Program-made: the position numbers and the translations under genes
Shown here: positions 1-64,000 of the stretch, one piece after another
Layout: each line of letters starts with the position of its first letter
How positions within the stretch are numbered: the first letter of the stretch is position 1
Virus record (IMG/VR): IMGVR_UViG_3300031555_003522
Location: 1-64,000 of that record
Source of the DNA: a virus
Taxonomy: Duplodnaviria; Caudoviricetes
Direction: 5' to 3' (one strand)
Length of the DNA: 64,000 nt
Notes under the pieces: model-generated
What the model was told of the DNA's origin: nothing
Database searches by the model: none
The model's input: the letters and a program-made list of their open reading frames with translations, nothing else

Positions 1-538
1 ATCCGAATCTGAATTTGAAGGATATCCTATATTAATTCCTAGAGCATATGCTCGAGAGGAAACAGATGTAAGAACTAGAAAGTTCGAAGATATTAAAGAG
101 ATCGATCATTACGAACTCTATATCACGAAACAGATTGGATCTGTACAAACAAGAAGAGACTCATTCTTGTATGTAAAATTACCTAAATCAGGAAATTATA
201 TTCCAATAATTCTCCACGTTGATGGAGGCGTAAGCTTCCAACCAATCACCAAAAAATTCGCCTTGAGAGAATTCGATGAGCTCGATAGACGAATCATTTT
301 AGGTTACTGTAGAAAATTCCATTCTACTTTAGTATGGGCTTGTCATGATGATAAGCACAGAAATAGATCTTGGTTACAGTGGGAGGCTGCCTATTATAGA
401 GCTTCCGATCAGCCCAAGAGATTTAAACTAGGTTCTGAAGGAAAAGACTTCTCCAGATTCTATAAGAACCTAAAACCTTATGAGGAATCATTTAATATAG
501 GATTCCATAATTATTTCGAAAATATAACGTTTGTATAA
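1..538 (+). CDS. hypothetical protein, 5'-truncated by window edge
   Basis: The frame of ORF 167..538 is open back to base 2; a terminator hairpin follows. Confidence 0.6.
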   Translation, partial: SESEFEGYPILIPRAYAREETDVRTRKFEDIKEIDHYELYITKQIGSVQTRRDSFLYVKLPKSGNYIPIILHVDGGVSFQPITKKFALREFDELDRRIILGYCRKFHSTLVWACHDDKHRNRSWLQWEAAYYRASDQPKRFKLGSEGKDFSRFYKNLKPYEESFNIGFHNYFENITFV

Positions 539-572
539 ATCAAACATAAATAAAATTAATATATAAAAGGAG

Positions 573-603
573 TGGGTAGGATGGAAACCATCCTACCCAT
601 TTC
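573..603 (+). terminator. intrinsic terminator
   Basis: TGGGTAGGATGG-AAA-CCATCCTACCCA hairpin followed by TTT. Confidence 0.75.
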
Positions 604-632
604 TGCTGATACTTATATTTTTCTTATAGATG

Positions 633-644
633 AACAAATAAATA
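633..644 (+). promoter_or_regulatory. late (non-virion RNAP type) promoter AACA-N6-TA
   Basis: AACA-AATAAA-TA upstream of AAGGAGG RBS; the same spacing recurs before most virion genes and matches the AR9 late consensus. Confidence 0.65.
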
Positions 645-666
645 AATAATAAGGAGGCATTGTCCT

Positions 667-3600
667 ATGAATTATTTTAATGAAAATGCATTAACTCAAG
701 AAATAGATTCTAAATTAAAGAAAAGGGGTATCAAAGCCACAACCGACAGTATAAAAGAACTTGATGGTCGTGGTGCTATAATCGATACCAAGCAGTATCA
801 AAAATTAGAAGATTCTTCTTTTATGAAATTATTAGCTTTAACTTGTAAAGAGGTTAGTAATTATTCCAAGAGAATCATCTATATACCTGTATCTAAATGG
901 TATAGAAAGGGTACTAATAGACTGATAGAGTCTAAGACACCATTAGGCACTATCTGCCGTTATATTAAATCTAATCCGGATGAATTTAAAAGGCAGTTCT
1001 CTAATATCGTATTTATTTTTTATAATGATAATAGAGAATCGTTTAGTTTATATGCAGATGATTATAAATCTTCTGAATTCAGAACTGTCGAATTCTTATT
1101 AAATACATTAGTTCAGCATTCTATTCCTCATTTTACTAATGTTTCTGGATTGAAGTCTCCTGTTAAGGATGTAGTATCTGATACATTTGAAAGTAAGAAA
1201 TCTGAAAGAGATGATAAGAAACAGGAACTGGTAGCAGCGATAGCTAATGCTGCAGAGGATGCGGAGAATGAGGATGAAGCATGGTCTGCTATAGAAGAAG
1301 ATGAATATATTAAACAGATTATTCTCGATCTCGAAGAAGAGGATGATGGTAAACCTCAGTTTAATAATGCACGTACTAGTCGTATAGCCAAACTTAATGA
1401 TGAATTCCTTGATAAAAAGCTTGGCGATACTAAAATAAGCGATATTGTATATAAAACTAGTGAAATTCCTATCCCCTCAAAGCACCTCAATATATCTTCT
1501 ATAAATGAAGAATGGGATGACATAAAGTTTATTAACTTTAATGCTGCTTATGATGCAAATAATGATATAATTAAAATTATCCATTCATTTGCTAATAAGT
1601 CATATCCTATCTCTGTTGTAGATATTAATATTGAGGATACATCTAATAATATGGATTATCTCTATACTTATACTGTAGTAACTGAAGATGGATATGGAAA
1701 GAGATCTACATTGGTATTCGATATACCTAAATTAATAAATCATAGATTTATGAGATTAAGAGGTAATGAGAAAGTTGTTTCTGGTCAGCTACTATTATTG
1801 CCTTGTCTTAAAACTGATGAGGACACTGTACAGTGTGTCAGTAACTATAACAAGATATTTATCAGACGTAAAGGATTAGAGGGAAGATCTTATCCAACTT
1901 CTGATAGATTGATTAAGGCTTTACGTAAGTATAATGGTTCTGATATAAAGATAGTGTTTGGCGATAATGGTGCTATCTGTTCTAAGCATGAGCTTCCTAC
2001 AGACTATATAGATGTGGCGAAGAATGTAATGAGAATAGAAACCGAAGAAGCAATATACTATTTTGATCAGGATATATATTACACTAAATTTGATGCAGAT
2101 AAGAAAAACGGTATTCCATATGCTATAAATAAAATTGATAGCTCTGTGAGATATTATAAAGATCAATCTGCTATGTTAAGCTATGTGATCGCTGATGAAA
2201 TATCCTCAATGTCGATAAAATTTGATGATTTATTTAAAGCTCAAAAATCCGCTACTAGATTAAATTATTCTGAAGCTAGCGTTATGGCTAATAGAATACC
2301 TCTGGTTGTTGTTATTGGGTATTCTCTTGGTATGGATGGAGTTATGAAACTTTGTGGCATTTCTGGAGAATATAGAAGTGATGATAAAAAGAGCTTCAAT
2401 CCTGATACCGAGGCTATTATAAGATTCTCAGATGGCTATATCAGATATCCAGTAAATTATGCTACATCTATGCTCTTAAATGGTCTTTCAGTTTGTCCTA
2501 CTGAGACATATTCTCTTGAAGATCTTAATAAGAGATCTATGTGGTTAGATTTCTTGGATGAATTTGGTGGTAGAATTCTATCTGACGGTCTTGATAACTT
2601 CGCAGATCTATTTATAGATCCGATTACTGCAGAAGTCTGTAGAGATTGTAGAATTCCTTCCAATTATTTCGATATGCTTATGTATGCTAATAATCTTTTA
2701 GCAGATAACAAGTATAATCGTCATACAGATATTTCCGGTAATAGATATAGAACAAGTGAAATTATTGCTGGTTATTTCTATAAGGCTATTACTAAAGCAT
2801 ATGCTGATTATAAATCTCAGGTTAAGCATGGAAGAAAAGTTGGTATTAGTATGAAGCGTAGTGCTGTTATTGATGGTATTATGTCTGATCCTATGTCTTC
2901 TGATCTTTCTATTCTTAATCCTTTGCTTGAGATAGAAGCAAATAACTCGGTTTCCTTTAAAGGTCTCTCTGGCATGAACTCTGATAGATCTTATAGTCTT
3001 GATAAGCGTACATATGATGATTCTATGATTAATAAGCTTGCTATGTCTACAGGTTTTGCTGCTAATGTTGGTATCAATAGACAGACTACTATTGATATGG
3101 ATGTTGCTGGCATACGTGGATATATAAAGCAGACCAATCCTGACGATATGTCCGTCTCTAAGACTCTGAGTATGAGTGAAGCAGTAACACCATTCGGAAC
3201 AAGCCATGACGATCCCTTCAGGTCCGCAATGACATTTATTCAGACATCCAAGCACTCTATGCGTACAGCTAAATCTATGCCTCTGTTAATTACTAATGGT
3301 GCAGATGAGGCTATGCCATATATATCTTCTGATACGTTTGCATTTAAGGCAAAAGAAAATGGAGAAGTATTGGAAGTTACTAAAGATTTTATGGTCATTC
3401 ATTATGATAATTCTGTATATACAGCAGCTATTGGTGGTAGTACAGGAATTACAAATGAATTAATAGATCTTAGAGAACAGGTTAAAAAGAATTCTGATGG
3501 CGGCTTCTATATTACTCTTAAGCTAGATACAGATCTTAAAGCTGGAGATAGGTTTAAGAAAGATGATATAGTAGCATATGATAAAACATCGTATTCTAAT

Positions 3601-4446
3601 TCTGTTGGCGAAAGTGATAATCTTGCTTATAACTTAGGTGTTTTAGCTAAGGTTGCAATATTGAATACTGATGAAGGATTTGAAGATTCCACATCAGTTT
3701 CTAGTTGGCTTTCTTCTGCTATGGCTACCGACGTTGTAGTTCAGAAAGACGTCACTATTTCAAAGAATGCTAATGTATATTCTTTAGTAAAAGTAGGTCA
3801 GTATATACAAGAAGGTGATCCTTTAATCATATTCCAGAATGCATTTGATGAGAAGGATGCTAACCTTCTTTTGAAGAATATTACTGATCCTGAATTTGTC
3901 TCTGATCTTGGACGCATTAGGCTCAAGAGTAAATATACCGGAACTATTCAGGATATCAAGATCTATAGAACTTGTGAGATTGAAGATATGTCTGAAAGTC
4001 TGAGTAAGATTGTAGTAGAATATGAGAAAGATATTAAGAGGCGAAAAGCATTGTATAAGAAATACAATGCCGATGGAGCAAATATACTCGATCCTGACTA
4101 CAAAATGGATACCACTGGTATTATGAAAAATACTATAGATGGTGTTATGATTGTATTCTATATCAAGTATAATGATATGCTTTCTGTTGGAGATAAGTGC
4201 GTCGCCCAATCAGCCAATAAAGGTGTTGTTAAAAATATTTTCCCTGAAGGAAAAGAGCCTTTCTCTGAATATCATCCTGATGAGAACATTCATGCTTTGT
4301 TTGCAGCTCGTTCTTTCAATGCTCGAATGGTCACATCTGTTTGGGTATCTGGAGCTATAAATAAAGCTATGATAGAACTCGATAGACAGGTAAAGGATAT
4401 TATGGGTATTGAGCCAAAATATTTGGAGGATATGTACAATGAGTAA
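667..4446 (+). CDS. rpoB: phage multisubunit RNA polymerase beta-like subunit (probably virion RNAP)
   Basis: 1259 aa; beta-type motifs GFEDS, EGDPL, GDKxxxxxxNKGVV, SFNARM; acidic N-terminal extension; late promoter. Confidence 0.85.
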   Translation: MNYFNENALTQEIDSKLKKRGIKATTDSIKELDGRGAIIDTKQYQKLEDSSFMKLLALTCKEVSNYSKRIIYIPVSKWYRKGTNRLIESKTPLGTICRYIKSNPDEFKRQFSNIVFIFYNDNRESFSLYADDYKSSEFRTVEFLLNTLVQHSIPHFTNVSGLKSPVKDVVSDTFESKKSERDDKKQELVAAIANAAEDAENEDEAWSAIEEDEYIKQIILDLEEEDDGKPQFNNARTSRIAKLNDEFLDKKLGDTKISDIVYKTSEIPIPSKHLNISSINEEWDDIKFINFNAAYDANNDIIKIIHSFANKSYPISVVDINIEDTSNNMDYLYTYTVVTEDGYGKRSTLVFDIPKLINHRFMRLRGNEKVVSGQLLLLPCLKTDEDTVQCVSNYNKIFIRRKGLEGRSYPTSDRLIKALRKYNGSDIKIVFGDNGAICSKHELPTDYIDVAKNVMRIETEEAIYYFDQDIYYTKFDADKKNGIPYAINKIDSSVRYYKDQSAMLSYVIADEISSMSIKFDDLFKAQKSATRLNYSEASVMANRIPLVVVIGYSLGMDGVMKLCGISGEYRSDDKKSFNPDTEAIIRFSDGYIRYPVNYATSMLLNGLSVCPTETYSLEDLNKRSMWLDFLDEFGGRILSDGLDNFADLFIDPITAEVCRDCRIPSNYFDMLMYANNLLADNKYNRHTDISGNRYRTSEIIAGYFYKAITKAYADYKSQVKHGRKVGISMKRSAVIDGIMSDPMSSDLSILNPLLEIEANNSVSFKGLSGMNSDRSYSLDKRTYDDSMINKLAMSTGFAANVGINRQTTIDMDVAGIRGYIKQTNPDDMSVSKTLSMSEAVTPFGTSHDDPFRSAMTFIQTSKHSMRTAKSMPLLITNGADEAMPYISSDTFAFKAKENGEVLEVTKDFMVIHYDNSVYTAAIGGSTGITNELIDLREQVKKNSDGGFYITLKLDTDLKAGDRFKKDDIVAYDKTSYSNSVGESDNLAYNLGVLAKVAILNTDEGFEDSTSVSSWLSSAMATDVVVQKDVTISKNANVYSLVKVGQYIQEGDPLIIFQNAFDEKDANLLLKNITDPEFVSDLGRIRLKSKYTGTIQDIKIYRTCEIEDMSESLSKIVVEYEKDIKRRKALYKKYNADGANILDPDYKMDTTGIMKNTIDGVMIVFYIKYNDMLSVGDKCVAQSANKGVVKNIFPEGKEPFSEYHPDENIHALFAARSFNARMVTSVWVSGAINKAMIELDRQVKDIMGIEPKYLEDMYNE

Positions 4447-4552
4447 AAGAAGAAAGAAAATAAAAATGGATAAGCATACAATCTCTAGAGCTGTATTGGT
4501 ATTATTTGTCCTAATTCCTATAATTGTGTCTATATTGCTATTAATTAAATAA
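4439..4552 (+). CDS. 37-aa single-pass membrane peptide (not in ORF track)
   Basis: GGAGG at 4425-4429, ATG 4439; MSKRRKKIKMDKHTISRAVLVLFVLIPIIVSILLLIK; overlaps the upstream stop and is followed by a hairpin. Confidence 0.5.
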   Translation: MSKRRKKIKMDKHTISRAVLVLFVLIPIIVSILLLIK

Positions 4553-4556
4553 ATTA

Positions 4557-4596
4557 TTAATCGAGTATGGTTTATTTACCATACTCGATTAATTTT
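4557..4596 (+). terminator. intrinsic terminator
   Basis: TTAATCGAGTATGGT / ACCATACTCGATTAA inverted repeat followed by TTTT. Confidence 0.7.
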
Positions 4597-4627
4597 AAAA
4601 CATATTAATAAATATTTTTCTAAGGAG

Positions 4628-4975
4628 ATGCATAAGATGAATGCTTACTTTAATTTATTCATTTTAATCGTAACTTACATTCTTGCAGAAATAGCTAAGA
4701 AAATCATGGTTAAGATTAAAGCAGAAGGTTATAGAGACCTTATTCCTCATATATGCCTTCTCATCGGCGGATTGCTTGCAATTTTATTGTTCTATGTATA
4801 TCCTGCTGGTCTTTCTGAAACAATTACAGACCCTCTACAGGCATTTATATGTGGTGCTCTTTCTGGTGCTGCAGCCACTGGTTCTAATCAGCTCTTTGCT
4901 AGAACTATTAAATTTAAGAATACTGTTACTGGTGGATTCCAGTATGGAGATTATTCCGATTCTGAGAATGAATGA
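4628..4975 (+). CDS. phage holin-like membrane protein
   Basis: Three hydrophobic segments; GALSGAAATGSNQ motif typical of Firmicutes phage holins; late promoter 4599-4610. Confidence 0.65.
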   Translation: MHKMNAYFNLFILIVTYILAEIAKKIMVKIKAEGYRDLIPHICLLIGGLLAILLFYVYPAGLSETITDPLQAFICGALSGAAATGSNQLFARTIKFKNTVTGGFQYGDYSDSENE

Positions 4976-5081
4976 TTCTAATTTAACCACGGTAGGAGAG
5001 TATAGCTCCTACCGTGGCTTCTTTGACTAGCAGAACATACTAATAAAATTCTTTATCTCTTTGTATGAGGAGGATAATTTT

Positions 5082-8000
5082 ATGCCTACTAATACAAGAC
5101 GACCGCCTGTCACTAAGACAAGCGTCGCCAGATATGTAAAAAATGTTGGTAAGTCTCTTGCATTGGCATCTGTAGATGTAATTTCTGACAATGCTCCTGC
5201 TATGAAGATTTTCCTTCAAGAAAGCGATGAATATATCAAGAAGGGATTCGCATATATAAAGAATCCCAGAGCCGCTACAGATAGGGCCGAGAGACAGACT
5301 TTGGTAAGTAAAGTCTATCAAGCTGTTGGTAGTGGATTAAATAAATTTAAAAATGATGTTTTAACTGGAGACATGTATAATGATTCCAAAGCTCAGGCTC
5401 ATATGCTAGATGAGTTTAATAAAGAGATGGGATTCGATGACATGTCAGAGTCTGATGACTTTAATTGGAATGATGGAGATAGATCAGCATCTGGAACTTC
5501 TGCTGTATCCGATAGCTATAGTGTAGCTATCGGGGCAGCTGCACAAACTCATGCTACTGCAGTTGCTCAGGGTACAGAATTAGTAATTGGTGCTAATAAA
5601 GCTTCTACTAAATTGCTTGTTGCTAATATGGATAAATTGGGAGTAAATATTAGTGCTGGCTTAGCATCTGTCTATTCTAATATTAGTATAACTAATAAAA
5701 GCATTCAGACTCATGTTGAAAATTCTAATAAATTCTATGAAGCAACCAATGATCTTTTTAGAGAACAGGTTGCTTTAATGAGAGAATTAGTAGACATGCA
5801 AAGATCTCTATATGCTCCAAATAAATATAATAGATATGGCAATAGAGGCACTGCATTGTCTTCGTCTATGGATGGCTATGGTAATATAAAATTAGATGGT
5901 TATCTGAAGAATATTAAAAAGAATATTGAAAATAATCTTGGGCTTATGGGTCTATTCGACAATGATGCTGGTAGTCCGATAAATATGTTGTTGACCGCCA
6001 TCATGGATCCTACCAAGATGATTACAAAAGCATTTATGAATAAAATGCTTCCTAAAGCATTCAAGAGTAATATTGCTTCTATGGATAAAGCCTTAGCTTC
6101 TATGTTTTCTCAGCTAATTGCTGCATTAAATAGAAAGAAGTTTGAAGGAAATACTCTTGGTTCTATAGCATCCATATTCGGTATTAATCTCGATAATAAG
6201 ACTACTATAAATCCGAAAGAATATTTTAAAAACGCCATACCTTTTGATGGTATAACCAAGCAAGCAATTATAGAGACAATACCTGGTTATCTGTCTAGAA
6301 TTGAAGCTGCATTAACTGGTATGAATGAAAGATATTATGATTATGAGGAAGGTCGTTGGACTAAGTTTGACGCTATACTTGATAGATTCGAACATGAGAA
6401 AAAAACCAATATAGCTAGTGCAAACAGAGGTATCAGAGATGATCTTTCTAATACTATGCGTGATTTAAGATCCAAGGATCCTAGAAATGCAGAATCTATA
6501 CAAAAGTCTATAGATTATATGATGAATAAGATCTATAGTGATAATGGATATTTTAGAATAGATAAGGTTGGTAGTGAACCGGCATGGAGCTATTATGGAT
6601 TCAAGAGTAAAAAGATATTTGATGAAGTAATAGTAAAAAATCTATCCAAATCTACTATTCGTGATCTGGCCAGAAAGAATATGATGGCTAAGGAAGATTT
6701 CTCCAGAAGGATGAGGGGAAAAGAAGGGGCTCATGCAATCGAGCGTCAGATCTTCAATAATTCTCAAGACTATGATTTCACATCTAGCAAATCTAGATCT
6801 ATGATTAAAGGTACTGGATTACTATCTCTCAGCTATGATGAAGAAGGCAAAAATGTTTTCTATTACTTGAGAGAAATCTTGGGTAGAATGGGAAATAGAC
6901 CTAAGAATAAAAATAATAATTCTAGAACTAGACATAGTAGAAATCGCTCTAAGCGTCAGTCTACTACAACAAATACAACTTCTTCTGATAGTTCTGATTC
7001 TGACGGTGATGGGGATGGTGACCCTGAGTCGGAAGGATATATAGATGATTCTATATGGGAAGAATTGGACAAAAAGCGTGCAAAAGAACTTGAAGAATCC
7101 AATAAAGTAAAAGAGTTCTTCGATAAATTATCTGGTGTATTTGATAAATCTCCAGTAGGAAGAATGTTTACTACTATTGGTAAAGGTCTTGCTGATGTAT
7201 TTTCTTCTCCCATAAATTATATGACCAAGATGCTTGAAAAAGCAGATGAGAGCTTATTCAAAGTATTCTTTGGAGAAAATGAAGAATTTGTCGATGAGCA
7301 TGGTAAAAAGATCGGTGTATGGCAAAAGATGCTAAATGAAATGAAAAGCTCTTTTAATAATATTACTGAAAAAATAGCCAAAGCTCTTAAGTTTGATAAA
7401 TTCGAAGAGTTCCTTAAATCTAAAGTTGAACCATACGTAAAGCCCGTATGGAATGAAATCAAATCTACTGCAGGAAGAGGTTTTAATAGAGCTAAAACAG
7501 CAGTAGGTAATACATTTGGTAAGGCGTTCAAATCTGCATCTGCTAAATTTACCAATATTGCTAATAAAGTTTCAAATGGTGGAGTAGTAACTGCAGATGA
7601 AGTGGAAAATATAGATAATCGCGAAATGGTACAGGATAACGATGAGTTCTACGACAATATTGTTGAAAGTGCTTATGGTAGAGTTGTTACCAAACGTGGT
7701 TTAACTATGATCTCTCCTGGTGAAGTAATTATTCCTGCAACTTCTGATCGTAAGAAGCAGAATAAGATGCTTGCAGGTGAGAGAAAAGATAGAAGTAGAA
7801 TAGTAAGAGCTTTCAAGTCTATGAGTGGTAAAATTGGTTTAAATGCCAAGGGTACAGTAGATTTGAATAAGCTTAAAGATTCTCTATACAAGATTTATAA
7901 CGAGAATAAGGCTGGAGCATCTAAAGTTGCAGCTGGTGGTGTATTGGGTCTTGGTGCTGGTTTATTAACTGGTATTAATCCTTTACTTGGAGCTGTTGCT

Positions 8001-11000
8001 GGTGCTGGTATTTCTATTCTCGATAATAGTCAGACACTTCAGAGAATTGTTTTTGGTGAAGATACTGAAGATGGACATATTGGAGGTATTATTCCTAAGA
8101 AAATTCAGGATTATTTCAAGAAAGCTGGAGGCGATGCTATTGATTTTGGTGTTGCTGGTGGTATTCTTGGATTAGTGACTGGCATGGGTCCTTTGGCCGG
8201 TGCTGCTGTCGGTGCTGGTGTTGGATTACTGAAAAATAGTGAGACTGTTAATAATTTCCTCTTCGGAGAAGATGGAGTTATTGGCCCCGAAAATAAGGAA
8301 AAGATTTCTAAGTTTATTAAGAAGTCTGCCCCTAATGCATTAGTGGGTGCTGGTATTGGTATCTTGACTGGACCTTTTGGACTGCTTGGAAATGCAGCTC
8401 TTGGTGCAGGTCTTGGTATGATTACATCTACTAATACCTTCCATGAATTAATGTTTGGCAAGGAAGATGATCCTGATGATAATGGTATCTTTGGTGCTTT
8501 TAAAGAAGGCATGCTCAATCCTGCTATCAAGAAGGTTCATGAAATCATTGATGACTTTAAAGAATACGCAAAGAAAAATATCTTTGATAATCTGAAGAAG
8601 TTCTTAGATCCGTTTAGTCAGATGATTAAGAATGGCATCAATAATATCACTAATGGAGTCAAAGATCATTTAGCAGATATGTTTGAAAGATCTATCGGTA
8701 TTCCTGCGGCTGATTTTATGAGAGAAAGAGTTTTTAAACCTCTGACTAAAGTTATAGGTGGTATAGTAAAAGTACCCCTTAACGTTGGTAAAGCTGCTTT
8801 TGCACTTCCTTTCAAAGCCATAGGTAATCTTGGTACTCATATTAAGACACGTCAGATACAGAAGGGAACTGCGTATAATATGACTGCTGAAGAGAGATTA
8901 CAGTGGAGAAAGGATAATAATATTAAACTGCCTTTTGGTAGAGATAAGATGAGAGAGCAAGATGAGATCATTGCAGGTATGGATATAGAAGATCTTCAGA
9001 ATCTTGCTTCTCTCACAGGAAACCAGCTTAATTCTAGAAAAGAATTAGGTGAAAATTTAGGTGAGGCAAGACAAGCTAGTAGTAAAACTATTTCCTCCTA
9101 TTTCAATAAGAATACTGGTAAAGATGGTAGATCTCTATATGAAATAGTAGGAGTTAATAAAATTACAAAGCTTACTAAACTTGCGGCTAATGGCGATGCT
9201 GCAGCTTTTGATGCTGCTCTTAGAAAGTTAGTAGATAAAGGTGAATTATCTACTGACCAAATGAATGAACTCAATAAACTTATTGCTTCTAGAATTACCA
9301 CTGTCAAAACTTCTATGGATGCAATTTCTAGTTTTGATATGGATAAAGATGAGAAGAATAAGATACTGTCTGATCTTCTTGGTGGACGTAAAATATCTGG
9401 AAGAAAAGACATAAGACAAATTATGATGACTGCGGAAGCCGAGTTGGCTAACCGCATTAAGAAAAAAGGTGAGAGTTACGATCCTGATGAAGAGGCTGAG
9501 AAAAAGGAAGAATTAGCTCTTCAGAAAATTGAAGATGATCGTAATTTAACTAAAATTTATAGAGAAAATATGGAGAATAAGTCTGACGCTGCCCTCCAAC
9601 ATTTGTCTCTAATTAGCCAGGGTGTTCAGCTTATAGCAAATCCCGGTTCTACTCCTGTTATCGTAGATAATCCTATATCTTTTAAAACCAAAGCATCTGG
9701 TGCTATCGAACTTCCTGGAAATACTAGTAGTTCTGGTGTAGAAGGTAAAGTATTGGCCCTTCCTAGTGGTAAGGGTGATGATGACAGCATTGAAGCTAAA
9801 AACGCTGAAACAAAAGATCAGCAAGATGATGAAGCAAGAGATAAAACTGCCGATTCCACAGAAAAGACTGCTTCTCTTATGTCTAGATTAGTCGGTTTCT
9901 TCATGGGAGATAAGGCTGAGAAGAAGAAAAAGAAAAATAAAGATGGATTCTTCTCCACTGCTCTTGGTGGAATTTATGAATTCCTTGGAGCTAAGGGAAG
10001 TACTATTGCTAAAATAGGACTGGGTGCAGTAGGCCTTGGAGCTGGTTTCTCGCTGCTTGGTGTTGCTACTGACTGGTTTAAGAACAAGGTTTGGCCTACC
10101 CTCAAGACTGCTATGTTTGGAAAAACAAATGATGATGGTAAATATTCAGGTGGTCTTTTAAGTGGTCTGGCTAATAAATTTAATGATATTATCCACGGTG
10201 ACGGAACTCCTCAGAATCCCGGATTGGTTGCCAAATTAATTAATGGCGGTAAGTCTTTGCTATTTGGTGATAATGGGAGCTGGGATAATCCAACCGGTGG
10301 CTTATTAGGTTGGCTTAAGAGTGGTAAACTTTATGAGTTTATTGGATCTAAGGTTGTACCTAATCTTATAGGCGGTTTTGGATTGGCTATGAATCACATA
10401 GTTACTCCTCTTGTTGCACTACTTATTAAGAATTTCCCGAGTATGGTCGGCTCTCTAGGTAAAGCGCTTCTTAATGGTATAAAAGCGGCTGTATTTCCTA
10501 GTGCAAAAATTTCTAGAGACGGATATACTGTAACTTCTGATAATTCTGAATTTAAGAAGTTGGAAGATAGTACAGCTGCTGCAATAAAAACAAATGTTGG
10601 ATTAGATAGTAATATAAGTAAAATATATAGCTCTAATACAGCAAGTAGTGTTTATGGAGCAGCCTCTAGCTCTATAGATATAAATAGTTTAACAGATTCT
10701 AATTTCATTGCTGCAGAAGATACCTATGATAAAGATGGAAATCATCTTAACAAAACTTCTACAGATCTGATGTATAAGAATGCTGGCGGATTATCTGGAC
10801 TGCTTGGAGCTAAAGAAAGTACCAACACCGTGGTCTATGACGAGAATGGAAATATTGCTCTTAGATCTTATGACCGCATGAATACAGTTGATTCTGCTGG
10901 AAGTAAGATATTGGATGCAACTGGTAGATCTTTCACATATGGATTGCTTGGTAGAAATAAAAATAAATTGCTTAACAAGATGGCAAATGTTTCTACTAAG

Positions 11001-14000
11001 GGTGGTAAGGGTATATTTGGTGTAGGTAAGAAGATATTTGGAACTGGAGTTAAGGCTACTGGCAAGGCTGCTGGTGCTGCTCATGGAGCTGGTGCTAGTA
11101 TAAATGCCATGCTTAATAGAGCAACAGATATTAGAAATTATGCAGACACTGTTGTATCTGCATCTGGATTAACTGGAAGTGCTGCTAAAGAACTAAAAGA
11201 TCAGATAGTTAGTCAGGTATCTATCAGAGGGGTTGATGGAATAAATGACGTAATTATGAATCTTGATACCAGTTCTTTAACAGATGAAGCAGCCGAAATT
11301 ATCGGAACATCTACATCTAATCTTACTGAAGCATTGATGGGTTCGAATCCTAATGTAAGGAGTAAGATATCAAGCAAGATTGATGATATCGCTAAAGCCA
11401 CAAAAAATAAATTTACAAATAATAAGATAGTAAGTTCTATTACAAATGCTAAGAATAAATTCAGTAATAGTAAGATTGGAAATATTCTTGGTAATAGATC
11501 TAAAACAACGAATGAATTTATTAATGCTGCTGTCGAAGCACAGGGTCTTACTGGTAAAAAGGCTAATAAGGCTGCTAAGAAGATGGCTAAGAGCATTAAA
11601 TGGAATGGTGCGGCAGGTATTGATGATATACTTGAAGGAATTGATGGGGCTAAGCTAAGCGCTGAAGCTAATGAGTCTTTATTGAATAAGGCTATTGATG
11701 CTACAGATAGTGTGGTAAAAGCTCCTACTATTTCTTCTAAAGCAAAGAGTAAATTAACCGATATTGGTAAGAAGATAACAGACTCTAAAGCTGGGCAAAA
11801 AGTAACCACTGCTGTTGGTAAAGCTAAGGATGCTGTCAAAAATAATTCAGTAGTTAAAAAGGTTACTGGAGCTGTTGATGATGCTAAGGGTTTAATAGGA
11901 AAGATTACATCTAAGCTAAAGAATTTCTTTGCTGAACTTGCCGAGAATAGTACTATACTCGGCTTCTTTAAGAAAGCTGCTAAGAGTGATGTTTCCGAGG
12001 GTATTATTAAGAAAACTATTAAAGAACTTGGTGAAAAGGTAGCTAGTTCTGCACTTGGTAAGGTTGCTAGTAAGGCATTAACCAAGATTGCATCTGCTGC
12101 TGCTAAATTCGTACCGTTCTTAAATATTGCAATGTATGTAGCAGACTTTATATGGGGTTACAATAATGCTGATACTCTTCTTGGTATTGCCAAGGGAGAT
12201 GAATATCAGATAGGTATTGGCCAGAAATGTATTTGTGGTTTGGTGCATACTTTAAACAATGCTTTCCTTCTCGGTTTGGTTCCTACAGATGTCATTATAG
12301 ATATATTTGTAGATGTATTGTTCCCAATTTTCGGATTGGATGTTACATCCTTGAAAGAGGCTCGGGATCGTGCAGATAATATTCTCGATGAATGGAACAA
12401 GGAACATCCAGAAGAAACCTATACTAACCTTGAAGATTTTAATAATAAGGATAAATGGACTACAAAGGCTAAGAAAGCTATAAGCTCTGGTTTGGACAAG
12501 GTTAAAACTGGAGTAAGTAATGCTTGGAATAGTGCTGTAGATAAGGTTAAAACCGGTGCAAGTAATGCTTGGAACGCTACCAAGGAATGGGCTGGGAATA
12601 CTTGGAATAGCGTTAAAACCGGTGCAAGTAATCTTATAGAGAATGCAAAGAACTCCAAAATAGGTCAGACTGTAAGTGGAGCAATAGACTATGTTAAATC
12701 TGGAATACAGTCTGTAACTGCAGATATAAAAGAGAATGGATTTAGCGCTATAACAGAAGGCATTAAAGGCGGTTATAGCGATTCCTCTAAAGTTATTAAA
12801 GATGTCAGAGCTGGTAAATATACAGTATTCGATAAAAAATATTGGAAGTCTGAATCTGATGATAATAAGAAGAATAAAGATAACGAGAATCCTCTTAGTA
12901 CCTTAGGAACAATTTTCTCTACAGTCAATAAAGTTCTGAATATTCCCAATGCTATGATGGGATATGTTGGATCAAAGATAAGAGAAACATTTACAAATTA
13001 TATCAAAGCTGTGCGAGAAGGCACTCTTGATGCTACATCCGACATAAATGCGGTCAAAGCTGGTAAGTACACCATTTTCAGTAAGCAATATTGGGGGTCT
13101 GATAGCAAGTCTACAGATAATCCTTTGGCTATACTTGGAGATGTATTTGGTACTGTTATTAGAGTAATGAACGCACCTTCTGCTATGATGGGATGGGTAG
13201 GCACAAAGGTAAAGAATGCTTTCTTAGATATGATAGATTGCGGAGATATTGGAAAAGAGACTGATAATATCATATTAGAGGCAAAGGCTGGAAATATATC
13301 TGTATTTGATAAGAAATATTGGACTATTACAGCTGATGATAGTAATCCTCTTAGTGGTATTGGTAAAGCGGTCGGATTTATCCAAAGACTATTTAATGCA
13401 CCAATTGTTCTAATTCAAAGTGCATTTAATAAAATCTCTAGTGGATTCGTAGATGCATGGGAATGGTTCACTGGTTTATTTGGTGGAGGTAACTCCAATT
13501 CTGGTGGTTCTAGATCTGCCGGTAGTGGTAGAAACAAAACTAATGGAAATGGAGAGCACTTATATCAATCCAATAGTGCAATAGCAAATGTTAAGTACGG
13601 TAATAGTACAATAGGAGATTCTGGATGCGCACCCGTTGCTGCTACGAATCTCATAAATAATATGGGAACTTCTGGATCTAACCTCGCAGATGCTGTAAGA
13701 TTTGCAGAAAGAGGAAATTATATTGGTCGAGAAGGAACTGATATTAGCTACTTTAATAGCTATCTAGCATCTAAGGGTATTTCTACCACTAATACTAGTA
13801 ATAAGAAAACCGCTCTGGATGCTATAAGATCTGGTAGACAGGTTATATTACTTGGTCAGGATTCGCATAACAGTAAGAAGGCTCCTTATGGAACTAATCC
13901 TCACTTTGTTACTGCTACTGGCGTTGCACCTAATGGTGATATTATCGTTGAAGATCCTGATCTTCCCGATAATAGAGTATACTATAAACCCAATACCTTA

Positions 14001-16073
14001 ATGAAATCTATGATATCTTCTGTTATCACCGGAGATGCTGGTAGGAAGATAAATCGTAGAGCTAGTTCTATAGGCGGAAAGTCTAAAGCTAAGAGAGGAA
14101 TGAGACGCGTTCTTTATGGACGTGGAACGAAGCTCGGAGCTCAGGCTGTCCTAAATGTTGCTAGAAGCCAGATTGGTGTAAAGGAACATCAGCCTAATGT
14201 AGTAAAATATAATAATGCATACTGGACTGAGCATAACCTCGGTACTAGCAAAACCTATAATAATAGTCAAGATTATTATCAGTGGTGCTGTGTATTTGTA
14301 TGGTGGGTGTTCAATCAGGCAGGTGCATCCTCTCTGTTTATGAATGGCGGAAAGGCAGTTGCATGTAGCGATTGCGCAAAATACTATAAACAGAAGGGAA
14401 AATACAATAAGAGTAATCCCAAACCTGGCGATATCGTCATGTTCGACTGGGATAACTGTGGTATAGAACAGCATACTGGTATCGTAGAATCTGTTAAAGG
14501 AGACAAAATTTATACTATTGAGGGTAATACTGGTGACAGAGTTGCCAGAAAGACTCGTAATATTAAAAATGTCATCGGATTCTGTCATATAGATTATCCA
14601 TATGAGTATGATGATACTACAGTTGTTGATATGAGCAAATATGGTGATACCTCTGATTACAAACATATTGCAACAAATGGTGGACCTATGACTGGAGATA
14701 AGTATTCTGCATTCGTAGGAGGATCTGCTGATGATACGGAATATGTGAGTGGAATATATGATGGAACAACATCTAGTTCTACAGATGGAACCATATTTAC
14801 AAAAATAGGTAATCTTGCTAACAGCGTCTTTAAAGCAATGTATGGTGAAGATACCTATCAAATGATGTTTGGTAAAACCGACACATCTAATGAACTTAAT
14901 CAAATTTATGAAGATGAAACCGTTGGTAGTGGTCCTGCTCTTATAGGTAATACAGTTTCTGAAAAGATCTGGAATTACTTAAGAAATCATGGATATACTG
15001 CTGCTGGTGCTGCAGGCCTTATGGGAAATCTTCATGCAGAGTCTTCCTTAAGACCTAATAACTTGCAAAATAGTTATGAGGTGAAACTTGGTCATACTGA
15101 TGATTCTTATACTGATGCTGTAAATAAGAAGACTTATAGTAAAGATTCCTTTATAAATGATAAAGCTGGATATGGCTTGGCTCAGTGGACACATCATAGT
15201 CTTAAGAGGAATCTATATAGGGATACTGTTGAACAGGGTATAAGTATTGGAGACCTGGGTGGACAGCTATATTCTCTTACCAATGAACTCGATAAGAACT
15301 TCCCTGCAATAGCGAATATCTTGAAAACCACTGCAGATTATAATGTTGCAAGTGATACAGTTCTAAGAGATTTCGAGAATCCTAAAGTTAAGAATTGGGA
15401 CGATCGTCGTAAGTTCAGTAAAGAATGGTATGATAAATACAAAACAGCTACTATTAATCCTAATATGAATTATACCACATCTGTCCTAGATAGTGAGGGT
15501 AATACTGTTGAGTACAGTGTTCCTAGTGGTATAGTATCTGGAAATCCTTCTGACTATTCTACTTATAGAGCATATCTCGATGCAACTAGATCAAATACCT
15601 TTGAAGCTAGAGGCAGAGCAGGTAATAAGAGAACAGTTGGTGATGCTAGAATACTGTCTAGATCTGGTGGCTATAGACATACTGGTGGTGCTACTAAGGC
15701 ACTTAATGCAAATAGCGCATATGCCGATGGAGTTACCAGAACTGTAAATATTGCTCATGCTAATGGATCTAGTAGTATGAATAATACTGGTGTAGATTAT
15801 GAGACATTCTTGCAGACTATTATAACGGTATTACTGCAGATTTCTGATAATACGACACTGCTGAATGCTATATTAGAAATATTGTCTAAGAACTTCAATC
15901 TCGATATAGATAAATCTCAGATTGCCAAATCTGCAAACTCTAGAGTTCGTGCTCAAGAGGCATTAAATCAGGCTATAAAGAATTCGGGTGGAGCTGCCAA
16001 TATGACTAATATGCTAAATAATAGAGATACTCAATATGTACTCGACGCTCTTAAAGCTATTGCAAGAGAGTAA
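5082..16073 (+). CDS. giant tape-measure/tail-associated lysin with C39-like peptidase, CHAP and phage lysozyme-2 domains
   Basis: About 3660 aa (start 5082 after GAGGAGG); Gly/Ala-rich hydrophobic repeats and W-spaced repeats; SGCAPVA..HFV..EDP (C39), WCCVFVWW..HTGIVE..IEGNT (CHAP), AAGLMGNLHAES..GYGLAQWT (lysozyme); late promoter 5034-5045. Confidence 0.8.
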   Translation: MPTNTRRPPVTKTSVARYVKNVGKSLALASVDVISDNAPAMKIFLQESDEYIKKGFAYIKNPRAATDRAERQTLVSKVYQAVGSGLNKFKNDVLTGDMYNDSKAQAHMLDEFNKEMGFDDMSESDDFNWNDGDRSASGTSAVSDSYSVAIGAAAQTHATAVAQGTELVIGANKASTKLLVANMDKLGVNISAGLASVYSNISITNKSIQTHVENSNKFYEATNDLFREQVALMRELVDMQRSLYAPNKYNRYGNRGTALSSSMDGYGNIKLDGYLKNIKKNIENNLGLMGLFDNDAGSPINMLLTAIMDPTKMITKAFMNKMLPKAFKSNIASMDKALASMFSQLIAALNRKKFEGNTLGSIASIFGINLDNKTTINPKEYFKNAIPFDGITKQAIIETIPGYLSRIEAALTGMNERYYDYEEGRWTKFDAILDRFEHEKKTNIASANRGIRDDLSNTMRDLRSKDPRNAESIQKSIDYMMNKIYSDNGYFRIDKVGSEPAWSYYGFKSKKIFDEVIVKNLSKSTIRDLARKNMMAKEDFSRRMRGKEGAHAIERQIFNNSQDYDFTSSKSRSMIKGTGLLSLSYDEEGKNVFYYLREILGRMGNRPKNKNNNSRTRHSRNRSKRQSTTTNTTSSDSSDSDGDGDGDPESEGYIDDSIWEELDKKRAKELEESNKVKEFFDKLSGVFDKSPVGRMFTTIGKGLADVFSSPINYMTKMLEKADESLFKVFFGENEEFVDEHGKKIGVWQKMLNEMKSSFNNITEKIAKALKFDKFEEFLKSKVEPYVKPVWNEIKSTAGRGFNRAKTAVGNTFGKAFKSASAKFTNIANKVSNGGVVTADEVENIDNREMVQDNDEFYDNIVESAYGRVVTKRGLTMISPGEVIIPATSDRKKQNKMLAGERKDRSRIVRAFKSMSGKIGLNAKGTVDLNKLKDSLYKIYNENKAGASKVAAGGVLGLGAGLLTGINPLLGAVAGAGISILDNSQTLQRIVFGEDTEDGHIGGIIPKKIQDYFKKAGGDAIDFGVAGGILGLVTGMGPLAGAAVGAGVGLLKNSETVNNFLFGEDGVIGPENKEKISKFIKKSAPNALVGAGIGILTGPFGLLGNAALGAGLGMITSTNTFHELMFGKEDDPDDNGIFGAFKEGMLNPAIKKVHEIIDDFKEYAKKNIFDNLKKFLDPFSQMIKNGINNITNGVKDHLADMFERSIGIPAADFMRERVFKPLTKVIGGIVKVPLNVGKAAFALPFKAIGNLGTHIKTRQIQKGTAYNMTAEERLQWRKDNNIKLPFGRDKMREQDEIIAGMDIEDLQNLASLTGNQLNSRKELGENLGEARQASSKTISSYFNKNTGKDGRSLYEIVGVNKITKLTKLAANGDAAAFDAALRKLVDKGELSTDQMNELNKLIASRITTVKTSMDAISSFDMDKDEKNKILSDLLGGRKISGRKDIRQIMMTAEAELANRIKKKGESYDPDEEAEKKEELALQKIEDDRNLTKIYRENMENKSDAALQHLSLISQGVQLIANPGSTPVIVDNPISFKTKASGAIELPGNTSSSGVEGKVLALPSGKGDDDSIEAKNAETKDQQDDEARDKTADSTEKTASLMSRLVGFFMGDKAEKKKKKNKDGFFSTALGGIYEFLGAKGSTIAKIGLGAVGLGAGFSLLGVATDWFKNKVWPTLKTAMFGKTNDDGKYSGGLLSGLANKFNDIIHGDGTPQNPGLVAKLINGGKSLLFGDNGSWDNPTGGLLGWLKSGKLYEFIGSKVVPNLIGGFGLAMNHIVTPLVALLIKNFPSMVGSLGKALLNGIKAAVFPSAKISRDGYTVTSDNSEFKKLEDSTAAAIKTNVGLDSNISKIYSSNTASSVYGAASSSIDINSLTDSNFIAAEDTYDKDGNHLNKTSTDLMYKNAGGLSGLLGAKESTNTVVYDENGNIALRSYDRMNTVDSAGSKILDATGRSFTYGLLGRNKNKLLNKMANVSTKGGKGIFGVGKKIFGTGVKATGKAAGAAHGAGASINAMLNRATDIRNYADTVVSASGLTGSAAKELKDQIVSQVSIRGVDGINDVIMNLDTSSLTDEAAEIIGTSTSNLTEALMGSNPNVRSKISSKIDDIAKATKNKFTNNKIVSSITNAKNKFSNSKIGNILGNRSKTTNEFINAAVEAQGLTGKKANKAAKKMAKSIKWNGAAGIDDILEGIDGAKLSAEANESLLNKAIDATDSVVKAPTISSKAKSKLTDIGKKITDSKAGQKVTTAVGKAKDAVKNNSVVKKVTGAVDDAKGLIGKITSKLKNFFAELAENSTILGFFKKAAKSDVSEGIIKKTIKELGEKVASSALGKVASKALTKIASAAAKFVPFLNIAMYVADFIWGYNNADTLLGIAKGDEYQIGIGQKCICGLVHTLNNAFLLGLVPTDVIIDIFVDVLFPIFGLDVTSLKEARDRADNILDEWNKEHPEETYTNLEDFNNKDKWTTKAKKAISSGLDKVKTGVSNAWNSAVDKVKTGASNAWNATKEWAGNTWNSVKTGASNLIENAKNSKIGQTVSGAIDYVKSGIQSVTADIKENGFSAITEGIKGGYSDSSKVIKDVRAGKYTVFDKKYWKSESDDNKKNKDNENPLSTLGTIFSTVNKVLNIPNAMMGYVGSKIRETFTNYIKAVREGTLDATSDINAVKAGKYTIFSKQYWGSDSKSTDNPLAILGDVFGTVIRVMNAPSAMMGWVGTKVKNAFLDMIDCGDIGKETDNIILEAKAGNISVFDKKYWTITADDSNPLSGIGKAVGFIQRLFNAPIVLIQSAFNKISSGFVDAWEWFTGLFGGGNSNSGGSRSAGSGRNKTNGNGEHLYQSNSAIANVKYGNSTIGDSGCAPVAATNLINNMGTSGSNLADAVRFAERGNYIGREGTDISYFNSYLASKGISTTNTSNKKTALDAIRSGRQVILLGQDSHNSKKAPYGTNPHFVTATGVAPNGDIIVEDPDLPDNRVYYKPNTLMKSMISSVITGDAGRKINRRASSIGGKSKAKRGMRRVLYGRGTKLGAQAVLNVARSQIGVKEHQPNVVKYNNAYWTEHNLGTSKTYNNSQDYYQWCCVFVWWVFNQAGASSLFMNGGKAVACSDCAKYYKQKGKYNKSNPKPGDIVMFDWDNCGIEQHTGIVESVKGDKIYTIEGNTGDRVARKTRNIKNVIGFCHIDYPYEYDDTTVVDMSKYGDTSDYKHIATNGGPMTGDKYSAFVGGSADDTEYVSGIYDGTTSSSTDGTIFTKIGNLANSVFKAMYGEDTYQMMFGKTDTSNELNQIYEDETVGSGPALIGNTVSEKIWNYLRNHGYTAAGAAGLMGNLHAESSLRPNNLQNSYEVKLGHTDDSYTDAVNKKTYSKDSFINDKAGYGLAQWTHHSLKRNLYRDTVEQGISIGDLGGQLYSLTNELDKNFPAIANILKTTADYNVASDTVLRDFENPKVKNWDDRRKFSKEWYDKYKTATINPNMNYTTSVLDSEGNTVEYSVPSGIVSGNPSDYSTYRAYLDATRSNTFEARGRAGNKRTVGDARILSRSGGYRHTGGATKALNANSAYADGVTRTVNIAHANGSSSMNNTGVDYETFLQTIITVLLQISDNTTLLNAILEILSKNFNLDIDKSQIAKSANSRVRAQEALNQAIKNSGGAANMTNMLNNRDTQYVLDALKAIARE

Positions 16074-16153
16074 ACTAAATGTTGTTGGAAGGGTTATTTT
16101 GACCCTTCCAACAATATATTAAAAATAGTCTCTTTAAGGAGGTTGTATATATT

Positions 16154-17827
16154 ATGGCAACTGGAGATATTTGGGCTTGTGACGTATCGGAACTGGCAAT
16201 ACGTTCCAATCCTGATACATATGCCGAAATTAGAGGTTATATACGATATTCTGATGAAATAGTAGAAGTATCTAGACAGTCTAATACATATGGTACTACT
16301 TGGATAGAGCATGAATATGGTTGGACTTGTGCTGAGTCTAGTGGTTATCAATATATGCATATATCTAAGAAAAAAATAGATATTAATACAACTACATCTA
16401 ATGCTGGAGATAGTGAAAGCTATGGATATCAGCCAATTATAGAGCATATACTAGAGGAAAATACTAATCAAATAATTACAGATTCCGAATTTTCTAAAAT
16501 AAAGAATGTATCTGGAGTAATGGGACTCCCATATCAATTTTTACCAAATGCAGATCCAAGATTATATGGATCTAGTAATTCTCAAGATATAGGATACGAA
16601 TATGCTGATAAAATAATATCTAGAATACCCCTTCTATTTCTTGCACCAGGTAAAGCAAGTTTTATGACAAAATATTCTAAAAAGGATAAAGAGTCTATAC
16701 TTGAAAGAATATTGAGTACTGGTGTGAGTACTAATTCTACTTCTATAGATGATCTTATAGATAAAAATGGTAGATATTACACATTTGAATATGATTCTGT
16801 AAAATACTATAAATTCGTTAATCCTATGTGTCGTATAGCTGCTAGATTTCTTAATATCCAAGATATAAAGATAGATGGAGTCTATTTAGATAATATGAAC
16901 TGGGAAGAGTATACAAAATCTGGTATCAAATCTATTGGTGATTTTGGCACTTATACTTCTGTACCTTTTTATATAAACACCGAAACACAGATTTCTGAAA
17001 GCTGGAGTAATAGTGTTACGCAATCTATGCTAGCATCATCTGTGAATGGTATATCTGATATGGGTAGAGAGTTGAACTTTCTGTTAGGATATACACAATC
17101 TGGTACTGGAGCAATAGAATTAATAAATAATGATGCAGAAGTTGCAGCAAATATAGAAAATATAAATGATACTATAAAGCAAATATTGGGAACTGGAAGT
17201 TTCTTTAGTAATTTGGCTACTCATATTGCTACAGTTGCTTCTGGCGGTAAATTAGTATTTCCTGAAATATGGGCAGACTCTCAGTTTTCTCGACAGTATA
17301 GTGTCAATATTAAATTAGTATCGCCAGATCCATCTAAACTAAGTATTTACTTAAATATTCTAGTACCTTTATTCCATATATTGAGTCTGGTAGGCCCTCA
17401 GACTATTTTAAGTAATCCTAATGGATATACGAATCCTTTCTTAGTTCGTGCTATCTATAAGGGCCACTTTAACATAGACATGGGTATTATTACAGACTTG
17501 ACTATAAGTAAAGGTGATGAATGCAGGTGGACACCAGATGGACTTCCTACATCTGTAGATGTAAGCTTAACTATTAAAGATCTATATAATATGCTTGCTA
17601 TTACTTCTAGCGAAAGCCTTAAATATGATACATTAAATAATACAGCACTTATGGATTATATTGCAAATCTTTGTGGTGTAAATATATTTAAGCCTGAAAT
17701 TTCTCGTATAATCGAAATGTGGTTTGTTAACAATTTCGAAAATAGAGTGGATGACTTCTTCAAATTAGATATATGGGGAAAGATTCAAGAAAAAGTCCAG
17801 AATGGAATAATGAATATATTCAGATAG
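16154..17827 (+). CDS. baseplate/tail-tube-related virion protein with N-terminal SH3b-like domain
   Basis: N-term LAIRSNP..W..GW; C-term FPEIW..SRQYS..PFLVRA..GLPTSVDVSLTIKDLY as in jumbo-phage tube/baseplate proteins; late promoter 16110-16121. Confidence 0.55.
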   Translation: MATGDIWACDVSELAIRSNPDTYAEIRGYIRYSDEIVEVSRQSNTYGTTWIEHEYGWTCAESSGYQYMHISKKKIDINTTTSNAGDSESYGYQPIIEHILEENTNQIITDSEFSKIKNVSGVMGLPYQFLPNADPRLYGSSNSQDIGYEYADKIISRIPLLFLAPGKASFMTKYSKKDKESILERILSTGVSTNSTSIDDLIDKNGRYYTFEYDSVKYYKFVNPMCRIAARFLNIQDIKIDGVYLDNMNWEEYTKSGIKSIGDFGTYTSVPFYINTETQISESWSNSVTQSMLASSVNGISDMGRELNFLLGYTQSGTGAIELINNDAEVAANIENINDTIKQILGTGSFFSNLATHIATVASGGKLVFPEIWADSQFSRQYSVNIKLVSPDPSKLSIYLNILVPLFHILSLVGPQTILSNPNGYTNPFLVRAIYKGHFNIDMGIITDLTISKGDECRWTPDGLPTSVDVSLTIKDLYNMLAITSSESLKYDTLNNTALMDYIANLCGVNIFKPEISRIIEMWFVNNFENRVDDFFKLDIWGKIQEKVQNGIMNIFR

Positions 17828-17916
17828 TTTTTCGAGTTTTACTAAAGTTAAAACATATCAATGAGGATGTAGGCGGTGTCCTACATCCTCATTCCAATAA
17901 AAGATGGTGTTTTGAG

Positions 17917-18633
17917 ATGAAAGCTCGAAAAACTAGAAGACAAAAACATGATGAATATGAAGAGAAATTCGGTGATATACCTATTGATTTCGAACAGCGA
18001 CTAAGTTGGCTTTATGATACTCTTCATATCTCAGATGAACAGGCATTTAATATACTTAACAAACGAGACTTAATGATGGATTCACTTAGATTCCATGACA
18101 CCAAAATTGTTTTATTTGAAGTCCCAGAGGGTTCACCTCGGCCACGATTTAGAATAGTAAATAGAAGAAATCTCTCAAATATGGCATTATCTAATCCTAA
18201 TTTTGTTCATGTATATTCATTAACAGGTAAGGAAGATAACCAGTTTATGAGAAGATTAATGAGTCAAGAAGATTTTAATGCTCTAGATCAAATGATATGT
18301 ACACCATGTATTGTAGATATAGATGCATACTTTAAGACTCCATCTGCATTTAATAAAGAAGATACAATACTAGCTGAGATAGGCCTACATAGACCTATTA
18401 CCAAGCCAGACTGGGACAATATTGGTAAAAAATACAGCGATATGTTTAACTCTAATGTATGGCTAGATGATATTATGGTTATAGATGGATCTATACATAG
18501 ATATTATTCTGTCTTGCCTAGAGTTGAAATAAGAATACGATATTTAAATATGCTTTATAACAGACATCAATACAGTGCAATAACAAAAAGAGTCGATTAT
18601 GATGAATCCTATAATGTACAATATTTCAAATGA
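17917..18633 (+). CDS. rusA: RusA-like Holliday junction resolvase
   Basis: PRPRFR..KPDWDNIGK..D..N..VWLDD..V motif set; likely start ATG 17917 (ORF track start 17773 overlaps the upstream gene). Confidence 0.8.
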   Translation: MKARKTRRQKHDEYEEKFGDIPIDFEQRLSWLYDTLHISDEQAFNILNKRDLMMDSLRFHDTKIVLFEVPEGSPRPRFRIVNRRNLSNMALSNPNFVHVYSLTGKEDNQFMRRLMSQEDFNALDQMICTPCIVDIDAYFKTPSAFNKEDTILAEIGLHRPITKPDWDNIGKKYSDMFNSNVWLDDIMVIDGSIHRYYSVLPRVEIRIRYLNMLYNRHQYSAITKRVDYDESYNVQYFK

Positions 18634-18650
18634 ACTGGAGTTGAATTATT

Positions 18651-19082
18651 ATGTACTTGCAAGATCATCATTATAAGACAGATCTGGCTGATGTAAATAC
18701 CATTAGAACAGCTCTTCACACAACTCTATACTGCAATCCTATTTATCTGACAGAACTACAGAACCGTATTGCTAGCCATTTAGATGTGTTGAATATTGAA
18801 TTTGTTCCTAATGAGTTTGCTATATATATTCGTATTAAGAAGACTGGAATGAGAAAATTCCATGGATTCCGGCAGAATCCTGACTTCTATTATCAAATTA
18901 CTCCTCAGATCTTTTCTGGTTATATCGCTAATCATAGATCTGAATTGGTTAACACGCTTTCTTCAACAGGTGTTCAAAATGCAACACAGGTAATAGAGAA
19001 TCTGATAGTGAACAATCAGCGCTTATCTAACCTGTGTCATGTAACCTGTATTGCTGACAATATTGTCATCTTTAAATTATAA
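18651..19082 (+). CDS. hypothetical protein
   Basis: GGAG RBS, 143 aa, ends at a bidirectional terminator. Confidence 0.7.
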   Translation: MYLQDHHYKTDLADVNTIRTALHTTLYCNPIYLTELQNRIASHLDVLNIEFVPNEFAIYIRIKKTGMRKFHGFRQNPDFYYQITPQIFSGYIANHRSELVNTLSSTGVQNATQVIENLIVNNQRLSNLCHVTCIADNIVIFKL

Positions 19083-19087
19083 CGAAA

Positions 19088-19124
19088 ATCCCCGTAGACT
19101 ATAATGTCTACGGGGATGTATTTT
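19088..19124. terminator. bidirectional terminator between convergent genes
   Basis: ATCCCCGTAGAC / GTCTACGGGGAT hairpin flanked by A and T runs. Confidence 0.75.
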
Positions 19125-20068
19125 TATTTCTTGAGATCCATAATCAAGCTCTCTAAGAAAGCTTCATCAATCTTCTCAATACGAGCAGTATTCAACATCT
19201 CAACGAAAGTATACAGAAGAGTTGTACGAGTAACAATCTTATCCATATTAAGATGATCTTCGTTCATAAACTCTGCATGGCTATCGGGATGCTTAACAAC
19301 ACTCTCACACATAGAAGTAACCATATGATGGAGAATGCTCTTAGGAGCACGACGAATCTTAGCAATTTCCTGCTTAGCACGCATCTCATAGTGTTCCTTA
19401 AGTTCAACATCTTCTTCAGGAACTTCAGCAATCTTTTCCTGAGCCTGCTGAAGAGTAGCTGTAATATCTTCATGATCCTTTGTATTGGCTGTAACAAAAT
19501 CCTGCATTGCAGTAGAAACGCGATCATGGATAGCAGCAGTAATTTCTTCAGTATTACTATAATCAAGAGCATTGAAGAAAGAGTCCTTCATCTCAGGCTT
19601 AATTACAAAAGTATCAGGATCATCCTTATCAGCAGCTTCGATAATAGTCTTAGCATGCTTGGTGATAATCTGAGACAACTCAGACATTGCTACAGAAGCG
19701 GTCTTCATTGTATCCGTAATCTTGTAGAAACCATTTTCGTTCACATACTCGATTACAATAGAACGCATAACAGATGCATTAGCCTTATCAGCAACAATAT
19801 CAGAATTCACGCTTTCGCTAAACATCTTATACAAAGCTTCTGTGAGCAAGATATTTCTTACACTTTCTGTGAAAGAATTATATCTATCTGCGAGTCTCTT
19901 ACTAGCAAGATGGTTTTCGATAAAAATCTTATGATCTTCGGTATAAGTCTCTACGGTCTCGGGCTTATTACTATTTGCTCTATCATTAATATGGGCATCG
20001 AGTGCCTCAAAGAATGCATTTGCAGATCTTTTTGCCCTATCCGAAAGAGTAACGTTTTCCATACTCAT
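19124..20068 (-). CDS. putative head/scaffold protein with multiple xxE|S/A processing sites
   Basis: Start 20068 after AAGGAGGA; minus-strand late promoter 20097-20108; FTES, FSES, IIEA, MCES, FLES motifs. Confidence 0.6.
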   Translation of the reverse strand: MSMENVTLSDRAKRSANAFFEALDAHINDRANSNKPETVETYTEDHKIFIENHLASKRLADRYNSFTESVRNILLTEALYKMFSESVNSDIVADKANASVMRSIVIEYVNENGFYKITDTMKTASVAMSELSQIITKHAKTIIEAADKDDPDTFVIKPEMKDSFFNALDYSNTEEITAAIHDRVSTAMQDFVTANTKDHEDITATLQQAQEKIAEVPEEDVELKEHYEMRAKQEIAKIRRAPKSILHHMVTSMCESVVKHPDSHAEFMNEDHLNMDKIVTRTTLLYTFVEMLNTARIEKIDEAFLESLIMDLKK

Positions 20069-20108
20069 AATAGTTGGATCCTCCTTAATTTTCATTTATT
20101 TTAATGTT

Positions 20109-22811
20109 CTACATCATATTTATCAGGATGCTCGGTGTTCCATCTGCTAAGGATGCTATATTGAGGAATTCTGGAGTAATAACCTCACTAGGCATAGTTA
20201 AAGCATATAGATGTTGTACACCGGGGCCATATCCATTCATATCAACAAACTCAAAATATACAATAGATTCTTGATATTTAGTAGTGATATCTGTAACAAG
20301 ATTAGGCATATGAAGAGAAGTTATTTCATTAATATCTTCTATATATGCTTTGATATCTTGTACTATATCATTTATTATATTTGTATCATAGTTCTTCTTA
20401 AGCTTGAGCTTAAATGCAAGGCTTACAGAAGTACTATTTAGAAGCTCGGGATTTTCGCTTTCATCAAGTGCAAATAGTCTAGAAGGACCATAAGTATTGA
20501 AGAACTTGAAGTCCATTCCAAATGCATCTTCAAGGATTTGAATAGCATAATCTATATAATTCTTCCGCTTTATCAATTCCTTAAAGAAATATATAGCGGT
20601 ATCATCATCTGTGAAATAATCATGTTTTACAACAGGTACTTGTTTTATCGTATATCCATCGAATACAGGGGTTTTAGTACCATCTTCATTCTCCTCCAGC
20701 TTTGTATCTACTACTACCGTAGAGGATACAATTTCAGAATAATCATGGAAGAAGTCTAGTCCATCCACGACATTGTAGCTATTAGACAGGGTTAAATCTT
20801 CTATATTAGGAATAATTTGTTTCAATGCATTGAAAGAATCATCATTGACTACATTATTCTGCTTAGAGAGAATATGAATTACACACTTTGTATTACCCTG
20901 CAAATGTGCATAACTCTCATTATTGCTACCAAGATCATACAATCCGGTATCAATTTTTATTCTATTTTTAGTATCTATATAATCTTCAGAAGTGAATTTG
21001 AACTCGAAAGAGAATATATTTGCAGCTTTATCAAAATTCTTTAGAGTTCCTTCTGCCCATCTATGAGGATTATCTTCCTCATCATACATAACAGCAATAC
21101 ACCTGATATCTACTATAGTATTCCCATCAGTATCAGTATGAATAACACTGAAGTCATCATCTATATTCTGCTCAAGGGAAATATTCATATAATAACTATC
21201 GGGATCAGTTATATAGTTTCTAGACCAAGAAATATTGGTTGCAATGAATTGATATACACACTGATCATTTATATATGAGAAGTCTAAGAATTTCTTTGTA
21301 TCCATACAGCTAAGATAGTACATGCCGTATAAAGGATCTTTGCATATAGCAAAGTTATAAGGAATTCTATAATAGAAAGTATTAGAATAATCAGCATCTT
21401 GAATTTCACTAATTGGAATAACCTCTCCAGTATTATCGCCAAGAAGTTTAATAGCAAGATCTCTACCAAATATTAGCTTATTACTTCCATCTTCAGATTT
21501 AAGAGAGGATGGATAAACCTTTATATCTATAGTATTTGTAGGAACTATTACATTCATCTGATCTCTCATCACTATGAAAGAATAGTATAGACGTTCTAGG
21601 GCATTATCTCTCTTTTTATAGAAATAAAGTTTCGAATCATCTGTATCTATCATATTAAAGAAATTTTGAAGATCATTAAAGTTTGTAATACTTCCTCTAG
21701 ATGTAGCCTCTTTAGGAATTAGAGATTTAAGTTTTTCAATAGATTTCTTATCAGATCCATAAGCAGATTCTCCAGTAACAGGTCTAATTTCACAACCTAT
21801 ATTACTATATCCGAATCTCTCAGATTCGAAAGAAAATCCAGGATATATGTCCGGATCAAATGTGAAATTGCCAGATTCTCCAGAGGTTAACTGTAGATTG
21901 ATTTTTACCTCACTATTTATTCTAGGGGCATAAGAAGTTCTATCGAACTTGATTCTTATTGTATTTGAATCCATATAATTATAATAGAAATACGGATATT
22001 TTGTATTTTCTACATTTAATCCATCATAAATAGGAATTAAATGTGTAGTAGTATTACCTTCCGTAACATCGATATCAAATGCAGCAAGCTGGCCATCGAA
22101 AGTAAAAGAAACTACCTTAGATGCTATAGAGTTATCACTCAACACAGTTTTATAGATAGTCTTTTTCTCTACCTGATGGAGTGTGCATTTAGTAAATATG
22201 ATATTCATTCCATTTACTTTCATACTAACAGGAGATGTTAAATAAGGATTAGTGACTCCAGATATAGGATTATCAGGATTATCTTTATCTCCGATTAAAT
22301 ATCTTGCTGTATATGCATATTTGTTTTCAGATCCAGAATTGTTCAATCTGATTTTTCTTATTTCTATATCATAATCCACATGGAAGCAATAATCTCCTAT
22401 ATAAATGGGCGTATCTTTATCAAAAATAAATGTCCACGATCCATCTATATTAGCTCTAGATTTTCCACTATTGAACCATGTAACGATATCATCCTCAATA
22501 AATGTCAGTAATACATCTAATTGAGCTGGAACAGCATTGATATCTGTGATACCAAGCCCAAGAGCATGAGCTATAATATTCTTTTCGAACTTTGCTTTTG
22601 TAGGTATGGATTCATTAGAAAACTCCGATGCCATAACTATGCTATTCTGCAAGAGATCAGAAAACATTTGACCAGTATAGCCAAAAATACCAAGCATTAA
22701 AGTATCTTCAGATACATCTGGTGTAAACCGTTTTTTAATCTCATTCACATAAGCATTTATACCATACACATCAGAAGTAAGATTCGTGCTAGTATCAATA
22801 TTGAGAGCCAT
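20109..22811 (-). CDS. baseplate wedge protein (T4 gp6-like)
   Basis: 900 aa; N-term A..E.NII.HA..LG, internal TSGESGN and YGSDKKSIEKLK resemble wedge proteins; structural context. Confidence 0.6.
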   Translation of the reverse strand: MALNIDTSTNLTSDVYGINAYVNEIKKRFTPDVSEDTLMLGIFGYTGQMFSDLLQNSIVMASEFSNESIPTKAKFEKNIIAHALGLGITDINAVPAQLDVLLTFIEDDIVTWFNSGKSRANIDGSWTFIFDKDTPIYIGDYCFHVDYDIEIRKIRLNNSGSENKYAYTARYLIGDKDNPDNPISGVTNPYLTSPVSMKVNGMNIIFTKCTLHQVEKKTIYKTVLSDNSIASKVVSFTFDGQLAAFDIDVTEGNTTTHLIPIYDGLNVENTKYPYFYYNYMDSNTIRIKFDRTSYAPRINSEVKINLQLTSGESGNFTFDPDIYPGFSFESERFGYSNIGCEIRPVTGESAYGSDKKSIEKLKSLIPKEATSRGSITNFNDLQNFFNMIDTDDSKLYFYKKRDNALERLYYSFIVMRDQMNVIVPTNTIDIKVYPSSLKSEDGSNKLIFGRDLAIKLLGDNTGEVIPISEIQDADYSNTFYYRIPYNFAICKDPLYGMYYLSCMDTKKFLDFSYINDQCVYQFIATNISWSRNYITDPDSYYMNISLEQNIDDDFSVIHTDTDGNTIVDIRCIAVMYDEEDNPHRWAEGTLKNFDKAANIFSFEFKFTSEDYIDTKNRIKIDTGLYDLGSNNESYAHLQGNTKCVIHILSKQNNVVNDDSFNALKQIIPNIEDLTLSNSYNVVDGLDFFHDYSEIVSSTVVVDTKLEENEDGTKTPVFDGYTIKQVPVVKHDYFTDDDTAIYFFKELIKRKNYIDYAIQILEDAFGMDFKFFNTYGPSRLFALDESENPELLNSTSVSLAFKLKLKKNYDTNIINDIVQDIKAYIEDINEITSLHMPNLVTDITTKYQESIVYFEFVDMNGYGPGVQHLYALTMPSEVITPEFLNIASLADGTPSILINMM

Positions 22812-22832
22812 ATATCACGAAACCTCCTTTTA

Positions 22833-23894
22833 TTACTTTCTCCATCGTAAATAATACTCTTTTCTATTACCATGACTAGATGTAGGTACATTTCTTATAT
22901 CAATATAAGGAATTGTAGCCCATTCGCCTTCCATGGTATGCATAGAAGTATTAAACAATGGCAAATCTTCTTTAGCTTTACTTAAAATATCAGATACTAT
23001 TTGATTAAATTGGTATATAATAACAGGGTCCATATCTCTTACGAAATGACCCTTCCAACCAACTGTTAATTTTTGCGGGCCACCAGACGTCATATCTCCA
23101 AATGCTTCTCTAGGAATCGAATTAGGATAGCATCCTGTAATTCTAGCCCAATAAATTATTCTGTAGCCATCTTCTGCTACAACAAATTTATATATGGTCA
23201 TTTGGTCATGAAGCACTCTATTAATGATATAATTATTCCATCTATCGGAATCACAATTTGTGAAATCTAGTGCTCCATTCCACTTTAATTTTTCATATTC
23301 ATCATACATTTTGAATAGCATATATACATCTAGATATTTTGTATCCTCAAATTCTAGATTAAAGCTATGATCAATATCGGATTTATACGATGTACCTCTA
23401 TATGTCACTTTAGTACCCATAATATTACTTCCGGTATCTACTTCATCAGCCGTAATTCCAGGTATATCTAGACTACTGGTTACAGAATTTGAAAGTATAT
23501 TTATAAATGGGCCATCTCCAATACTAACAGAACTCTGTAACTGCTTAGCTACATTAGTATATCTTTCTATAGCATCTCTAAAGAAGATATTATTAGAAAG
23601 AATAGGACTTATAGCAGATCCATTATAATTGAATAAGCATAAGTCTGGTTTGGTTATAAAGATATATTCTTTTGTGGTAGTTATAGTATTATTTGGATCT
23701 ATAATTCCAAATCTTGTGAATTTCTTATGCCAGTCCATGTCATATCTATCATATATTCCATGGGCCATTATAGCAGATTTTACATCACTGGAAGATGATG
23801 TGAATTTAAGATCACTTCTGCTGTTAATTGTCAATGATGTACCAATAGCATTTCTTTTAGAATGTGCATTGCTACCAGAACTTTTTGCAGGCAA
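22833..23894 (-). CDS. tail-tube-like/baseplate virion protein
   Basis: YIFITKPDL..F.LEFEDT..IYKFVV.EDG..IIYW..TGCYP motifs; TTG start; late promoter 23925-23936 (-). Confidence 0.55.
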   Translation of the reverse strand: MPAKSSGSNAHSKRNAIGTSLTINSRSDLKFTSSSSDVKSAIMAHGIYDRYDMDWHKKFTRFGIIDPNNTITTTKEYIFITKPDLCLFNYNGSAISPILSNNIFFRDAIERYTNVAKQLQSSVSIGDGPFINILSNSVTSSLDIPGITADEVDTGSNIMGTKVTYRGTSYKSDIDHSFNLEFEDTKYLDVYMLFKMYDEYEKLKWNGALDFTNCDSDRWNNYIINRVLHDQMTIYKFVVAEDGYRIIYWARITGCYPNSIPREAFGDMTSGGPQKLTVGWKGHFVRDMDPVIIYQFNQIVSDILSKAKEDLPLFNTSMHTMEGEWATIPYIDIRNVPTSSHGNRKEYYLRWRK

Positions 23895-24094
23895 TTCTAT
23901 TTACCCCCTTCCAGGCAAATTACTTAATGTAATGTTGCCGAGGTTAAATATGTCCTTGAATGTATATTATAAAGATGAAAATAAAGGTCTAAATGATTTT
24001 CAAGAGGCATATGAATTAAGTAATACTCCTTTTCCATATCACATAGCAAGTCTCTAAAAAAATTTAATCTCTATTGAAAAGGAGTTTGATAAAT

Positions 24095-24373
24095 ATGCGG
24101 CGTATAGGTAAAGCTAATGATCGTCTAGATTCTCATGCAATGAATTATGAAAGAGAGAAACTTAAAGAAACAGAGCAAATGCGAGAAGAATTTGAAATTG
24201 ATGAAAGAAGATTTCAGGCATTTATTGGTGTAATGACTGATCTTTCTAATTCAATTAAAGAACTTGCATCCGCTACTGCTAATAGGCGTCCTCCAGTAGT
24301 AATGAATTTGATTGCAAGTAATGATGAAGATTTGAAGAAGTTTGCTACAATATTTGCGCAAGAAATTAAGTAA
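24095..24373 (+). CDS. hypothetical coiled-coil protein (early-type promoter)
   Basis: AAAGGAG RBS, ATG 24095; TATATTAT at 23963-23970. Confidence 0.6.
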   Translation: MRRIGKANDRLDSHAMNYEREKLKETEQMREEFEIDERRFQAFIGVMTDLSNSIKELASATANRRPPVVMNLIASNDEDLKKFATIFAQEIK

Positions 24374-24483
24374 TTTGTGTGATTACTTAATCTTGCCTAA
24401 TTGGGAGTCTTCAGTCCTTTATTTTTTCTTTTTAGTCTTGAACATAGAAGTAAATATTCGTAAAAAGGAGGAAATAAGTTCCT

Positions 24484-25842
24484 ATGGATAAGTGTAATGC
24501 TATTCACGAAACCACTCTCGGAACCGTTATTGACATAATTGACGATGTTAGAAGTCTTGCCAAGGATGCTAAAGACGGTAAAGAGTTAGCAAAAAATTAT
24601 AAAGATCGAATTAATAAGAATGGCTTTAATAATGCAGGAAAATCCATTGCAAGAATTGATTCTAACTTGACGATGGTTTTCCCCATCCTCTGCTCTAGAG
24701 GAATTAGTATTGAGAATGCCTCTATGGTCTCTAAAGCTATGGAGCGTAATTTTGTAAGCATGCTTCAAAGAATCTTTGCTGCTCATCAAGTTTCTGACTG
24801 GAAAACTGTCGAAGGTTATATCTCTGATTTCCATCAGAATTTAGATGGCCGTCTGATTTCTATGGATGATGTGCTTAAAATAGCCAAGATAACAGAAAGT
24901 ACCGAATATTTAACCTCTATAGAAGAATCCGCTATTAAGACAGATATGGGTCGTATTAATTTTGTATTACCCTCTAATATAAATGAAACTTCCCTTACAA
25001 TGTATACTTTAGCGGAGAATGATATTGGTGTAAGAGGAACAAAGAATGGAAATTCCGTAGATATCAATATTAGGGTAAAAAATGATGGAGACTTTAAAAA
25101 GAGTTCTCCTGCTAAAGATCTTAAGGATGATGCAGATGCGAAGAAAACTGCTGCAGAGTTCTTTACAAAACAGGTTATAGACTCTGATTATAAGAAGGCT
25201 AATGAATTAATGCCTACAACTATGACTATTTCTTTCAAGGTTGAGACAGAGAATGGAAATATTCCTGTTGATAATGCACTTGTTGGTGTAAAAGCCAAAT
25301 TGTATCCTATTTCTTCTGAAGATATTGTAGAAAATATTTCTAAGAGATTGGAAGATAAAAATTGGATTACAAACTTTATTCGTGCAACTACTCGTGAGAT
25401 TTCTTTCTTTAAAGATTTCTTATTTGCTATTGATCGTGCTAAGATCGATGCACTTGCTCATTCTGCTCGTAAAAAGACTACCGATAAGATTTGGAAGGTT
25501 CTTGAACGCAGAGCTACAAATGCAAAAATAAAGAATATGACTCAGACATCTAAGTCCGATGTTCGTCCTATCACTACTCTTTGTATTTCTCAGGAAGAAG
25601 TAGAATATCTCCGTAAACATCATAATGTAGATATGGAGAGTATTTCTACTATCCGCACGCTATTCAATACCCTTAACTTAATGGCTGTAGTTATTGTCGA
25701 TGAAAGCCTCGAAGTTGCTAAGTTTGCTTTTGACTCTGATGATCCTATGTGGGAGACTGTATCCTTCACCCATCTGGAGCGTGAAGCTAGTGATAATAGC
25801 TATAAGAAGGTCGTCAATCTGATGACCAAGATTGCAAGATAA
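24484..25842 (+). CDS. virion head protein
   Basis: Late promoter 24441-24452, AGGAGG RBS; FPILCS..KAMER and KANELMPT..GVKA motifs; IHET/ITES/INET sites. Confidence 0.6.
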   Translation: MDKCNAIHETTLGTVIDIIDDVRSLAKDAKDGKELAKNYKDRINKNGFNNAGKSIARIDSNLTMVFPILCSRGISIENASMVSKAMERNFVSMLQRIFAAHQVSDWKTVEGYISDFHQNLDGRLISMDDVLKIAKITESTEYLTSIEESAIKTDMGRINFVLPSNINETSLTMYTLAENDIGVRGTKNGNSVDINIRVKNDGDFKKSSPAKDLKDDADAKKTAAEFFTKQVIDSDYKKANELMPTTMTISFKVETENGNIPVDNALVGVKAKLYPISSEDIVENISKRLEDKNWITNFIRATTREISFFKDFLFAIDRAKIDALAHSARKKTTDKIWKVLERRATNAKIKNMTQTSKSDVRPITTLCISQEEVEYLRKHHNVDMESISTIRTLFNTLNLMAVVIVDESLEVAKFAFDSDDPMWETVSFTHLEREASDNSYKKVVNLMTKIAR

Positions 25843-25855
25843 GGAGGAGTTAATA

Positions 25856-27085
25856 ATGAGTATTAGTTCTAACTACCTCAATGAAAATGATTTTCAGAAT
25901 CATGATAAGGATTTAGGAACTTATATCGGTTATAACCCCGATGGCACTAATCCTATTGAAGCAAATGCTGAGCTGGAGCGTCAGGTTCCCCCTGCTGTTA
26001 TGGAGGCATTTGTTCAGCATATGGATATTGGTGATAATATGACTCGTAAGGCTATTACCTATATGAATGAGGCAGATCAGGCTTCTGTTCTGGCTTCTTT
26101 AACAGCAAAGCTTTATGACAAGATTATCACTAAAGTTGACGACATTGATTATGGTGATATTCCCAACTCTAAGGGCGATATTACCAAACTTCCTTCCTAT
26201 GAAAAACTCCGTGAGTGTATTGAACTTTTGAGAGATATTCTCAAGGAGTTTAAACAGGATACTGGTCCTATCGAGGTTCTTTCTGTAGCTATGGCTAATG
26301 TCATGTCTAGAAAGGATCTTTTCGGTCGGGCTTTTAAATATAAATGTGAGATGCCTATTATCATGTATAACAATACTGTTTTGTCCATTGTTAATGGTGT
26401 CTCCTATATGATTGCAACCTGCATTGAGTTTATCAAGACCCCGAATAGTGATACATTCCAGATTACTCTCGATAAGGTTGCTCTGAATAAGACCAAGAAT
26501 AACATGCTTTATACTAACCTGAAGAGATTTAATAAGATCTGTGAAGATGGTAAATTTGATAAGGTTATGGAAGAAGTTATTCAGGCTCACATTCACGGTG
26601 GTAAAAATGAAGCTGCTATTAATGAAGCTATTGGAGCTGCTGCTGCAGTTGGTGTTATTAAGGCTGCTGGAGTAAAAGTTGCTGCATTCCTTGGAGGCCT
26701 TGGCCCCGGCGGTTGGATAGCTCTTAGTGTTATAGCTTTGGTTGCTTTGGTCACCGTGCTTATCCCCCTTTTGAGAGATATGGTATTCATGTTCTACTAT
26801 GCTAGAGTAAGAGTATCTGATTTCTTTGACATACAGGCTGATCTGTTACAGATGAATACTTTCAAACTGCAGAATGATCCTACTATTCCTTCTGATGAGA
26901 AGGAGCGCACTATCAATAAACAGATGAAGGTAGTAGATCTGTTCCGTAAGATGGCCAATAAGATCTCTTATACAAATAAGGAAGCAGAAGTTAAGGCTAC
27001 TCGAGAGATTACTGCTGATTCTAAGAAGATGAAGCTATCTGATATCTCAGATGAGATCCCTGACAGCGTATCCGCTCTCTTCTAA
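25856..27085 (+). CDS. virion head/membrane-associated protein
   Basis: AGGAGG RBS before ATG 25856; one hydrophobic segment; MNEA/INEA sites. Confidence 0.55.
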   Translation: MSISSNYLNENDFQNHDKDLGTYIGYNPDGTNPIEANAELERQVPPAVMEAFVQHMDIGDNMTRKAITYMNEADQASVLASLTAKLYDKIITKVDDIDYGDIPNSKGDITKLPSYEKLRECIELLRDILKEFKQDTGPIEVLSVAMANVMSRKDLFGRAFKYKCEMPIIMYNNTVLSIVNGVSYMIATCIEFIKTPNSDTFQITLDKVALNKTKNNMLYTNLKRFNKICEDGKFDKVMEEVIQAHIHGGKNEAAINEAIGAAAAVGVIKAAGVKVAAFLGGLGPGGWIALSVIALVALVTVLIPLLRDMVFMFYYARVRVSDFFDIQADLLQMNTFKLQNDPTIPSDEKERTINKQMKVVDLFRKMANKISYTNKEAEVKATREITADSKKMKLSDISDEIPDSVSALF

Positions 27086-27176
27086 AAGTAAAGGATATCA
27101 AATGTATTTCTAAAACATTATAATAAGTCAATACGAAATACGACTTTTCATAAAATTATAAGGAGGAAATAAATTC

Positions 27177-28247
27177 ATGATTTATACTGTGAATGAATCT
27201 GCCAGCAAAGTTGTCAAGAAGAATACTAATTTTGCTGATATTCTTTTTGAATCTGAGCAGAATAATATGATGATTTTTGAAGCAGCGCTGGCATGTGATT
27301 TCCATGAAATCAAGGGCTTGCGTGAAGGCACTATCGTTAGTTCCGAACTGTCTGCTCTGCAGGAGAAGACTGCTAAGGAATATATGGGAATCGTTTGGAC
27401 TGCCATTAAGAGAGCATGGGAGAAGATTCTTGAAGCTCTTGGCAATGCAATGAAGACAATCGGTCTGTTTGTTTTGAAGACTGGCACCCCTCTGACCAAG
27501 AAGTTTGATGAAACTTATGATGCACATAAGAGAGAGGGTATTAAGTTCAATGATCTTAAGACCGAATGGATTGATATGGATAAGCTCTCTGATAAGTACT
27601 CCGTTCATGGTGTATTTAATAAGGGTATGTCTATGATGGATCAGTATGCTGGTTATAAGTATGCTAATGGCGATAAGGCCACTGCTCATAACATTAGCAG
27701 CTCCATTTTCTGTGAATACCTTGGTGTTACTGTTGGTACAGTAGAGGCACCTAAGGAATTCATTGAGGAAGCTATGAAGAAGTCTATTGAAACTAAGGAT
27801 ATTAAGAATAAGAGTGATCTTGAGCCTATGCTGGATATCCTTAGAAAGAATGACGCAATTAAGGCATTGCGTAAAACAGAATCTGAACTTGGTAAGGAAC
27901 TTAATGAGGTTAAGAAGGCATTGGATAAGAATCCTGAAAACAATGCCGATGCTATTGGCGCTGTTGCCAGTGCATATCAGACTGCTATTAATGCATTTAC
28001 CAATCTTCACATTAAGTCTGTCAGATTTGACATGAAGAAGGCATATACTGTTATCCAGAAGGCTATCATGGATATCGAAGGTGTTAAGGAATCTGTAGAT
28101 TATGCTGTTTCCGTCTTTGAGTCCGAATTCGATGCTGATATGGAAACCGTTCCCGGCCAGGAAGAGATCGATCCTCAGTTTGGTGATGCTGTCAATGCTC
28201 TTATTGATGCATCTGAACCTGAGGCCGATCCTAATCCCGAGGCTTAA
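27177..28247 (+). CDS. internal head protein
   Basis: Late promoter 27114-27125; acidic propeptide with VNES/LFES/IFEA/LREG then IKRAWEKI helix; C-terminal VKES/VFES. Confidence 0.6.
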   Translation: MIYTVNESASKVVKKNTNFADILFESEQNNMMIFEAALACDFHEIKGLREGTIVSSELSALQEKTAKEYMGIVWTAIKRAWEKILEALGNAMKTIGLFVLKTGTPLTKKFDETYDAHKREGIKFNDLKTEWIDMDKLSDKYSVHGVFNKGMSMMDQYAGYKYANGDKATAHNISSSIFCEYLGVTVGTVEAPKEFIEEAMKKSIETKDIKNKSDLEPMLDILRKNDAIKALRKTESELGKELNEVKKALDKNPENNADAIGAVASAYQTAINAFTNLHIKSVRFDMKKAYTVIQKAIMDIEGVKESVDYAVSVFESEFDADMETVPGQEEIDPQFGDAVNALIDASEPEADPNPEA

Positions 28248-28270
28248 TTACTTAAAGGAGGGACTTTATA

Positions 28271-29455
28271 ATGAGCATTTATACTAACAAGATCCTTCGT
28301 GAGGAAGTTACTCCCAAGGATGTTATCAATACTCCTGATGATATCGGTGCAGAACTCGATGCTATTGAAAAGGCTGTTTGCGGCCCTGATGGTATCGAAT
28401 CTCATCGTGATGAAATTGAAGCCGCCAATTCTGGTATCGTAGGTGAGCCCCTCGAAGAGGCTTTTAATATCATCTATGAGGCAGAATACAACTACAACCA
28501 GATTATGCGTTGTATTGGCATGAATGAGCTGAAGTCTTTCAATGAGGGCAAGGAATTTGTCTTTACTGAAGCTGATAAGAATGGCTTCTTCCACACTATG
28601 ATTACATGGCTTAAGGGTATCTTTGCTAAGATCTCCGAAATGTTCCACAACTTTATCGCAGAGATGACTGAGAAGTTCCATATGGACAAGAAGTTTGTGG
28701 AGAAGCATAATGCTGAAATCAAGGCTGGTTATGAGAAGCTGAAGGTTGATAAGGATGCTACTATTGATACATTTAAATTCCCCAAGCTGGGTAATTCTAT
28801 GGATGAAATCAAGAATAGCGATTACTTCTCTCAGGATGATTCTTCCGATCATTACCATCGCATGGAAGCTGAACTGGATGGTAAGAATCCTGCTGTTGAT
28901 CATAATCCCGATATGCGTGAAAAGGATTCCCTTGATCGTATGGGTATTTATGATATCCTTCCTGAAGATACCAATATGGCAAATCTGAAGGAGCGTCTTA
29001 CTGCATATCTGCGTGGTGAAAAGAAGACTGTTGCTATTAGCCATAGTCCTAATCTGTCTGCTGATGCAGTTATCGCTCGTCTGTCTGCTGAATTGATTGG
29101 TGCTGTCAGAGCTCATTACAACATCATTAAGAGCCGTTATGCTACCCGTATTAAGATGATCGAAGATATGCGTAGACTGTGCAGCAAGGAAGAGGATGAA
29201 GCTATTGCTAGCAAGAAGATTGCTATCTGCGAAGCTTACATGGCTGATATGAAGCACGACATCCAGGTCGAGAATATCAAGTGCGCTATCTTTATGAGTG
29301 CTCTGAGAACTCGTTCTGCTCGTGACCGCGTTCTGGCTCATAAGTACTATAATGCCGGTAAGGTAAAGGAAGAGAAGCAGCCTGCTGAGGAAACTCCTAA
29401 GGTAGAATCTGCTCCGATTAGTTCCGTTATCTTCTCCAGCATGAGGTTCATCTAA
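28271..29455 (+). CDS. internal head protein
   Basis: Propeptide with LREE/LEEA/IYEA/FTEA then WLKGIFAKI helix; C-terminal VES..IFSSMRFI. Confidence 0.6.
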   Translation: MSIYTNKILREEVTPKDVINTPDDIGAELDAIEKAVCGPDGIESHRDEIEAANSGIVGEPLEEAFNIIYEAEYNYNQIMRCIGMNELKSFNEGKEFVFTEADKNGFFHTMITWLKGIFAKISEMFHNFIAEMTEKFHMDKKFVEKHNAEIKAGYEKLKVDKDATIDTFKFPKLGNSMDEIKNSDYFSQDDSSDHYHRMEAELDGKNPAVDHNPDMREKDSLDRMGIYDILPEDTNMANLKERLTAYLRGEKKTVAISHSPNLSADAVIARLSAELIGAVRAHYNIIKSRYATRIKMIEDMRRLCSKEEDEAIASKKIAICEAYMADMKHDIQVENIKCAIFMSALRTRSARDRVLAHKYYNAGKVKEEKQPAEETPKVESAPISSVIFSSMRFI

Positions 29456-29465
29456 TCTAAAATTA

Positions 29466-29498
29466 TAGAGTAGGCTCTTCGGAGCCTACTCTATTTTA
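29466..29498 (+). terminator. intrinsic terminator
   Basis: TAGAGTAGGCTC-TTCG-GAGCCTACTCTA followed by TTTT. Confidence 0.85.
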
Positions 29499-29543
29499 TT
29501 GTATTGAACTTATTAATAATCTTATTAAGTGAGGTGTATTTAC

Positions 29544-31736
29544 ATGGCATTCGTGTCATCTGTTTTGACTGATAATAAGGTTTGCACCTTATTAAGTGAT
29601 AGTAATGTTTCTTCTATAAAAGAAATGACAACTTCAGTAGATGAATCTTATATTTATTCTATTCTGGAATTTAATGAGAAACTTCATAGAATAGAAATTG
29701 AAGATAAGATAGATTATTATAGAGCTTTGGTTGAAAGCATTAATGGTGATAAATCGAAGCTTGAAGGTATTTATGAATCTATGCTCGTAAATGCAATAAA
29801 GAGATTAGGTGAAATTGTCACAGCTATAATTGAATGGATAAAAAATAAACTACAAGATATATTTGAAATAAATAGGATGTCTCAAACCGAATTCAATATG
29901 AAAAAGAAGACATCTAAGGGATTTGTTAGAAATATTGATATAGAAAAAGAGTATACATTCACATGCTTTAATTATCCAAGATTTGATAATCTGGATAGTA
30001 AGATTTGTGATGATGCCCTGAAAGATATATTTAGCAATATTGATGAAATATGCAATGGTAGAGATCTTCCTGAAGCTAGCGATACAACTTTGAAGCTTGC
30101 TTATTCTAAACTGTCTAAGAGTATAGAAGATAGCGTCAAATCTGATGCTATAAGTGTGATTAGAAGAGAATATCTTGGTCCTCGTGAAGATAAAGAAAGT
30201 TTTGTAAAGTTTATCAATAATAATATCATTTTCAGATATCGTGAAAAGATGCACTATTATACGTGGAAAGATAAGTTTATCGATCCTATTTCCGATATTG
30301 GTAGAGATGCTATTAATAGCAAAATGAGATATATTACAGATAAGCTTGAGAGAATTAAAGAAAAGGTTTCTACATTGGAAACTCTTGATGAGTTGCAGCG
30401 TACTAATTTAAACGCTTATATAGCTCAGGCTAACTCTATAATCAGATCTTATGAATGGTTTCTTTATACCACTATTAATATGAGACGTGCTCATATGAAA
30501 GAGGTTATTAGAGTTTATAATAATATTGTAAATAATAGTGGTTCTGTATCTGAATCCGGAACAATTCATGGTGAGTTGTTCGATTCTGATACATTATTCG
30601 ATAATGAAGATATTAGAGACTTTAACAGTACTGAATGGGCCAACCTAAAGCTAGAAAGCGAATTCTATTCTATGCAATATAATATAGCAGAAGAACATAA
30701 GCTGGCTGCTATTAGAGAGGCCCTAATTCGTACAGAAGAAGGTTTAAATATTAGCGAAAAATATCTGAAGTTAGAGGCATTAAATGCTCAAACGTGGCAG
30801 AAGGCAAAAGTTATCATAGATCAATTTATCAAGAATATAATTGCTATTCTTGATAAGGCTATAGCTGCCGTTTTAGATAAACTCAATCCTCATGCCGTAT
30901 ATACAAAAGCTCATGAAAAAGATATCTATGCTAATAGATTTGCTATTAAAGCCACATCTAAGATTGATCTTTTTAATGGTATGAATAGAGTTCGAGAAGA
31001 GATTAGACCTGTTCCTTATGACTATGAAAAGATGAAAAATGATTTGGAGCATGTTGAAACTTTCTTCAAGAAATATATTTTACCTGATTTGGAGAGGTCT
31101 TCTTTCAAGGTACGTAATAATGTCCAATTTAATGATCAGATGTCTATCGGTCAATATATGAGAGCTTATTATGGATTACCTGTGGGAGATAATCCTAAAG
31201 AAATAGAGTTTAGTGCAGAAGATCTTGAACGTAATAAGCCTGCTATGCTGAAGTATATCAGTTCTCCCAATGAGATATTTGCTAAGTTGAGATCCGACCT
31301 ATCACAGCTTGAAACAAATGCAAAGAGAGCTGCAAGCAATATGTCTAAACCTCAACCTGCACCTAAGCAAATACCTGAAAATGCAGCTTCTACTAATAAA
31401 GAAGAACCCAAACAGGAATCTGTATACTCTTTCCTTTATGGAACATGGATTACAGAAGCAGAGGTAGAAGTATTAGATAAAGATGGTAATGTAATTAATA
31501 GCAATCCGAATGGAAGCTACGCTTCTGAAGAAACTGCTATTAGAAACTATCTGATGGCATATAAGATTGTATATGAAGCAAAGATCAATGCCGCTAGATC
31601 TATTATTTCTGAATTTGGAAATATAGTGAAAGCTCATGTCGAGTATTATAATCCTAAGAAGAAAAATGCTAGCACTCAGCAGAATGCTCAGTCTAATACT
31701 AATAAAAATCCTAATCCTGCTCCTGCAGGTGCTTAA
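29544..31736 (+). CDS. internal head protein, two tandem units
   Basis: GAGGTG RBS, ATG 29544; two propeptide+helix units separated by VSES; VDES, LVES, IYES, KQES, ITEA sites. Confidence 0.55.
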   Translation: MAFVSSVLTDNKVCTLLSDSNVSSIKEMTTSVDESYIYSILEFNEKLHRIEIEDKIDYYRALVESINGDKSKLEGIYESMLVNAIKRLGEIVTAIIEWIKNKLQDIFEINRMSQTEFNMKKKTSKGFVRNIDIEKEYTFTCFNYPRFDNLDSKICDDALKDIFSNIDEICNGRDLPEASDTTLKLAYSKLSKSIEDSVKSDAISVIRREYLGPREDKESFVKFINNNIIFRYREKMHYYTWKDKFIDPISDIGRDAINSKMRYITDKLERIKEKVSTLETLDELQRTNLNAYIAQANSIIRSYEWFLYTTINMRRAHMKEVIRVYNNIVNNSGSVSESGTIHGELFDSDTLFDNEDIRDFNSTEWANLKLESEFYSMQYNIAEEHKLAAIREALIRTEEGLNISEKYLKLEALNAQTWQKAKVIIDQFIKNIIAILDKAIAAVLDKLNPHAVYTKAHEKDIYANRFAIKATSKIDLFNGMNRVREEIRPVPYDYEKMKNDLEHVETFFKKYILPDLERSSFKVRNNVQFNDQMSIGQYMRAYYGLPVGDNPKEIEFSAEDLERNKPAMLKYISSPNEIFAKLRSDLSQLETNAKRAASNMSKPQPAPKQIPENAASTNKEEPKQESVYSFLYGTWITEAEVEVLDKDGNVINSNPNGSYASEETAIRNYLMAYKIVYEAKINAARSIISEFGNIVKAHVEYYNPKKKNASTQQNAQSNTNKNPNPAPAGA

Positions 31737-31744
31737 CAAACAGA

Positions 31745-31780
31745 TACGAGTAGGACATAAAAGTCCTACTCGTAATATTT
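31745..31780. terminator. terminator between convergent genes
   Basis: TACGAGTAGGAC / GTCCTACTCGTA hairpin. Confidence 0.75.
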
Positions 31781-32997
31781 TAAACTGGAGATTTCTCCAG
31801 TAGTAGCATTACATTCATTCTCATAGTATCGCCATTTTTAATATAGAGTTCCCTCTTATTGACCAAGATATAGCGTCCATCGTATTTATCAGTATCATAA
31901 ACTTCTTCAGCGCGTACCATGTATTCTTTATTTAAAGTAAATATAGAAGAATCTGTATCAGTTTTTTGAATCATGAGCTGCACTTTTCCAGATTCTAACC
32001 TATTAGAAATGTTACTTAACATTCCAGCATTATCGTTATGAATTCTAATATTTCTACTCTTTGCTTTAACTGGGCCGAGAGAATCTGAATAATTTAAAGT
32101 GGCATTACTCCTTGTTCCACTTGAATCTGTAGCATTTATCTTTGTATAACTTCTGGGAGCCACATGGTTATCATACAACTCAACATCAGATCCATCCACT
32201 TCAACGACATACATTGATTCTTTTGGATCTACCCACATACCTCCCTCTTTAATACCTTCCTGAACGCTATTTTTCAATTTGATCATAACTGTAGTTACCA
32301 ATTCACCCTGTTTCTGGACTGCCTTTCCAGAAGATGATATTAAATAGCTACAATCAAAATCAATGAAAAATCTATATCTAGTAGGATAAAATACAGAAAT
32401 ATTATTGAGATAGGATAGAGCTTTAGAAACGCTATTCATTGGAGGAATAAATTGATTGGTGAGAGTTATATTATTTTTAGGCGGTTCTATAACTATAGGA
32501 AGGTGGCTAGTAATATAGTATAGTACAGAACTGAGCTTGCCATTAACTACACAATTTATATCTCGTTTATTTTTATTTACATGATCTAGGTTTAAAAGAC
32601 CAATAGTGAATGTATCATATTCATTATCCACTTCATCATTATCTAAACCCAAATCTTTATTTGTATCTTCAGAAACAATATATATGAATTTACCAGAAAT
32701 ATAATCTGTGAAAAAACCATCTATATTATCATTAAATATTCTTTTCTTAAGATCTAAGATAGCAATAGCTGTATCTTGTTCTTGAACAATTTTATCAAGA
32801 AGGCCATCTTCTGTATGAATGGTTGCAAATACCATAGGCATATTATTGCCTATATAATCACTATCTATGACAATACTCATTATATTATCAGATGCTAGAT
32901 CATATATAGTACCATCTGTAAATATAAATTTTAAAGATGCCTGATATCCATAACTATTAGCAGTATTCAAAGAATTATATTGATCTAGTGGTGCCAT
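31780..32997 (-). CDS. virion protein, possibly baseplate hub
   Basis: About 405 aa, beta-rich; GAGGTG RBS; late promoter 33042-33053 (-). Confidence 0.45.
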   Translation of the reverse strand: MAPLDQYNSLNTANSYGYQASLKFIFTDGTIYDLASDNIMSIVIDSDYIGNNMPMVFATIHTEDGLLDKIVQEQDTAIAILDLKKRIFNDNIDGFFTDYISGKFIYIVSEDTNKDLGLDNDEVDNEYDTFTIGLLNLDHVNKNKRDINCVVNGKLSSVLYYITSHLPIVIEPPKNNITLTNQFIPPMNSVSKALSYLNNISVFYPTRYRFFIDFDCSYLISSSGKAVQKQGELVTTVMIKLKNSVQEGIKEGGMWVDPKESMYVVEVDGSDVELYDNHVAPRSYTKINATDSSGTRSNATLNYSDSLGPVKAKSRNIRIHNDNAGMLSNISNRLESGKVQLMIQKTDTDSSIFTLNKEYMVRAEEVYDTDKYDGRYILVNKRELYIKNGDTMRMNVMLLLEKSPV

Positions 32998-33067
32998 TTT
33001 AATCACCTCGAAAAAAAAAATAAAGGTAGTGATCCATCCACTACCTTTATGTTAAAGCATCTATGAT

Positions 33068-34165
33068 TTACACTCTGTTTAGGTCTAAAGGGTACTTACG
33101 GAAATATTGATCGTTTAAGTTTCTTATTTCTTGAGGATTATATAGATTTACGAGATTTGTTGCAATATTCATACACTCTAATTGAGTGGATCTCATGGAT
33201 TCCTGATACGGGAGATCTAATGCAGCAAATCTAGATTTAATAATCTCTCCATTTAGTGAAGGAGAAAGAGAAACTAAACGCTCCAAAGTATTAGGCATAT
33301 ACAGAATGGAATTAGCGTTATAGCCATTAGCCAATATATTTTCATTTACTGCTCTTTCCAGCAACACAAGAGCTTGATTAGCATTTAGTATGGAATTAAA
33401 ACTTCTAGTTCTTACTCCACAAATGGCCTGATATAAGCTTATCATTTTTACATCCAACTGCGTTGGGATATCTTTTGAAAGCTTTAATTCTCCATTTCTA
33501 TATGCGGCAAATAATGTGCTTTTTGTAACTACCCAAGAATTATCTTGAGACATACTTTTTGTCGGTCTATATAGAAATGTATATGGCTTGAATGCTACTA
33601 ATTGGTAGCTCAATTGATCTTTGCTATACACTATACTAGGTATAGTTATATTCGATTTATTTTCTTTGGCATTAAGATCCATTATATAGGATGCCATAAC
33701 ATTAAACTCATTCTCGAAATTTACGATACAAAAGATATCATACAGATATTGACAAAGCAATTGTGTAATCTCTAGATTATCTTTTATGAGATTTTGTAAG
33801 AATGAGTTAGAGTCTTCCATTAATATATTTTTTTCGTTATATCTGGGGAACAAATTTAATGCTTCTCTTGGTCTAGCTCCTCCATATATAATATATACTT
33901 TACTAGAAACTCTATGCCTTGATTCGAAATATGCTCTTATGTGGATTGCAAGATTTATTAAACAAGATGCAATGGAAAACGAATCATCCACTTGAATTGA
34001 ATTTCCACGCTTAAATATTCCGCGTATGAATGAATAAGCGTCTATATAGACATTGACCATATTACTGTCAGTCCGACCATAGAATGCAAACTTAGTCATC
34101 TCATACATTCTGTCATATCTTATATAGCTTCCGTATAAGATATCTGCTATAAGAGTTTCGTTCAT
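33068..34165 (-). CDS. conserved jumbo-phage protein, possible PIN/5'-3' nuclease-like fold
   Basis: NVYIDAYS N-terminal motif and IVYSKD motif; fold call is weak. Confidence 0.4.
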   Translation of the reverse strand: MNETLIADILYGSYIRYDRMYEMTKFAFYGRTDSNMVNVYIDAYSFIRGIFKRGNSIQVDDSFSIASCLINLAIHIRAYFESRHRVSSKVYIIYGGARPREALNLFPRYNEKNILMEDSNSFLQNLIKDNLEITQLLCQYLYDIFCIVNFENEFNVMASYIMDLNAKENKSNITIPSIVYSKDQLSYQLVAFKPYTFLYRPTKSMSQDNSWVVTKSTLFAAYRNGELKLSKDIPTQLDVKMISLYQAICGVRTRSFNSILNANQALVLLERAVNENILANGYNANSILYMPNTLERLVSLSPSLNGEIIKSRFAALDLPYQESMRSTQLECMNIATNLVNLYNPQEIRNLNDQYFRKYPLDLNRV

Positions 34166-34180
34166 AAGAACTACACCCCT

Positions 34181-34588
34181 TTACAGAATTGATTTAGGAT
34201 CATAGAAGAGTTCTTCTACTTTAGGTTGTACAGAACGTTCAATAATTAAACTCCCGAGTTCAGATTCCTTTTCTTCTAAGATATCTTTTACATTTTCCAA
34301 GAAGTCAGGCCTATTTTTAATACCATCGAGAGTTTTTCTTGTATCTCCATACCCATGTGAAAGAAGTGCCTGGATCAAATTATCCGGACCTTGCTCTGTC
34401 ATAAATGATACGCCTTTACCAGCAATTTCTTCTCCAGTACTGCTAGTATACCATCTACGAATATCTAATTTAAAATTAGATGTTGGAGACCATCTTAACT
34501 TTCTTAATGCGATAAAGCTACTGCCGGGAACTTCGTCAATAACTTCATCTATAGATGGATCTATTTCGAGTTGTAATTCTTTAGCCAT
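34181..34588 (-). CDS. PC4/YdbC-like ssDNA-binding protein
   Basis: LRKLRW..KLDIRRW..GKGVSF matches the YdbC/PC4 signature. Confidence 0.7.
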   Translation of the reverse strand: MAKELQLEIDPSIDEVIDEVPGSSFIALRKLRWSPTSNFKLDIRRWYTSSTGEEIAGKGVSFMTEQGPDNLIQALLSHGYGDTRKTLDGIKNRPDFLENVKDILEEKESELGSLIIERSVQPKVEELFYDPKSIL

Positions 34589-34608
34589 TGTTTGAAGTCC
34601 TCCTTGTT

Positions 34609-34652
34609 AAAAAAGAAAGGCGTGGAGATACGGGACTCCACGCCTTCTTTCT
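34609..34652 (-). terminator. intrinsic terminator (minus strand)
   Basis: AAGGCGTGGAG / CTCCACGCCTT hairpin with U-run on the minus strand. Confidence 0.75.
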
Positions 34653-34717
34653 TTATCTCAAGTAAATCAATGCTGCTTATAAATAAACAACTATTGATTT
34701 ACTTATAGATTTTTCAG

Positions 34718-35479
34718 TTATCGATTATAGGTGTGAATAGAAGTATTGGGGGTATACACACCCAGAGTACGCTGCAGCTTACGCACAGTATCCGCATTCA
34801 GCTGAGCAACCTGCATAATGAATTCAGTGCTACGATAGGGAAGTGCAGTGCTGGCAGTAGCCATGTACTCAAACTGGCCTTCTTCAGTCTTCTTGCCGTA
34901 CATCTTGGTGATCAGAGCATTCAGGCTCAGACCGGAAATGACAACGACAACCTCATTCTGGCCATAGGGAGCATTGATCTGGGTAAAGATCTCAGCAGTG
35001 TGATCTGCCCAACGGGTACGTGCACCCATAGGCATGAACTCTTCGAGAATCTCATAGGTCTCGGGAGTAACAGTGAATGCACGATTGCTCTGTGCACCAA
35101 CGACACTGACGAAACGAGAGCTCAGAGAAGGCTTCTTATCGCCATTTTCTGCAACAGGTGCTTCGCCATTGCGCTTCAGGTTCTTGACATCAGAATTACC
35201 CTTGCTATCCTTCAGATACAGGTCGGCATACAGGGAGCCGAATTCCATAGTACCAGAGATATTGGGATAACCATTGTCCACGCGGCCGTCATTGATACGA
35301 ATACGGCAGCCATAATAGTCGGGCATAACAGCGGAGAACATCTCACCGATCAGCTCGGCCATATCGATTGTGGTGATCAGCTGGGTCTTCAGGTCGCCGG
35401 TAAATTCGAGATTCTGGGGCAACTTAATACGCAGCTTATCCTTTGTTTCAATCTGGGGATTCAATTTCTGTTCGCTCAT
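34718..35479 (-). CDS. hypothetical, probably highly expressed early protein
   Basis: AAAGGAG RBS; TATATTAT on minus strand at 35562-35569; markedly C-ending/CTG codon usage. Confidence 0.7.
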   Translation of the reverse strand: MSEQKLNPQIETKDKLRIKLPQNLEFTGDLKTQLITTIDMAELIGEMFSAVMPDYYGCRIRINDGRVDNGYPNISGTMEFGSLYADLYLKDSKGNSDVKNLKRNGEAPVAENGDKKPSLSSRFVSVVGAQSNRAFTVTPETYEILEEFMPMGARTRWADHTAEIFTQINAPYGQNEVVVVISGLSLNALITKMYGKKTEEGQFEYMATASTALPYRSTEFIMQVAQLNADTVRKLQRTLGVYTPNTSIHTYNR

Positions 35480-35627
35480 AATTGGTAGCTCCTTTTCTAA
35501 AATAAAATTTGATTACAAAATTGTTAAAGACACTGTAAATTAGTATCTTGAACTCATGAGTATAATATATGCCTAATAAATAGTTTAACAGATTGTTTTT
35601 AATACTATTATTGAAGAATATATTAGA

Positions 35628-36548
35628 TCATGATTCTGGGTGTAACCGAACTTGCGGTATATATTCGTTATCAGACATATCATATCCAACAATATACACA
35701 TTCTTATGATTCTCGGCAGCAGAAGTTACTAAGATATAATCTCGTTTAATTGTCTTCAAATCAATCTCTCTAGTATATTTCACCACATATGTGGCCATGA
35801 TATTTCTCTTTATGATATCTTCTAAGAATACAACATTATTGAAAGTAAGGTGATCTAAATCACCATAACCATCTTTACCTTCAATGTGGTACGGTAATTC
35901 TACTATACCAAAACACTTTCTAAAATCATACATGAAATTATTAATTTCAAGTAATTCCTTATAAGTTTCGCATAATCCAGAGTCGGGGTATGTCACGTAA
36001 TTCGCTCTAATCTGGCCTGCAGTGTTTCTCAAAACTGTATCGTATTTTTTGACATTCAAATACCTAAGAATGTCGTCAAGTACATCATCTAGATATACCA
36101 TAATAGTTGCGGTCTCTTTAATACCTTCGCATACAAAAATATCTTTAAAATCAATATTGCTAGGACAAGAATCTTTATTGATTGATAGTCCTAGAATAGT
36201 TTTGTTCATTCTGGATGTCATATTTGTAAAGATATCATAAATACATTGACGACAAACCGCAAATGGAAGATCTGCAGTTCTATCATCATAAGATACGACT
36301 GATGTAATTACATCAGATCCGATGCCAACCTTTGCGATAGTTACATTTAACAATCCATCAGGCTTGAGCATCTTATATCTAGATTTCAATTCATCTAAAG
36401 TCATAGATTTCTTATTATTATCTTTATCGAAATAATCGATTTTCTTTGCAACTTCATCAAAAGATCGAACCCGAATAATTTCGGGTTCATCTTGATTAGC
36501 TTCATATCTAAAATACTTAGTACCTCGAATAATCTGTTGAGTTGACAT
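35628..36548 (-). CDS. hypothetical protein
   Basis: About 306 aa, AAGGAG RBS in the end of the upstream gene. Confidence 0.7.
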   Translation of the reverse strand: MSTQQIIRGTKYFRYEANQDEPEIIRVRSFDEVAKKIDYFDKDNNKKSMTLDELKSRYKMLKPDGLLNVTIAKVGIGSDVITSVVSYDDRTADLPFAVCRQCIYDIFTNMTSRMNKTILGLSINKDSCPSNIDFKDIFVCEGIKETATIMVYLDDVLDDILRYLNVKKYDTVLRNTAGQIRANYVTYPDSGLCETYKELLEINNFMYDFRKCFGIVELPYHIEGKDGYGDLDHLTFNNVVFLEDIIKRNIMATYVVKYTREIDLKTIKRDYILVTSAAENHKNVYIVGYDMSDNEYIPQVRLHPES

Positions 36549-36553
36549 AATTA

Positions 36554-37567
36554 TCAATACTCCTTTTTAGGCTGATAGAATCTACTTGCTGTAGCATCTT
36601 CCTGTTTATAATATCTACCTCTATAAAGTTTTGCCTTTTTACCTGCAGGGGTAAAGAAACAGACTTGAGCAATTTCTTCATTAGGATAAATACGTACGGG
36701 TTCGACCACAGTAATTTCAAGAGTCCATGTTCCATCAAAACCGATATCTCCAAAACCAGCACAAATATGTATAGAAATACCTAATCTACCGCCAGAAGAA
36801 CGACCGTTAATCATGGGGATAAATCTATCAGTAGCAGTTCTTTCTACAGTTCTACCAATATAGAGAACTCCAGGCTGTAGGACATATCCTTCTTCAGGAA
36901 TCTCAAACTCGATAGTTTCATTTTTCTTATGCATATCGAGAGGAGGTAAGTAATTACTATCAATAATAGGGAGAGATTTAATTTCTTCATCTCTCTCACG
37001 AGACTTACGGTCATTATACTCGACAGTACCTCCAAGCTGATTGAATGCTCCGCTCCATTTGGTTTCAAGAGTGTCTATCTTCTCATCAAATTCGCCCTCA
37101 AGCTCCTTAAATCTATCAGTAATAACATTGGCTGTAATAAAACTAATGCCATGGGAACTAGTCTTTATTTCTGTATCAGCAGAACTATTAGAATCACTAT
37201 ATTTAGTTTCAGATTCTTGAACAGATTCAGTGTTTACGTTTTCGCCTTCATCATTGTTTCGTGCAGGCTCATCAATATAAGAAATATTAGATGCATCAGC
37301 AACTTCAATACCAATTTCACCTTCTTGATGCTGCACCATATCACAAATATTAATAGATGTATTCTCAAATGTCCTAGCGATATGGGGAGTAATATTTGCT
37401 CTCTCAGCATCTCTCTTATAAATAAGAAGCTGAGGGTGAAGCTTTAAATTATAACTATTGGGGTTTACACACTTAGGATCGTAGGGAGTAATCTGGATGT
37501 GGCCCTTCTTTACCCTACGTTCAATTTCTGTTCCGGTAAGCATACCATCTCTAGAAAATAATGACAT
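36554..37567 (-). CDS. dcd: dCTP deaminase with large internal insertion
   Basis: NPNSYNLKL, GRSSGGRLG, AGFGDIGFDGTWTLEI, YRGRY motifs; about 155-aa acidic insert. Confidence 0.85.
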   Translation of the reverse strand: MSLFSRDGMLTGTEIERRVKKGHIQITPYDPKCVNPNSYNLKLHPQLLIYKRDAERANITPHIARTFENTSINICDMVQHQEGEIGIEVADASNISYIDEPARNNDEGENVNTESVQESETKYSDSNSSADTEIKTSSHGISFITANVITDRFKELEGEFDEKIDTLETKWSGAFNQLGGTVEYNDRKSRERDEEIKSLPIIDSNYLPPLDMHKKNETIEFEIPEEGYVLQPGVLYIGRTVERTATDRFIPMINGRSSGGRLGISIHICAGFGDIGFDGTWTLEITVVEPVRIYPNEEIAQVCFFTPAGKKAKLYRGRYYKQEDATASRFYQPKKEY

Positions 37568-37670
37568 GATTTTTCCTCCAATTTATTTAAATTTCTTAAT
37601 AGTAAGTTTAAGAGCATATAGTTTTACAATAAAATGGAAGAGGGGTGGAATATATTCCACCCCTATATGA

Positions 37671-40226
37671 TTAAATCCTTCTAATAAAACCCTTTAAAAG
37701 TTTAGCAACTGTTTCTACTGTAGTCGCTCTCAGTTTAATAGTTGCACTACTGAAAGGGCTATTTTCAAAATACTCGCTAAAATTAAATTCGGGTTCTAGT
37801 TCTAAAAGCTTCTTCATATAATGCTTAAAGTCATTCATAATCTTAGACTTAGCTTTATATTCATTAGAAGCTATCTGATCTTCTACAGGCATGCTAATAA
37901 ACTTCTTAGAATGGACTCTATTTTCAATAATACAGAGAATCATCCAAAGTTTTGCTAGTTCATATTTCATACCTACAGTATTTTCATTTTTATAATATTC
38001 TTTAAGTAGATTATGAGACTTTCTGTATTCCTCATCATAATCGATAGACTTGATATTCTTCAAAAGCATATTTCCATCTTTATCGAATTGCACAGGAAAC
38101 TCTTTGGTCTCACAATATACTACAGCTTCTGTAGATATAAATACCATATTTTTAAGCACTTTATATTCTACAGAATTTTTATTTAATACAGATTCGAGAT
38201 AAGGCCTAAGCATATTAAGCTTGTCTATATCTCCAGCAGAACTAACCACTTCATGTATATATTCTCTAGGTGTATATCTTCTAATAGATTCTTTAATAGG
38301 CTTAGCTGTATCTACTAAAGAATTAATAGTCTTTTTAACCTGTTCTGAATCATACTTGGTAGCAAGTCCTTCGTAGATTGTAAATATGCTTCTATTGGCT
38401 TTCATAGCATCTTTAATATCATGAGGAGATACCAAAGAAGAATCTTTATGCGTAAGATCTATATTACACAGCTTAAGACATCTATCTACAAACTGAGAAC
38501 ATACCATATTCAAATCATTATTATATGGGATATTGAATAAGTAAGTAAATAGATTCTTATAAGAATATCTCGTCTGCGTAGCCTTAGATTCCAGATCTGC
38601 TACCATATTTACAATAGCATTATAATCATTAGGCTTTAGGAAGAAAGTATATACTCTAATCCTGCATCCTAAAGGAACCTTGTCTATATTCTCTTCAATA
38701 AAGCCTCCCTTTATTCCATTAGGAGACTGGTCTATGCCATAGCTATACATTTTCTTTAATGTATAATCGAAGGATATAGATATATGAGAATATATATCTT
38801 TAGTGACTGCCTTGATAGCCTTGGAAATGAGTCTCTTTCCTTCAGTGAGAATCACATATACAGGTTTAAGATTCTTAGAAGAAGCAGATTCAATAAGAGG
38901 AGCATTTCTCGTAGAAATCATACCTCTTAAATCTATAAATCTAGTATTAGAAGAATTTTCTTTTATATAATATTCCATTCTAGCTTTAGCCATAAGGCGC
39001 TCTTTATTTTCAAAAGGAATATCAGGATTCCAACAAAGCTCAAGTATAGATTGCTTTCTTGCAGCAATAGCATTATCATTTTCAGAGGATTCTAGCACTT
39101 TTAATCCAAATGTAAGCTCTCTAACTTTCTGAATCCATGCTGGCATATAAGTAGAGAATTCTGTATAAAATCCATCAATATGAGCTTTATACATTTCAAA
39201 CCACTCTGCAACAGAAATTTCATCTGTTAGCATTTTATTATCTGCAAGAACTCCATAGAAATTATTACTAGGAATATCAGCAAATACTCCAGAATCTATA
39301 GCTTCATCAGGAGTTATAGCCGGCATATCACCATGAACAATATCTGCACTAGGTATATTGGATACTATTCCATCATAAGTATCTAACACATCCGATATTA
39401 CATTGTCTGTAATCATATTCTCATATATACCTTTATCAACAAGGCATATAGATAGTAGCTTATTAGCAATAGATATACCAGGAGAATTCTTGCAAGATTC
39501 CTTAAGATAATCTCTAGTAAGCTCTATAGAATCTCCAACAATATTGCCACTCTCGATCACACTATACATATCAACATCATTAGATCTGATATCCTGACGT
39601 AAAAATTGGGATTTCAAATACTCATAATGTTTTAAATTTGTGACGCCAAATACTTCTAGACTCATCCAGTCAGATTCTCTACGATGCTTTTTAATCATAC
39701 CATTATAAGCATCCCAAAGAGATTCTAACTCTTCAAGATTTCTAGTAGGGGTTATGATTATACGAGAACTCTCTTCTCCCCACTTAATAGCTTTCTCAAC
39801 ATCTGAGCTTGTATAATTAAGTGTATTTGAGTCATAGTAAGAACCGGTATAGTCTAAATCGATAGCGCCCTCACTAAGAGAAAAGCCCCCATCTGTGACT
39901 AGGTATTCACCATCTTCTATCTCATTATCTATATCTCTTTTAAGTAGATTAGACTTAATCATCTCATAATGATCTTGATTTGTAATTCCGAAGAGCTCTA
40001 TACTCTTCCAGTCAGATTCTCTACGATGCTTCTTAATCATACTATTAAATTTAATCCACTGATCTTCTAGATCTTGAAGATCTTCCGTAGGAATAATAAT
40101 AGTACGCATAGCATCATTAGACCAATTAATAGCATCACTAATACTAGATGCATTTATTTTATTCAAGTTCTTAGATCCACTTATATAGCTGGATACCATG
40201 AATTCTTTGTCTAGCATATTAGGCAT
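37671..40226 (-). CDS. virion protein with tandem N-terminal repeat and permuted papain-like (NlpC/P60, YaeF/YiiX-type) domain
   Basis: Repeat MIKKHRRESDW x2; YSHISISFD...MVCSQFV (His before Cys); many xxES sites; start uncertain (40217-40238). Confidence 0.6.
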   Translation of the reverse strand: MPNMLDKEFMVSSYISGSKNLNKINASSISDAINWSNDAMRTIIIPTEDLQDLEDQWIKFNSMIKKHRRESDWKSIELFGITNQDHYEMIKSNLLKRDIDNEIEDGEYLVTDGGFSLSEGAIDLDYTGSYYDSNTLNYTSSDVEKAIKWGEESSRIIITPTRNLEELESLWDAYNGMIKKHRRESDWMSLEVFGVTNLKHYEYLKSQFLRQDIRSNDVDMYSVIESGNIVGDSIELTRDYLKESCKNSPGISIANKLLSICLVDKGIYENMITDNVISDVLDTYDGIVSNIPSADIVHGDMPAITPDEAIDSGVFADIPSNNFYGVLADNKMLTDEISVAEWFEMYKAHIDGFYTEFSTYMPAWIQKVRELTFGLKVLESSENDNAIAARKQSILELCWNPDIPFENKERLMAKARMEYYIKENSSNTRFIDLRGMISTRNAPLIESASSKNLKPVYVILTEGKRLISKAIKAVTKDIYSHISISFDYTLKKMYSYGIDQSPNGIKGGFIEENIDKVPLGCRIRVYTFFLKPNDYNAIVNMVADLESKATQTRYSYKNLFTYLFNIPYNNDLNMVCSQFVDRCLKLCNIDLTHKDSSLVSPHDIKDAMKANRSIFTIYEGLATKYDSEQVKKTINSLVDTAKPIKESIRRYTPREYIHEVVSSAGDIDKLNMLRPYLESVLNKNSVEYKVLKNMVFISTEAVVYCETKEFPVQFDKDGNMLLKNIKSIDYDEEYRKSHNLLKEYYKNENTVGMKYELAKLWMILCIIENRVHSKKFISMPVEDQIASNEYKAKSKIMNDFKHYMKKLLELEPEFNFSEYFENSPFSSATIKLRATTVETVAKLLKGFIRRI

Positions 40227-41667
40227 TACTATCACCATCCTGTATAGGTGTTTTGAATCGAGAATTAAATACATTATTCATAAGAGAAACTACATCGGAT
40301 CTCTCTAAATCTTCTAGTGTTGGAAAATATTCACTAGCCATAGAAAAATCATTAGGAGTAGAAGCATAAAATCCATTAGGAGTATGATGGATAGAAACAA
40401 CACCGATACGTTTAACCACGTTATATTCGGATATATCTCTTCCTGTTACAATCTCCTTAGATTGCATAACTACACCATTTTCAATTAATTTATTTATTTG
40501 CTTTTCTTTTTTATCATCATAAAGCTTAAAGTATTCATTCATTAAGATTTGCTCGAAGCAACGAAGAGGACGACCAATAATCATTTCAACAAAATGTAAA
40601 CGATTAACGCAGCGGCCAGTACCTATTTCATTCTTAATAGCCTTTATTTTTTCCATAGTATCAGCTTCATTATAGATAAGTGCTATATCAGGAACTGTAT
40701 ATTTTTTCTCAAAGTCTTCTCGACTCATGGTAACTGATTTATAGTCTTCATCTACAATAGCAATATCATCGCTTTCAGAATCTCCATAAGCGAATCCATC
40801 AAAAACATTATTCATACCATATGGAATAATATAAGCTTCTGGAGGGCGATGGGGAGGAAGCCCACCAACCTCTTCATTTATTCTGATTCTCATATTACGA
40901 GAATCATCATCTTCTGTTAAAGCTCCCTCTTTCATATCGGCGAGAATTTCTAATAACTGAGAGAAGTCATTATTCGTCAAACGGATATAATTAAACGTAC
41001 CAAGAGATGTAACCATAGTTTCTTTTGCAACCTGTTTCTCTCTGTAAGACTGCATAGATCTATTATTAGGATTAGATCCACCGTCTTTAACTTCAATAAG
41101 CAAATTTGCAGGAATATAGTAGATATCAGTAATCCACTTATGAGTTTTTCCACCATATTCATACTCAAGAACAGGACCAGGAGATTGAATGTCTTTACCA
41201 GGAATATCTAGCACTTTATCCATAAACTCTAAAGCATTTTTCTCATAAGTACCAGTGTATGTATGCTTTATTCCATCTTTGAATGTATATGTACCAGAAA
41301 TTTTTCTATTGGCTAGCATCTTCTCTTGCTGTTCAGGGTCATCTAATAGATGAGGTTTATTATATACCTTCATATGCCTTTCTAAGGCAATTTCTCTAAC
41401 TTTAGCTTTGCATGCAGGATTCTTACAAAGATTATAATACCTATTAATCTTTGTATTCCATTCATATACAGGAGATTTACAAATCATACAAGTACCATGA
41501 TCTGTATGATTTATAAAATCATATACAGCTCTAGCTGCAGTGTATCCTTGCGGGATAAGATCTTCATGTTTTTTATCTACATGATTTATTACATCAGATC
41601 TAATTCCCTTATAATCACAATAAGGACATTTATACTTCTTGGAAGTCTTATAATTTGGTGTGCTCAT
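40219..41667 (-). CDS. Zn-finger + TnsA-like PD-(D/E)xK endonuclease (head-completion-nuclease-like)
   Basis: CPYC..H..KH C2H2, CMIC..C..C, YE..TDIY..LLIEVKDGG; late promoter 41696-41707 (-). Confidence 0.65.
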   Translation of the reverse strand: MSTPNYKTSKKYKCPYCDYKGIRSDVINHVDKKHEDLIPQGYTAARAVYDFINHTDHGTCMICKSPVYEWNTKINRYYNLCKNPACKAKVREIALERHMKVYNKPHLLDDPEQQEKMLANRKISGTYTFKDGIKHTYTGTYEKNALEFMDKVLDIPGKDIQSPGPVLEYEYGGKTHKWITDIYYIPANLLIEVKDGGSNPNNRSMQSYREKQVAKETMVTSLGTFNYIRLTNNDFSQLLEILADMKEGALTEDDDSRNMRIRINEEVGGLPPHRPPEAYIIPYGMNNVFDGFAYGDSESDDIAIVDEDYKSVTMSREDFEKKYTVPDIALIYNEADTMEKIKAIKNEIGTGRCVNRLHFVEMIIGRPLRCFEQILMNEYFKLYDDKKEKQINKLIENGVVMQSKEIVTGRDISEYNVVKRIGVVSIHHTPNGFYASTPNDFSMASEYFPTLEDLERSDVVSLMNNVFNSRFKTPIQDGDSNA

Positions 41668-41719
41668 ACCTTAATAGATCCTCCCTAAATATTATTACAA
41701 CTATGTTGAGGGTGTTTGA

Positions 41720-41888
41720 AACAAAGACAAGACAGCTGTATTTCTACAGCTGTCTTGTATCTACAACAAAGAAAAAGGAGGTGTACATGAAAATGAACGA
41801 AAAGAAATATATTTTTTAGGAGGTATCAAAATGAAAAACAACAATCCCGCGAACCGGACTACCCATTACGGCAATTTGAGTAACCCTT
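41720..41888 (-). ncRNA. predicted late sRNA with two anti-SD/anti-AUG segments
   Basis: Minus-strand AACA-TATATG-TA (41888-41899), 5' hairpin, U-rich single-stranded core, 14-bp terminator hairpin 41727-41758. Confidence 0.55.
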
Positions 41889-41978
41889 ACATATATGTTA
41901 CTGAAAAGCCAGGTTTTTGGGAGTATTTTTTAACTACTACAACAGATTAATAAAATTCTACTACAGGAGGATGGTATA

Positions 41979-42359
41979 TTGGCTATTACCGAATTTGGGT
42001 TTTCTGTAGATGATTTCAAAAATCCGAAAATTTATAAAAATGCAGAAGCTGTTTCTACTCTATTGGTAAGATTATTGCTTTTAGAGCCAGGAACTATTCA
42101 ATCACATCCCGATATGGGAGTTGGACTCATATCTAAATATAGATATTCTGTAGAAGGGGCAGGAGTTCAACTACAAGGAGAGTATCAGCGGCAAGTTGAG
42201 AAATATTTACCACAATTTCAAGGCGCACAAATAACTGTTACAGAAAAAAATAAACAATTCCAAATTTCTGTACAGATAGATGATACTTTATATGGAATTT
42301 ATTATGATACAAATACAACAGTCGTTCAGAGTGGTTATACCAAACTGATTGATCTATAA
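41979..42359 (+). CDS. gp25-like baseplate wedge/sheath-initiator protein
   Basis: LLLLEPGT..HPDMGVGL motif, 126 aa; late promoter 41941-41952. Confidence 0.6.
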   Translation: MAITEFGFSVDDFKNPKIYKNAEAVSTLLVRLLLLEPGTIQSHPDMGVGLISKYRYSVEGAGVQLQGEYQRQVEKYLPQFQGAQITVTEKNKQFQISVQIDDTLYGIYYDTNTTVVQSGYTKLIDL

Positions 42360-42377
42360 TTAAAGGAGGAAACAAAA

Positions 42378-44201
42378 ATGATTGATGAAAGAATTACTTT
42401 AGAAGAAATGATGTCTAAAGCACCTCGCACGGGTTCTGGTGTGAGTTTTGATCTCACCGCAAAAAATCCTAATAATGTTGCAAAGACTCAGCAAGCTACC
42501 ACAGCAAATCCCGATCAGGAAGATTCTGCAAAGCAGTATAGAGCTACAGCTATTAACCACGGTCCTGTAGATTTTTCTAATGCTCAGGCTGTTGATATTC
42601 ATCAGATACTCCCTAGCAGACCCGCTAGTGTGTCGACAGAAAATAATCCTATTATGGCTGATTTGGATGCTGCCGTTGATAGAGAAATAAATAGAATTTC
42701 TCAGTTTCATGAAGAACTTGCTTCTAAGCAGGAAGAGGAACGTCAGGAAGCTGAAGATGCTGAGAATGTAAATACTAATATGGGAATTGCTCCCAGTATC
42801 GATGAAGATGATGATCTTGGTTTATATGATGATGAAAATATTGATGTAGTAGATGATCATCACTTTAAAATGAATCATATCAATCATAATATGGTAGAAG
42901 ATTCGGCATCTTCTGCACATGCTGATCCCAATTCAACAACTGTACCTTATAATCCTTTAACAGAAAAAACTGGTGATGAATTTATGAGAAATGATGCAAA
43001 TATTGCAGCATCTACTCGTGTTGGAATGATTAAGGATCTGCCCTTTATTGATGAGCCTACCAAGGAAGAAGCTGCAACTACCGTTGTTGAGCCCTCATTT
43101 AGAATTCTTGATCATACTTCCAATGAAGAATTATTCGAAGAGGAAACAGAAAATTCTGATTCTGCTACCATAGATGGTGATAAGATCATTGAAGATCTGA
43201 AGGCTGAGGTTAAGCAGAGAATTACTCCTATTCGTAATAAGATCGATCTGACTGCATTTACAATTGCAAAGAAGTCCGAGTCTGCTCAGAAGGTTATGCG
43301 CCTTGCAGTTCAGACACACAGAAATGTGGCAGACTGGGTTATGTTTACCGCAGAGCGTCCTGTTTCTGTTACAGGCCTGTCTGGTCCTGAAATTCTTAAA
43401 CTGAATCCCGAAAATTCTAATCGTAATAGATTGAATACTTTCCGTGATATGTATCGCGTTATCTATGACCACTTATATGATGCTAATAAACCAGAGTTCG
43501 AGACATGGTTGAAGCAGGTTAGATTTATCGACCTTCAGCATATCTATTTTGCTCTCTATATGGCTACATTTGGTGGTTCTAACTTCCTGAGCTTTAGCTG
43601 CCCCAACAATAAATGTAACAAGGTATTCATTAAGGATATTGAATTCAAAGATATGGTTAAGTATGCTGATGATGCTGCAAAGAAGAAGGTTCAGGATATT
43701 CTGAAGTTGGATACCACTTCTCCCAGCAAAGATACTTACCCTGTCGATCTAGTTCAGATCTCTGATTCTTATGTATTTGGTCTGCGTGCTCCTTCTGTAT
43801 GGAACGTTATCATCGAGACTGCTAGCCTGTCTGATAGCTTCCTTGAGAAGCATGGTGATCTTGTTGATGTTGTTGCATATATTGATAGTATCTACTACAT
43901 TGACAATGTTAACCAGACTCTAGTTCCTGTAGATACTAAGCCAGATCACAATGATCAGGCCAAGACATCTGCTAGACGTATTAAAGTATTCTATGACATT
44001 ATCCAGCAGTTGACATCTGAAGAGTATTTCAACCTGGGTGCAGCTATTAAGGAATATGATAAGCCGGGTGAGCAGGTTACTTATATGATTCCTGCTTGTA
44101 CCTGTCCCGATTGTGCTACTGAGATTCCCGCTGAAGAAAATATTACTCCTGATAGAATGCTTTTTACACGGCATCAGTTAGCAGCTATCGGCAATATGTA
44201 G
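42378..44201 (+). CDS. baseplate-hub/tail assembly chaperone (T4 gp26-like), Zn-binding
   Basis: Acidic disordered N-term; CPNNKC and CPDC pairs; follows the gp25-like gene. Confidence 0.5.
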   Translation: MIDERITLEEMMSKAPRTGSGVSFDLTAKNPNNVAKTQQATTANPDQEDSAKQYRATAINHGPVDFSNAQAVDIHQILPSRPASVSTENNPIMADLDAAVDREINRISQFHEELASKQEEERQEAEDAENVNTNMGIAPSIDEDDDLGLYDDENIDVVDDHHFKMNHINHNMVEDSASSAHADPNSTTVPYNPLTEKTGDEFMRNDANIAASTRVGMIKDLPFIDEPTKEEAATTVVEPSFRILDHTSNEELFEEETENSDSATIDGDKIIEDLKAEVKQRITPIRNKIDLTAFTIAKKSESAQKVMRLAVQTHRNVADWVMFTAERPVSVTGLSGPEILKLNPENSNRNRLNTFRDMYRVIYDHLYDANKPEFETWLKQVRFIDLQHIYFALYMATFGGSNFLSFSCPNNKCNKVFIKDIEFKDMVKYADDAAKKKVQDILKLDTTSPSKDTYPVDLVQISDSYVFGLRAPSVWNVIIETASLSDSFLEKHGDLVDVVAYIDSIYYIDNVNQTLVPVDTKPDHNDQAKTSARRIKVFYDIIQQLTSEEYFNLGAAIKEYDKPGEQVTYMIPACTCPDCATEIPAEENITPDRMLFTRHQLAAIGNM

Positions 44202-44524
44202 AATTTGTAGAATCGATAGCGTCTTTTTTAAAAGGACGTGTATCTATACAAGATCTTATGGACCGCCCTTTCAACGAGCTTCATGAACTCTATCGCATAG
44301 TGTATCTTCGTGCCGAAGCTCAAGCTAAGGCAGAGAAAGAACGACAAGAGAAAGAAGAAAAAGAAAAAGCAAATGGAAAGGGCGGTCCTAAGTATCCTCA
44401 AATAAACCGACAACCGCCAACTGATGTAAACAATCAACCTAACCAAAACCAAACTATATCCCCCTTAGCGGCTGAAGCTATGGAAGAAGCTTTTGAAGAT
44501 TTCGCGGAAGGAGGAATATTCTAA
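44156..44524 (+). CDS. C-terminal extension of the chaperone, probably reached by -1 frameshift (or separate ORF from 44258)
   Basis: -1 frame open from 44156; CTTTTTA at 44160-44166; no good RBS for ATG 44258. Confidence 0.45.
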   Translation, partial: NAFYTASVSSYRQYVEFVESIASFLKGRVSIQDLMDRPFNELHELYRIVYLRAEAQAKAEKERQEKEEKEKANGKGGPKYPQINRQPPTDVNNQPNQNQTISPLAAEAMEEAFEDFAEGGIF

Positions 44525-44528
44525 TACT

Positions 44529-44831
44529 ATGGGAACCACTAAAGACTTTGTCCATAATCTAAATTCAGATAATATCCCCTACATAGTAACTAATTATTTT
44601 GATGAAATAATGGTTTTATACAACCTGGTTGGCAGTAGGCAGGATATTGAAATCTGTACAGATAGTTCAAATGATACTGTAAAATTTATACTTTTGATGG
44701 ATTGTGAAGAAAGTGCAACAGAGCTATATAATAGCTTAAACAATATGGAGTTCTCTGTATACAGTGACCGTTTCATTATTGGTATGACTCTTTCCGGATC
44801 TTCCATTACTACAGTAATTACAAAGATATAA
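44529..44831 (+). CDS. hypothetical protein
   Basis: AGGAGG RBS, ATG 44529. Confidence 0.65.
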   Translation: MGTTKDFVHNLNSDNIPYIVTNYFDEIMVLYNLVGSRQDIEICTDSSNDTVKFILLMDCEESATELYNSLNNMEFSVYSDRFIIGMTLSGSSITTVITKI

Positions 44832-44832
44832 T

Positions 44833-44864
44833 AAAAAGGTAGGAATTTAATTCCTACCTTTTTA
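44833..44864 (+). terminator. intrinsic terminator
   Basis: AAAAAGGTAGGAA / TTCCTACCTTTTT. Confidence 0.8.
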
Positions 44865-44888
44865 TTATTAATTAATAAACATATATTT

Positions 44889-45188
44889 GAAGGTATTATA
44901 TTTCAATTGGAAATATCTATATCTTCAAAATAAACGCCTCATCTATAAAGGTAGGTGATTGAGGCGATAAATACGAGCAAATCCTACCAGGTTGATTATA
45001 AGTCATTATGGGGACTAGTGACATCAACCAGTTACCTGCGCAGGTACTAATAGTTCCCAAAAGTGACGTAGCAATTAGTAGTTGTAGAGGTGATTGACTG
45101 TATTCCTCGTAATCGCTACTATGGGATGTCGAAAAGTCAATAAAGAAGTAGATGGAGAGTGTACAACACTCTCCACTATTTTTTTTTT
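44889..45188 (+). ncRNA. predicted structured ncRNA: 5' hairpin plus three tandem pseudoknots
   Basis: AACA-TATATT-TG promoter 44878-44889; many complementary segments; GGAGAGTGT/ACACTCTCC terminator with long T run; no RBS-led ORF. Confidence 0.65.
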
Positions 45189-45244
45189 GTTTTTCCTTTT
45201 ATTGTCCACTTAATTCACATATTAATAAAAGAGGTGATGCTTAT

Positions 45245-46918
45245 ATGCCAGATTTAATAAGGGGTGATCACCTTAGAGTGAGTCTTATAGACCCCGAAAG
45301 ACTGGTAAAAGTCAATGATCTCAAAGAGATTACCAATCCCATTTCATTCGTTCGAAATTCAGTTCCTACCTCTGATGGATTATTATCTAATGAAATATTT
45401 GGAATTACCAAATATGATCGCGCTAATACATTTGCATACATCGATCTTCATGAGGAGTTTTTAAACCCTCTAATTTATAAGATGTGGTGCAAAGTTGATT
45501 CTAATGTTAAAGCATGCGTTCATGGTATAAAATATTTCAAGATAAATGATAAGGGTGAACTTGAAGAAGATCCGGAAAATGGTGATAATGGTATTAGGTT
45601 TCTTAGAGACAATATTAAGAAAATTAAGATTAAGCGTACTGGATCTAAACAAAGAGACATGCGTGTAGACTTTATAGAGAGCTATATCGGTAAGCCTGAA
45701 ATGTTTATTAAGAAATATATAGTATGCCCAGCATTCTATAGAGACGTTAATAACGATAAAGGCAAAGTATCTTTAGGAGCAATCAATGAATTGTATAGGT
45801 CTTTGTTGATCTCTGTTAGAGCTCTTAGAGAGTCCTCCGAATATGGTTTAAATCTAACTTCTGCTACTCGTGGTCGTATACAGGAAACTCTTGTTCAAAT
45901 ATACGACTGGTTTGGATCTGGTACTACTATAAATGGCGAGAAAACTAGCAATCTTATTCCTGGCAAATTTGGTATTATTAGACAGGGTGTTATGTCCAAA
46001 ACAACAGACTATGCTACTCGTCTAGTTCTATCGGCTCCAGAACTCAAGGTTGAACGGTTAGAGGATGTAGAAGCAGATCTCGATTATTCTGTACTTCCGT
46101 TAGCATCTGCTTGTGCAAACTTCCTTCCGTTCATAGTATATCATGTGAGAAGAATGTTTGAAAATGAGTTCTCTGGAGATGCGGTTATACCCTATATAAA
46201 TAAAGATAAGAGTATAACCTATTTACATCCGAAAGATTATCAAGTAGAATTTTCTGATGAAAGAATTAAGAAAGAAATAGATAGATTTTTGACAGGTTTC
46301 TCAAATAGATTTATTCCTTTAGAAGTTCCTACAGTAGAAGGTATTACTGTACGCTATAGATTTAAAGGATATAATATGACTGCTGAAGAGTATGCAAAAT
46401 CTGATATAGGTAAGATGCCTATAATGGAACGAGACTTAACTTGGTGTGATATACTCTATCAAGCAGCAGTAGAAGCTACAAAAGATAAACATATACTGAT
46501 TACCAGGTATCCTATAGACACTTATTTTAATCAGTTTCCAACCAAGATTAAAATAGCTTCTACCACAAGAACTGAACCTATGGTTGTAGGTAGTAAATTC
46601 TATAAAAATTATCCCTATATTCGTCAAGAAGATATTGGTACTAATACTTCTAATAAATTTATTGATACTTTGAATATTAGTAATCTATATCTAGATGGAA
46701 TAGGTGGAGATTATGATGGTGACCAGGTAACCGTAAAGGGAGCCTTTACAGAAGAGACAAATGCAGAGCTTGCTGAACAGCTTAAATCTAAAGCTCACTA
46801 CTTTAATCTTGGTGGTAAGGGTGTTAGAACTTCTGATAAAGAAGCTATTCAGAGCTTATATAGTTTGACATTGTGTCTAGATGCGGATAAAGAAAAAATC
46901 TCTGCACCTGTTTTCTAA
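45245..46918 (+). CDS. rpoC: phage RNA polymerase beta'-like N-terminal subunit with catalytic motif (virion-RNAP type)
   Basis: DGLLSNEIFG, PGKFGIIR, TRYP, GGDYDGD; start ATG 45245 after GAGGTG. Confidence 0.85.
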   Translation: MPDLIRGDHLRVSLIDPERLVKVNDLKEITNPISFVRNSVPTSDGLLSNEIFGITKYDRANTFAYIDLHEEFLNPLIYKMWCKVDSNVKACVHGIKYFKINDKGELEEDPENGDNGIRFLRDNIKKIKIKRTGSKQRDMRVDFIESYIGKPEMFIKKYIVCPAFYRDVNNDKGKVSLGAINELYRSLLISVRALRESSEYGLNLTSATRGRIQETLVQIYDWFGSGTTINGEKTSNLIPGKFGIIRQGVMSKTTDYATRLVLSAPELKVERLEDVEADLDYSVLPLASACANFLPFIVYHVRRMFENEFSGDAVIPYINKDKSITYLHPKDYQVEFSDERIKKEIDRFLTGFSNRFIPLEVPTVEGITVRYRFKGYNMTAEEYAKSDIGKMPIMERDLTWCDILYQAAVEATKDKHILITRYPIDTYFNQFPTKIKIASTTRTEPMVVGSKFYKNYPYIRQEDIGTNTSNKFIDTLNISNLYLDGIGGDYDGDQVTVKGAFTEETNAELAEQLKSKAHYFNLGGKGVRTSDKEAIQSLYSLTLCLDADKEKISAPVF

Positions 46919-47002
46919 AATTAATGCTACTAGAGGGATCCCTCTAGTAGCCTTTATTTTTTATTTAGATACATATTATAGATATGAAAATATTTAGAAA
47001 GG

Positions 47003-47392
47003 ATGTTATCTTTTATGAAAACTGTAAAAGACATAAATACTAAATCATTACATGAAGTCGAGTCAATAACTATATCTTCATGTTTTGGTACACTCGCTGA
47101 AGACTTTAAAAATATTCTTATACACAATGATGAAGAGTCTACGCCTGATTGTGACTGTGAAGATCTACCAGAGCAGGTAGAAGATCTTATCAACTTTCTA
47201 GAATGCTTTGAATCTACTAATCCAAAGGTATTAGTTAGAACTATTCTAGGTATTGTATTATTTAAAGGAAGGGTAAAAGATTTCGATGTTGATCATCTAA
47301 AAGATTATCCAATTCCTTTAAACTATGAAGCTCATTCTATGGATGTAAAAGGTGATTATTTAATTATCAATATGAAAAAGATAAAGGAGTAA
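47003..47392 (+). CDS. hypothetical early protein
   Basis: CATATTAT at 46972; AAGGA RBS (start probably 47015). Confidence 0.6.
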   Translation: MLSFMKTVKDINTKSLHEVESITISSCFGTLAEDFKNILIHNDEESTPDCDCEDLPEQVEDLINFLECFESTNPKVLVRTILGIVLFKGRVKDFDVDHLKDYPIPLNYEAHSMDVKGDYLIINMKKIKE

Positions 47393-47398
47393 TTTATT

Positions 47399-47863
47399 AT
47401 GAAACAGCCATCAAAATGTATCTTACTAAGTAATATTACTATGCACCTGAGCTTTATGACCAATTATTATGATCATCTAAAGCCTACTATGACAATTGAA
47501 GCTTTCTGCAAAGAAAACATAATAGGAATTAGTCTAGAGAAAATAAGTAATATATTATCATGTGTAGGAGAAGCTATAACCAATATCAAAGAGCATGCAT
47601 ATACTGAAGAATTTCCTGGTATGGTTCATATTATTTGTAATTATAGAAATAATAATACTCTTGTAATTACAATAATTGATAATGGTTGTGGAATTCAGAA
47701 TCTTGAACAAGCATTCCAATCTGGATGGTCTAGTAAAGAGGGATTTTCTGGTATGGGTTTCACGATTATGGATTCTCTCTGTGATGAATTTGAAGTATCA
47801 ACAACCACACCTGATAAGGGTACAAAGGTTATCATGACATTTAAAGTTGGAATTAATGATTAA
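47399..47863 (+). CDS. spoIIAB: SpoIIAB/RsbW-like anti-sigma factor Ser/Thr kinase (GHKL)
   Basis: EAITN..EHAY (N-box), DNGCGI (G1), SGMGFTIM (G2, as in SpoIIAB), GTKVIM. Confidence 0.75.
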   Translation: MKQPSKCILLSNITMHLSFMTNYYDHLKPTMTIEAFCKENIIGISLEKISNILSCVGEAITNIKEHAYTEEFPGMVHIICNYRNNNTLVITIIDNGCGIQNLEQAFQSGWSSKEGFSGMGFTIMDSLCDEFEVSTTTPDKGTKVIMTFKVGIND

Positions 47864-47997
47864 TAAAATATGGTGGAGAAATTATCTCCACCATATTTTT
47901 TTTTTGTAAATTTCCTATTATAGATTTATATATTATGGGAATGGAAAATACGAAAGAATTTAAAACAAGCATAAAAATGAAAGGATGAATTAAGAAT

Positions 47998-48804
47998 ATG
48001 AATAAAGCAGCAATGACGGTTGAGAATTGTGTGATTTCTGTTGAAAGTATGACTAAACTTGATGAGATTATAATAGTTTATGCTCTTTCATCTAAATCAA
48101 ATATAGAGTATAAAACTCTTCAATTCTTTAATCTAGATAGTATTCCAGATAGAATTAAAGCGTGTATAGTAAATAGATTTGAATTCTCCAAATTGTCTGA
48201 CAGAAATATTTTGAAATTGTACTTAGAATCATTATTTGAATTAGATATAAAAGCTGCATGCGGAGATGCTCCAAGCGAAGCTGAAATATTTGAGTATCTT
48301 AATGAAAAAGACGTATTGGTTAATGTTAAAGGCATAAGTATCATACGATGTGCAATATCTACTCTAAGTTCTTTGAATAAAATAGGTATTAAGAGTATAG
48401 ATGGCTTATCTATATTAGAATACATGAGATACATGAATTTTTATTATGTAAATAAGAAATTCATTAATGCATTCTTCAGCAGCAAATATTTTATATTAGA
48501 AGATAACGGTAATATAGAAAATATAATTGGATATAGATTGTCTTCCAAATACAATATCAATGGTTCAGATATATCGAGACATATATTGAATTTCATCATC
48601 TTTATTAGTGATGGGATAAAATCATCATATAGTAATAAGAGATATCTAGATATCCTTGATAATATAGTCACAAATATGACAAGAATTATGCCAGACAAAG
48701 AAATATTAACTATTGTTGAATGCTTTTTAATAGATCTTCATAGGAATTGCTATTTACTTGAAGTTCAAAGAATGATAGATATGATAGAGGTTTGCAATAT
48801 ATAA
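47998..48804 (+). CDS. hypothetical early protein
   Basis: TATATTAT 47929-47936; 268 aa. Confidence 0.65.
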   Translation: MNKAAMTVENCVISVESMTKLDEIIIVYALSSKSNIEYKTLQFFNLDSIPDRIKACIVNRFEFSKLSDRNILKLYLESLFELDIKAACGDAPSEAEIFEYLNEKDVLVNVKGISIIRCAISTLSSLNKIGIKSIDGLSILEYMRYMNFYYVNKKFINAFFSSKYFILEDNGNIENIIGYRLSSKYNINGSDISRHILNFIIFISDGIKSSYSNKRYLDILDNIVTNMTRIMPDKEILTIVECFLIDLHRNCYLLEVQRMIDMIEVCNI

Positions 48805-48817
48805 AGGAGTAATTTAT

Positions 48818-48967
48818 ATGGATGTGTTTGAAAGAATGATGGAAATACTTATTGATGACCCAGATATTACAAGTAATGAGATAACCAAAATCCTTATCAG
48901 TGAAGGATTTATGGTTAGTCAGGAGAGAATATCCAAATTCATGAAATTAGCTGGATTAGAGGATTAA
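48818..48967 (+). CDS. 49-aa helix-turn-helix-like protein (not in ORF track)
   Basis: AAGGAG RBS; MDVFERMMEILIDDPDITSNEITKILISEGFMVSQERISKFMKLAGLED; terminator follows. Confidence 0.6.
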   Translation: MDVFERMMEILIDDPDITSNEITKILISEGFMVSQERISKFMKLAGLED

Positions 48968-49052
48968 TAGAGGTATCATGTGATACCTCTTATTTTTTTT
49001 TATTTATATGAATTGCTACTATAAAATAATATTACAAAAAAGAGGGTATATT

Positions 49053-49478
49053 ATGTCAAAGGAAATTATCTGTATTTGTGGAAGCACAAAATTTAAAGAT
49101 AAAATTATTCAAGTTCAAAGAGAACTAACTCTTCAAGGGTATATAGTTATCGGTATGCATCTATTCTCTCAAGATGAAAGAATAAAGCTTACCGAGGAGC
49201 AACTTTATATGCTTAAAGAAAAGCATAAATTTAAGATAGATATGAGCGAAGCCATTTATGTTGTAAACCCAGATGGCTATGTAGGAGATTCTACTAAAGA
49301 AGAAATTATGTATGCTATATCTAAAGGTAAAAAGATTATGTCTTTAGAACCTTTAGAAATACCAAAAAGTGCAATTTCAAAAAATAAGAATATTAATGAT
49401 AATACTGTGATTATACTATTATTTGCTGGGTTCATATTAACCCTTATTACAATATTATGGTATTATGTATTACATTAA
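49053..49478 (+). CDS. nucleoside deoxyribosyltransferase-like (DUF4406-type) protein with C-terminal TM
   Basis: ICICGSTKF..KID.SEAIYVVN.DGYVG.ST..EI.YA..GK. Confidence 0.55.
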   Translation: MSKEIICICGSTKFKDKIIQVQRELTLQGYIVIGMHLFSQDERIKLTEEQLYMLKEKHKFKIDMSEAIYVVNPDGYVGDSTKEEIMYAISKGKKIMSLEPLEIPKSAISKNKNINDNTVIILLFAGFILTLITILWYYVLH

Positions 49479-49491
49479 GAAAGGAAATAAT

Positions 49492-49854
49492 ATGAATTTT
49501 CAATCAGTAACATTAGGAAGTTTCTTAGCTTTATTTGCTGGAGATCCTCCAGCAGCTTCTATATCTAGTTTAATAAATACAAATAATTCAAGTTTTCCAG
49601 AAAAATATAGATGTTTTCATGAGCGTCCAGCTTCTCTTTTTGTAGAAATAATGAAGAATAATGATGAGGAATTATTTAATAGAAAGATTAAAAGAATACT
49701 TCTATTACCAGTAGATATGGATATAGATAATATTCATATCTACCAAGATAAATATGACTTCTATATTAATTTTAATTCAGGATTTATAGACAAAAAGACA
49801 GAAAATGTCTTATGTCCAGCCATACATATAATTCTAGAAGATGAATCTGTATAA
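49492..49854 (+). CDS. hypothetical protein
   Basis: AAGGA RBS before ATG 49492. Confidence 0.6.
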   Translation: MNFQSVTLGSFLALFAGDPPAASISSLINTNNSSFPEKYRCFHERPASLFVEIMKNNDEELFNRKIKRILLLPVDMDIDNIHIYQDKYDFYINFNSGFIDKKTENVLCPAIHIILEDESV

Positions 49855-49925
49855 GATTTCTTTTTGTCTATATATTATATTTATGAGTACAATTGCATAA
49901 GCAATTTAAAAAAGGAGAATGAAAA

Positions 49926-50507
49926 ATGGAACACAAGAAAGTTGTACACATCAAAGCAAAGATCAAACCTCAGATGCCCACAACATCTGATATGGGATCT
50001 TTATCTAAGGAAACTGATAAAAAAGACATGCAATCAGTTACACAGCCCATGTACATATATACAGATACAATCTGTATATATGTAAATATTCATAGCATCA
50101 ACCAATGCTGTCAATATGAAGTAGCTACCGAAAATGTAGAACGAGCATTATTTGAAACTTATGGCGTTAGTAGCCTTGAAATTTGTTCTGATATTACATA
50201 TACCATTCCTGAGTTTGGTAGATGTATATTTTTAAAGATCAGCTTCAGACATCTTCATATGCTTATGGAAGAGTATGCGAAGAAATATTATTCTTTTGAA
50301 TATGATGTAATTTTCAATCATGGTACTCTAGAAGATGTATCAGATCTTGACAATGATAAATATGATACAGTTGTTAAGATTGATAGAAGGGTGGTTGGAG
50401 AAGAAGCATTCAAAGCTATCGCTAGAATGTATATCGGAAAAGATGTAGATATTAGCGATATTGGATATATTCAGATTCAAGCACCTGTTGTAGAATACGG
50501 TAAATAA
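49926..50507 (+). CDS. hypothetical early protein
   Basis: TATATTAT 49871-49878, AAGGAG RBS, hairpin after the stop. Confidence 0.65.
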   Translation: MEHKKVVHIKAKIKPQMPTTSDMGSLSKETDKKDMQSVTQPMYIYTDTICIYVNIHSINQCCQYEVATENVERALFETYGVSSLEICSDITYTIPEFGRCIFLKISFRHLHMLMEEYAKKYYSFEYDVIFNHGTLEDVSDLDNDKYDTVVKIDRRVVGEEAFKAIARMYIGKDVDISDIGYIQIQAPVVEYGK

Positions 50508-50566
50508 TATTAATACTCTAGAGGGAATCCTCCCTCTAGAGTGTATTTTAGAAAAGGAGATATATT

Positions 50567-51223
50567 ATGTCAACGATGCTGTTAAGCCACTTGCTATCAT
50601 TTATTGATAGATGGAGTGTAGTACATATACACAGCAAATCCATTGATATCTACCGTAAAGTACAGGATATAATGAACGATAAAGAGTTCGATGGACTTGT
50701 CGTAAGATCTACTTTCTGTTCAGCGTTAGACTATAATAGTATCGGAATCGAAATATTCGATTCCGTGAAACTCACCGGTGAAGAGATTGAAACTTATAAG
50801 ATGAAACACAATCTCACGTTTGATATTAAATTCCTTGTAGAGGATCTCCACTTTGGAGCTCGTGAAGTTGTTGTAAGAACAAATTCTTCTTATATATTCA
50901 TCGGTAGTTATGAAGAATTCATTAAGAATCTAGAGTGCTATAAAAACAGAAAAATCATTAGCTTAAAGAGACTCCATATCGGAGAATCTGAAAAGAATGT
51001 AATAGAGATTGTGGTTGAGGAAGAAATACCTAGGTTGAAGATTCGCCATATTCTTCCTTATCTACATGATTCCGATGAAATCGTTATAATGGATTGGGAT
51101 AAGGATTGGTTGTATTGTGGTAATACAAATAAGATTGAGGGAGATATTCTTGATAGATATATCGATAAGATCTTAGACACAGCTTATCCAAACCGTTTGG
51201 GAATCTTACTTAAACACAAATAA
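50567..51223 (+). CDS. hypothetical protein, three tandem ~70-aa modules
   Basis: AAGGAG RBS; repeated hydrophobic pattern. Confidence 0.65.
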   Translation: MSTMLLSHLLSFIDRWSVVHIHSKSIDIYRKVQDIMNDKEFDGLVVRSTFCSALDYNSIGIEIFDSVKLTGEEIETYKMKHNLTFDIKFLVEDLHFGAREVVVRTNSSYIFIGSYEEFIKNLECYKNRKIISLKRLHIGESEKNVIEIVVEEEIPRLKIRHILPYLHDSDEIVIMDWDKDWLYCGNTNKIEGDILDRYIDKILDTAYPNRLGILLKHK

Positions 51224-51233
51224 GGAGAATAAT

Positions 51234-51896
51234 ATGAAAGCAAAAGAATATGCTCAGAAGCTGTTTGAGCTTGTAGAAAATCAAGATGAATTTGAAAATT
51301 TTCTTGAGAAGAGTTTGAAAGAATTTTGCGCAGAAGCTGACAAGCTGATTAAGATTCGTAGAGCTAAATCTGATGAGTCTGTTGCAGCATGCATCAATGA
51401 ATTAAACCAGAAGTGGATTGCTCTTGTAAACCACTATAAAAAGCTCATGAATAATGAATATGAGGGATGGGAAAAGCATATATTTCCTACACTTCTTGAG
51501 GATGGTTTCAAATCCGCATACGTACTTACTCATCCCAATCGTGGATGGTACTTCGATATCAAGCGGCATAAGAAGTTTATCGAAGAAGAAACTGCTGCTA
51601 GAGAAGCTCAAAATAGGAGGATAGCAACACAGAAATTCACTCCGTATGCTGTTACTCCTTATGAACAGCTTACCATGGATAATATCACTCAAGAGATTAT
51701 GTGTTGTCTTATGGCTCTTGGAAATTATGCGAATATGGGATTTCCACCTCAGTCTATTAGACCTCTTGCATTTAGAATCACTCTCCTCAGATACTGGAAG
51801 GAGAAAGGAGAAATCAATTTGGAAGATGTCAAGACTATGGAGAGTTACGAAGATCCTAGAAAATTCTTTAAAGAAAGAGGGTTTAATCCTGCATGA
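51234..51896 (+). CDS. hypothetical protein
   Basis: AAGGAG RBS; 220 aa. Confidence 0.7.
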   Translation: MKAKEYAQKLFELVENQDEFENFLEKSLKEFCAEADKLIKIRRAKSDESVAACINELNQKWIALVNHYKKLMNNEYEGWEKHIFPTLLEDGFKSAYVLTHPNRGWYFDIKRHKKFIEEETAAREAQNRRIATQKFTPYAVTPYEQLTMDNITQEIMCCLMALGNYANMGFPPQSIRPLAFRITLLRYWKEKGEINLEDVKTMESYEDPRKFFKERGFNPA

Positions 51897-52216
51897 ATGA
51901 ATTTAATCCTAATAGAAAAAGATTACCTATATGGCCTTCTGAATGTTATGGTAATACAAGGGATAAAAGAAAACATATCGAAGGTTATGAGGTTATTTAT
52001 TCATCTAACTTTCGCATTACAAGCATATTAAGAATTCTAAAGAAAGCACATAAGTTCGAATCTTCTGGAAAGGGATATGTGACTTTTGATAAAGCATTCG
52101 ATATCCATAATAAAAGACTCCCACTATATATCAATATGACTGTATTTATTAGAAAATCGCATATAGATACAACTGCAAAGCGTCATAATGAATTTATATG
52201 GTGGATAAAAAATTAA
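51893..52216 (+). CDS. hypothetical protein
   Basis: ATGA overlap with the upstream gene. Confidence 0.6.
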   Translation: MNEFNPNRKRLPIWPSECYGNTRDKRKHIEGYEVIYSSNFRITSILRILKKAHKFESSGKGYVTFDKAFDIHNKRLPLYINMTVFIRKSHIDTTAKRHNEFIWWIKN

Positions 52217-52228
52217 CTGAGGTATAAA

Positions 52229-52546
52229 ATGAGCAAATCAAGTATACGAATAGAAACCTATGTATATTTTGGTGTCGAAAGACACAGCATTCAATTCCAT
52301 ATTTCTGATGAATTTGATGAGGAAAAAATTAAGAAATGTAGATATCTATGTCAATATGTTATATCGAGTGCTACATGTGGCGGAATTGGTGCGCTTAATG
52401 GTGATTCCCTTACATTATCTTCTAATACATCACCAGTTATAATCCTAACAGGACTTACAAAAAAGGTAGTAAGAGAGCTTGCTGAATGCATTAAAAATAT
52501 TATAGATGCCGAGACAATAGAGGAGGTAGAAGTCGATGCAAGATGA
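52229..52546 (+). CDS. hypothetical protein
   Basis: GAGGT RBS. Confidence 0.6.
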   Translation: MSKSSIRIETYVYFGVERHSIQFHISDEFDEEKIKKCRYLCQYVISSATCGGIGALNGDSLTLSSNTSPVIILTGLTKKVVRELAECIKNIIDAETIEEVEVDAR

Positions 52547-52760
52547 AAAAGTAATTAGTCAGCCTATCAAAAGAATAGATAAGATATCTAAACTTCTAGA
52601 ACCGAATGAAAGAAAAATATCTACTTGCTATTTCTGTGGAATAAAAGGCAAATCAGCATATAAAGTGGATATAACCGATACTAATGTATCTCCGGTATCT
52701 TTCAAAGGTTCATGCTGTAGAAGATGCATGAAGGTAATTCCACGTAAAACTGTTGTATAA
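52536..52760 (+). CDS. small Zn-binding protein (CxxC..CxxC)
   Basis: GGAGG RBS; CYFC and CRRC; terminator 52763-52805. Confidence 0.6.
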   Translation: MQDEKVISQPIKRIDKISKLLEPNERKISTCYFCGIKGKSAYKVDITDTNVSPVSFKGSCCRRCMKVIPRKTVV

Positions 52761-52867
52761 AGAAAAGGGTAAGAGGTTTTATACTTCTTACCCTTCTTTT
52801 TTTTTATTTTTATTAGCCCTTTAACTATTACAATAAGTATTTTAAGGTGGTGATTTTAGAAGTGGAT

Positions 52868-53674
52868 ATGACTTTTCAACAATACATAGATAATCCTATG
52901 GGAAAAAAGAATGCAGTATTCTCCCAAAGAGACCTGTATAAAACTATGTACGTAGAAAAATTTGACAAGTTACTTCTAAGAGAGGCTGGTAAAATAGATT
53001 ATACGTTATATATAGATAAAAAGAAGGATCGATATGCTATCCACATTAAAATACCTTCTGAAACTGTAAAAGATTTCTATTATGACGCAGTAATTCTATT
53101 TTATACAAACGATGCCGCATCTAATGCATCGCCCAACCTACAGGGGTACAAAGTCAAGTTTTTCTCTAATGACCCCGCATTTGTCTTTACTTATCTAAGA
53201 GTTTTTCTTAAGCATGATCTTTTCTTAGAAGACCTTAAGCCTAAAGCATCTAAACTTGCTTTGACCAAAGATCCTAAAGAAAAGAATCCTTATGAAGTTC
53301 CTGGATATAGCAAAATTCTCTATTTTGCATATCTTTATATGAAAGCAAAGAATCTGTTTGCTAAACATATGTATCAGTCATATGGGGTCCCGTATGACCC
53401 TAAAGTTTTGGTACAGAAAGTAGAGCATACAGATAAAAAGATTGCTGATAGACAAAGGCTTGGTGAAGAACAAGCCAAAGCTTCTGCTAGAGAGGCTAAA
53501 GCTCAGAGAATCGCGACCAATCAGTCTAGAAATCTGAGTTCCAAATCTGGCAATGTTATAGGAACAAAAAGAATTGGAGAAACACCTGGTAACGTGACGG
53601 CAACACGTAAAGTAGGTTCGGTAAAAACAACTAAACGAACACCGTTTAGTTCGTTTTCCTCAAAGAAGAAATGA
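52868..53674 (+). CDS. conserved jumbo-phage protein with basic tail
   Basis: KIPSE..YD..I.F..VKFFSN.PAFVFTY motif; start 52847 or 52868. Confidence 0.6.
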   Translation: MTFQQYIDNPMGKKNAVFSQRDLYKTMYVEKFDKLLLREAGKIDYTLYIDKKKDRYAIHIKIPSETVKDFYYDAVILFYTNDAASNASPNLQGYKVKFFSNDPAFVFTYLRVFLKHDLFLEDLKPKASKLALTKDPKEKNPYEVPGYSKILYFAYLYMKAKNLFAKHMYQSYGVPYDPKVLVQKVEHTDKKIADRQRLGEEQAKASAREAKAQRIATNQSRNLSSKSGNVIGTKRIGETPGNVTATRKVGSVKTTKRTPFSSFSSKKK

Positions 53675-53678
53675 GCCA

Positions 53679-53686
53679 TATATTAT
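53679..53686 (+). promoter_or_regulatory. early promoter TATATTAT
   Basis: Same octamer at 23963, 35562(-), 47929, 49871, 58095, 60480, 61283, 62668 and 63479, mostly just after terminators; resembles the phiKZ early motif TATATTAC. Confidence 0.65.
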
Positions 53687-53717
53687 ACTAGTGATCAATA
53701 TACAGGAGGTTAAAAAC

Positions 53718-56700
53718 ATGGGCCAACAAAAGGAATTAATGGAGGCTATGGAGTTCTTTGATCCCATACCATTTCAATATGTGGATGAATGGACACCTGG
53801 TCCGGACGATGAAGTCTTTAAAACTACTCGAGGCGCAATAATGTTAGATGTATCTGGTTTCTATGGGATGGAACCAAACCCACAGCTAGATGCATTTGTA
53901 TTGAGTGCTAAGAGGTCTTATAATAATCCTGATATGAGGACCCATACGTGCCATTACCTGAACTATTTTGAAAAATTCTATGATACTGATCACGAATTAC
54001 CAATGATTTATTGTAGATTAAAGTATCTCATTGATTGTGAACCTGCTTATAGTAGAGAGGCATTTATTTACGATCTTTATCGTTATATTATGCATGGATC
54101 TATCTATACAAAGGTTAGCTATATGAATGATGCTAACTACAGTCTATCATTAACCTATAAAAACGTGAAGAATCCTAATCTTCAATATAGTGATTGAGAA
54201 CAGTCACCTCGATATAGAAATATAGCGAGTAAAACTCCTCTAATTGCTGGAAACTCGTAAAGCTCATCTGCTACGGATATGGGAAACGAAAAAGGGAGTA
54301 CCTATCCTACAGAGACGAAAGTCAGAAACAAGTGATGAGATGATCTATGAGGAAACTCTAAGGGTTTAGCCATCAATCGACAACCAGCAGCCAAGCAAAT
54401 TAAGCTACGCAAACTAGCTTCGGATTATTTTAAACATATATTCGCCGGTATGATGGAATTGGTAAGACATAAGAGACTTAAAATCTCTCGGATTAAGTTC
54501 CGTACCGGTTCGAGTCCGGTTACCGGCACCAACCTATTTATAGATTCTGTGGTTATGAATCTATACCAAAATATAATCCACATACTTAACCAGCGTAGCC
54601 AAGTTGAAGGTTCAACGACTATCGAAAGGATAGTGCGACATGCTTGCAACGCATGTGCATGAATAACCGAGTAGAGTAGGGCTCGAGCGAGCTCGAAATG
54701 GGGAGCACCTTAGCGGATAAGTGCCGAAGGTGAAGATATAGTCTGGACTATGGGTAATGCCTATAGAAGTTCATTAAAGAACTGCGCACCAAAAGCGACG
54801 TGCGTGAACATCTCGAGGCATGGACGGATAATGATGAAAGTATCAGTCCTCATGAATATAATTATCCCTCTTATGTGTCATTTTATGTATGCGCGTAAGA
54901 TTGATAATACAACTGAGTTTATTCTCGCTGTCTACGACGTACTTATTGATCAGTATGACGTAGATATATACAATAAGCTGTACGAAACGGCTATCTCTAA
55001 TGTCTTACGTACAGCAAAAAGAAATCAAGCAATCTGGAATATGCAAGATATTCGTGGTATCAATACTAGTATCCACAGTCTACAGTCAGTACAGAATGTC
55101 TTGATAAATATAATGCCTTAACCAAACTAGGGCCATATGATAGCAATATCATATAGCAAACTCCTTTAATTGCTGGGAACTCTCACTGAGACAATCAGCA
55201 GCGAAGCCTCTATATGGGGAACGTTCAACGACTATCGAAAGGATAATGTAAGAGAAATACTTACATGAATAACCGAGTAGAGTAGGATTTATGTCCGAAA
55301 TGGGGAGCATCTTAAATATGGTAATAGTATTTGAGATGAAGATATAGTCTACTCCTTGCAGCGATGTAAGGTATACAGGAAATATAGGTACGATGGAAAT
55401 TTGTGACAAAGTTTCCTCATGTGGGAACACATGATCCAACAAGCTCTCTAATTGCTGGGAACTCTCACTGAGACAATCAGCAGCGAAGCCTCTATATGAG
55501 GAACGTTCAACGACTAGTCGAAAGACGTAGGTTCAAGCGAACCGAAATGGGAGCCACCCCAATGCTTAATAAATAAGTAATGGGTGAAGATATAGTCTGG
55601 TCTGCATGGCAACATGCAGTAGTTCATAAGAGAACAGTGTAAGATTAGCGATCTTACACGAACAACCGCTTGTCCATCTCAACTACAAGTCAATTTTACG
55701 AAATACTGGATTTCAGGTTCTGGATAATCATTTAAATGTCCACATACATGGTAACATGTATAGTAAAACTTCTTTAATTGCTGGAAGGCTAAACTTGATT
55801 AAGCAAGCATGCTAATCAGCAGCCAAGATGTTAATTTAATGATTCGGAGAGTATCTAAAATGATGACTTATGATTTTTCCAATTATTCTTATAATGGACT
55901 TCAAGTCCCTATAGAATTTTGGAAACCCATTACAGAAGAAATGGTTCCAAATGTGAAACCAATATACTTTGTAAGTAATATAGGAAATATTTATAATTCT
56001 GAGAATAATAAATATTCTATAATTACACTAAAAGCTGGTAGATATGTACAGGTTAGTCTTCGTACTAAAGATGGAGGACAAATCTGTATTCATATTCATA
56101 GATTAGTGGCCATGGCATTTCATGGAATGCCACCATCTAAAGACCATGAAGTAGATCATGTAAATTGCGATAAAACCTGTAATTTTGAGGGTAATCTTGA
56201 ATGGGTAACCCCAAAAGAAAATATAAATAGAGCTTGCATAAATAATTTGATTAGGATGGGTGAAGATAATTATAGAGCTATCTTAACCAATGATGATGTA
56301 ACTCATTTATGTGAATTACTAATGCAATCCATTCCTATCTCTAAAATATGTACTATGATGGAAGAGTATATCTATCCTAGAGTATATAGCAGCGGATTTA
56401 AAGGCTTAATAGGTCATATATTATGTGGAGATGTATGGAAAGAAATCGCAAGTCAATACAATTTTCCAGATTACGGTAGATTAAATTTTACCGATGATCA
56501 AGTTCGTATAATATGCGAATGCCTGAGCAGACAGGAACGATATATAGACATTCTTGATAAACTCGGTATGAGCAACTGTACAGAGCAGGAATTGAAGAGA
56601 CTAAAAGAGACTATATATAAGATCAAAGCAGGTAAGTCTTATGCTAATATTTCTTGTAATTACAATATTACAAGAAATAAGAGTTATATACTTACAAATA

Positions 56701-58029
56701 ATGAAGTTGATAGTATATGTAGGCAAGTAGCTCTTGGTATTGATAGAAAGGAAATAGTAAAATCCTTAGGCGAGCGTGGTAATGATAGAAAGGTAAAACA
56801 AGCAGCATATGATATATGTAATGGTATCTGCCATAAAAAAGAAGTCAATTATTATAGATCTCAATTAACAGAAGGTTCAACGACTATCGAAAAGGATCCT
56901 AATAAGGATTAACTGAGTAGAGTAGGGCTCAAGCGAGTTCGAAATGGGAAGGGTCCACTAAAGTGGATCGTGATATAGTCTCAACTGTATGGAAACATGC
57001 AGAAGTTCATAGGAGAACTGCATAGGAGTTGCGATCCTATGTGAAGGTAATGATAGAATATGAATTCAGCTTCGTATCTCTTTCCTCAAGTCGCAGAGAC
57101 GAGGATCTTAATTCTGAATTTGATAAATTTGAGTCAACTTAAGAAAAGGCTCCTTGTTATAGAAATATAGCAAGCAAACCTCTTGAATTGCTGGGAACTC
57201 TTAATGCCTATCTGCCTATATGGAGACGAAAGTCAGAAACAAGTGATGGGATGATCTATGGGGAAACCCTAATGATTTTGATAATAGATAATCAGCAGCG
57301 AAGCCTCTTATTGAGAGGAACGTTCAACGACTATCGAAAGGCATCTATAGGATGAACCGAGTAGAGTAGGATATTTATATATCCGAAGTGGGAGGTACCT
57401 GACCGAGTAATGTCGAAGGTAATGATATAGTCTACTGAATAAGAACAGCTTTTCTTAATAAAGCAGATGAGCAGCTTCTGGTTCAGCATAATTGCGCTGC
57501 TAGAGATGCTATGACTATGATTGAAATGATGTATGGTCCTTTTGATGAGGAAGAAATATTGTTCTATAAACATCGTCTTGCAGATGGTGGGAAATGTACA
57601 ATCAATGCGTTCCAGAGAGACCTCATCTTCAATCTATTCTTTAAGTATTTTGGTGATACTGCTAGCTTAAATGCTATTAACTTCGATGACTATGTCAAGT
57701 TAATTATGGCATCCAGAAGAATTCTTGAAGCTTCTGGAATGGTATTATTGCCCTATATTGTAAGCTCTAAGATTGTTCGTCTTGCTAGCCGCAAGAGTGT
57801 GAACAAGAAAGAGCTTACCAAATTAGAATCTTCTCCCCTATGGGAAAAGATCAAAGATAAGTATAAGAATGATAAAATTGAGAAACACATACTTGGTATG
57901 ATTGCTGTCATATTAAGTAGTGACTTCGAGATCATTGATCCGGAAGATCTGGAGCTTGATGGCCAAGCTATTACAGTGATTCCTGAACTGATCTGTGAAG
58001 AAATTCTCATGTATATTAGTCTTATCTAA
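53718..58029 (+). CDS. spliced gene, six exons (53718-54194, 54816-55118, 55380-55400, 55669-55725, 57053-57134, 57449-58029), about 506 aa; probable non-virion RNAP promoter-specificity (sigma-like, AR9 gp226/phiKZ gp68 type) subunit
   Basis: Removing five introns (exon ends in U, intron ends in G) gives one open frame ..LQYSD|RHGRIMM..INIMP|KYRYDGN|LVHLN..QVLD|IEYEF..DKFES|FLNKAD..; identity inferred from recalled motifs, size and early promoter. Confidence 0.7.
54195..54815 (+). mobile_element. group I intron 1 (contains tRNA-Leu)
   Basis: P1 GTGAT/GTCAC with U.G; AATTGCTGGAAA, CAGCAGCCAAG, TTCAACGACTA, GATATAGTC core; 3' end G54815 (or G54818). Confidence 0.85.
54444..54531 (+). tRNA. 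trnL: tRNA-Leu(UAA), CCA encoded
   Basis: Acceptor GCCGGTA/TACCGGC, anticodon arm AGAGA-CTTAAAA-TCTCT, long variable arm, ACCGG-TTCGAGT-CCGGT, A73, CCA. Confidence 0.95.
55119..55379 (+). mobile_element. group I intron 2 (no ORF)
   Basis: P1 GCCT/GGGC; full core motifs; P9 CCTTGCA-GCGA-TGTAAGG; ends in G. Confidence 0.85.
55401..55668 (+). mobile_element. group I intron 3 (no ORF)
   Basis: P1 GGAAAT/GTTTCC; P10 TTGTC/GACAA; full core motifs; ends in G. Confidence 0.85.
55726..57052 (+). mobile_element. group I intron 4 (HNH homing endonuclease in P6)
   Basis: P1 TGGAT/GTCCA; core motifs flank the ORF; ends in G. Confidence 0.85.
55860..56912 (+). CDS. intron-encoded HNH homing endonuclease (NUMOD4-like N-term, three C-terminal helical repeats)
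   Basis: HRLVAMAF..VDHVNCDKTCN...NLEWVT.KEN; repeats LTNDDV/FTDDQV/LTNNEV; GGAGAG RBS before 55860. Confidence 0.85.
   Translation: MMTYDFSNYSYNGLQVPIEFWKPITEEMVPNVKPIYFVSNIGNIYNSENNKYSIITLKAGRYVQVSLRTKDGGQICIHIHRLVAMAFHGMPPSKDHEVDHVNCDKTCNFEGNLEWVTPKENINRACINNLIRMGEDNYRAILTNDDVTHLCELLMQSIPISKICTMMEEYIYPRVYSSGFKGLIGHILCGDVWKEIASQYNFPDYGRLNFTDDQVRIICECLSRQERYIDILDKLGMSNCTEQELKRLKETIYKIKAGKSYANISCNYNITRNKSYILTNNEVDSICRQVALGIDRKEIVKSLGERGNDRKVKQAAYDICNGICHKKEVNYYRSQLTEGSTTIEKDPNKD
57135..57448 (+). mobile_element. group I intron 5 (no ORF, very short 3' domain)
   Basis: P1 GAGT/GCTC; perfect 8-bp P10 AAGAAAAG/CTTTTCTT; core motifs; splits a Ser codon T|CT. Confidence 0.85.
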
Positions 58030-58033
58030 TCAT

Positions 58034-58071
58034 ATAAGGAGTGAGAGAAATCTCACTCCTTATTTTTTTTT
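58034..58071 (+). terminator. intrinsic terminator
   Basis: ATAAGGAGTGAGA / TCTCACTCCTTAT followed by a T run; near-identical copy at 59603-59640. Confidence 0.85.
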
Positions 58072-58152
58072 GTAATAATTAGACAATACAAAAATATATT
58101 ATAATATTGAGCAACCTATAACAAATAAATATATTTTAAAAGGAGAGATAAT

Positions 58153-58506
58153 ATGAACAGCAAGAAAAATCATATCTTTCTAGACTTGGAAGGTACACCT
58201 GATAGAGAAGATGCTATCTGCTTAAGACATGGACATGGACACTATGCATATGTATCCACTACAGATGAATTTGTTTATAATCTTTTTAAGGATATCTGTA
58301 TGTGGGGCGGATCTACCAGTACATATGAAACCAAAGATGGCTATTTCTATAGCCAATTCGAACTTGATTGTAGAGATAAGACTTTCTTTAGGTCAGATTC
58401 CTTCAAGAAAATTTGTCAGAAGCATAATATTAAGCTAACTATTTTCGAAAATGGAGATGACAGTAAGATTATTAGAGACTTTTGGGAACAGATGAAAAAG
58501 CATTAA
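58153..58506 (+). CDS. hypothetical early protein
   Basis: TATATTAT 58095, AAGGAG RBS, own terminator. Confidence 0.7.
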   Translation: MNSKKNHIFLDLEGTPDREDAICLRHGHGHYAYVSTTDEFVYNLFKDICMWGGSTSTYETKDGYFYSQFELDCRDKTFFRSDSFKKICQKHNIKLTIFENGDDSKIIRDFWEQMKKH

Positions 58507-58628
58507 ATAAGGTGGAATCAATTTCCACCTTATTTTTTTTTTTGACTGTCTAAAATAGTGGTTTTAGACCACTTTCGTCACAAAAAAGAAAAACGAAATA
58601 ATAAAGAAACCCGAAAGGAGAAAAATAA

Positions 58629-59597
58629 ATGATTTATTCTATTACCGAAGGCCAGCAGGCTGAAGAATATAAAGCTAGAAAGGCTAAAGAGGCTGAAGAA
58701 CATATTGCAAAAAATACAAGTAGATCTGAAACTGATTCTCTTGGAGATGGAATTATAAATTCACATTTTGTTGGGAATAAGACTAAAATACTTGATGATA
58801 AGAAAGGGCATTTTAAATTTAGCCATACGGATACTCGACGAAGAGAGATGGCTATGAATAAAGTAGTGGATGAAACTAAAAGAAGAAATGATAAAGCACT
58901 TCAAAATTTTACTCCTATAAATAATAGAAATGCGGATAATCTGCTTAGTGATAAATATTTTGGGGTTGCTGTTGATGCTGTAAATCGTCATATGCGGCGT
59001 CATCCTGATCAATATAAAGAATCTTTTTTACTTACAGAAGAAGATGCCGATGAATTCTTAGAATCTATCGGTGTAACTTTATATGAAGACTATGTTACTA
59101 TTGGAGAATGTTCCATTCCTGGAGTGGAAGCTGAAGCTATTCTGGAAGAGCACGGTATCTTCTTATGTGAAGAAGGTATCATTATCGAAGGTGAACAGGC
59201 TGAAGAATATAAGGCTAGAAAAGCAAAAGAAAAAGAAGATGCTAAGCAAGCTGATGATGATCGTTTTATGAGGAGATACATGCCTAGAATAGATGAAAAA
59301 GGACGTCAACATAACGATCCCGGAGATAAGACTATTGGATATGGGCATGGTAGTGATGATTTCGATAGAGCTATGAAAGCACACGATATGGCTAATCGCG
59401 AATATAATAGGCGGACCATTGCTATGATGAATTCTAAGTTACGTGGTGATGATAAACAAACTGTTCGACAAAAAGAAAAAGAATGGCTGAAATCTGTTGG
59501 TGAGACACCTAGAGATGCTGCTAATCGTCATATGCGTCGTCATCCTAAACAGTATAAAGAATCTTGTGGTATTTTCTCTAATGTAGCATTTATCTAA
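58629..59597 (+). CDS. putative internal head (ejected) protein, two tandem modules
   Basis: EGxQAEEYKARKAKE...DAxNRHMRRH..YKES twice; C-terminal ESCGIFSNVAFI; AACG-N6-TA promoter. Confidence 0.65.
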   Translation: MIYSITEGQQAEEYKARKAKEAEEHIAKNTSRSETDSLGDGIINSHFVGNKTKILDDKKGHFKFSHTDTRRREMAMNKVVDETKRRNDKALQNFTPINNRNADNLLSDKYFGVAVDAVNRHMRRHPDQYKESFLLTEEDADEFLESIGVTLYEDYVTIGECSIPGVEAEAILEEHGIFLCEEGIIIEGEQAEEYKARKAKEKEDAKQADDDRFMRRYMPRIDEKGRQHNDPGDKTIGYGHGSDDFDRAMKAHDMANREYNRRTIAMMNSKLRGDDKQTVRQKEKEWLKSVGETPRDAANRHMRRHPKQYKESCGIFSNVAFI

Positions 59598-59732
59598 TTT
59601 ATATAAGGAGTGAGATAATTCTCACTCCTTATTTTATTTTCATTTGATAGTATAAAATGCCTATTTTAGACCACTTTTACCACAAAAAAAAAACGAAATA
59701 ATAATACTATACTCGAAAGTGAGGAAATTATA

Positions 59733-60434
59733 ATGGAAAGAATTATTCTTACTGAAGCCGATGCCGATGAATTCTTAGAATCTATTGGTGTCACTTTATA
59801 TGAAAAGGCTATGAATATTGGAGGAAATATTGTATTTGGAGTAGACGGCCAAGAGGCCCTTCAAGAATATGGTATCTTCTTATATGAAGATTATATTTTG
59901 GTTGAAGGTGAGCAAGCTGAGGCTTACAAAGCTAAAAAGGCTAAAGAAAAAGAAGAAGAATCTAAAAAATATGATAAATATGATAATGATAATTTTAAAG
60001 ATTCTGCCCCAAAATTTATGAAGGGTTCTAGAGCAAATAATAGTGTAGGAAATCAAGCTAGTTTAAAACAGATTGATATCAAGGATATTAAAGGGTCTAC
60101 TAAAAAATATAGCGATACTAGATCTAATGACAGTATTAGGCGGCAGTATGCTTCGGATATAGTAGAAAAAGATAGATTAAATAGAAACCCTCAATATAGC
60201 GGAAAAGGAATAACTATTAGAACTTCTGATGGTAAACCTAGTTCATGGACTTTAGAAAGAGATTATAGAAAAGGAGCAATCAATCAAAATCCTCTTTATG
60301 ATAAATATTTCGATGATAAAGATAAAAGAATAGCATATTTTGCAGCTAAAGATGCTGCAAATAGACATTTACGTAGGCATACTAAGACGGTAAAAGAATC
60401 TTGTGGTATCTTCTCTAATGTAGCTTTTATCTAA
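59733..60434 (+). CDS. putative internal head (ejected) protein, paralogue of 58629
   Basis: Same acidic propeptide, module ends and identical C-terminal ESCGIFSNVAFI. Confidence 0.65.
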   Translation: MERIILTEADADEFLESIGVTLYEKAMNIGGNIVFGVDGQEALQEYGIFLYEDYILVEGEQAEAYKAKKAKEKEEESKKYDKYDNDNFKDSAPKFMKGSRANNSVGNQASLKQIDIKDIKGSTKKYSDTRSNDSIRRQYASDIVEKDRLNRNPQYSGKGITIRTSDGKPSSWTLERDYRKGAINQNPLYDKYFDDKDKRIAYFAAKDAANRHLRRHTKTVKESCGIFSNVAFI

Positions 60435-60541
60435 TTTATATAGGAGGAATTTATTTCCTCCTATATTTTCTTTTATATGTATATTATAAATATGAGCAAA
60501 ACAAAAACATAAAATTCTATTAATGAAAGGAAACAGCTAAT

Positions 60542-60958
60542 ATGAATACGAATTTTAATAATTCTAATATTTCTAGCGATGAAATTATTGAAAACGCTAG
60601 AAAGGAACTACTTGGGGCTCCTCAAATAAATATTTCTCAAATAAATTTTATAGATGAATTAAACAAAATACTATTAGGACGACATGAATGCCTTAAGGTT
60701 ATAGAGGATACTATTGAAAATAATAGTACATTATTCAAATTCTTTGTATCAGCTAATTTTAAAGCAGATGACTCTGTTGGATCTGTTTTTAGAATTGCAT
60801 TGGAAAATATGGCAAATATCATACACGAATACGATACAGTAGCCAGAGATATTAGCGATCAGACGTTATTAAATAGAATAAGAGAACTGGAGATGAAGAA
60901 TAAAGAGCTTCAAAATGCTCTCGATCAAATTGCTAAAATATTTGGAGTAATTAAATAA
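60542..60958 (+). CDS. hypothetical early protein, C-terminal coiled coil
   Basis: TATATTAT 60480, AAGGA RBS. Confidence 0.65.
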   Translation: MNTNFNNSNISSDEIIENARKELLGAPQINISQINFIDELNKILLGRHECLKVIEDTIENNSTLFKFFVSANFKADDSVGSVFRIALENMANIIHEYDTVARDISDQTLLNRIRELEMKNKELQNALDQIAKIFGVIK

Positions 60959-61003
60959 ATTTAAAATTGTAGATTATAATATGGATTGGAAGGAGAAATT
61001 TAC

Positions 61004-61225
61004 ATGAAAGAACAATTTGAACAAATGAGTTTGGATGAACTTCGTAAGACACTAAGAGACGGTCTTGTAGTTCTCCATGATAAACTAAATCAAACCAATG
61101 GTTATGGTAATTTTTCTCATATAACAGGTCAAATAGATAGTGACTGGCCTGAAGTATATATTATCAATACAGGATCTATATATGGTAATGGAGATATAGA
61201 TTCCACCGATATATTCAAATTATAA
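61004..61225 (+). CDS. hypothetical protein
   Basis: AAGGAG RBS before ATG 61004; terminator follows. Confidence 0.6.
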   Translation: MKEQFEQMSLDELRKTLRDGLVVLHDKLNQTNGYGNFSHITGQIDSDWPEVYIINTGSIYGNGDIDSTDIFKL

Positions 61226-61336
61226 TATGGAAGGGTTAACCCTTCCATATTTTTTTTTTGATTAATGATTTAAATACAAATATATATTATAATAATGATT
61301 CAATATAAAAATCATATCTTAAAAGGAGTATTTAAC

Positions 61337-61552
61337 ATGTTAAAGGTAGAAAGAGCAATGATGATATGTGTAAGTCACAAAGATTGGAATTGGCCTAAAA
61401 CCATTCTTGTACCAACAGATGGAGGATATGGAAAAAGGATAAATGAAATTGCAAAAGAAGTATTCGAAAAATACAAAGCCACTCAGCAAGATAATGATAT
61501 TGTTTTATTAAGTTATTCATATTATGGCGATGTTGAAATTTTGACTGAATAA
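61337..61552 (+). CDS. hypothetical early protein
   Basis: TATATTAT 61283, AAGGAG RBS before ATG 61337. Confidence 0.6.
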   Translation: MLKVERAMMICVSHKDWNWPKTILVPTDGGYGKRINEIAKEVFEKYKATQQDNDIVLLSYSYYGDVEILTE

Positions 61553-61580
61553 AAATATTAAAAGTATGGAGGATAATATA

Positions 61581-61796
61581 ATGAGCGTGGTTTTATCACA
61601 GATCTTCGATCATAAAGGTGAAAGAAATGATGAATATCAACTAAAATCATATGCGCTTGATGATAAATTTTATCTAGACATGTATCAGTATAATTCATAT
61701 AGTGGATGGAACACATCAATCAAGATGGATTTTTCTGTTGAAGAAGCAAAAATATTAAAGAGACAATTAGAAGAATTCATAGCACAAAATACCTAA
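61581..61796 (+). CDS. hypothetical protein
   Basis: GGAGG RBS before ATG 61581. Confidence 0.6.
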   Translation: MSVVLSQIFDHKGERNDEYQLKSYALDDKFYLDMYQYNSYSGWNTSIKMDFSVEEAKILKRQLEEFIAQNT

Positions 61797-61826
61797 ATCT
61801 ATAATTTTAATAGGAGGGTAAATTTT

Positions 61827-62216
61827 ATGTCAATGAGATTTTCAGGAAGTAATGCATATGGGTTTTATGCATATATCGAAGGCGAAGAATTTATCATTGG
61901 AATGCAGCGCTCGAAAAATAGTGAAGTGCTTTATCGTGGAGAATATAAGGGTGATAACACTCCTTATCTAGATAAGATTAAAGAAAACAATATTAAATTA
62001 TACAATAATATTGTCAGATATTTCAAAGATCATACCAGAGATAGCGAAAATGCTATAATGTGTAATACTACTATGACTGATATGGAAAAGCTAAGCGCCA
62101 TTTTCTCATTTAATGAGGAAGAAGTAAAGAAACAATTTCCGCAGTTATATTATGCTATCCTTGCGGTATTGGATAAAGAAAAGAAAATTGATGCAAGTGA
62201 ATATTTCAACAATTAA
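61827..62216 (+). CDS. hypothetical protein
   Basis: AGGAGG RBS. Confidence 0.65.
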   Translation: MSMRFSGSNAYGFYAYIEGEEFIIGMQRSKNSEVLYRGEYKGDNTPYLDKIKENNIKLYNNIVRYFKDHTRDSENAIMCNTTMTDMEKLSAIFSFNEEEVKKQFPQLYYAILAVLDKEKKIDASEYFNN

Positions 62217-62228
62217 AAGGATAATCTT

Positions 62229-62390
62229 ATGATGAAATGTATTAGATACTTTAAGAGGGTTAAACGACTATTAGAACTCGGATGGTATAGAAATATATCT
62301 GGCGGTTTTACTGAAGGACATTGCATGGGTTTTATTAGTAGAAAAGAATTGTTCGATATGACAGAAGAGGAATTTGCAAGAATAAAATAA
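62229..62390 (+). CDS. 53-aa hypothetical protein (not in ORF track)
   Basis: AAGGA RBS; fills the operon gap. Confidence 0.5.
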   Translation: MMKCIRYFKRVKRLLELGWYRNISGGFTEGHCMGFISRKELFDMTEEEFARIK

Positions 62391-62414
62391 TGATTTTAAA
62401 TGGAGGTATTAGAT

Positions 62415-62579
62415 ATGACAAGAGAACATCTTGGCGTTTTATTAGATGCTAAAGAAAAATTATGTAATTCATGTGATGCTATACATTGTGATATTTGTTA
62501 TGTGCCTAAGTTAATTGAGAAGCACAGAGAGCAGGTAGTTAAAAACGAAGAACATACAAACAATGATCATAAAAAATAG
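62415..62579 (+). CDS. 54-aa Cys-rich protein (not in ORF track)
   Basis: GGAGGT RBS; CNSC..CDIC. Confidence 0.55.
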   Translation: MTREHLGVLLDAKEKLCNSCDAIHCDICYVPKLIEKHREQVVKNEEHTNNDHKK

Positions 62580-62722
62580 TGATTTTAATTATATTATAAA
62601 AGTAGAATGAGGAATAGGCCTCATTCTACTTTATTTTTTTTTTTGTAAATTATTAGTAATATAAAAATATATTATCATTATGAATAAATTAAAACATGCA
62701 TTTTAAGTGTAGGATTTAAGTA

Positions 62723-62905
62723 ATGAAGGAATATATTGTATCTTTCGTGAGCTATATTGCAGATAGCCATGACCACGTGTATATTATGGCAGAGAATAAA
62801 ATGGAAGCATTGAAGATTGGTAAGTCCATGTTGAACACACATAAACTTGTTCCCGACTTTCTTAACAAGTACGGAAGGTTTAATGTTCATGAAGTGAAGA
62901 ATTGA
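62723..62905 (+). CDS. hypothetical early protein
   Basis: TATATTAT 62668; AGGA RBS. Confidence 0.55.
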   Translation: MKEYIVSFVSYIADSHDHVYIMAENKMEALKIGKSMLNTHKLVPDFLNKYGRFNVHEVKN

Positions 62906-62942
62906 ATAAATTAAAACTTATATTTTAATGGAGGATTTGACT

Positions 62943-63167
62943 ATGAAGATTGGCGATAAAGTTAAAGTGATTGCCACTGACCGTGTTTGGGGAGATTTCT
63001 TTGGCGTGGTTGGCACTATCACTAACGAATTTGTAACTGTTATCAATGTTCACAAATTCGTTGTGGAGTTTGACGAGCCTTTCTATGACGAAGGCTTGGA
63101 GAATTGGAGCAACAATCCCTTTATTGACTCTTACGATTTTCCAGATGATTGTTTGGAATTAGTTTGA
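62943..63167 (+). CDS. small SH3/KOW-like beta-barrel protein
   Basis: MKIGDKVKV..G..GTI..VEFD..LELV pattern; GGAGG RBS. Confidence 0.55.
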   Translation: MKIGDKVKVIATDRVWGDFFGVVGTITNEFVTVINVHKFVVEFDEPFYDEGLENWSNNPFIDSYDFPDDCLELV

Positions 63168-63212
63168 GCAAATAAAAATCACATTTTAAGTGGAGGTGCT
63201 TATATAGACATC

Positions 63213-63404
63213 ATGGAAGGAATGAGCAAGCTTGCGGAAACTCTTGCGGAACTCATTGAAAAGGACAGAAACTATACCCATGTTAAGGTATTTGTCCAAA
63301 ACTGTGGCAACGCAGATGTTCAAAGAGAATGGAACTCTTTGACGGAAAAAGAGCAGAGAGCGGTAGCTGATGAATTGTATTATCATCTCCGCTCCACCAC
63401 ATAA
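63213..63404 (+). CDS. hypothetical protein
   Basis: GGAGGTG upstream; true start may be slightly earlier. Confidence 0.5.
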   Translation: MEGMSKLAETLAELIEKDRNYTHVKVFVQNCGNADVQREWNSLTEKEQRAVADELYYHLRSTT

Positions 63405-63530
63405 AACTACTATTTTAATTCAAAAAGAAATTGGGTAGAACGAGGGTTATTCCTCGTTCTACTTTTATTTTTTCATTATATATTATATTTTTAGAAGAAC
63501 CACAAATAAACCATAAGGAGAATGATAATC

Positions 63531-64000
63531 ATGTTAATGGAACACAATAAGGAGACTTATGAACAATTTAAAGCTATGCTTCTTGAGCATCGCGAATGCT
63601 GCCTTATTGCGGCAACTGGCGCAGGTAAGACTTATATTACTCTTCAATTGATCAAGGATCTTAATTTAAAGGCATTAATTATTAGTCCTAGGGTTAATAT
63701 ACAAAATTCTTGGATAAAGAAATCAAAAAAGTATGGCATTCAAATAACTAGCACAACATATACCAATCTATATTTCAACATCGATGATTTCAATGGTTAT
63801 GATATTTATATTTTTGATGAGGCCCACCATATGGGAAGTGCCAAATGGGGAAAAGCTATAAATGATCTTAGATCATCATTATGTAAAAATATAATGGTTG
63901 TAGGTCTTACAGCAACCCCAGAAAGATATGAGACCTCATTTCGTAAGCAAATTATCGATATCTCATCAGCATTATTCAATGATCATATAGTATATGGGTA
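63531..64000 (+). CDS. superfamily 2 (DEAH/ResIII-like) helicase, 3'-truncated by window edge
   Basis: AATGAGKT Walker A, IFDEAHH motif II, GLTATPER motif III; TATATTAT 63479. Confidence 0.85.
   Translation, partial: MLMEHNKETYEQFKAMLLEHRECCLIAATGAGKTYITLQLIKDLNLKALIISPRVNIQNSWIKKSKKYGIQITSTTYTNLYFNIDDFNGYDIYIFDEAHHMGSAKWGKAINDLRSSLCKNIMVVGLTATPERYETSFRKQIIDISSALFNDHIVYG

Follow-up and report, generated by a model that had tools for sequence, protein, structure and literature searches.

GcvB, an Hfq-dependent RNA of enterobacteria, has a U/G-rich unpaired stretch that can pair by wobble with A/C-rich mRNA. In Firmicutes, RsaE/RoxS carries duplicated unpaired C-rich motifs that pair with the Shine-Dalgarno (SD) sequences of several different mRNAs and prevent initiation complexes from forming (PMC6158497), and in alphaproteobacteria the cuckoo family (RSs0680/CcsR, alpha-r14) presents CCUCCUCCC motifs in 2-4 adjacent hairpin loops (PMC4615179). 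In the phages P1 and P7, the c4 antisense RNA acts in trans on a ribosome-binding region and blocks translation, being an immunity RNA of temperate phages with a defined target, the ant mRNA (PMC12197685). For jumbo phages, the available part of the AR9 study describes antisense RNAs that overlap genes in cis (PMC5312081), and the available part of the report on 201phi2-1 and phiKZ describes sRNAs of no known function, with no target and no anti-ribosome-binding-site (anti-RBS) module assigned there to those of 201phi2-1 (PMC11512511).

Here we analyse a predicted non-coding RNA of about 165-170 nt (41720..41888, minus strand) in a window of 64,000 nucleotides, positions 1 to 64,000 of the virus record IMGVR_UViG_3300031555_003522. 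By analogy, the RNA works most like RsaE/RoxS, the cuckoo RNAs and c4 of P1, and it is a member of none of them. It has repeated C-rich motifs able to pair with the SD sequence as in RsaE/RoxS, a likeness of function only, with no homology in sequence or structure by the Rfam covariance models; it differs in being phage-encoded, in its late promoter, in modules that reach across the spacer, the AUG and the first codons, and in a module number of 1-3. With the cuckoo RNAs it shares a modular build and a variable number of anti-SD motifs, but its motifs are CCUCCU/CUCCUU, with CCUCCU followed by U or A, and they lie in a long single-stranded, unpaired linker, each together with an anti-AUG, so that membership of that family was rejected. 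By contrast to c4, it has no Rfam C4 match and no such target, and its predicted expression is late rather than linked to immunity. Like GcvB, it has a U/G-rich unpaired stretch; its UUGUUG tracts are kept solely in the closest relatives, and membership was rejected on this ground and for want of an Rfam match. At the gathering score no Rfam family, including RsaE, GcvB, C4 and alpha-r14, matched in 41600-42000, the best matches by E-value having 9-19 bits, far below the cut-offs. No DNA match to the unit was found among 50,697 deposited phages, and literature searches found no description of an RNA like 41720-41888.

The virus record, of 159,799 bases and judged 65% complete, is that of an uncultured AR9-like jumbo phage from the gut. 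Its split RNA polymerase beta' subunit (45245-46918) has its nearest deposited relatives, at 32-34% identity, in Listeria phage LPJP1, Staphylococcus phage SA1 and Bacillus phage Goe21. Many of its genes have AACA-N6-TA or TATATTAT motifs upstream, which agree with the mapped promoters, late and early, of Bacillus phage AR9, as given in the available part of that study (PMC5312081). Early genes favour an AAGGAGA SD and late genes GGAGG, AAGGAGA being present in 12 of 21 early versus 1 of 27 late genes of this record (G000); the preference is found in G000, G001 and G002 with Fisher p values of 4e-5, 5e-3 and 1e-4, respectively. An anti-sigma-F-like (SpoIIAB-like HATPase) gene at 47399-47863, having top matches in Clostridia such as Oscillospiraceae (33-43% identity), hints by these matches alone at a spore-forming gut Firmicute as the host. 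A dCTP deaminase gene (36554-37567), which bears a long acidic insertion, hints together with the AR9-type promoters at uracil-containing DNA. Four group I intron matches are spread across 54185-57443, with a tRNA (54444-54528) inside the first one.

The unit lies in a gap of 311 nt between two divergent genes, one for a C2H2 zinc-finger endonuclease-like protein (40219..41667, minus strand; phrog_15137, E 1e-36, with weak zinc-finger Pfam matches) and one for a baseplate wedge gp25-like protein (41979..42359, plus strand; PF04965 at E 0.0066, below the cut-off, a family annotated on several homologues of the protein). The nuclease homologue at L130:247-2205 has 652 aa and an acetyltransferase domain. 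Three late promoter motifs lie in the gap, one for each flanking gene (nuclease, 41696..41707, minus strand; gp25-like, 41941..41952, plus strand) and a third, separate one on the minus strand at 41888..41899, back to back with that of the gp25-like gene. It is noted that a motif like the nuclease promoter is also present in some relatives that have no RNA (L027, L033, L041). The third promoter, with a predicted +1 at 41888, has the AACA-N6-TA/G form of an AR9-type late transcription unit, the consensus being the same as in AR9 according to the available part of that study (PMC5312081). Downstream of it follow a 5' hairpin (41856..41886) of 9-10 bp with three G-U pairs and an 11-13-nt loop, in which the motif GCCGU(A) occupies 41867..41872; module B (41817..41844), the complement of an SD, a 7-nt spacer, AUG and A-rich codons; module A (41772..41797), built in the same way with a 5-nt spacer; and an intrinsic terminator (41718..41758), with a 14-bp stem (41758-41727) and a U-rich tail, that starts 130 nt after the promoter. 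The RNA folds better than shuffles (z = -2.69), and its core is predicted to be largely unpaired, both CCUCCU having an unpaired probability of about 0.8-0.9. A preliminary description, made from the letters of the locus, had placed two SD-ATG units with ORFs of 10 and 39 codons on the plus strand, and the late promoter, the 5' hairpin, the unstructured core and the 14-bp terminator hairpin on the minus strand, and all of these were recovered at the coordinates above. The two ORFs (41787..41819 and 41831..41950, plus strand) appear as by-products of modules A and B, respectively, and no PHROG family matched the longer one.

This arrangement is more than chance, because AGGAGG-ATG sites with ORFs shorter than 70 aa number only 6 in the 160-kb record, with 2 of them in this gap, and because all 17 homologous sequences have the late promoter of the RNA, a motif with a frequency of 0.3 per kb per strand, in the same position. 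In a genome-wide descriptor search for a late promoter, an ORF-free stretch and a terminator, it was the only unit of the record with two anti-RBS modules.

With homologous loci gathered via both flanking proteins, the unit was found at the same locus in 17 sequences from about 15 distinct phages, with gp25 identities of 52-91%. The layout shared among them is a promoter at a distance of about 80-90 nt from the start of gp25, an RNA of 130-290 nt, a terminator and then the nuclease promoter. In a tree of the two flanking proteins, made by a quick method, 16 of the 17 RNA-bearing sequences could be placed, and these form one clade (SH-aLRT 98) that requires one change, a single gain, the sister lineages L003 and L060 having gaps of 139 and 121 nt without the RNA. 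A covariance model built from the eight closest RNAs recovers the syntenic copies in L001, L133, L026, L034, L147, L146 and L059, with zero matches in 13 outgroup loci. Module A is the most conserved module, its ACCUCCUUUU block being invariant, as is the GCCGU(A) loop, in the alignment of the eight closest relatives (A1), while module B is retained in L128-L132 and L057. The RNAs have 1-3 modules each, and some mix the GGAGG type with the AAGGAGA type. In the subgroup of L133, L134, L146, L026, L147 and L001, a long-range stem takes the place of the local 5' hairpin and closes the modules into one large loop. Note also that L026 and L147 have an AGGAG stretch inside the RNA, at positions of about 15-65, for which pairing with that RNA's own first anti-SD module is predicted, possibly a built-in switch.

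The AUG lies 5-10 nt past the SD in 26 of the 28 SD modules, versus a background of 18% (about 13 modules being independent). The letters of SD, spacer and AUG are by themselves compatible with both strands, and it is the promoter, the terminator tail and the G-U pairs that decide between them. The terminator hairpin is present in all homologues, with a T-rich tail after it on the minus side. When helices called in a strand-neutral way are read as the minus strand, they have 31 G-U versus 10 A-C pairs (p 0.0015), and in the stems of the 5' hairpin G-U pairs are present and A-C pairs absent. Moreover, 6 of the 9 pairs of the 5' hairpin have changed on both sides among eight relatives, and on three of five measures of covariation none of 500 shuffles reaches the observed value, a count that is no true probability because the sequences are related. 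The plus-strand frames, of 8-64 codons, are frameshifted even between phages with 91% identical gp25; among relatives the module A frame has 8-64 aa in varying frame, and the module B frame has 15-50 aa and is frameshifted. Judged from these patterns of sequence change, the functional strand is the minus strand, kept as RNA and not as peptides. Conserved peptides in place of the antisense layout had been named beforehand as a finding that would count against the RNA, and the reverse is seen, the layout being kept while the peptides vary. With its own promoter and intrinsic terminator, no conserved coding frame, and a conserved structure that includes compensatory changes, the unit has features of the trans-acting base-pairing sRNAs. 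A 16-codon frame on the RNA itself was rejected, having no SD and no conservation.

We consider it somewhat more probable than its negation that 41720-41888 is a phage-encoded trans-acting sRNA that represses a limited set of messages by masking their start sites. In this model, the phage's own non-virion RNA polymerase would start the RNA at 41888 late in infection, and the RNA would end at its own terminator, as the conserved signals suggest; late expression is very likely. As sequence comparison shows, both ends of the RNA carry protective structure, and between them lie 1-3 single-stranded modules, each complementary to a whole initiation region. The C-rich anti-SD seeds would pair with the message, the U-rich arm would zip across the AUG and the next codons with the use of G-U wobble, and the paired message would keep the 30S subunit off. 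Each module would probably repress a few messages that combine a strong SD with an A-rich start, from accessory genes of the phage and possibly from the host, rather than all messages. It is likely that the repression occurs by base pairing, be the targets few or a whole class. RsaE/RoxS (PMC6158497) and c4 (PMC12197685) are precedents for pairing through a C-rich anti-SD, and the same genomes hold other late-promoter units with anti-RBS stretches. The post-AUG codons complemented in the modules are 66% A, versus 39-42% in real genes. Two relatives argue against the anti-RBS mechanism, L136, which keeps the RNA and has lost the anti-AUG, and L146, which has weak SD modules only; the mechanism also leaves the invariant GCCGU loop unexplained. 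This motif, with a background of 0.08-0.3 per kb, is met again, at other positions, in L026, L147 and L136, a separate G001 unit has two copies of it, and it may be a protein-binding site.

Within its own genome, the best partner of the RNA is an early gene of 104 aa at G000:102622 (L148:1001-1315), with -39.9 kcal/mol and z -3.6, and the second candidate is the gene at 62415. The leader of the 104-aa gene is predicted to pair with the RNA in four colinear blocks from the gene's predicted +1. Both partners lie inside the control range (mean -3.2, minimum -3.8), and chance cross-genome matches score z 4-5.8. The 104-aa gene has one homologue only, with a different SD in the leader, and is absent from G001; it is far rarer than module B, which is present in seven phages. 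No orthologous target common to three phages was found. As these points stand against naming targets, the 104-aa early gene is a candidate target in the sense of a lead only; specific targets may be unseen because a third of the source genome is missing. Two other matches were rejected, a pair of 65/66-aa genes (G000, G002) that are not homologous, and a 14-nt exact match to the start of a G002 early gene, ascribed to chance as it is cross-genome and the G000 orthologue has no such match. A scan of viral contigs for the pattern of tandem modules lacked specificity.

The preliminary description had proposed an RNA that masks consensus SD-AUG regions of host or early phage messages; as a class-wide silencer, which we regard as unlikely, it would titrate these regions in bulk and free the ribosomes for late phage messages. 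The 5-10-nt spacers span the natural range and some RNAs bear both SD types, as such a silencer would have it. Moreover, the modules bind real start regions at -16.1 kcal/mol, more broadly than SD-matched control complements taken from real start regions (-14.7 kcal/mol), where the modules are not independent, and they lean to a proxy host (difference -1.03 versus -0.37 kcal/mol). No single perfect target was found either: an exact search of GTDB with the cores of the two modules gave only 5 and 4 genes, all unrelated, and wobble-tolerant full-length patterns occur in 6 and 0 of 301 Clostridia-class genomes, with no recurring full-length host match. However, no means of sparing the late messages was found, since early and late starts of the own genome are bound alike (-17.5 versus -17.6 kcal/mol, p 0.58; p 0.57 in a second test) and the modules of the source phage are of the GGAGG type that late genes prefer. 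The ATG-AA bias that early genes were said to have is absent (14% early versus 16% late in the source genome). The preference for the proxy host, a Lachnospiraceae set of different GC, is seen in 2 of 4 phages only, for the RNAs of the source phage and L001 and not for those of L034 or L026, and the conservation of spacer letters across 61% protein identity suggests particular partners. Thus, from the preliminary description, a late minus-strand non-coding RNA with anti-SD and anti-AUG segments stands, whereas the selectivity for early genes and the likeness to GcvB do not. Alternatively, the RNA could be a decoy that mimics the 3' end of 16S rRNA and, instead of mRNAs, binds proteins that recognise the anti-SD tail or helix 45, for example maturation factors or a defence nuclease that cuts the anti-SD. 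This we think quite unlikely; it is kept alive by the invariant loop hexamer GCCGUA, which is identical to the 5' strand of helix 45 in the 16S rRNA of a Firmicute, and by L136, which keeps anti-SD and GCCGU without the anti-AUG. The modules also hold ACCUCCUU as in the 16S tail, and a second unit, at G002:166493 (L276:162-201), has 12 terminator-stem nucleotides identical to the 3' strand of helix 45, a match that may be chance. If this proposal were true, there would be no need for the CAU that 26 of 28 modules have at the distance of a start codon; furthermore, the parts of helix 45 do not occur in the order needed to rebuild it, and the matches are short and were found after the fact.

Two further alternatives question the extent or the strand of the transcript rather than its partners. 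It is very unlikely that the unit is an attenuator-type 5' leader, with the upstream promoter reading through a regulated terminator into the nuclease gene, which lies 50 nt downstream on the same strand. The U tail of the terminator is interrupted in the source phage, as could be expected of such a leader, but tails of 7-9 T occur in many relatives, every fold gives the stem of 10-15 bp with near certainty and without a competing helix, and in nearly all homologues the nuclease gene has its own late promoter past the terminator. A functional plus strand, whether with two translated mini-ORFs, as a ribosome decoy or as a G-rich sponge that takes up CsrA or C-rich sRNAs of the host, is more improbable still. 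Its ideal SD-AUG-AAA contexts are what selection for strong initiation would also yield, and TATAAT-like letters lie upstream of module A in four relatives. However, no conserved plus-strand promoter exists among the relatives, in agreement with the lack of one noted at the outset; the plus-strand late promoter of the gp25-like gene is downstream of both mini-ORF starts, and a plus-strand early promoter was rejected because the sequence resembling the early motif matches it imperfectly and lies directly against the SD. The peptides vary over 8-64 aa, and the G-U pairs and the terminator tail fit the minus strand only. A type I toxin-antitoxin system was likewise rejected, the opposite-strand peptides of 8-64 aa being frameshifted and having no upstream plus-strand promoter.

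If the RNA is the trans-acting repressor of a limited message set proposed above, lytic jumbo phages would control translation by trans-acting RNAs. The RNA family is undescribed and has a readable mechanism, complete start sites being present as a mirror image; gained once, it then varied in module number, SD type and spacing, and this natural series of modules would show the range, from narrow to broad, that is open to an anti-RBS RNA. A wider reading, rather unlikely at present, is that jumbo phages run a modular layer of RNA-based translation control, in which late RNAs carry exchangeable anti-initiation-site cassettes, differing in SD type and spacing and held by GCCGU as a shared protein-binding motif. 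In that case the translation of the host or of off-stage phage messages would be shut off in bulk, a protein-free shut-off of host translation that is not known from lytic phages.

Further ORF-free units with a late promoter, a 5' hairpin, one anti-RBS-like stretch and a terminator are present in this record (G000, about 146,120-146,230, 65.7 kb before the window start and on the same strand as the window), in G001 (101253, plus; 80663, minus) and in G002 (166493, 138619 and 202456, all minus). Within their own genomes, the best partners of these units go no further than z -2.5 to -3.5. Finally, we note that in the window an ORF-free stretch of about 300 nt (44878-45190), which contains a late-type promoter as well as a hairpin with a run of T, lies just upstream of the RNA polymerase beta' gene and is possibly a second non-coding RNA or a long leader.

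Follow-up and report, generated by a model that had tools for sequence, protein, structure and literature searches.

What does an uncultured jumbo phage carry in the short stretch of DNA just upstream of its beta'-like RNA polymerase gene, and if the stretch makes an RNA, what would such an RNA do? The preliminary description of this locus had proposed a stand-alone late non-coding RNA, built from a hairpin and three consecutive pseudoknots and belonging to no recognised family. The analysis reported here covered a window of 64 kb (the whole stretch of DNA under study, 64,000 nucleotides) from an IMG/VR record of 159.8 kb with a completeness estimate of 65%. Taken together, the sequence comparisons point to a genuine, discrete, non-coding cassette with solid hairpins that is probably transcribed.

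The gene directly downstream of the RNA unit (45245..46918, + strand) encodes a beta'-like multisubunit RNA polymerase (phrog_2986, E 1.9e-79). Its best deposited relatives by tblastn are found in AR9, PBS1 and LPJP1, which are AR9/PBS1-type Firmicutes jumbo phages, at 31-34% identity, and the deposited relatives include Listeria LPJP1 as well as Staphylococcus and Bacillus phages. Because beta' is closest to the AR9/PBS1-type phages at this level of identity, the phage is best placed, on sequence grounds, as a distant, uncultured member of the AR9-like group. The window also carries several group I introns and a single tRNA, a tRNA-Leu at 54444 (ARAGORN).

The cassette and its slot upstream of the beta' gene

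The gene order 607-aa, 88-aa, 100-aa, beta' is conserved across a very large family, with more than 2,000 beta' homologues at E < 1e-30, and the space between the last two genes varies in content. In several relatives the slot is empty, with a gap of about 75-80 nt (L002/5/7, L017/18, L136, L139, L140/141). Elsewhere it holds a Tad2-like ORF (L004/L054; PF11195, E 2e-4, below Pfam's threshold), an ORF 33% identical to the latter (L003), a Tad2-like ORF by precomputed annotation (L137), six small ORFs in a row of which two are Tad2-like (L142), a NADAR-domain ORF (L097, E 8e-27), a coiled-coil ORF (L121), zinc-finger ORFs (L057 and L068), or a small minus-strand ORF (L006). NADAR enzymes reverse DarT-type ADP-ribosylation, and the Pfam name of PF11195 is "Thoeris anti-defense 2-like". 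Judging from these annotations, the slot is a hot spot for accessory genes, in which cargo of the counter-defence type abounds. Position alone is nevertheless weak evidence for a role of the RNA, since zinc-finger ORFs and a radical SAM protein, without a link to defence, also count among the cargo, the radical SAM protein lying in L061 between the 88-aa-like and 100-aa-like genes and not in the pre-beta' gap.

The limits of the cassette were given by L016, a relative whose beta' is 98% identical. By blastn, DNA homology with L016 ends at 44878 and returns at 45132, and between these breakpoints the RNA is replaced in L016 by an ORF of 106 aa and an HTH_3 protein of 69 aa. Because the homology breaks and resumes at these positions, the intervening 253 bp are, from the alignment, a discrete cassette. 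In the usual acr-aca layout an unknown small protein comes first and a small HTH protein second, and we take the two L016 genes to be an acr-aca-like pair. Three independent metagenome contigs from different samples (L019, L020, L021) have the same flanking proteins and an RNA that is 100% identical.

As the preliminary description had it, the region lies between two terminators: the terminator scan placed hairpins at 44832-44866 and 45153-45175 plus a T-run (Table 1). The first of them, T1, sits after the conserved 100-aa gene (44529-44831). The second, T2, is conserved by blastn in L016 behind the two-gene cargo and, because L016 keeps it behind protein-coding genes, the comparison indicates that T2 is the common terminator of the slot, whatever the cargo, and is not private to the RNA.

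The proposed late promoter of the RNA, with its +1 at G44889, was likewise confirmed as a motif, initiation itself being a prediction. In AR9, late promoters follow AACA-(6N)-TA/G and the last base is the start site (PMC5312081), and here a motif of this form, AACA-(6N)-T(A/G), stands directly before the predicted transcript start, as expected of an AR9-type late (nvRNAP) unit. The motif has 60 matches in the 64-kb window; 18 of the 60 are intergenic, with intergenic DNA making up 11% of the sequence, and 13 matches are located 13-63 nt upstream of genes, typically as AACATAnnAnTAAA. The TG ending of the present promoter is a less common variant than TA. A stand-alone late transcription unit, as originally suggested, is supported by the promoter match, by the occurrence of the motif upstream of those 13 genes and by the cassette boundaries in L016. 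Such a transcript would probably run from G44889 to T2, over about 297 nt.

Table 1. Features of the locus upstream of the beta' gene, in window coordinates
Feature	Position	Strand	Basis and remarks
Terminator T1	44832..44866	+	Palindromic A/T-flanked hairpin, stems AAAAAGGTAGGAATT / AATTCCTACCTTTTT; terminator scan
Late-promoter motif AACA-TATATT-TG (AACATATATTTG)	44878..44889	+	Predicted +1 = G44889; AR9 late consensus
Cargo cassette, 253 bp	44879..45131	+	blastn against L016; missing from all relatives examined
5'-terminal hairpin, 8 bp + 7 bp	44889..44926	+	Pair probabilities 0.99 and 0.985; MFE
Hairpin A, CGCCTCA/TGAGGCG	44935..44966	+	Pair probability 0.80 (nested ensemble)
Candidate pairing A, GGTAGG (44950-55) / CCTACC (44983-88)	44950..44988	+	Complementarity; p = 0.058 against shuffled flank
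Exact 10-mer AGGTGATTGA, copy 1	44953..44962	+	Repeat search
Hairpin B, GGTTGAT/ATCAACC + GTCATTA/TAGTGAC, 7-nt loop TGGGGAC	44990..45029	+	Pair probabilities 0.92 and 0.76
Candidate pairing B, TGGGGAC (45009-15) / GTTCCCA (45053-59)	45009..45059	+	p = 0.011 against shuffled flank
3' domain, two competing folds	45031..45141	+	Pair probabilities, energies
Exact 10-mer AGGTGATTGA, copy 2	45088..45097	+	Repeat search
Terminator T2	45153..45188	+	10-bp stem, ACA loop, T10; pair probability 0.98
Promoter-like element and ribosome-binding site of beta'	upstream of 45245	+	Kept in relatives without the RNA

Solid hairpins and candidate pseudoknots in the predicted RNA

All the complementary segments listed in the preliminary description are present, and small corrections of coordinates and pairing were needed: TAGTAG is at 45076-81, not 45077-82, and TACCTG/CAGGTA leaves a 2-nt loop, the maximum being 5 bp with a GCGC loop. 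Compared with shuffled sequences, the fold of the whole transcript gave z = -6.3 on the + strand and -4.2 on the - strand, the former value stemming mostly from the 5' hairpin and the terminator. For the core (44930-45145), z was -2.65 and 2 of 200 shuffles were equally good, so that the core is predicted to be modestly more stable than its shuffles. In the nested model, four elements only are robust, namely the 5'-terminal hairpin, hairpin A, hairpin B and the terminator. The first base of the 5' hairpin is the predicted +1, and its likely role is that of a stabiliser of the 5' end. The same hairpin has an 11-nt complement in three of the phage's group I introns, which is within chance expectation for 11-mers.

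The pseudoknots depend on pairings between loops and downstream segments. In addition to the two candidate pairings of Table 1, the third (pairing C, 45093-99 / 45135-41, AUUGACU/AGUCAAU) had p = 0.069 against shuffled flank, and the three loop pairings combined exceeded the shuffled flanks modestly, with a Fisher p of 0.0026, a post hoc value because the pairings were chosen in the preliminary description. Upstream flanks used as controls for the loop pairings gave no signal, and a looser count of pseudoknot motifs was not significant, with 4 vs 1.7 +/- 1.4 by chance. In the MFE fold hairpin A is extended, and this extension competes with pairing A. Pairing B contains one G-U pair, and a seven-base pairing of the entire B loop would probably be sterically impossible.

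Two folds compete for the 3' domain. The fold originally proposed combines a mini-hairpin (45033-46) and three stacked helices (45065-69/45126-30, 45076-81/45116-21 and 45087-90/45105-08) with a pairing of the loop, 45093-99/45135-41. In the nested alternative, GUUACCU (45031-37) and AGGUGAU (45088-94) are paired within a long hairpin (45031-45094), which is accompanied by a hairpin closed by 45093-99/45135-41, so that AUUGACU/AGUCAAU forms an ordinary nested helix with a probability of 0.52. In the nested ensemble, the mini-hairpin and the three-helix stack of the third pseudoknot have a pair probability of about 0. The nested helices of the proposed fold amount to -69.7 kcal/mol and the loop pairings add roughly -23, compared with -94.9 kcal/mol for the nested MFE; the proposed model is not favoured because the nested MFE wins once any pseudoknot penalty is counted. 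Furthermore, the 3' strand of the third pseudoknot, AAAAGTCA, is DNA common to L016, which is without the rest of the 3' domain.

Consequently, one part of the original structural proposal stands and another is weakened. The models support a structured RNA, a real element with four solid helices; the three consecutive pseudoknots are plausible rather than proven, with doubt about the third, which is rivalled by an equally stable nested fold.

Coding potential, family membership and homologues

Frames in the region comprise 31-47 codons only and are without proper start contexts, and the ORFs have neither a Pfam match nor similarity to the cargo proteins of relatives. By these sequence features the cassette is without a credible ORF and non-coding. 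A decayed protein cargo was considered and rejected on the same two grounds, no Pfam match and no cargo-protein similarity.

The failure to recognise a family was upheld by Rfam: positions 44700-45350 gave no match at gathering thresholds and no relevant family at E up to 10, the best sub-threshold matches (24 bits or less) being terminator hairpins. Among the candidates tried, riboswitch/T-box, group I intron remnant, ribozymes, 6S and HEARO/omega RNA were rejected, none scoring at the Rfam gathering threshold. The Rfam models for CRISPR-DR, tracrRNA, ToxI and tRNA gave no match to the RNA at E<=10.

Two resemblances suggested earlier did not hold. For tmRNA, ARAGORN returned only the tRNA-Leu mentioned above and the Rfam tmRNA models returned nothing at E<=10. 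For type III antitoxins, the required tandem repeats are missing: no tandem array was found in the RNA at a TRF score >= 30, and the repeat search gave dispersed 9-13-nt repeats only. Beside the RNA there is no gene of the ToxN/CptN/TenpN type, its neighbours having no Pfam match.

Homologues had been anticipated upstream of beta' in relatives, and the search there returned 100%-identical copies only and no diverged one. A blastn search in distant mode with 44500-45600 against 50,697 phage records, including AR9 and PBS1, gave no match. For 55 related IMG/VR jumbo phages and 9 Logan/NCBI loci, the slot and the complete record were searched with blastn, nhmmer and two single-sequence covariance models (R1 and R2), and nothing was found below an E of about 0.02 per genome; the best R1/R2/nhmmer/blastn match across those relatives falls in coding DNA. 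Searches of viral contigs with 4 exact or gapped patterns gave only a gene for a tandem-repeat protein and, by chance, a GC-rich sequence, those of metagenome contigs (2 patterns) and genome contigs (2 patterns) gave 0 matches, and no paralogue of the RNA was found within the phage's own 160-kb record. Among the sequences searched there is no homologue with compensatory changes of the kind that marks a conserved structured non-coding RNA; because no homologue was found, neither covariation nor purifying selection is in evidence, and the element may be of very recent origin.

Possible roles of the RNA and comparison with known systems

The reading that we prefer, and hold tentatively, is that of a late, stable, trans-acting decoy RNA. 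The cassette would be a lineage-specific non-coding cargo in the variable slot just upstream of beta', transcribed late by the phage non-virion RNA polymerase from AACA-N6-TG (+1 G44889) to the shared terminator. The 5' hairpin at +1 and the terminator hairpin would give a long-lived RNA whose body, made of successive stable hairpins that may close into pseudoknots, would display two copies of AGGUGAUUGA. Acting in trans, this RNA could tie up an RNA-binding partner, which may be a host defence protein, as fits the cargo in the slots of relatives, or a factor recognising phage ribosome-binding sites. In favour of the decoy reading are the cassette bounds, the match of the promoter to the AR9 consensus, a sequence without a credible ORF, the stronger folding of the + strand, the robust hairpins and the combined excess of loop pairings, together with the variable slot and the likeness to ribosome-binding sites. 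For the decoy or anti-defence role suggested in the preliminary description, the support is contextual and comes from the Tad2-like, NADAR and ORF-plus-HTH cargo of relatives. Against it stand the lack of homologues, the modest stability of the core, pseudoknots that are not favoured over a nested fold, the lack of likeness to a known decoy template, the fact that the motifs resembling ribosome-binding sites are paired and the possibility that these motifs mark an origin by duplication.

Nearly as likely is that the element is a young neutral by-product, formed when neighbouring terminator, late-promoter and ribosome-binding-site modules were duplicated and rearranged locally; it may be transcribed and would have no selected function. 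The two exact copies of AGGUGAUUGA in the RNA resemble the ribosome-binding sites of the phage's beta' genes, a likeness that may reflect either mimicry of these sites or assembly from duplicated modules. The loop of hairpin A carries the ribosome-binding-site-like ATAAAGGTAGGTGATT (44945-44960), which includes copy 1 of the 10-mer; all its 16 nt match the ribosome-binding site of beta' in L114. In L114 an AACA late promoter lies just upstream of that site, and the alignment with RNA segment 44931-44962 reaches into the promoter. Similarly, AGAGGTGAT (45086-94), which overlaps copy 2, is identical over 9 nt to the Shine-Dalgarno sequence of the phage's own beta' at 45230-38. The 10-mer AGGTGATTGA has 2 exact copies in the 64-kb window, both inside the RNA. 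There are also traces of the terminators: the T1 stem words GGTAGG and CCTACC turn up again in hairpin A, within TAxAAAGGTAGG and AAxTCCTACC, which are copies of the T1 halves; these halves, TAAAAAGGTAGG and AATTCCTACC, recur around hairpin A; and AATAAA(A/G)A(G/A)GTAG is found upstream of both terminators. The region is mildly enriched in direct repeats of 9 nt or more, with 3 vs 0.7 expected (p 0.04). The restriction to one narrow lineage, with the element missing from L016 despite its 98% identical beta', and the failure of every search to find a homologue are also in line with a by-product.

On the other hand, the repeat matches are short and individually weak, and in a self-alignment of the RNA the 10-mer alone aligns (p 0.04); an internal duplication of whole modules was rejected, as the alignment is limited to this 10-mer. 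Pure duplication is disfavoured because nothing in the flanking modules corresponds to the two strongest hairpins, the 5' hairpin of 15 bp and hairpin B of 14 bp. Moreover, a promoter followed by a 5'-terminal hairpin and a terminator is the layout of a working small-RNA gene, which argues against a mere by-product.

A narrower form of the counter-defence idea, which we regard as unlikely, is an RNA-only cargo that replaces protein sponges like Tad2, a stable pseudoknotted RNA whose aptamer-like modules sequester a host immune protein or an immune signalling nucleotide. If true, such an RNA would be an anti-defence class modelled on neither CRISPR repeats nor antitoxins.

There is also little to recommend a translation sponge or base-pairing regulator, in which the segments resembling ribosome-binding sites would bind the 16S 3' end or an anti-RBS RNA (a candidate lies at 41720-41899) and tune late translation. 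Both segments match genuine beta' ribosome-binding sites exactly, and duplex energies with a generic Firmicute 16S 3' end are -16.5 (copy 1) and -14.1 kcal/mol (copy 2). The candidate at 41720-41899, 3 kb away, contains ACCUCCU twice. However, both motifs are base-paired in every predicted fold, and strong Shine-Dalgarno-like words are not rare, with 25 clusters outside start sites in 128 kb. The pairing with the 41720-41899 RNA would amount to only 5+5 bp plus a mismatch, and that locus could equally encode small proteins on the + strand.

More improbable still is a guide RNA mimic (Racr-, viral-sgRNA- or tracrRNA-like) that loads into a host CRISPR effector, with the 5' hairpin as repeat:anti-repeat duplex. 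To our eye, the bulged 5' hairpin followed by AAAAUAA presumably recalls the lower stem of an sgRNA, and the slot of L016 holds the acr-aca-like pair. Phage anti-defence RNAs of this kind are known and end in intrinsic terminators (PMC10651486; bioRxiv 10.64898/2026.06.01.729453). Against a guide mimic, the Rfam CRISPR-DR and tracrRNA models gave no match at E up to 10; with G44889 as +1, the hairpin would have no guide segment ahead of it; and the RNA is three times the length of the 89-nt viral sgRNA. Furthermore, a CRISPR-array-type pattern with the mini-hairpin core TACCTGCGCAGGTA had 0 matches in 185,579 species genomes.

It is very unlikely that the element is a cis-acting leader or attenuator controlling the downstream beta'. 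A long structured RNA with a terminator before a gene is the classic layout of a Firmicute riboswitch or attenuator. Such a role is disfavoured because relatives with an empty slot have beta' preceded, after the terminator, by the promoter-like element and ribosome-binding site found here; TTCACATA...AGAGGTGATG before beta' is conserved in L002, L003 and L004. The terminator is common to the protein-coding cargo of L016, no riboswitch or T-box model matched, and no obvious antiterminator alternative was seen. Least credible of all is a micro-protein, for example from a 27-31-codon frame (44955-45050) behind the first ribosome-binding-site-like motif: a strong Shine-Dalgarno-like sequence does precede the 31-codon frame, with a second such sequence 135 nt downstream, but the sole canonical starts (GTG 44955, TTG 44959, TTG 45094) are inside or 0-3 nt past the Shine-Dalgarno core, the frame crosses the most stable hairpin, and neither Pfam nor the cargo proteins offer a match.

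Returning to the decoy reading, its interest lies in how such RNAs have come to light, as the known phage RNA decoys (Racr, viral sgRNAs and pseudo-ToxI) were all discovered through their copying of host RNA. If the reading is true, an RNA cargo without a recognisable template in a slot otherwise used by Tad2-like and NADAR genes suggests that anti-defence islands hide RNA genes missed by protein-centred searches. If the element is instead a neutral by-product, it would be a small example of a transcribed structured RNA gene born from duplicated promoter, ribosome-binding-site and terminator modules. Regardless of the RNA, the slot may be useful in itself, since it is bounded by terminators between the 100-aa gene and beta' across a large family of uncultured AR9-like jumbo phages, and it is a practical place to seek new counter-defence genes.

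Among known systems, the translational operators of E. coli rpsO (S15) and of the alpha operon (S4) are pseudoknots that enclose a ribosome-binding site. The burial of a Shine-Dalgarno-like sequence, as in hairpin A and the 3' domain, is common to both; unlike the present RNA, which is followed by a terminator and no ORF, those operators act in cis directly before the regulated ORF. The H5 and PK2-PK4 domain of tmRNA is also a row of similar-size hairpin-type pseudoknots, a likeness that holds if the proposed pairings form, but this RNA is without a tRNA-like domain and without a tag reading frame. With the late units of AR9 it shares AACA-(6N)-T(A/G) with the last base as start, and late non-coding and antisense transcripts have been reported for AR9, whereas no comparable structured stand-alone RNA has been described there (PMC5312081) and AR9 has no DNA similarity to the region.

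Closer in function would be the type III antitoxins ToxI, CptI and TenpI together with pseudo-ToxI, in which a pseudoknot-forming RNA neutralises a protein and a phage mimic is a known means of counter-defence (PMC3401426, PMC3475682). Type III antitoxins are, however, tandem direct repeats of 31-62 nt in 1.9-5.6 copies (PMC3401426), whereas this RNA is without a tandem repeat, shows no sequence relationship among its three modules and has no toxin gene next to it. Decoy RNAs known from the anti-defence loci of phages include Racr (PMC10651486), the viral sgRNAs (bioRxiv 10.64898/2026.06.01.729453) and pseudo-ToxI (PMC3475682), and the viral sgRNAs are 89 nt long, adjoin acr genes and end in a terminator (bioRxiv 10.64898/2026.06.01.729453). 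Like Racr and the viral sgRNAs, the element would be a small phage non-coding RNA gene with its own promoter, an intrinsic terminator, anti-defence surroundings and a presumed decoy function; in those RNAs, which are 30-90 nt long, the copied host CRISPR repeat or tracrRNA is recognisable, whereas this one is about 297 nt long and matches no repeat or tracrRNA model. By analogy, then, the RNA would work most like the phage RNA decoys but without a recognisable host template, and it is a possible variant of that group, not a member.

The beta'-like gene and its upstream element

Immediately before the phage RNA polymerase beta'-like gene lies a conserved element, shared with the loci of three relatives, which carries a CACA-N6-TA motif. 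Because this motif is a single mismatch away from the AR9 late-promoter consensus (AACA-N6-TA/G), a late-like promoter may drive beta'. The window's beta' gene has no insertion. In close relatives it is broken once or twice, each time by about 0.55-1.2 kb of inserted DNA; the break follows residue 480, and L004 has a further one behind residue 424. The insertions are presumably group I introns.

The 5' hairpin and two short frames

The 3' strand of the 5' hairpin of the predicted non-coding RNA is exactly complementary to an 11-nt word in phage introns. Its occurrence in three of them does not exceed chance expectation for 11-mers, and the matching word is buried inside a stem. Elsewhere in the window, a stretch can be read on the + strand as two strong ribosome-binding sites with an ATG behind each, which would open short frames of 10 and 39 codons.

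Coordinates of features in the window and in relatives' loci (L numbers)
Feature	Location	Strand	Remark
Hairpin 3' strand, CTATATCTTCA	window 44917-44927		
11-nt word complementary to CTATATCTTCA	window 54731-41, 55337-47, 55585-95		near 3' end of three group I introns
Element TTCACATAnTATTAA...AGAGGTGATG	window 45200-45244; L002:3960-4000; L003:3960-4012; L004:3968-4002		before beta'
Uninterrupted beta'	window 45245-46918	+	
Interrupted beta'	L002:5434-6365; L003; L004; L016		
Two short frames	window 41760-41950	+	
Six small ORFs	L142:1-1500		Logan SRR33574444
NADAR-domain ORF	L097:1422-1853	-	PF08719, E 8e-27
106-aa ORF, then 69-aa HTH_3 protein	L016:741-1281		replaces RNA in slot

Cargo of the slot in relatives

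In L142, whose beta' is 79% identical to that of the window, six consecutive ORFs of 71-86 aa stand immediately 5' of the beta' gene, two of them annotated as Tad2-like (PF11195); this row resembles a compact anti-defence island occupying the beta'-upstream slot. The slot of L097, a 313-kb relative with terminal repeats, holds the NADAR-domain ORF together with two further small ORFs on the minus strand. In L016 (98% beta' identity to the window), the 106-aa ORF and the HTH_3 protein form an acr-aca-like pair.

Follow-up and report, generated by a model that had tools for sequence, protein, structure and literature searches.

Introduction

Phage group I introns are usually regarded as selfish elements that persist through homing. 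The td intron of T4 with I-TevI in P6, AR9 g190 inside g189 and the RNA polymerase (RNAP) introns of phiKZ are all group I introns with an endonuclease gene in a peripheral loop. A review on group I introns in bacteria describes, in the passages covered here, ORFs as the only cargo (PMC3984707). Another well-described system is the group I intron of tRNA-Leu(UAA) in cyanobacteria and plastids. Here we analyze a phage intron that unites the same two partners with the nesting reversed: a whole tRNA lies inside the intron of an mRNA. A literature search, with limited coverage of subscription papers, returned no report of tRNA cargo in phage or bacterial introns. The tRNA cargo in this phage intron is a real and conserved variant, and apparently one not described before.

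Results

A specificity subunit gene with five introns

The window, by which we mean the whole 64,000-nt stretch of DNA analyzed, comes from a 160-kb virus record with a GC content of 34% and split RNAP genes. Judged by its sequence, the phage is an AR9/phiKZ-like gut jumbo phage; the samples that contain its sequence are animal gut samples. Strong ribosome-binding motifs point to a host among the Bacillota.

A gene on the plus strand, at 53718-58029, is interrupted by five group I introns. Exon 1 (53718-54194) is followed by exon 2 (54816-55118), which is placed by intronless homologues and an RNA junction. Two micro-exons come next, exon 3 (55380-55400, 21 nt) and exon 4 (55669-55725, 57 nt), both predicted from the spliced frame; an RNA contig supports their combined length. 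Exon 5 (57053-57134) and exon 6 (57449-58029) complete the open spliced frame, which runs for 506 codons plus a stop once all five introns are removed. A homologue without introns (L009), which shares 46% identity with spliced L001, matches PDB 7s01_A (E 7e-12) and phrog_25005 (E 3e-20), and its homology to gp226 is full length. On these matches, the host gene encodes an AR9 gp226-like promoter-specificity subunit of the non-virion RNAP (nvRNAP), in agreement with a preliminary description of this DNA that had raised the possibility of a late-promoter specificity factor. Ahead of the gene lies an early promoter of the virion RNAP type (53676-53693, predicted start G53693). It fits a genome motif, ATATTATA-N5-TG, that is present ahead of 21 genes, and also the AR9 early consensus (PMC5312081).

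Intron 4 carries an HNH endonuclease ORF (55860-56912; phrog_59, E 1e-31) in P6, between Q at 55817 and R at 56875. In run X1, a related strain has about 1.1 kb extra inside intron 5 (57272-57322), probably an endonuclease gene absent from the window. ORFs 58629-59597 and 59733-60434 are adjoining paralogues with repeated acidic and lysine-rich blocks, an identical C terminus, and similar upstream regions. About 16 to 18 kb ahead of the window start, a beta-prime gene has four more group I introns, and P6 of the second one holds a 91-aa ORF without an HNH look.

Intron 1 carries a complete tRNA-Leu(UAA) in P6

Intron 1 is 621 nt long (54195-54815). Its alignment to Rfam RF00028 (54185-54766) scores 51 bits, at a cut-off of 50, and covers the full model, 1-253, despite an insert. 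The P3-P8 core is present with the P, Q, R, and S elements, and the ends are those of a group I intron: a P1 wobble, U54194.G54203, and a terminal G54815. A junction at these ends restores the frame of intronless homologues. The Q element (54385-54395) supplies the 3′ strand of P4 and the 5′ strand of P6. R/P7, an insertion before the 3′ strand of P3, P8, and the S element occupy 54606-54743; in the Rfam alignment, that insertion lies at the P7-P3 place, where introns of subgroup IA2, which lack P5abc, have P7.1/P7.2.

A 210-nt insertion in P6, between Q and R, contains the tRNA. The P6 extension (54404-54599) is closed by two stems of perfect complements, 54404-54410 with 54593-54599 and 54422-54428 with 54573-54579, and the insert folds better than shuffled sequences (z = -2.67). 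An AU-rich leader (54433-54443) precedes a type II tRNA-Leu(UAA) (54444-54531) that is called by both ARAGORN and Rfam. It has the features of a bacterial tRNA-Leu, namely a long variable arm, A73, a 7-nt anticodon loop with UAA, and an encoded CCA. A hairpin, predicted by folding, follows in the trailer (54540-54564). Besides tRNA-Leu(UAA), the record contains one tRNA, a free tRNA-Met. Thus, the tRNA, its place in P6, and both closing stems are confirmed as first described. The proposal that the tRNA occupies the slot of a homing nuclease also holds; intron 4 has its HNH ORF in the same P6 place. The ORF list of the window contains no nuclease ORF in intron 1 that could serve for homing. Intron 1 is a group I intron by every criterion examined and, with no endonuclease of its own, does not qualify as a homing intron.

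We rejected three other identities for the nested element. A tmRNA-like RNA would call for a G3.U70 pair, which is absent; a remnant of an integration site does not fit the presence of both acceptor strands; and a permuted tRNA-intron origin does not fit a tRNA in normal order.

In close relatives, the intron splices and forms circles with the tRNA uncut

RNA evidence came from contigs of four gut metatranscriptome runs, all from one study, representing strains 85-99% alike to the window. A contig from one run joins 54194 to 54816. The same contig skips introns 2-4, with 81 letters between 55118 and 57056, the length predicted for the micro-exons; a separate contig skips intron 5. The 3′ splice site is G54815, and the 54194>54816 join, one of two earlier suggested (54816 or 54819), is fixed by intronless homologues. 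The same in-frame join is found at 15 complete loci.

Contigs from three runs contain a second junction, 54815>54198, in which the terminal G is joined to intron nt 4. This is the usual 5′-truncated circle, here 618 nt long (54198-54815), with the tRNA inside. An intronless DNA relative could account for the exon join but not for the circle junction. In two runs, circle contigs run through the uncut tRNA. RNA with the tRNA still joined to both flanks therefore exists in close relatives, and the earlier idea of the excised intron as a source of tRNA is compatible with a circle that still holds it. Contigs can show neither mature RNA ends nor charging nor levels, and the uncut tRNA is the form seen. 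One contig, from run X3, lacks the tRNA part of P6: 54417 is joined to 54585 at a 3-nt microhomology. It may reflect a reverse transcriptase skip or a real tRNA-less (deletion) allele.

An uncut tRNA on a circle raises the alternative that the tRNA shape is a protein-binding decoy, either uncut or after release. Carried on a stable circle, or as a short RNA ending in CCA, such a tRNA mimic could absorb tRNA-targeting defense enzymes; certain toxins are directed at the 3′ end of tRNAs. The shape could also recruit a synthetase as a splicing helper, just as the LeuRS and TyrRS of mitochondria help group I introns to splice. We consider a decoy unlikely on balance, and the comparison of relatives below bears on it from both sides.

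Relatives keep the cargo but not its anticodon

A search with the exon 1 protein returned 101 clusters; in 89 of these, the protein ends or its homology is lost at the intron site. Only about six close homologues, from a second, weak search, read through it. Intron occupancy at the site is probably high. Our sample at this site comprised 17 distinct introns, 16 of them picked by exon protein alone and thus blind to cargo. All 17 carry a tRNA or a tRNA top half in P6. Twelve are tRNA-Leu, five with UAA (two of these cut after the anticodon by contig ends) and seven with UAG. Anticodon type showed no clear pattern against local Leu codon use in these small samples. Among 11 Leu homologues, 19 of 24 tRNA pairs have compensatory changes.

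The remaining five have lost the anticodon arm or have an abnormal one and cannot decode normally. Two are minihelices of 48-49 nt (L005 and L083). In L112, a cloverleaf, the anticodon stem ends in GAAA instead of its loop; in L080, the anticodon loop is interrupted by an additional hairpin; and in L082 (2233-2308), the anticodon is CUA (amber) and its loop is abnormal. The well-supported branches of a host-protein tree give at least three separate origins of such forms. L005 has a sister with an intact tRNA, and L080, L083, and L112 form one old supported clade with three different designs. The notion of a useful tRNA as cargo is thus incomplete, given that these five of the 17 cannot decode normally yet keep the tRNA top half. 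Retention of the top half and CCA without an anticodon would suit a decoy, and so would the divergence of the tRNA body, which is 81% identical between the window and its closest relative while the flanks are 94-96% identical. The body evolves faster than its flanks, as it would under conflict. The same variants also count against particular decoys: loss of the anticodon loop speaks against a decoy for anticodon nucleases, and the minihelices lack the D and variable arms read by LeuRS.

Three further intron sites have cargo of the same kind. In L079, a second tRNA-Leu(UAA) lies in the third intron. A later intron of the gp226-like gene in L005 (10246-10383) and L074 (near 2110) carries an anticodon-less element of about 135 nt, in which a long hairpin replaces the anticodon loop; an intron at the catalytic motif of a beta-prime gene in L089 (7421-7554) has the same element, whose stems covary among the copies. 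ARAGORN and Rfam miss these long-hairpin elements. ARAGORN at relaxed settings returned noise, which we discarded. Most introns of the gp226-like gene are without a tRNA-like element, which means that opening of the circle is not a general need. The top-half motif was absent from the 53 other P6 inserts examined (31 short and 22 long).

Beyond this clade, BLAST against 50,697 GenBank phages returned no nested case, only free-standing tRNA-Leu genes and short intron-core matches, and the exon 1 protein had no match in the same set. Exact-pattern searches of GTDB genomes, a weak negative, gave no tRNA in P6. Pattern scans of IMG/VR placed the cargo in this phage clade only, the other matches being chance or free tRNAs. 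In unrelated phage introns (L071:4824-5101 and L072, minus strand), P6 has an insert of 257 nt, an AT-rich hairpin, and also a small ORF.

Could the tRNA be a neutral passenger, a gene that once landed in a permissive loop and has stayed there only as a fold that is compact and does no harm? P6 of these introns does take HNH genes, the 91-aa ORF, and AT-rich hairpins; decoding has been lost in several copies; and the tRNA-less contig of run X3 exists. However, folding needs no CCA, A73, or leader, and all the non-decoding forms keep these while their flanks diverge. Moreover, no sampled DNA copy has lost the element, and it recurs at four intron sites. We regard a neutral passenger as very unlikely.

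The constant features are those read by RNase P

The acceptor stem, T stem, T loop, and A73 are present in each of the 15 complete elements at this site, and CCA is encoded in 14. The exception is L111 (5120-5160), a tRNA without encoded CCA; after it, still within the intron, come a strong hairpin and a short T run that resemble a terminator. The D, anticodon, and variable arms are dispensable across elements. Across 20 cargo elements, leader positions -4 to -1 are A in 19, U in 20, A in 16, and U in 17. A-2 U-1 occurs in 15 of 20 leaders, far above the composition of the flanks, although the elements are related to each other. Bacterial RNase P recognizes a 12-bp acceptor-T helix, the T loop, a 3′ RCCA, and A-2 U-1, with a preference for U-1 and G+1 (PMC10731613). 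By sequence comparison, then, the constant features of the cargo are what bacterial RNase P reads. The window copy has the helix, the T loop, and ACCA, with C-1 where 17 of 20 elements have U-1. A conserved leader is accounted for by RNase P and not by a decoy that stays uncut. Retention of a tRNA or reduced tRNA shape in P6 suggests that a host tRNA-cutting enzyme is meant to excise it from the spliced intron.

The candidate late promoter is not conserved

The preliminary description had also proposed that the tRNA has its own late promoter with +1 exactly on G1, so that no RNase P step would be needed. The late motif itself is real. In this genome, AAC[A/T]-N6-TA occurs in 49 of 100 upstream regions, against 20 ± 4 in shuffled sequences, and at spacing 6 only; the AR9 late motif is likewise AAC[A/T]-N6-TA, and AR9 has a promoter inside an intron (PMC5312081). 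Before the tRNA, AACA-N6-CG is indeed present at 54433-54444, with AACA in register at -11 to -8 and without the T-1 of the AR9 T-A/G at -1/+1. Mutagenesis in AR9 found AACA to be essential and -1 to be tolerant, so the site could work as a promoter (PMC5449584).

Its function as a promoter did not gain support from relatives. Among the 20 cargo leaders, only one, that of the window copy, has AAC[A/T] in register, with 0.35 expected by chance, and in the closest relative (96% exon identity) the motif is 2 nt out of register. The CG-start form is not enriched in the genome (1 seen, 1.3 expected). We relied on motif counts here because our late-promoter weight matrix, seeded on TA starts, penalizes G starts. 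L077 has a perfect late motif, which would start transcription 4 nt upstream of the tRNA, so that RNase P would still be needed. Instead of a promoter, the leaders share the A-U-A-U end of an RNase P substrate. We also rejected an early-promoter reading of the leader, since none of the cargo leaders fits the early core. Transcription of the tRNA from its own late promoter is thus, in our judgment, highly improbable.

Discussion

The reading we favor, with moderate confidence, is that of an intron-nested tRNA that is transcribed from the early promoter of the host gene (53676-53693) and released by RNase P. Nesting, splicing, the circle, the uncut intermediate, and the RNase P signature are all seen in relatives, and from these we infer release. 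Host RNase P would cut at G54444 and 3′ nucleases would trim back to CCA, setting tRNA-Leu free early in infection. The same cut would open the intron, be it a circle, a linear form, or a precursor. A cut in P6 need not stop splicing, since the long closing stems could keep the halves together. Indeed, group I introns split in P6 remain active, so either step, the cut or the splicing, could come first (PMC11879131). Lasting selection would then act on the RNase P substrate, that is, the leader, the acceptor-T stem, the T loop, and RCCA. Decoding would be a frequent yet dispensable extra, given that a normal anticodon arm was lost at least three times and the body changes faster than the flanks. 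In the non-decoding forms, the cut may control the fate of the intron, or the CCA-ended RNA, once set free, may serve as a decoy.

More broadly, and only tentatively, we propose that some phage group I introns form a natural class whose P6 bears a swappable tag in the shape of a tRNA. The tag would be selected for cutting by host RNase P, which would open the circle or split the ribozyme in vivo and free a CCA-ended RNA that is useful without an anticodon. Such an RNA could, for example, be a decoy against tRNA-targeting defenses. The nuclease-free intron is found in most sampled members of the clade, and every examined DNA copy has a tRNA or a tRNA mimic; if the proposal is true, this benefit, and not homing, would keep the intron nearly fixed in the clade. 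The supply of tRNA would also be tied to splicing of a late-transcription factor. The locus offers a testable case of an intron kept for its noncoding cargo, comparable to eukaryotic introns that host small RNAs. The anticodon-less variants, which standard tRNA finders miss, are natural mutants that separate decoding from processing.

Intron 1 is like the nuclease-bearing phage introns of T4, AR9, and phiKZ in its ribozyme class, its P6 slot, and its kind of host gene, and its neighbor, intron 4, is such a case. It is unlike them in its cargo, a noncoding RNA (tRNA or tRNA-like) that contains no ORF and lacks a conserved promoter of its own. Tag-like use of a tRNA shape has parallels in mascRNA-type processing tags. 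Pre-tmRNA and phage C4 RNA, which are tRNA-like RNase P substrates, likewise use an acceptor-T stem and RCCA as a cutting signal without decoding (PMC10731613). Unlike all three, the phage element is embedded in a ribozyme loop and an intron circle. Putative tRNA genes have been annotated inside introns of fungal mitochondrial protein genes (Ophiostomatales atp6 i1 and cox1-1281); in the accessible part of that report these are sporadic annotations, one after a LAGLIDADG ORF, with no mechanism described (PMC7902536). In contrast, the phage cargo is kept across a clade and at four sites, including non-decoding forms. Finally, engineered permuted or split group I introns show that splicing tolerates a break in P6, as we propose here; those introns are artificial, whereas in the phage a host enzyme would make the cut in vivo (PMC11879131).

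Follow-up and report, generated by a model that had tools for sequence, protein, structure and literature searches.

The gene at positions 53718-58029 (+ strand) of the 64-kb window, by which we mean the whole stretch of DNA analysed, very probably represents one gene of the AR9 gp226 family, encoding 506 amino acids, in which five related group I introns have been stacked through repeated invasion and recombination at a conserved target. Of the explanations weighed below, the one that best fits the evidence is a selfish accumulation of mobile elements in a conserved hot spot.

The exon map was based on tblastn searches of the window with three intron-less homologues (505-512 aa), which defined six colinear exons of 477, 303, 21, 57, 82 and 581 nt, all on the + strand. 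Exon 1 (53718..54194; 159 codons) opens with an ATG preceded by AGGAGG at 53706-53711, and the homologue match stops exactly at ...NPNLQYSD; exon 2 (54816..55118; 101 codons) takes up the alignment at RHGRIMMK and carries it to ...LINIMP. Exon 3 (55380..55400) consists of the seven codons of KYRYDGN, a gap-free 100% match in the three intron-less homologues, and is followed by exon 4 (55669..55725; 19 codons, LVHLNYKSILRNTGFQVLD; 74-95% identity to homologues), exon 5 (57053..57134; 75-91% identity), the last base of which is the first base of a Ser codon, and exon 6 (57449..58029, including the stop), which encodes the C-terminal domain and is 67-77% identical to the homologues over 193 aa. 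When joined, the exons give 1521 nt, that is 506 codons and a stop with no internal stop codon, and the translated product fits the family profile over its whole length (residues 9-506, E 6e-240). Exon 6 as a query retrieved 134 longer homologues and 214 of similar length. The preliminary description had proposed, from inspection of the DNA, one gene with five group I introns, a single frame of approximately 506 aa after their removal, micro-exons of 21, 57 and 82 nt, and lengths divisible by three for exons 2-4 (303, 21 and 57 nt); all of this is borne out by the colinear exons, by the intron model scores and, for intron 4, by motifs and similarity. The alignment with intron-less orthologues that it had suggested as a check was run and contains no gap at any junction.

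Four of the introns reached the gathering score of the Rfam group I model RF00028 (50 bits): intron 2 (55119..55379, 261 nt; 96.6 bits, 55109-55371), intron 3 (55401..55668, 268 nt; 95.0 bits, 55391-55619), intron 5 (57135..57448, 314 nt, phase 1; 60.1 bits, 57131-57443) and intron 1 (54195..54815, 621 nt, with large P5 and P6 extensions; 51.0 bits, 54185-54766). Introns 2, 3 and 5 have no ORF. Intron 4 (55726..57052, 1327 nt) falls below the threshold because a 1.1-kb endonuclease ORF in its P6 region splits the core, leaving two weaker matches, one of 17 bits at 55779-55832 and one of 26.7 bits at 56806-57002; its P1-P9 motifs are nevertheless readable in the sequence, and both halves, 5' and 3', show 79-89% identity to introns 1 and 3 as well as to introns of an RNA polymerase beta gene.

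The splice sites agree with this assignment. With the junctions fixed by the homologues, T is the last base of the 5' exon and G the last base of the intron in five cases out of five, so that the U.G-containing P1 and terminal G described beforehand are upheld. The P1 helices are GUGAU/GUCAC in intron 1, with the U.G at the splice site, GGAAAU/GUUUCC in intron 3, UGGAU/GUCCA in intron 4 and GAGU/GCUC in intron 5, and the partner strands (GUCAC, GGGC, GUUUCC, GUCCA and GCUC for introns 1 to 5) sit 8-15 nt inside their introns; in introns 2 and 5 the helix has only four clear pairs. The 3' boundary of intron 1 was fixed through the homologue alignment and the terminal G of intron 2, at 55379, by the KYRYDGN exon, whilst for intron 5 no junction other than 57134|57449 gives back the ...FESFLNK... 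of the homologues. The positions where the Rfam matches stop (54766, 55371, 55619, 57002 and 57443) were tried as 3' splice sites and discarded, as they broke the frame or met stop codons, and the Rfam 5' register of intron 5 (U at 57140) was rejected on the same grounds in favour of the homologue-defined site. The Rfam matches stop 5-50 nt short of the true 3' splice sites, and the intervening tail, 49 nt long and structured in intron 3, folds into two hairpins; across 12 introns these show 100% pairing and 19 double-sided changes, as against 25-59% pairing in a control with slid partners.

The five introns are related to one another and carry extra hairpins between P7 and P3', which are typical of subgroup IA phage introns. 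Introns 1, 3 and 4 have a near-identical 3' tail, introns 2 and 3 have a common 79-nt block at 96% identity, and all five are mosaic relatives of each other and of three more introns that interrupt an RNA polymerase beta gene elsewhere in the genome, outside the window. Within the window RF00028 gave no match besides the five introns of the sigma-like gene, in agreement with the earlier statement that no other gene of the 64 kb has one. To join the six exons, the pre-mRNA would need to pass through five guanosine-initiated self-splicing reactions. The intron blocks with up to 96% identity, on a contig from an uncultured virus estimated to be 65% complete, could also raise the suspicion that intron cores had been mis-assembled from the metagenome, or that the gene is decaying and no longer yields one protein. 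We regard this as extremely improbable: all junctions restore a perfect frame colinear with the homologues, the ribozyme cores and exons are all intact, the common blocks are short (<=79 nt) and non-identical, and an independent contig from another sample, L047, has a similar five-intron allele.

The identity of the protein is supported by profile and model comparisons, which indicate that it belongs to the AR9 gp226 family and is the sigma-like promoter-specificity subunit of the phage's own non-virion multisubunit RNA polymerase (nvRNAP). A single-sequence search of the PDB with the sigma-like protein gave no match; the profile search alone succeeded, with a profile of 43 intron-less homologues matching PDB 7S01_A over its full length at E 3e-24 (profile 31-496 on chain 10-457). 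Chain A of 7S01 was taken as gp226 on account of its length, 464 residues, and because the entries that contain it are only those of the holoenzyme and the promoter complex (PMC9209446). The structural comparison used an AlphaFold model of homologue P0037, which is 66-72% identical and stands in for the window's own protein (pLDDT 86, with a low-confidence stretch at approximately 291-330). Foldseek placed 7S01_A first (E 4e-15), followed by 7UM0_A (E 3e-12), and also found the phiKZ nvRNAP chain 8QUE_B (E 4e-6). The guess that the gene specifies a subunit of the late-promoter type is therefore supported by profile and fold alike, and the Foldseek comparison with AR9 gp226 and phiKZ that had been proposed, made here with the P0037 model, came out in its favour. 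The model has two domains joined by a flexible linker, as in gp226, and exon 5 corresponds to this linker, coinciding with the low-confidence stretch of the model and with gp226 residues of approximately 261-294 in the profile alignment; in AR9 gp226 the linker gives rise to a sigma-finger-like element (PMC9209446). Split beta/beta' genes of the phage's polymerase also accompany the gene, with one RNA polymerase beta piece at 45152-46918 of the window (phrog_2986, E 2e-79) and a second elsewhere in the genome (phrog_2987).

AR9 gp226 (PDB 7S01, 7UM0, 7UM1), with its N-terminal domain, linker and C-terminal domain, is thus the best match both by profile and by structure. However, it has 464 aa against 506 here, and the identity of about 20% places the present family in a separate clade of uncultured phages; moreover, no intron in gp226 is mentioned in PMC9209446. 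Searches of PHROGs and Pfam with the exons and with full-length homologues yielded only a sub-threshold match to DUF5645. In a DNA search of 50,697 isolate phage records the exons were unmatched and no cultured close relative was found, the only hits being to unrelated phages, over short stretches of intron core at 80-95% identity. The source of the DNA is itself an uncultured AR9-like giant phage.

Two of the introns carry cargo, both in the same P6 slot, and introns 2, 3 and 5 carry none. The ORF in intron 4 (55809..56912, +; 367 aa as listed) matches phrog_59 HNH endonuclease (E 1e-31), Pfam HNH_3 (E 4e-11) and, weakly, NUMOD4. It sits between the P4/P6 motif and P7, its ends overlapping the P4/P6 and P7-P8 core sequences; the likelier start is the ATG at 55860, which has GGAG upstream, and the protein is presumably active as a homing endonuclease. 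The P6 extension of intron 1 houses, within closing stems GCTACGC/GCGTAGC and GGATTAT/ATAATCC, a tRNA-Leu(UAA) gene (54444..54531, +; RF00005 54.8 bits, also called by ARAGORN) that has a long variable arm, encodes its CCA and is the sole tRNA-Leu gene in 160 kb of genome. Relatives have a tRNA-Leu at the same place, with compensatory changes in the acceptor and anticodon stems and CCA encoded in all, and the tRNA may be freed from the excised intron. In the closest relative, L054, the site-4 intron carries a tRNA-Leu(UAG) exactly where the window phage has its HNH gene.

As to how the stack arose, the intron set differs between close relatives, which is the signature of mobile elements and not of a conserved regulatory device. 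L054, whose protein is about 95% identical (exons 94-98%), has introns at sites 1 and 4 only, both lacking an endonuclease; L001-L005 and L020 have intron 1 only, relatives at about 80% protein identity have one intron, and more than 30 loci have none. L047 has five introns as well, in a different set (159/160, 260/261, 286/287, 306/307 and 383/384). The site 1 intron is common to L001-L005, L020, L047 and L054, that at site 2 recurs in L047 and that at site 4 in L047, L046 and L054, whilst the site 3 intron was found in no other allele examined. With further sites near 310 and 320 in L036-L044, the sigma-like family has at least eight insertion sites. Introns 2-5 are packed at the end of the N-terminal domain and in the linker, four of the five introns falling within 160 nt of coding sequence, and C-terminal fragments beginning inside the linker region make up 214 protein clusters. 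In Rfam E-value mode RF00028 gave no match in six more distant interrupted loci and in L002 intron 1; these gaps share the 5' motifs and the covarying 3' tail of the other introns, so that the misses reflect a sensitivity limit and not an absence of introns. Reading the distant alleles as ordinary split genes encoding two proteins was dropped where the intron tail ends in G at the junction; L049 might still be such a split gene.

Taken as a pile-up of mobile elements, the locus would be one at which mobile introns invade and recombine repeatedly at a single conserved target, namely the part of the sigma-like gene that encodes the linker and the last portion of the N-terminal domain. The ORF-less introns lie near enough to the endonuclease-bearing intron 4 for them to be inherited jointly by co-conversion, which the spacing of the introns would permit.

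The preliminary description had read the five serial splicing steps as a delay or checkpoint, selected to gate the late-promoter subunit and so to set the early-to-late switch, with skipping of exons 2-4 giving in-frame isoforms. It is true that full-length protein needs all five introns removed, that exons 2-4 are each a multiple of 3 nt and that the near-identical 3' tails of introns 1, 3 and 4 might allow neighbouring ribozymes to cross-react; exon skipping, moreover, has reportedly been seen in phage Twort. The host gene, too, is indeed of the gp226 type, and the AR9 subunit is required for late-promoter recognition (PMC9209446). A designed timer should be conserved, however, and here the number and positions of introns vary among close relatives (5, 2, 1, 0 or a different 5). 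Skipping of exons 2-4, arithmetically in frame, would cost the protein conserved residues from the last part of its N-terminal domain, including nearly invariant ones such as K267/Y268 of the family alignment. Introns also occur elsewhere in this genome, in an essential gene for RNA polymerase beta, which makes the intron load general and not specific to the early-to-late switch. We therefore find the designed checkpoint unsupported, and selection for such a timer improbable.

A selfish pile-up shades into a second possibility, that the stack is kept by selection between phages: the intron-4 HNH would cut the intron-less sigma-like allele of co-infecting relatives, and the introns would shield their carrier by splitting the target sites. 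The HNH ORF is intact, the target is an essential, conserved segment, and many alleles with and without introns co-circulate in public metagenome assemblies, L002 and L005 providing candidate intron-less target sequences for the predicted enzyme. There is also a jumbo-phage precedent in PhiPA3 gp210, which cuts PhiKZ gp178 (PMC11620839). Yet just one of the five introns has an endonuclease, L054 keeps two introns with none at all, and the proposal overlaps with ordinary homing, from which it is hard to tell apart; it might apply, though we consider it unlikely. The PhiPA3 case is similar in that a group I intron with an HNH gene lies inside a jumbo phage's own transcription gene, but there a phiKZ-like phage has only one intron, placed in the gene of another polymerase subunit, and its competitive role was shown experimentally (PMC11620839), whereas the present phage is known from sequence alone.

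One observation is left unexplained by the selfish reading: intron 1 and its tRNA are kept across lineages that are 20-30% apart in protein. This retention suggests that some introns have become useful. That the stack as a whole is used by the phage, and not only parasitic, is doubtful, but it would have three consequences. If the tRNA is cut from the excised intron 1, a shared transcript would couple production of tRNA-Leu to that of the sigma-like factor; the introns would be exchangeable carriers of small genes in the P6 loop; and the efficiency of five-step splicing would limit the timing of late-polymerase holoenzyme formation.

A literature search, of incomplete coverage, found no phage gene with four or more introns. 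Staphylococcus phage Twort reportedly has three group I introns in one gene, orf142. In the Bastillevirinae, multi-intron DNA polymerase and terminase genes have up to three introns per gene (PMC11878797). These systems resemble the present one in their related group I introns, some HNH-bearing and some ORF-less, and in their short internal exons; here, however, 1.5 kb of coding sequence is interrupted by five introns that leave exons as small as 21, 57 and 82 nt, the interrupted gene encodes a transcription factor and does not serve DNA metabolism or packaging, and one intron bears a tRNA instead of an endonuclease. The 'Jug' jumbo phages, which are huge and gut-associated, are likewise rich in group I introns: they have a mean of 18.5 per genome, with splicing visible in metatranscriptomes and with terL, nrdD and polymerase genes in two or three pieces (PMC12880540). 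They nonetheless belong to another phage group with genomes of 360-402 kb, and no five-intron gene, sigma-like host gene or tRNA cargo is reported for them (PMC12880540).

Outside the phages, the mitochondrial cox1 gene of fungi is said to be a single conserved gene packed with many group I introns, and this stacking, together with intron-borne tRNAs, is what the fungal systems have in common with the sigma-like gene. tRNA genes inside introns are on record for the mitogenomes of Ophiostomatales (PMC7902536). Those are organelle genomes with protein-assisted splicing, whereas here a bacterial virus has compact introns of 261-621 nt and one endonuclease carrier.

The sigma-like gene extends what bacterial viruses are seen to tolerate, since a single essential gene of 1.5 kb here accommodates five ribozymes and has an exon of only 21 nt, and the sigma-like subunit of jumbo-phage RNA polymerases, above all its linker, emerges as a major landing site for mobile introns, with hundreds of natural alleles interrupted in the linker region. 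This matters for annotation because gene callers give only fragments of this key protein. The natural series of alleles with 0, 1, 2 or 5 introns bears on the cost of intron load in the timing of the early-to-late switch, on the hitch-hiking of ORF-less introns with an endonuclease-bearing neighbour, and on introns that carry tRNA genes.

The exons of the interrupted gene were mapped by tblastn of the intron-less homologous proteins P0037, P0038 and P0042 against the window, the search with the C-terminal ORF having returned 134 longer homologues, some of them intron-less proteins of about 500-515 aa. Six colinear exons were recovered on the + strand (53718-54194, 54816-55118, 55380-55400, 55669-55725, 57053-57134 and 57449-58029), which total 1521 nt, an open frame of 506 codons closed by a stop codon, in a locus of 4312 nt of which 65% is intron. 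Every upstream exon ends in T and every intron in G. Alignment of the joined product with five intron-less homologues left no gap at any junction, and the product fits a 43-homologue profile over residues 9-506 (E 6e-240). The exon sizes, the KYRYDGN micro-exon (exon 3) and the 506-aa product of the preliminary description, for which alignment with intron-less orthologues had been proposed as a check, are therefore correct.

The identity of the gene emerged only from profile and fold comparison, as neither the exons nor the homologues matched any PHROG or Pfam family and a PDB search with a single sequence gave no match. The 43-homologue profile matched one PDB sequence over nearly its full length, chain A of 7S01/7UM0/7UM1 (E 3e-24); this chain of 464 residues is part of the AR9 entries for the holoenzyme and the promoter complexes and is absent from the core entry 7S00, and its length and occurrence identify it as gp226, the promoter-specificity subunit of the AR9 non-virion RNA polymerase (PMC9209446). 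A structure search with the AlphaFold model of P0037, a homologue rather than the window's own protein (pLDDT 86), also placed 7S01_A first (E 4e-15), followed by the phiKZ non-virion polymerase chain 8QUE_B (E 4e-6). Since both profile and model find the gp226 chain, the earlier conditional guess of a late-promoter specificity subunit, to be judged by comparison with AR9 gp226 and phiKZ, was right. The upstream neighbour (52847-53674) encodes a 275-aa protein of phrog_20045, a family of unknown function, and its synteny with the sigma-like gene is kept in the relatives L001-L004 and L054. Downstream, the adjacent ORFs 58629-59597 (322 aa) and 59733-60434 (233 aa) share an identical C-terminal peptide, ...KESCGIFSNVAFI, and internal repeats including EGEQAE.YKA.KAKEKE and DAANRH.RRH; no match to a known family has so far come up for either, 58629-59597 being the one that was searched.

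Four group I introns exceeded the curated Rfam threshold in a scan of the entire window, at 54185-54766 (51.0 bits), 55109-55371 (96.6 bits), 55391-55619 (95.0 bits) and 57131-57443 (60.1 bits). A permissive scan of 53.5-58.2 kb added two weak pieces, 55779-55832 and 56806-57002, which flank a 367-aa ORF and jointly form the fifth intron (intron 4). The Rfam match ends lie 5-50 nt upstream of the true 3' splice sites, and were rejected as splice sites themselves because the frame would break. The P1 pairings read from the sequence are GUGAU/GUCAC, GCCU/GGGC, GGAAAU/GUUUCC, UGGAU/GUCCA and GAGU/GCUC for introns 1 to 5, with a G opposite the last exon U in every helix; the U.G-containing P1 and terminal G first described for each intron were thus seen in all five. 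P7 and P3' are separated by 50-70 nt in each case; in subgroup IA introns, such as that of T4 td, P7.1 and P7.2 are located between these two elements.

Introns 1, 3 and 4 share a conserved 3' tail of 49-50 nt past the point where the Rfam group I model stops (54767-54815, 55620-55668 and 57003-57052), and matching tails were found in L018, L038-L046 and L054. In an alignment of 12 introns from several insertion sites and several phages, the tail forms two hairpins, GUUC/GAAC and a covarying 5-bp stem, with all 108 cells paired; in the second hairpin four of the five pairs are variable and 19 double-sided changes were counted, and a control with slid partners lowers pairing to 25-59%. The pairing and the double-sided changes identify the tail as a structured element of the ribozyme, absent from the Rfam model, and its terminal G falls exactly on the junction inferred from the protein. 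Rfam fails to detect many members of this intron family; related introns in L002, L040 and L046 gave no match at E-value limits as loose as 0.1-1.

The cargo of the introns differs. Intron 4 (1327 nt) contains an HNH endonuclease ORF (phrog_59, E 1e-31; Pfam HNH_3, E 4e-11) between the P4/P6 motif and P7, and the same P6 slot of intron 1 (621 nt) is occupied by a tRNA-Leu(UAA) at 54444-54531 (identified by ARAGORN; Rfam match 54444-54528), closed by two short stems. This is the sole tRNA that ARAGORN found in the window, and one of only two in the 160-kb record, an uncultured-virus contig with an estimated completeness of about 65%. Introns 2, 3 and 5 (261, 268 and 314 nt) are ORF-less. A 79-nt block with 96% identity is common to introns 2 and 3, and a P5 extension with 85% identity to introns 1 and 5; the five introns are mosaic relatives of one another. 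All five also resemble three introns of an RNA polymerase beta gene in the same record. This gene (phrog_2987; L053:2316-4241, which corresponds to G000:C1:96815-98740 of the phage's own record) lies outside the window and its introns score 95.8, 95.4 and 84.6 bits, bringing the phage to at least eight introns in two transcription-machinery genes. An uninterrupted polymerase beta piece is present at 45152-46918.

In the protein, intron 1 is inserted after residue 159, within the N-terminal domain, whose final helix is cut by introns 2, 3 and 4 (following residues 260, 267 and 286). Exon 5, which encodes residues 287-313, coincides with the inter-domain stretch of low confidence in the P0037 model and aligns by profile with gp226 residues of about 261-294. 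This stretch includes the gp226 linker that becomes a sigma-finger-like element in AR9 (PMC9209446), and no motif in the family is more conserved than that of the exon-5 segment (...LSSSKRD.D.NSEFDKFES...). The serine codon interrupted by intron 5 (57134|57449) is UCU in the window, AGU or AGC in L054 and L005, which have no intron there, and UCC in L002; the difference in codon family falls exactly on the insertion site.

Intron content is polymorphic among relatives. The closest allele found, L054, on a 238-kb contig, has exons with 94-98% protein identity and is interrupted at sites 1 and 4 only, by introns that both reach the Rfam threshold; its intron 1 carries tRNA-Leu(UAA) and its site-4 intron carries tRNA-Leu(UAG) in place of the HNH gene. 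L001-L005 and L020 have intron 1 alone, with tRNA-Leu(UAG), and more than 30 IMG/VR loci have an uninterrupted gene. L047 is split by five introns (after residues 159, 260, 286, 306 and 383), two of which contain ORFs, and its intron 1 retains no more than a tRNA remnant. In alleles at a greater distance the interruptions lie near residues 258-267, 292-298, 306, 310 and 320, and a search for proteins of the size of the C-terminal ORF gave 214 clusters whose N-termini fall at a number of different positions in the linker region. The gene family has at least eight insertion sites, most within about 60 codons. The intronic tRNA-Leu copies in P6 loops (that of the window, L054:5824-5910 and 6698-6781, L002:5619-5705, L005:5705-5789) each have an encoded CCA, and the stem differences between them are paired changes. 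L001-L003 also have a free-standing tRNA-Leu(UAA), some 290 nt beyond the 3' end of the gene (about 7318-7405); the window has no tRNA at that place, its sole tRNA-Leu(UAA) being the intronic copy.

Intron stacks are familiar in fungal mitochondrial genes. Among phages, the published surveys consulted give a maximum of three introns per gene in Bastillevirinae (PMC11878797), and up to three per gene in Twort as cited there, whilst the many introns of gut 'Jug' phages split genes into two or three pieces (PMC12880540). In the portion of the literature covered, four to six group I introns were described for organelle, rRNA and fungal genes but for no gene of a phage; intron-encoded tRNAs are recorded in fungal mitochondria (PMC7902536). 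The mechanism is a familiar one, and what is unusual is the density of introns, a host gene of a new class, and a tRNA in the usual endonuclease slot.

Given the exon map, all five introns would have to self-splice before a functional sigma-like subunit could arise, and the preliminary description proposed that, if the gene encodes the late-promoter subunit, these steps form a delay or checkpoint. A designed five-step delay finds no support, since no pair of lineages has the design in common. The polymorphism is most likely the pattern made by mobile introns, since alleles that are nearly identical differ in their introns, the insertion sites are concentrated in a segment that is conserved and essential, one endonuclease-bearing intron sits amid ORF-less ones, and the introns exchange modules. 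As no more than 160 nt of coding sequence spans four of the five introns, several of them could be transferred jointly when an intron-less allele is repaired after one endonuclease cut. PhiPA3 shows that the endonuclease of an intron in the polymerase gene of a jumbo phage can act in inter-phage competition (PMC11620839), and by analogy the endonuclease of intron 4 may serve in the same way here. Slower expression of the gene is a possible side effect of the intron load. Intron 1 and its tRNA are kept across lineages 20-30% apart in protein, and the stems of the tRNA show compensatory changes, which suggests that this intron is now useful.
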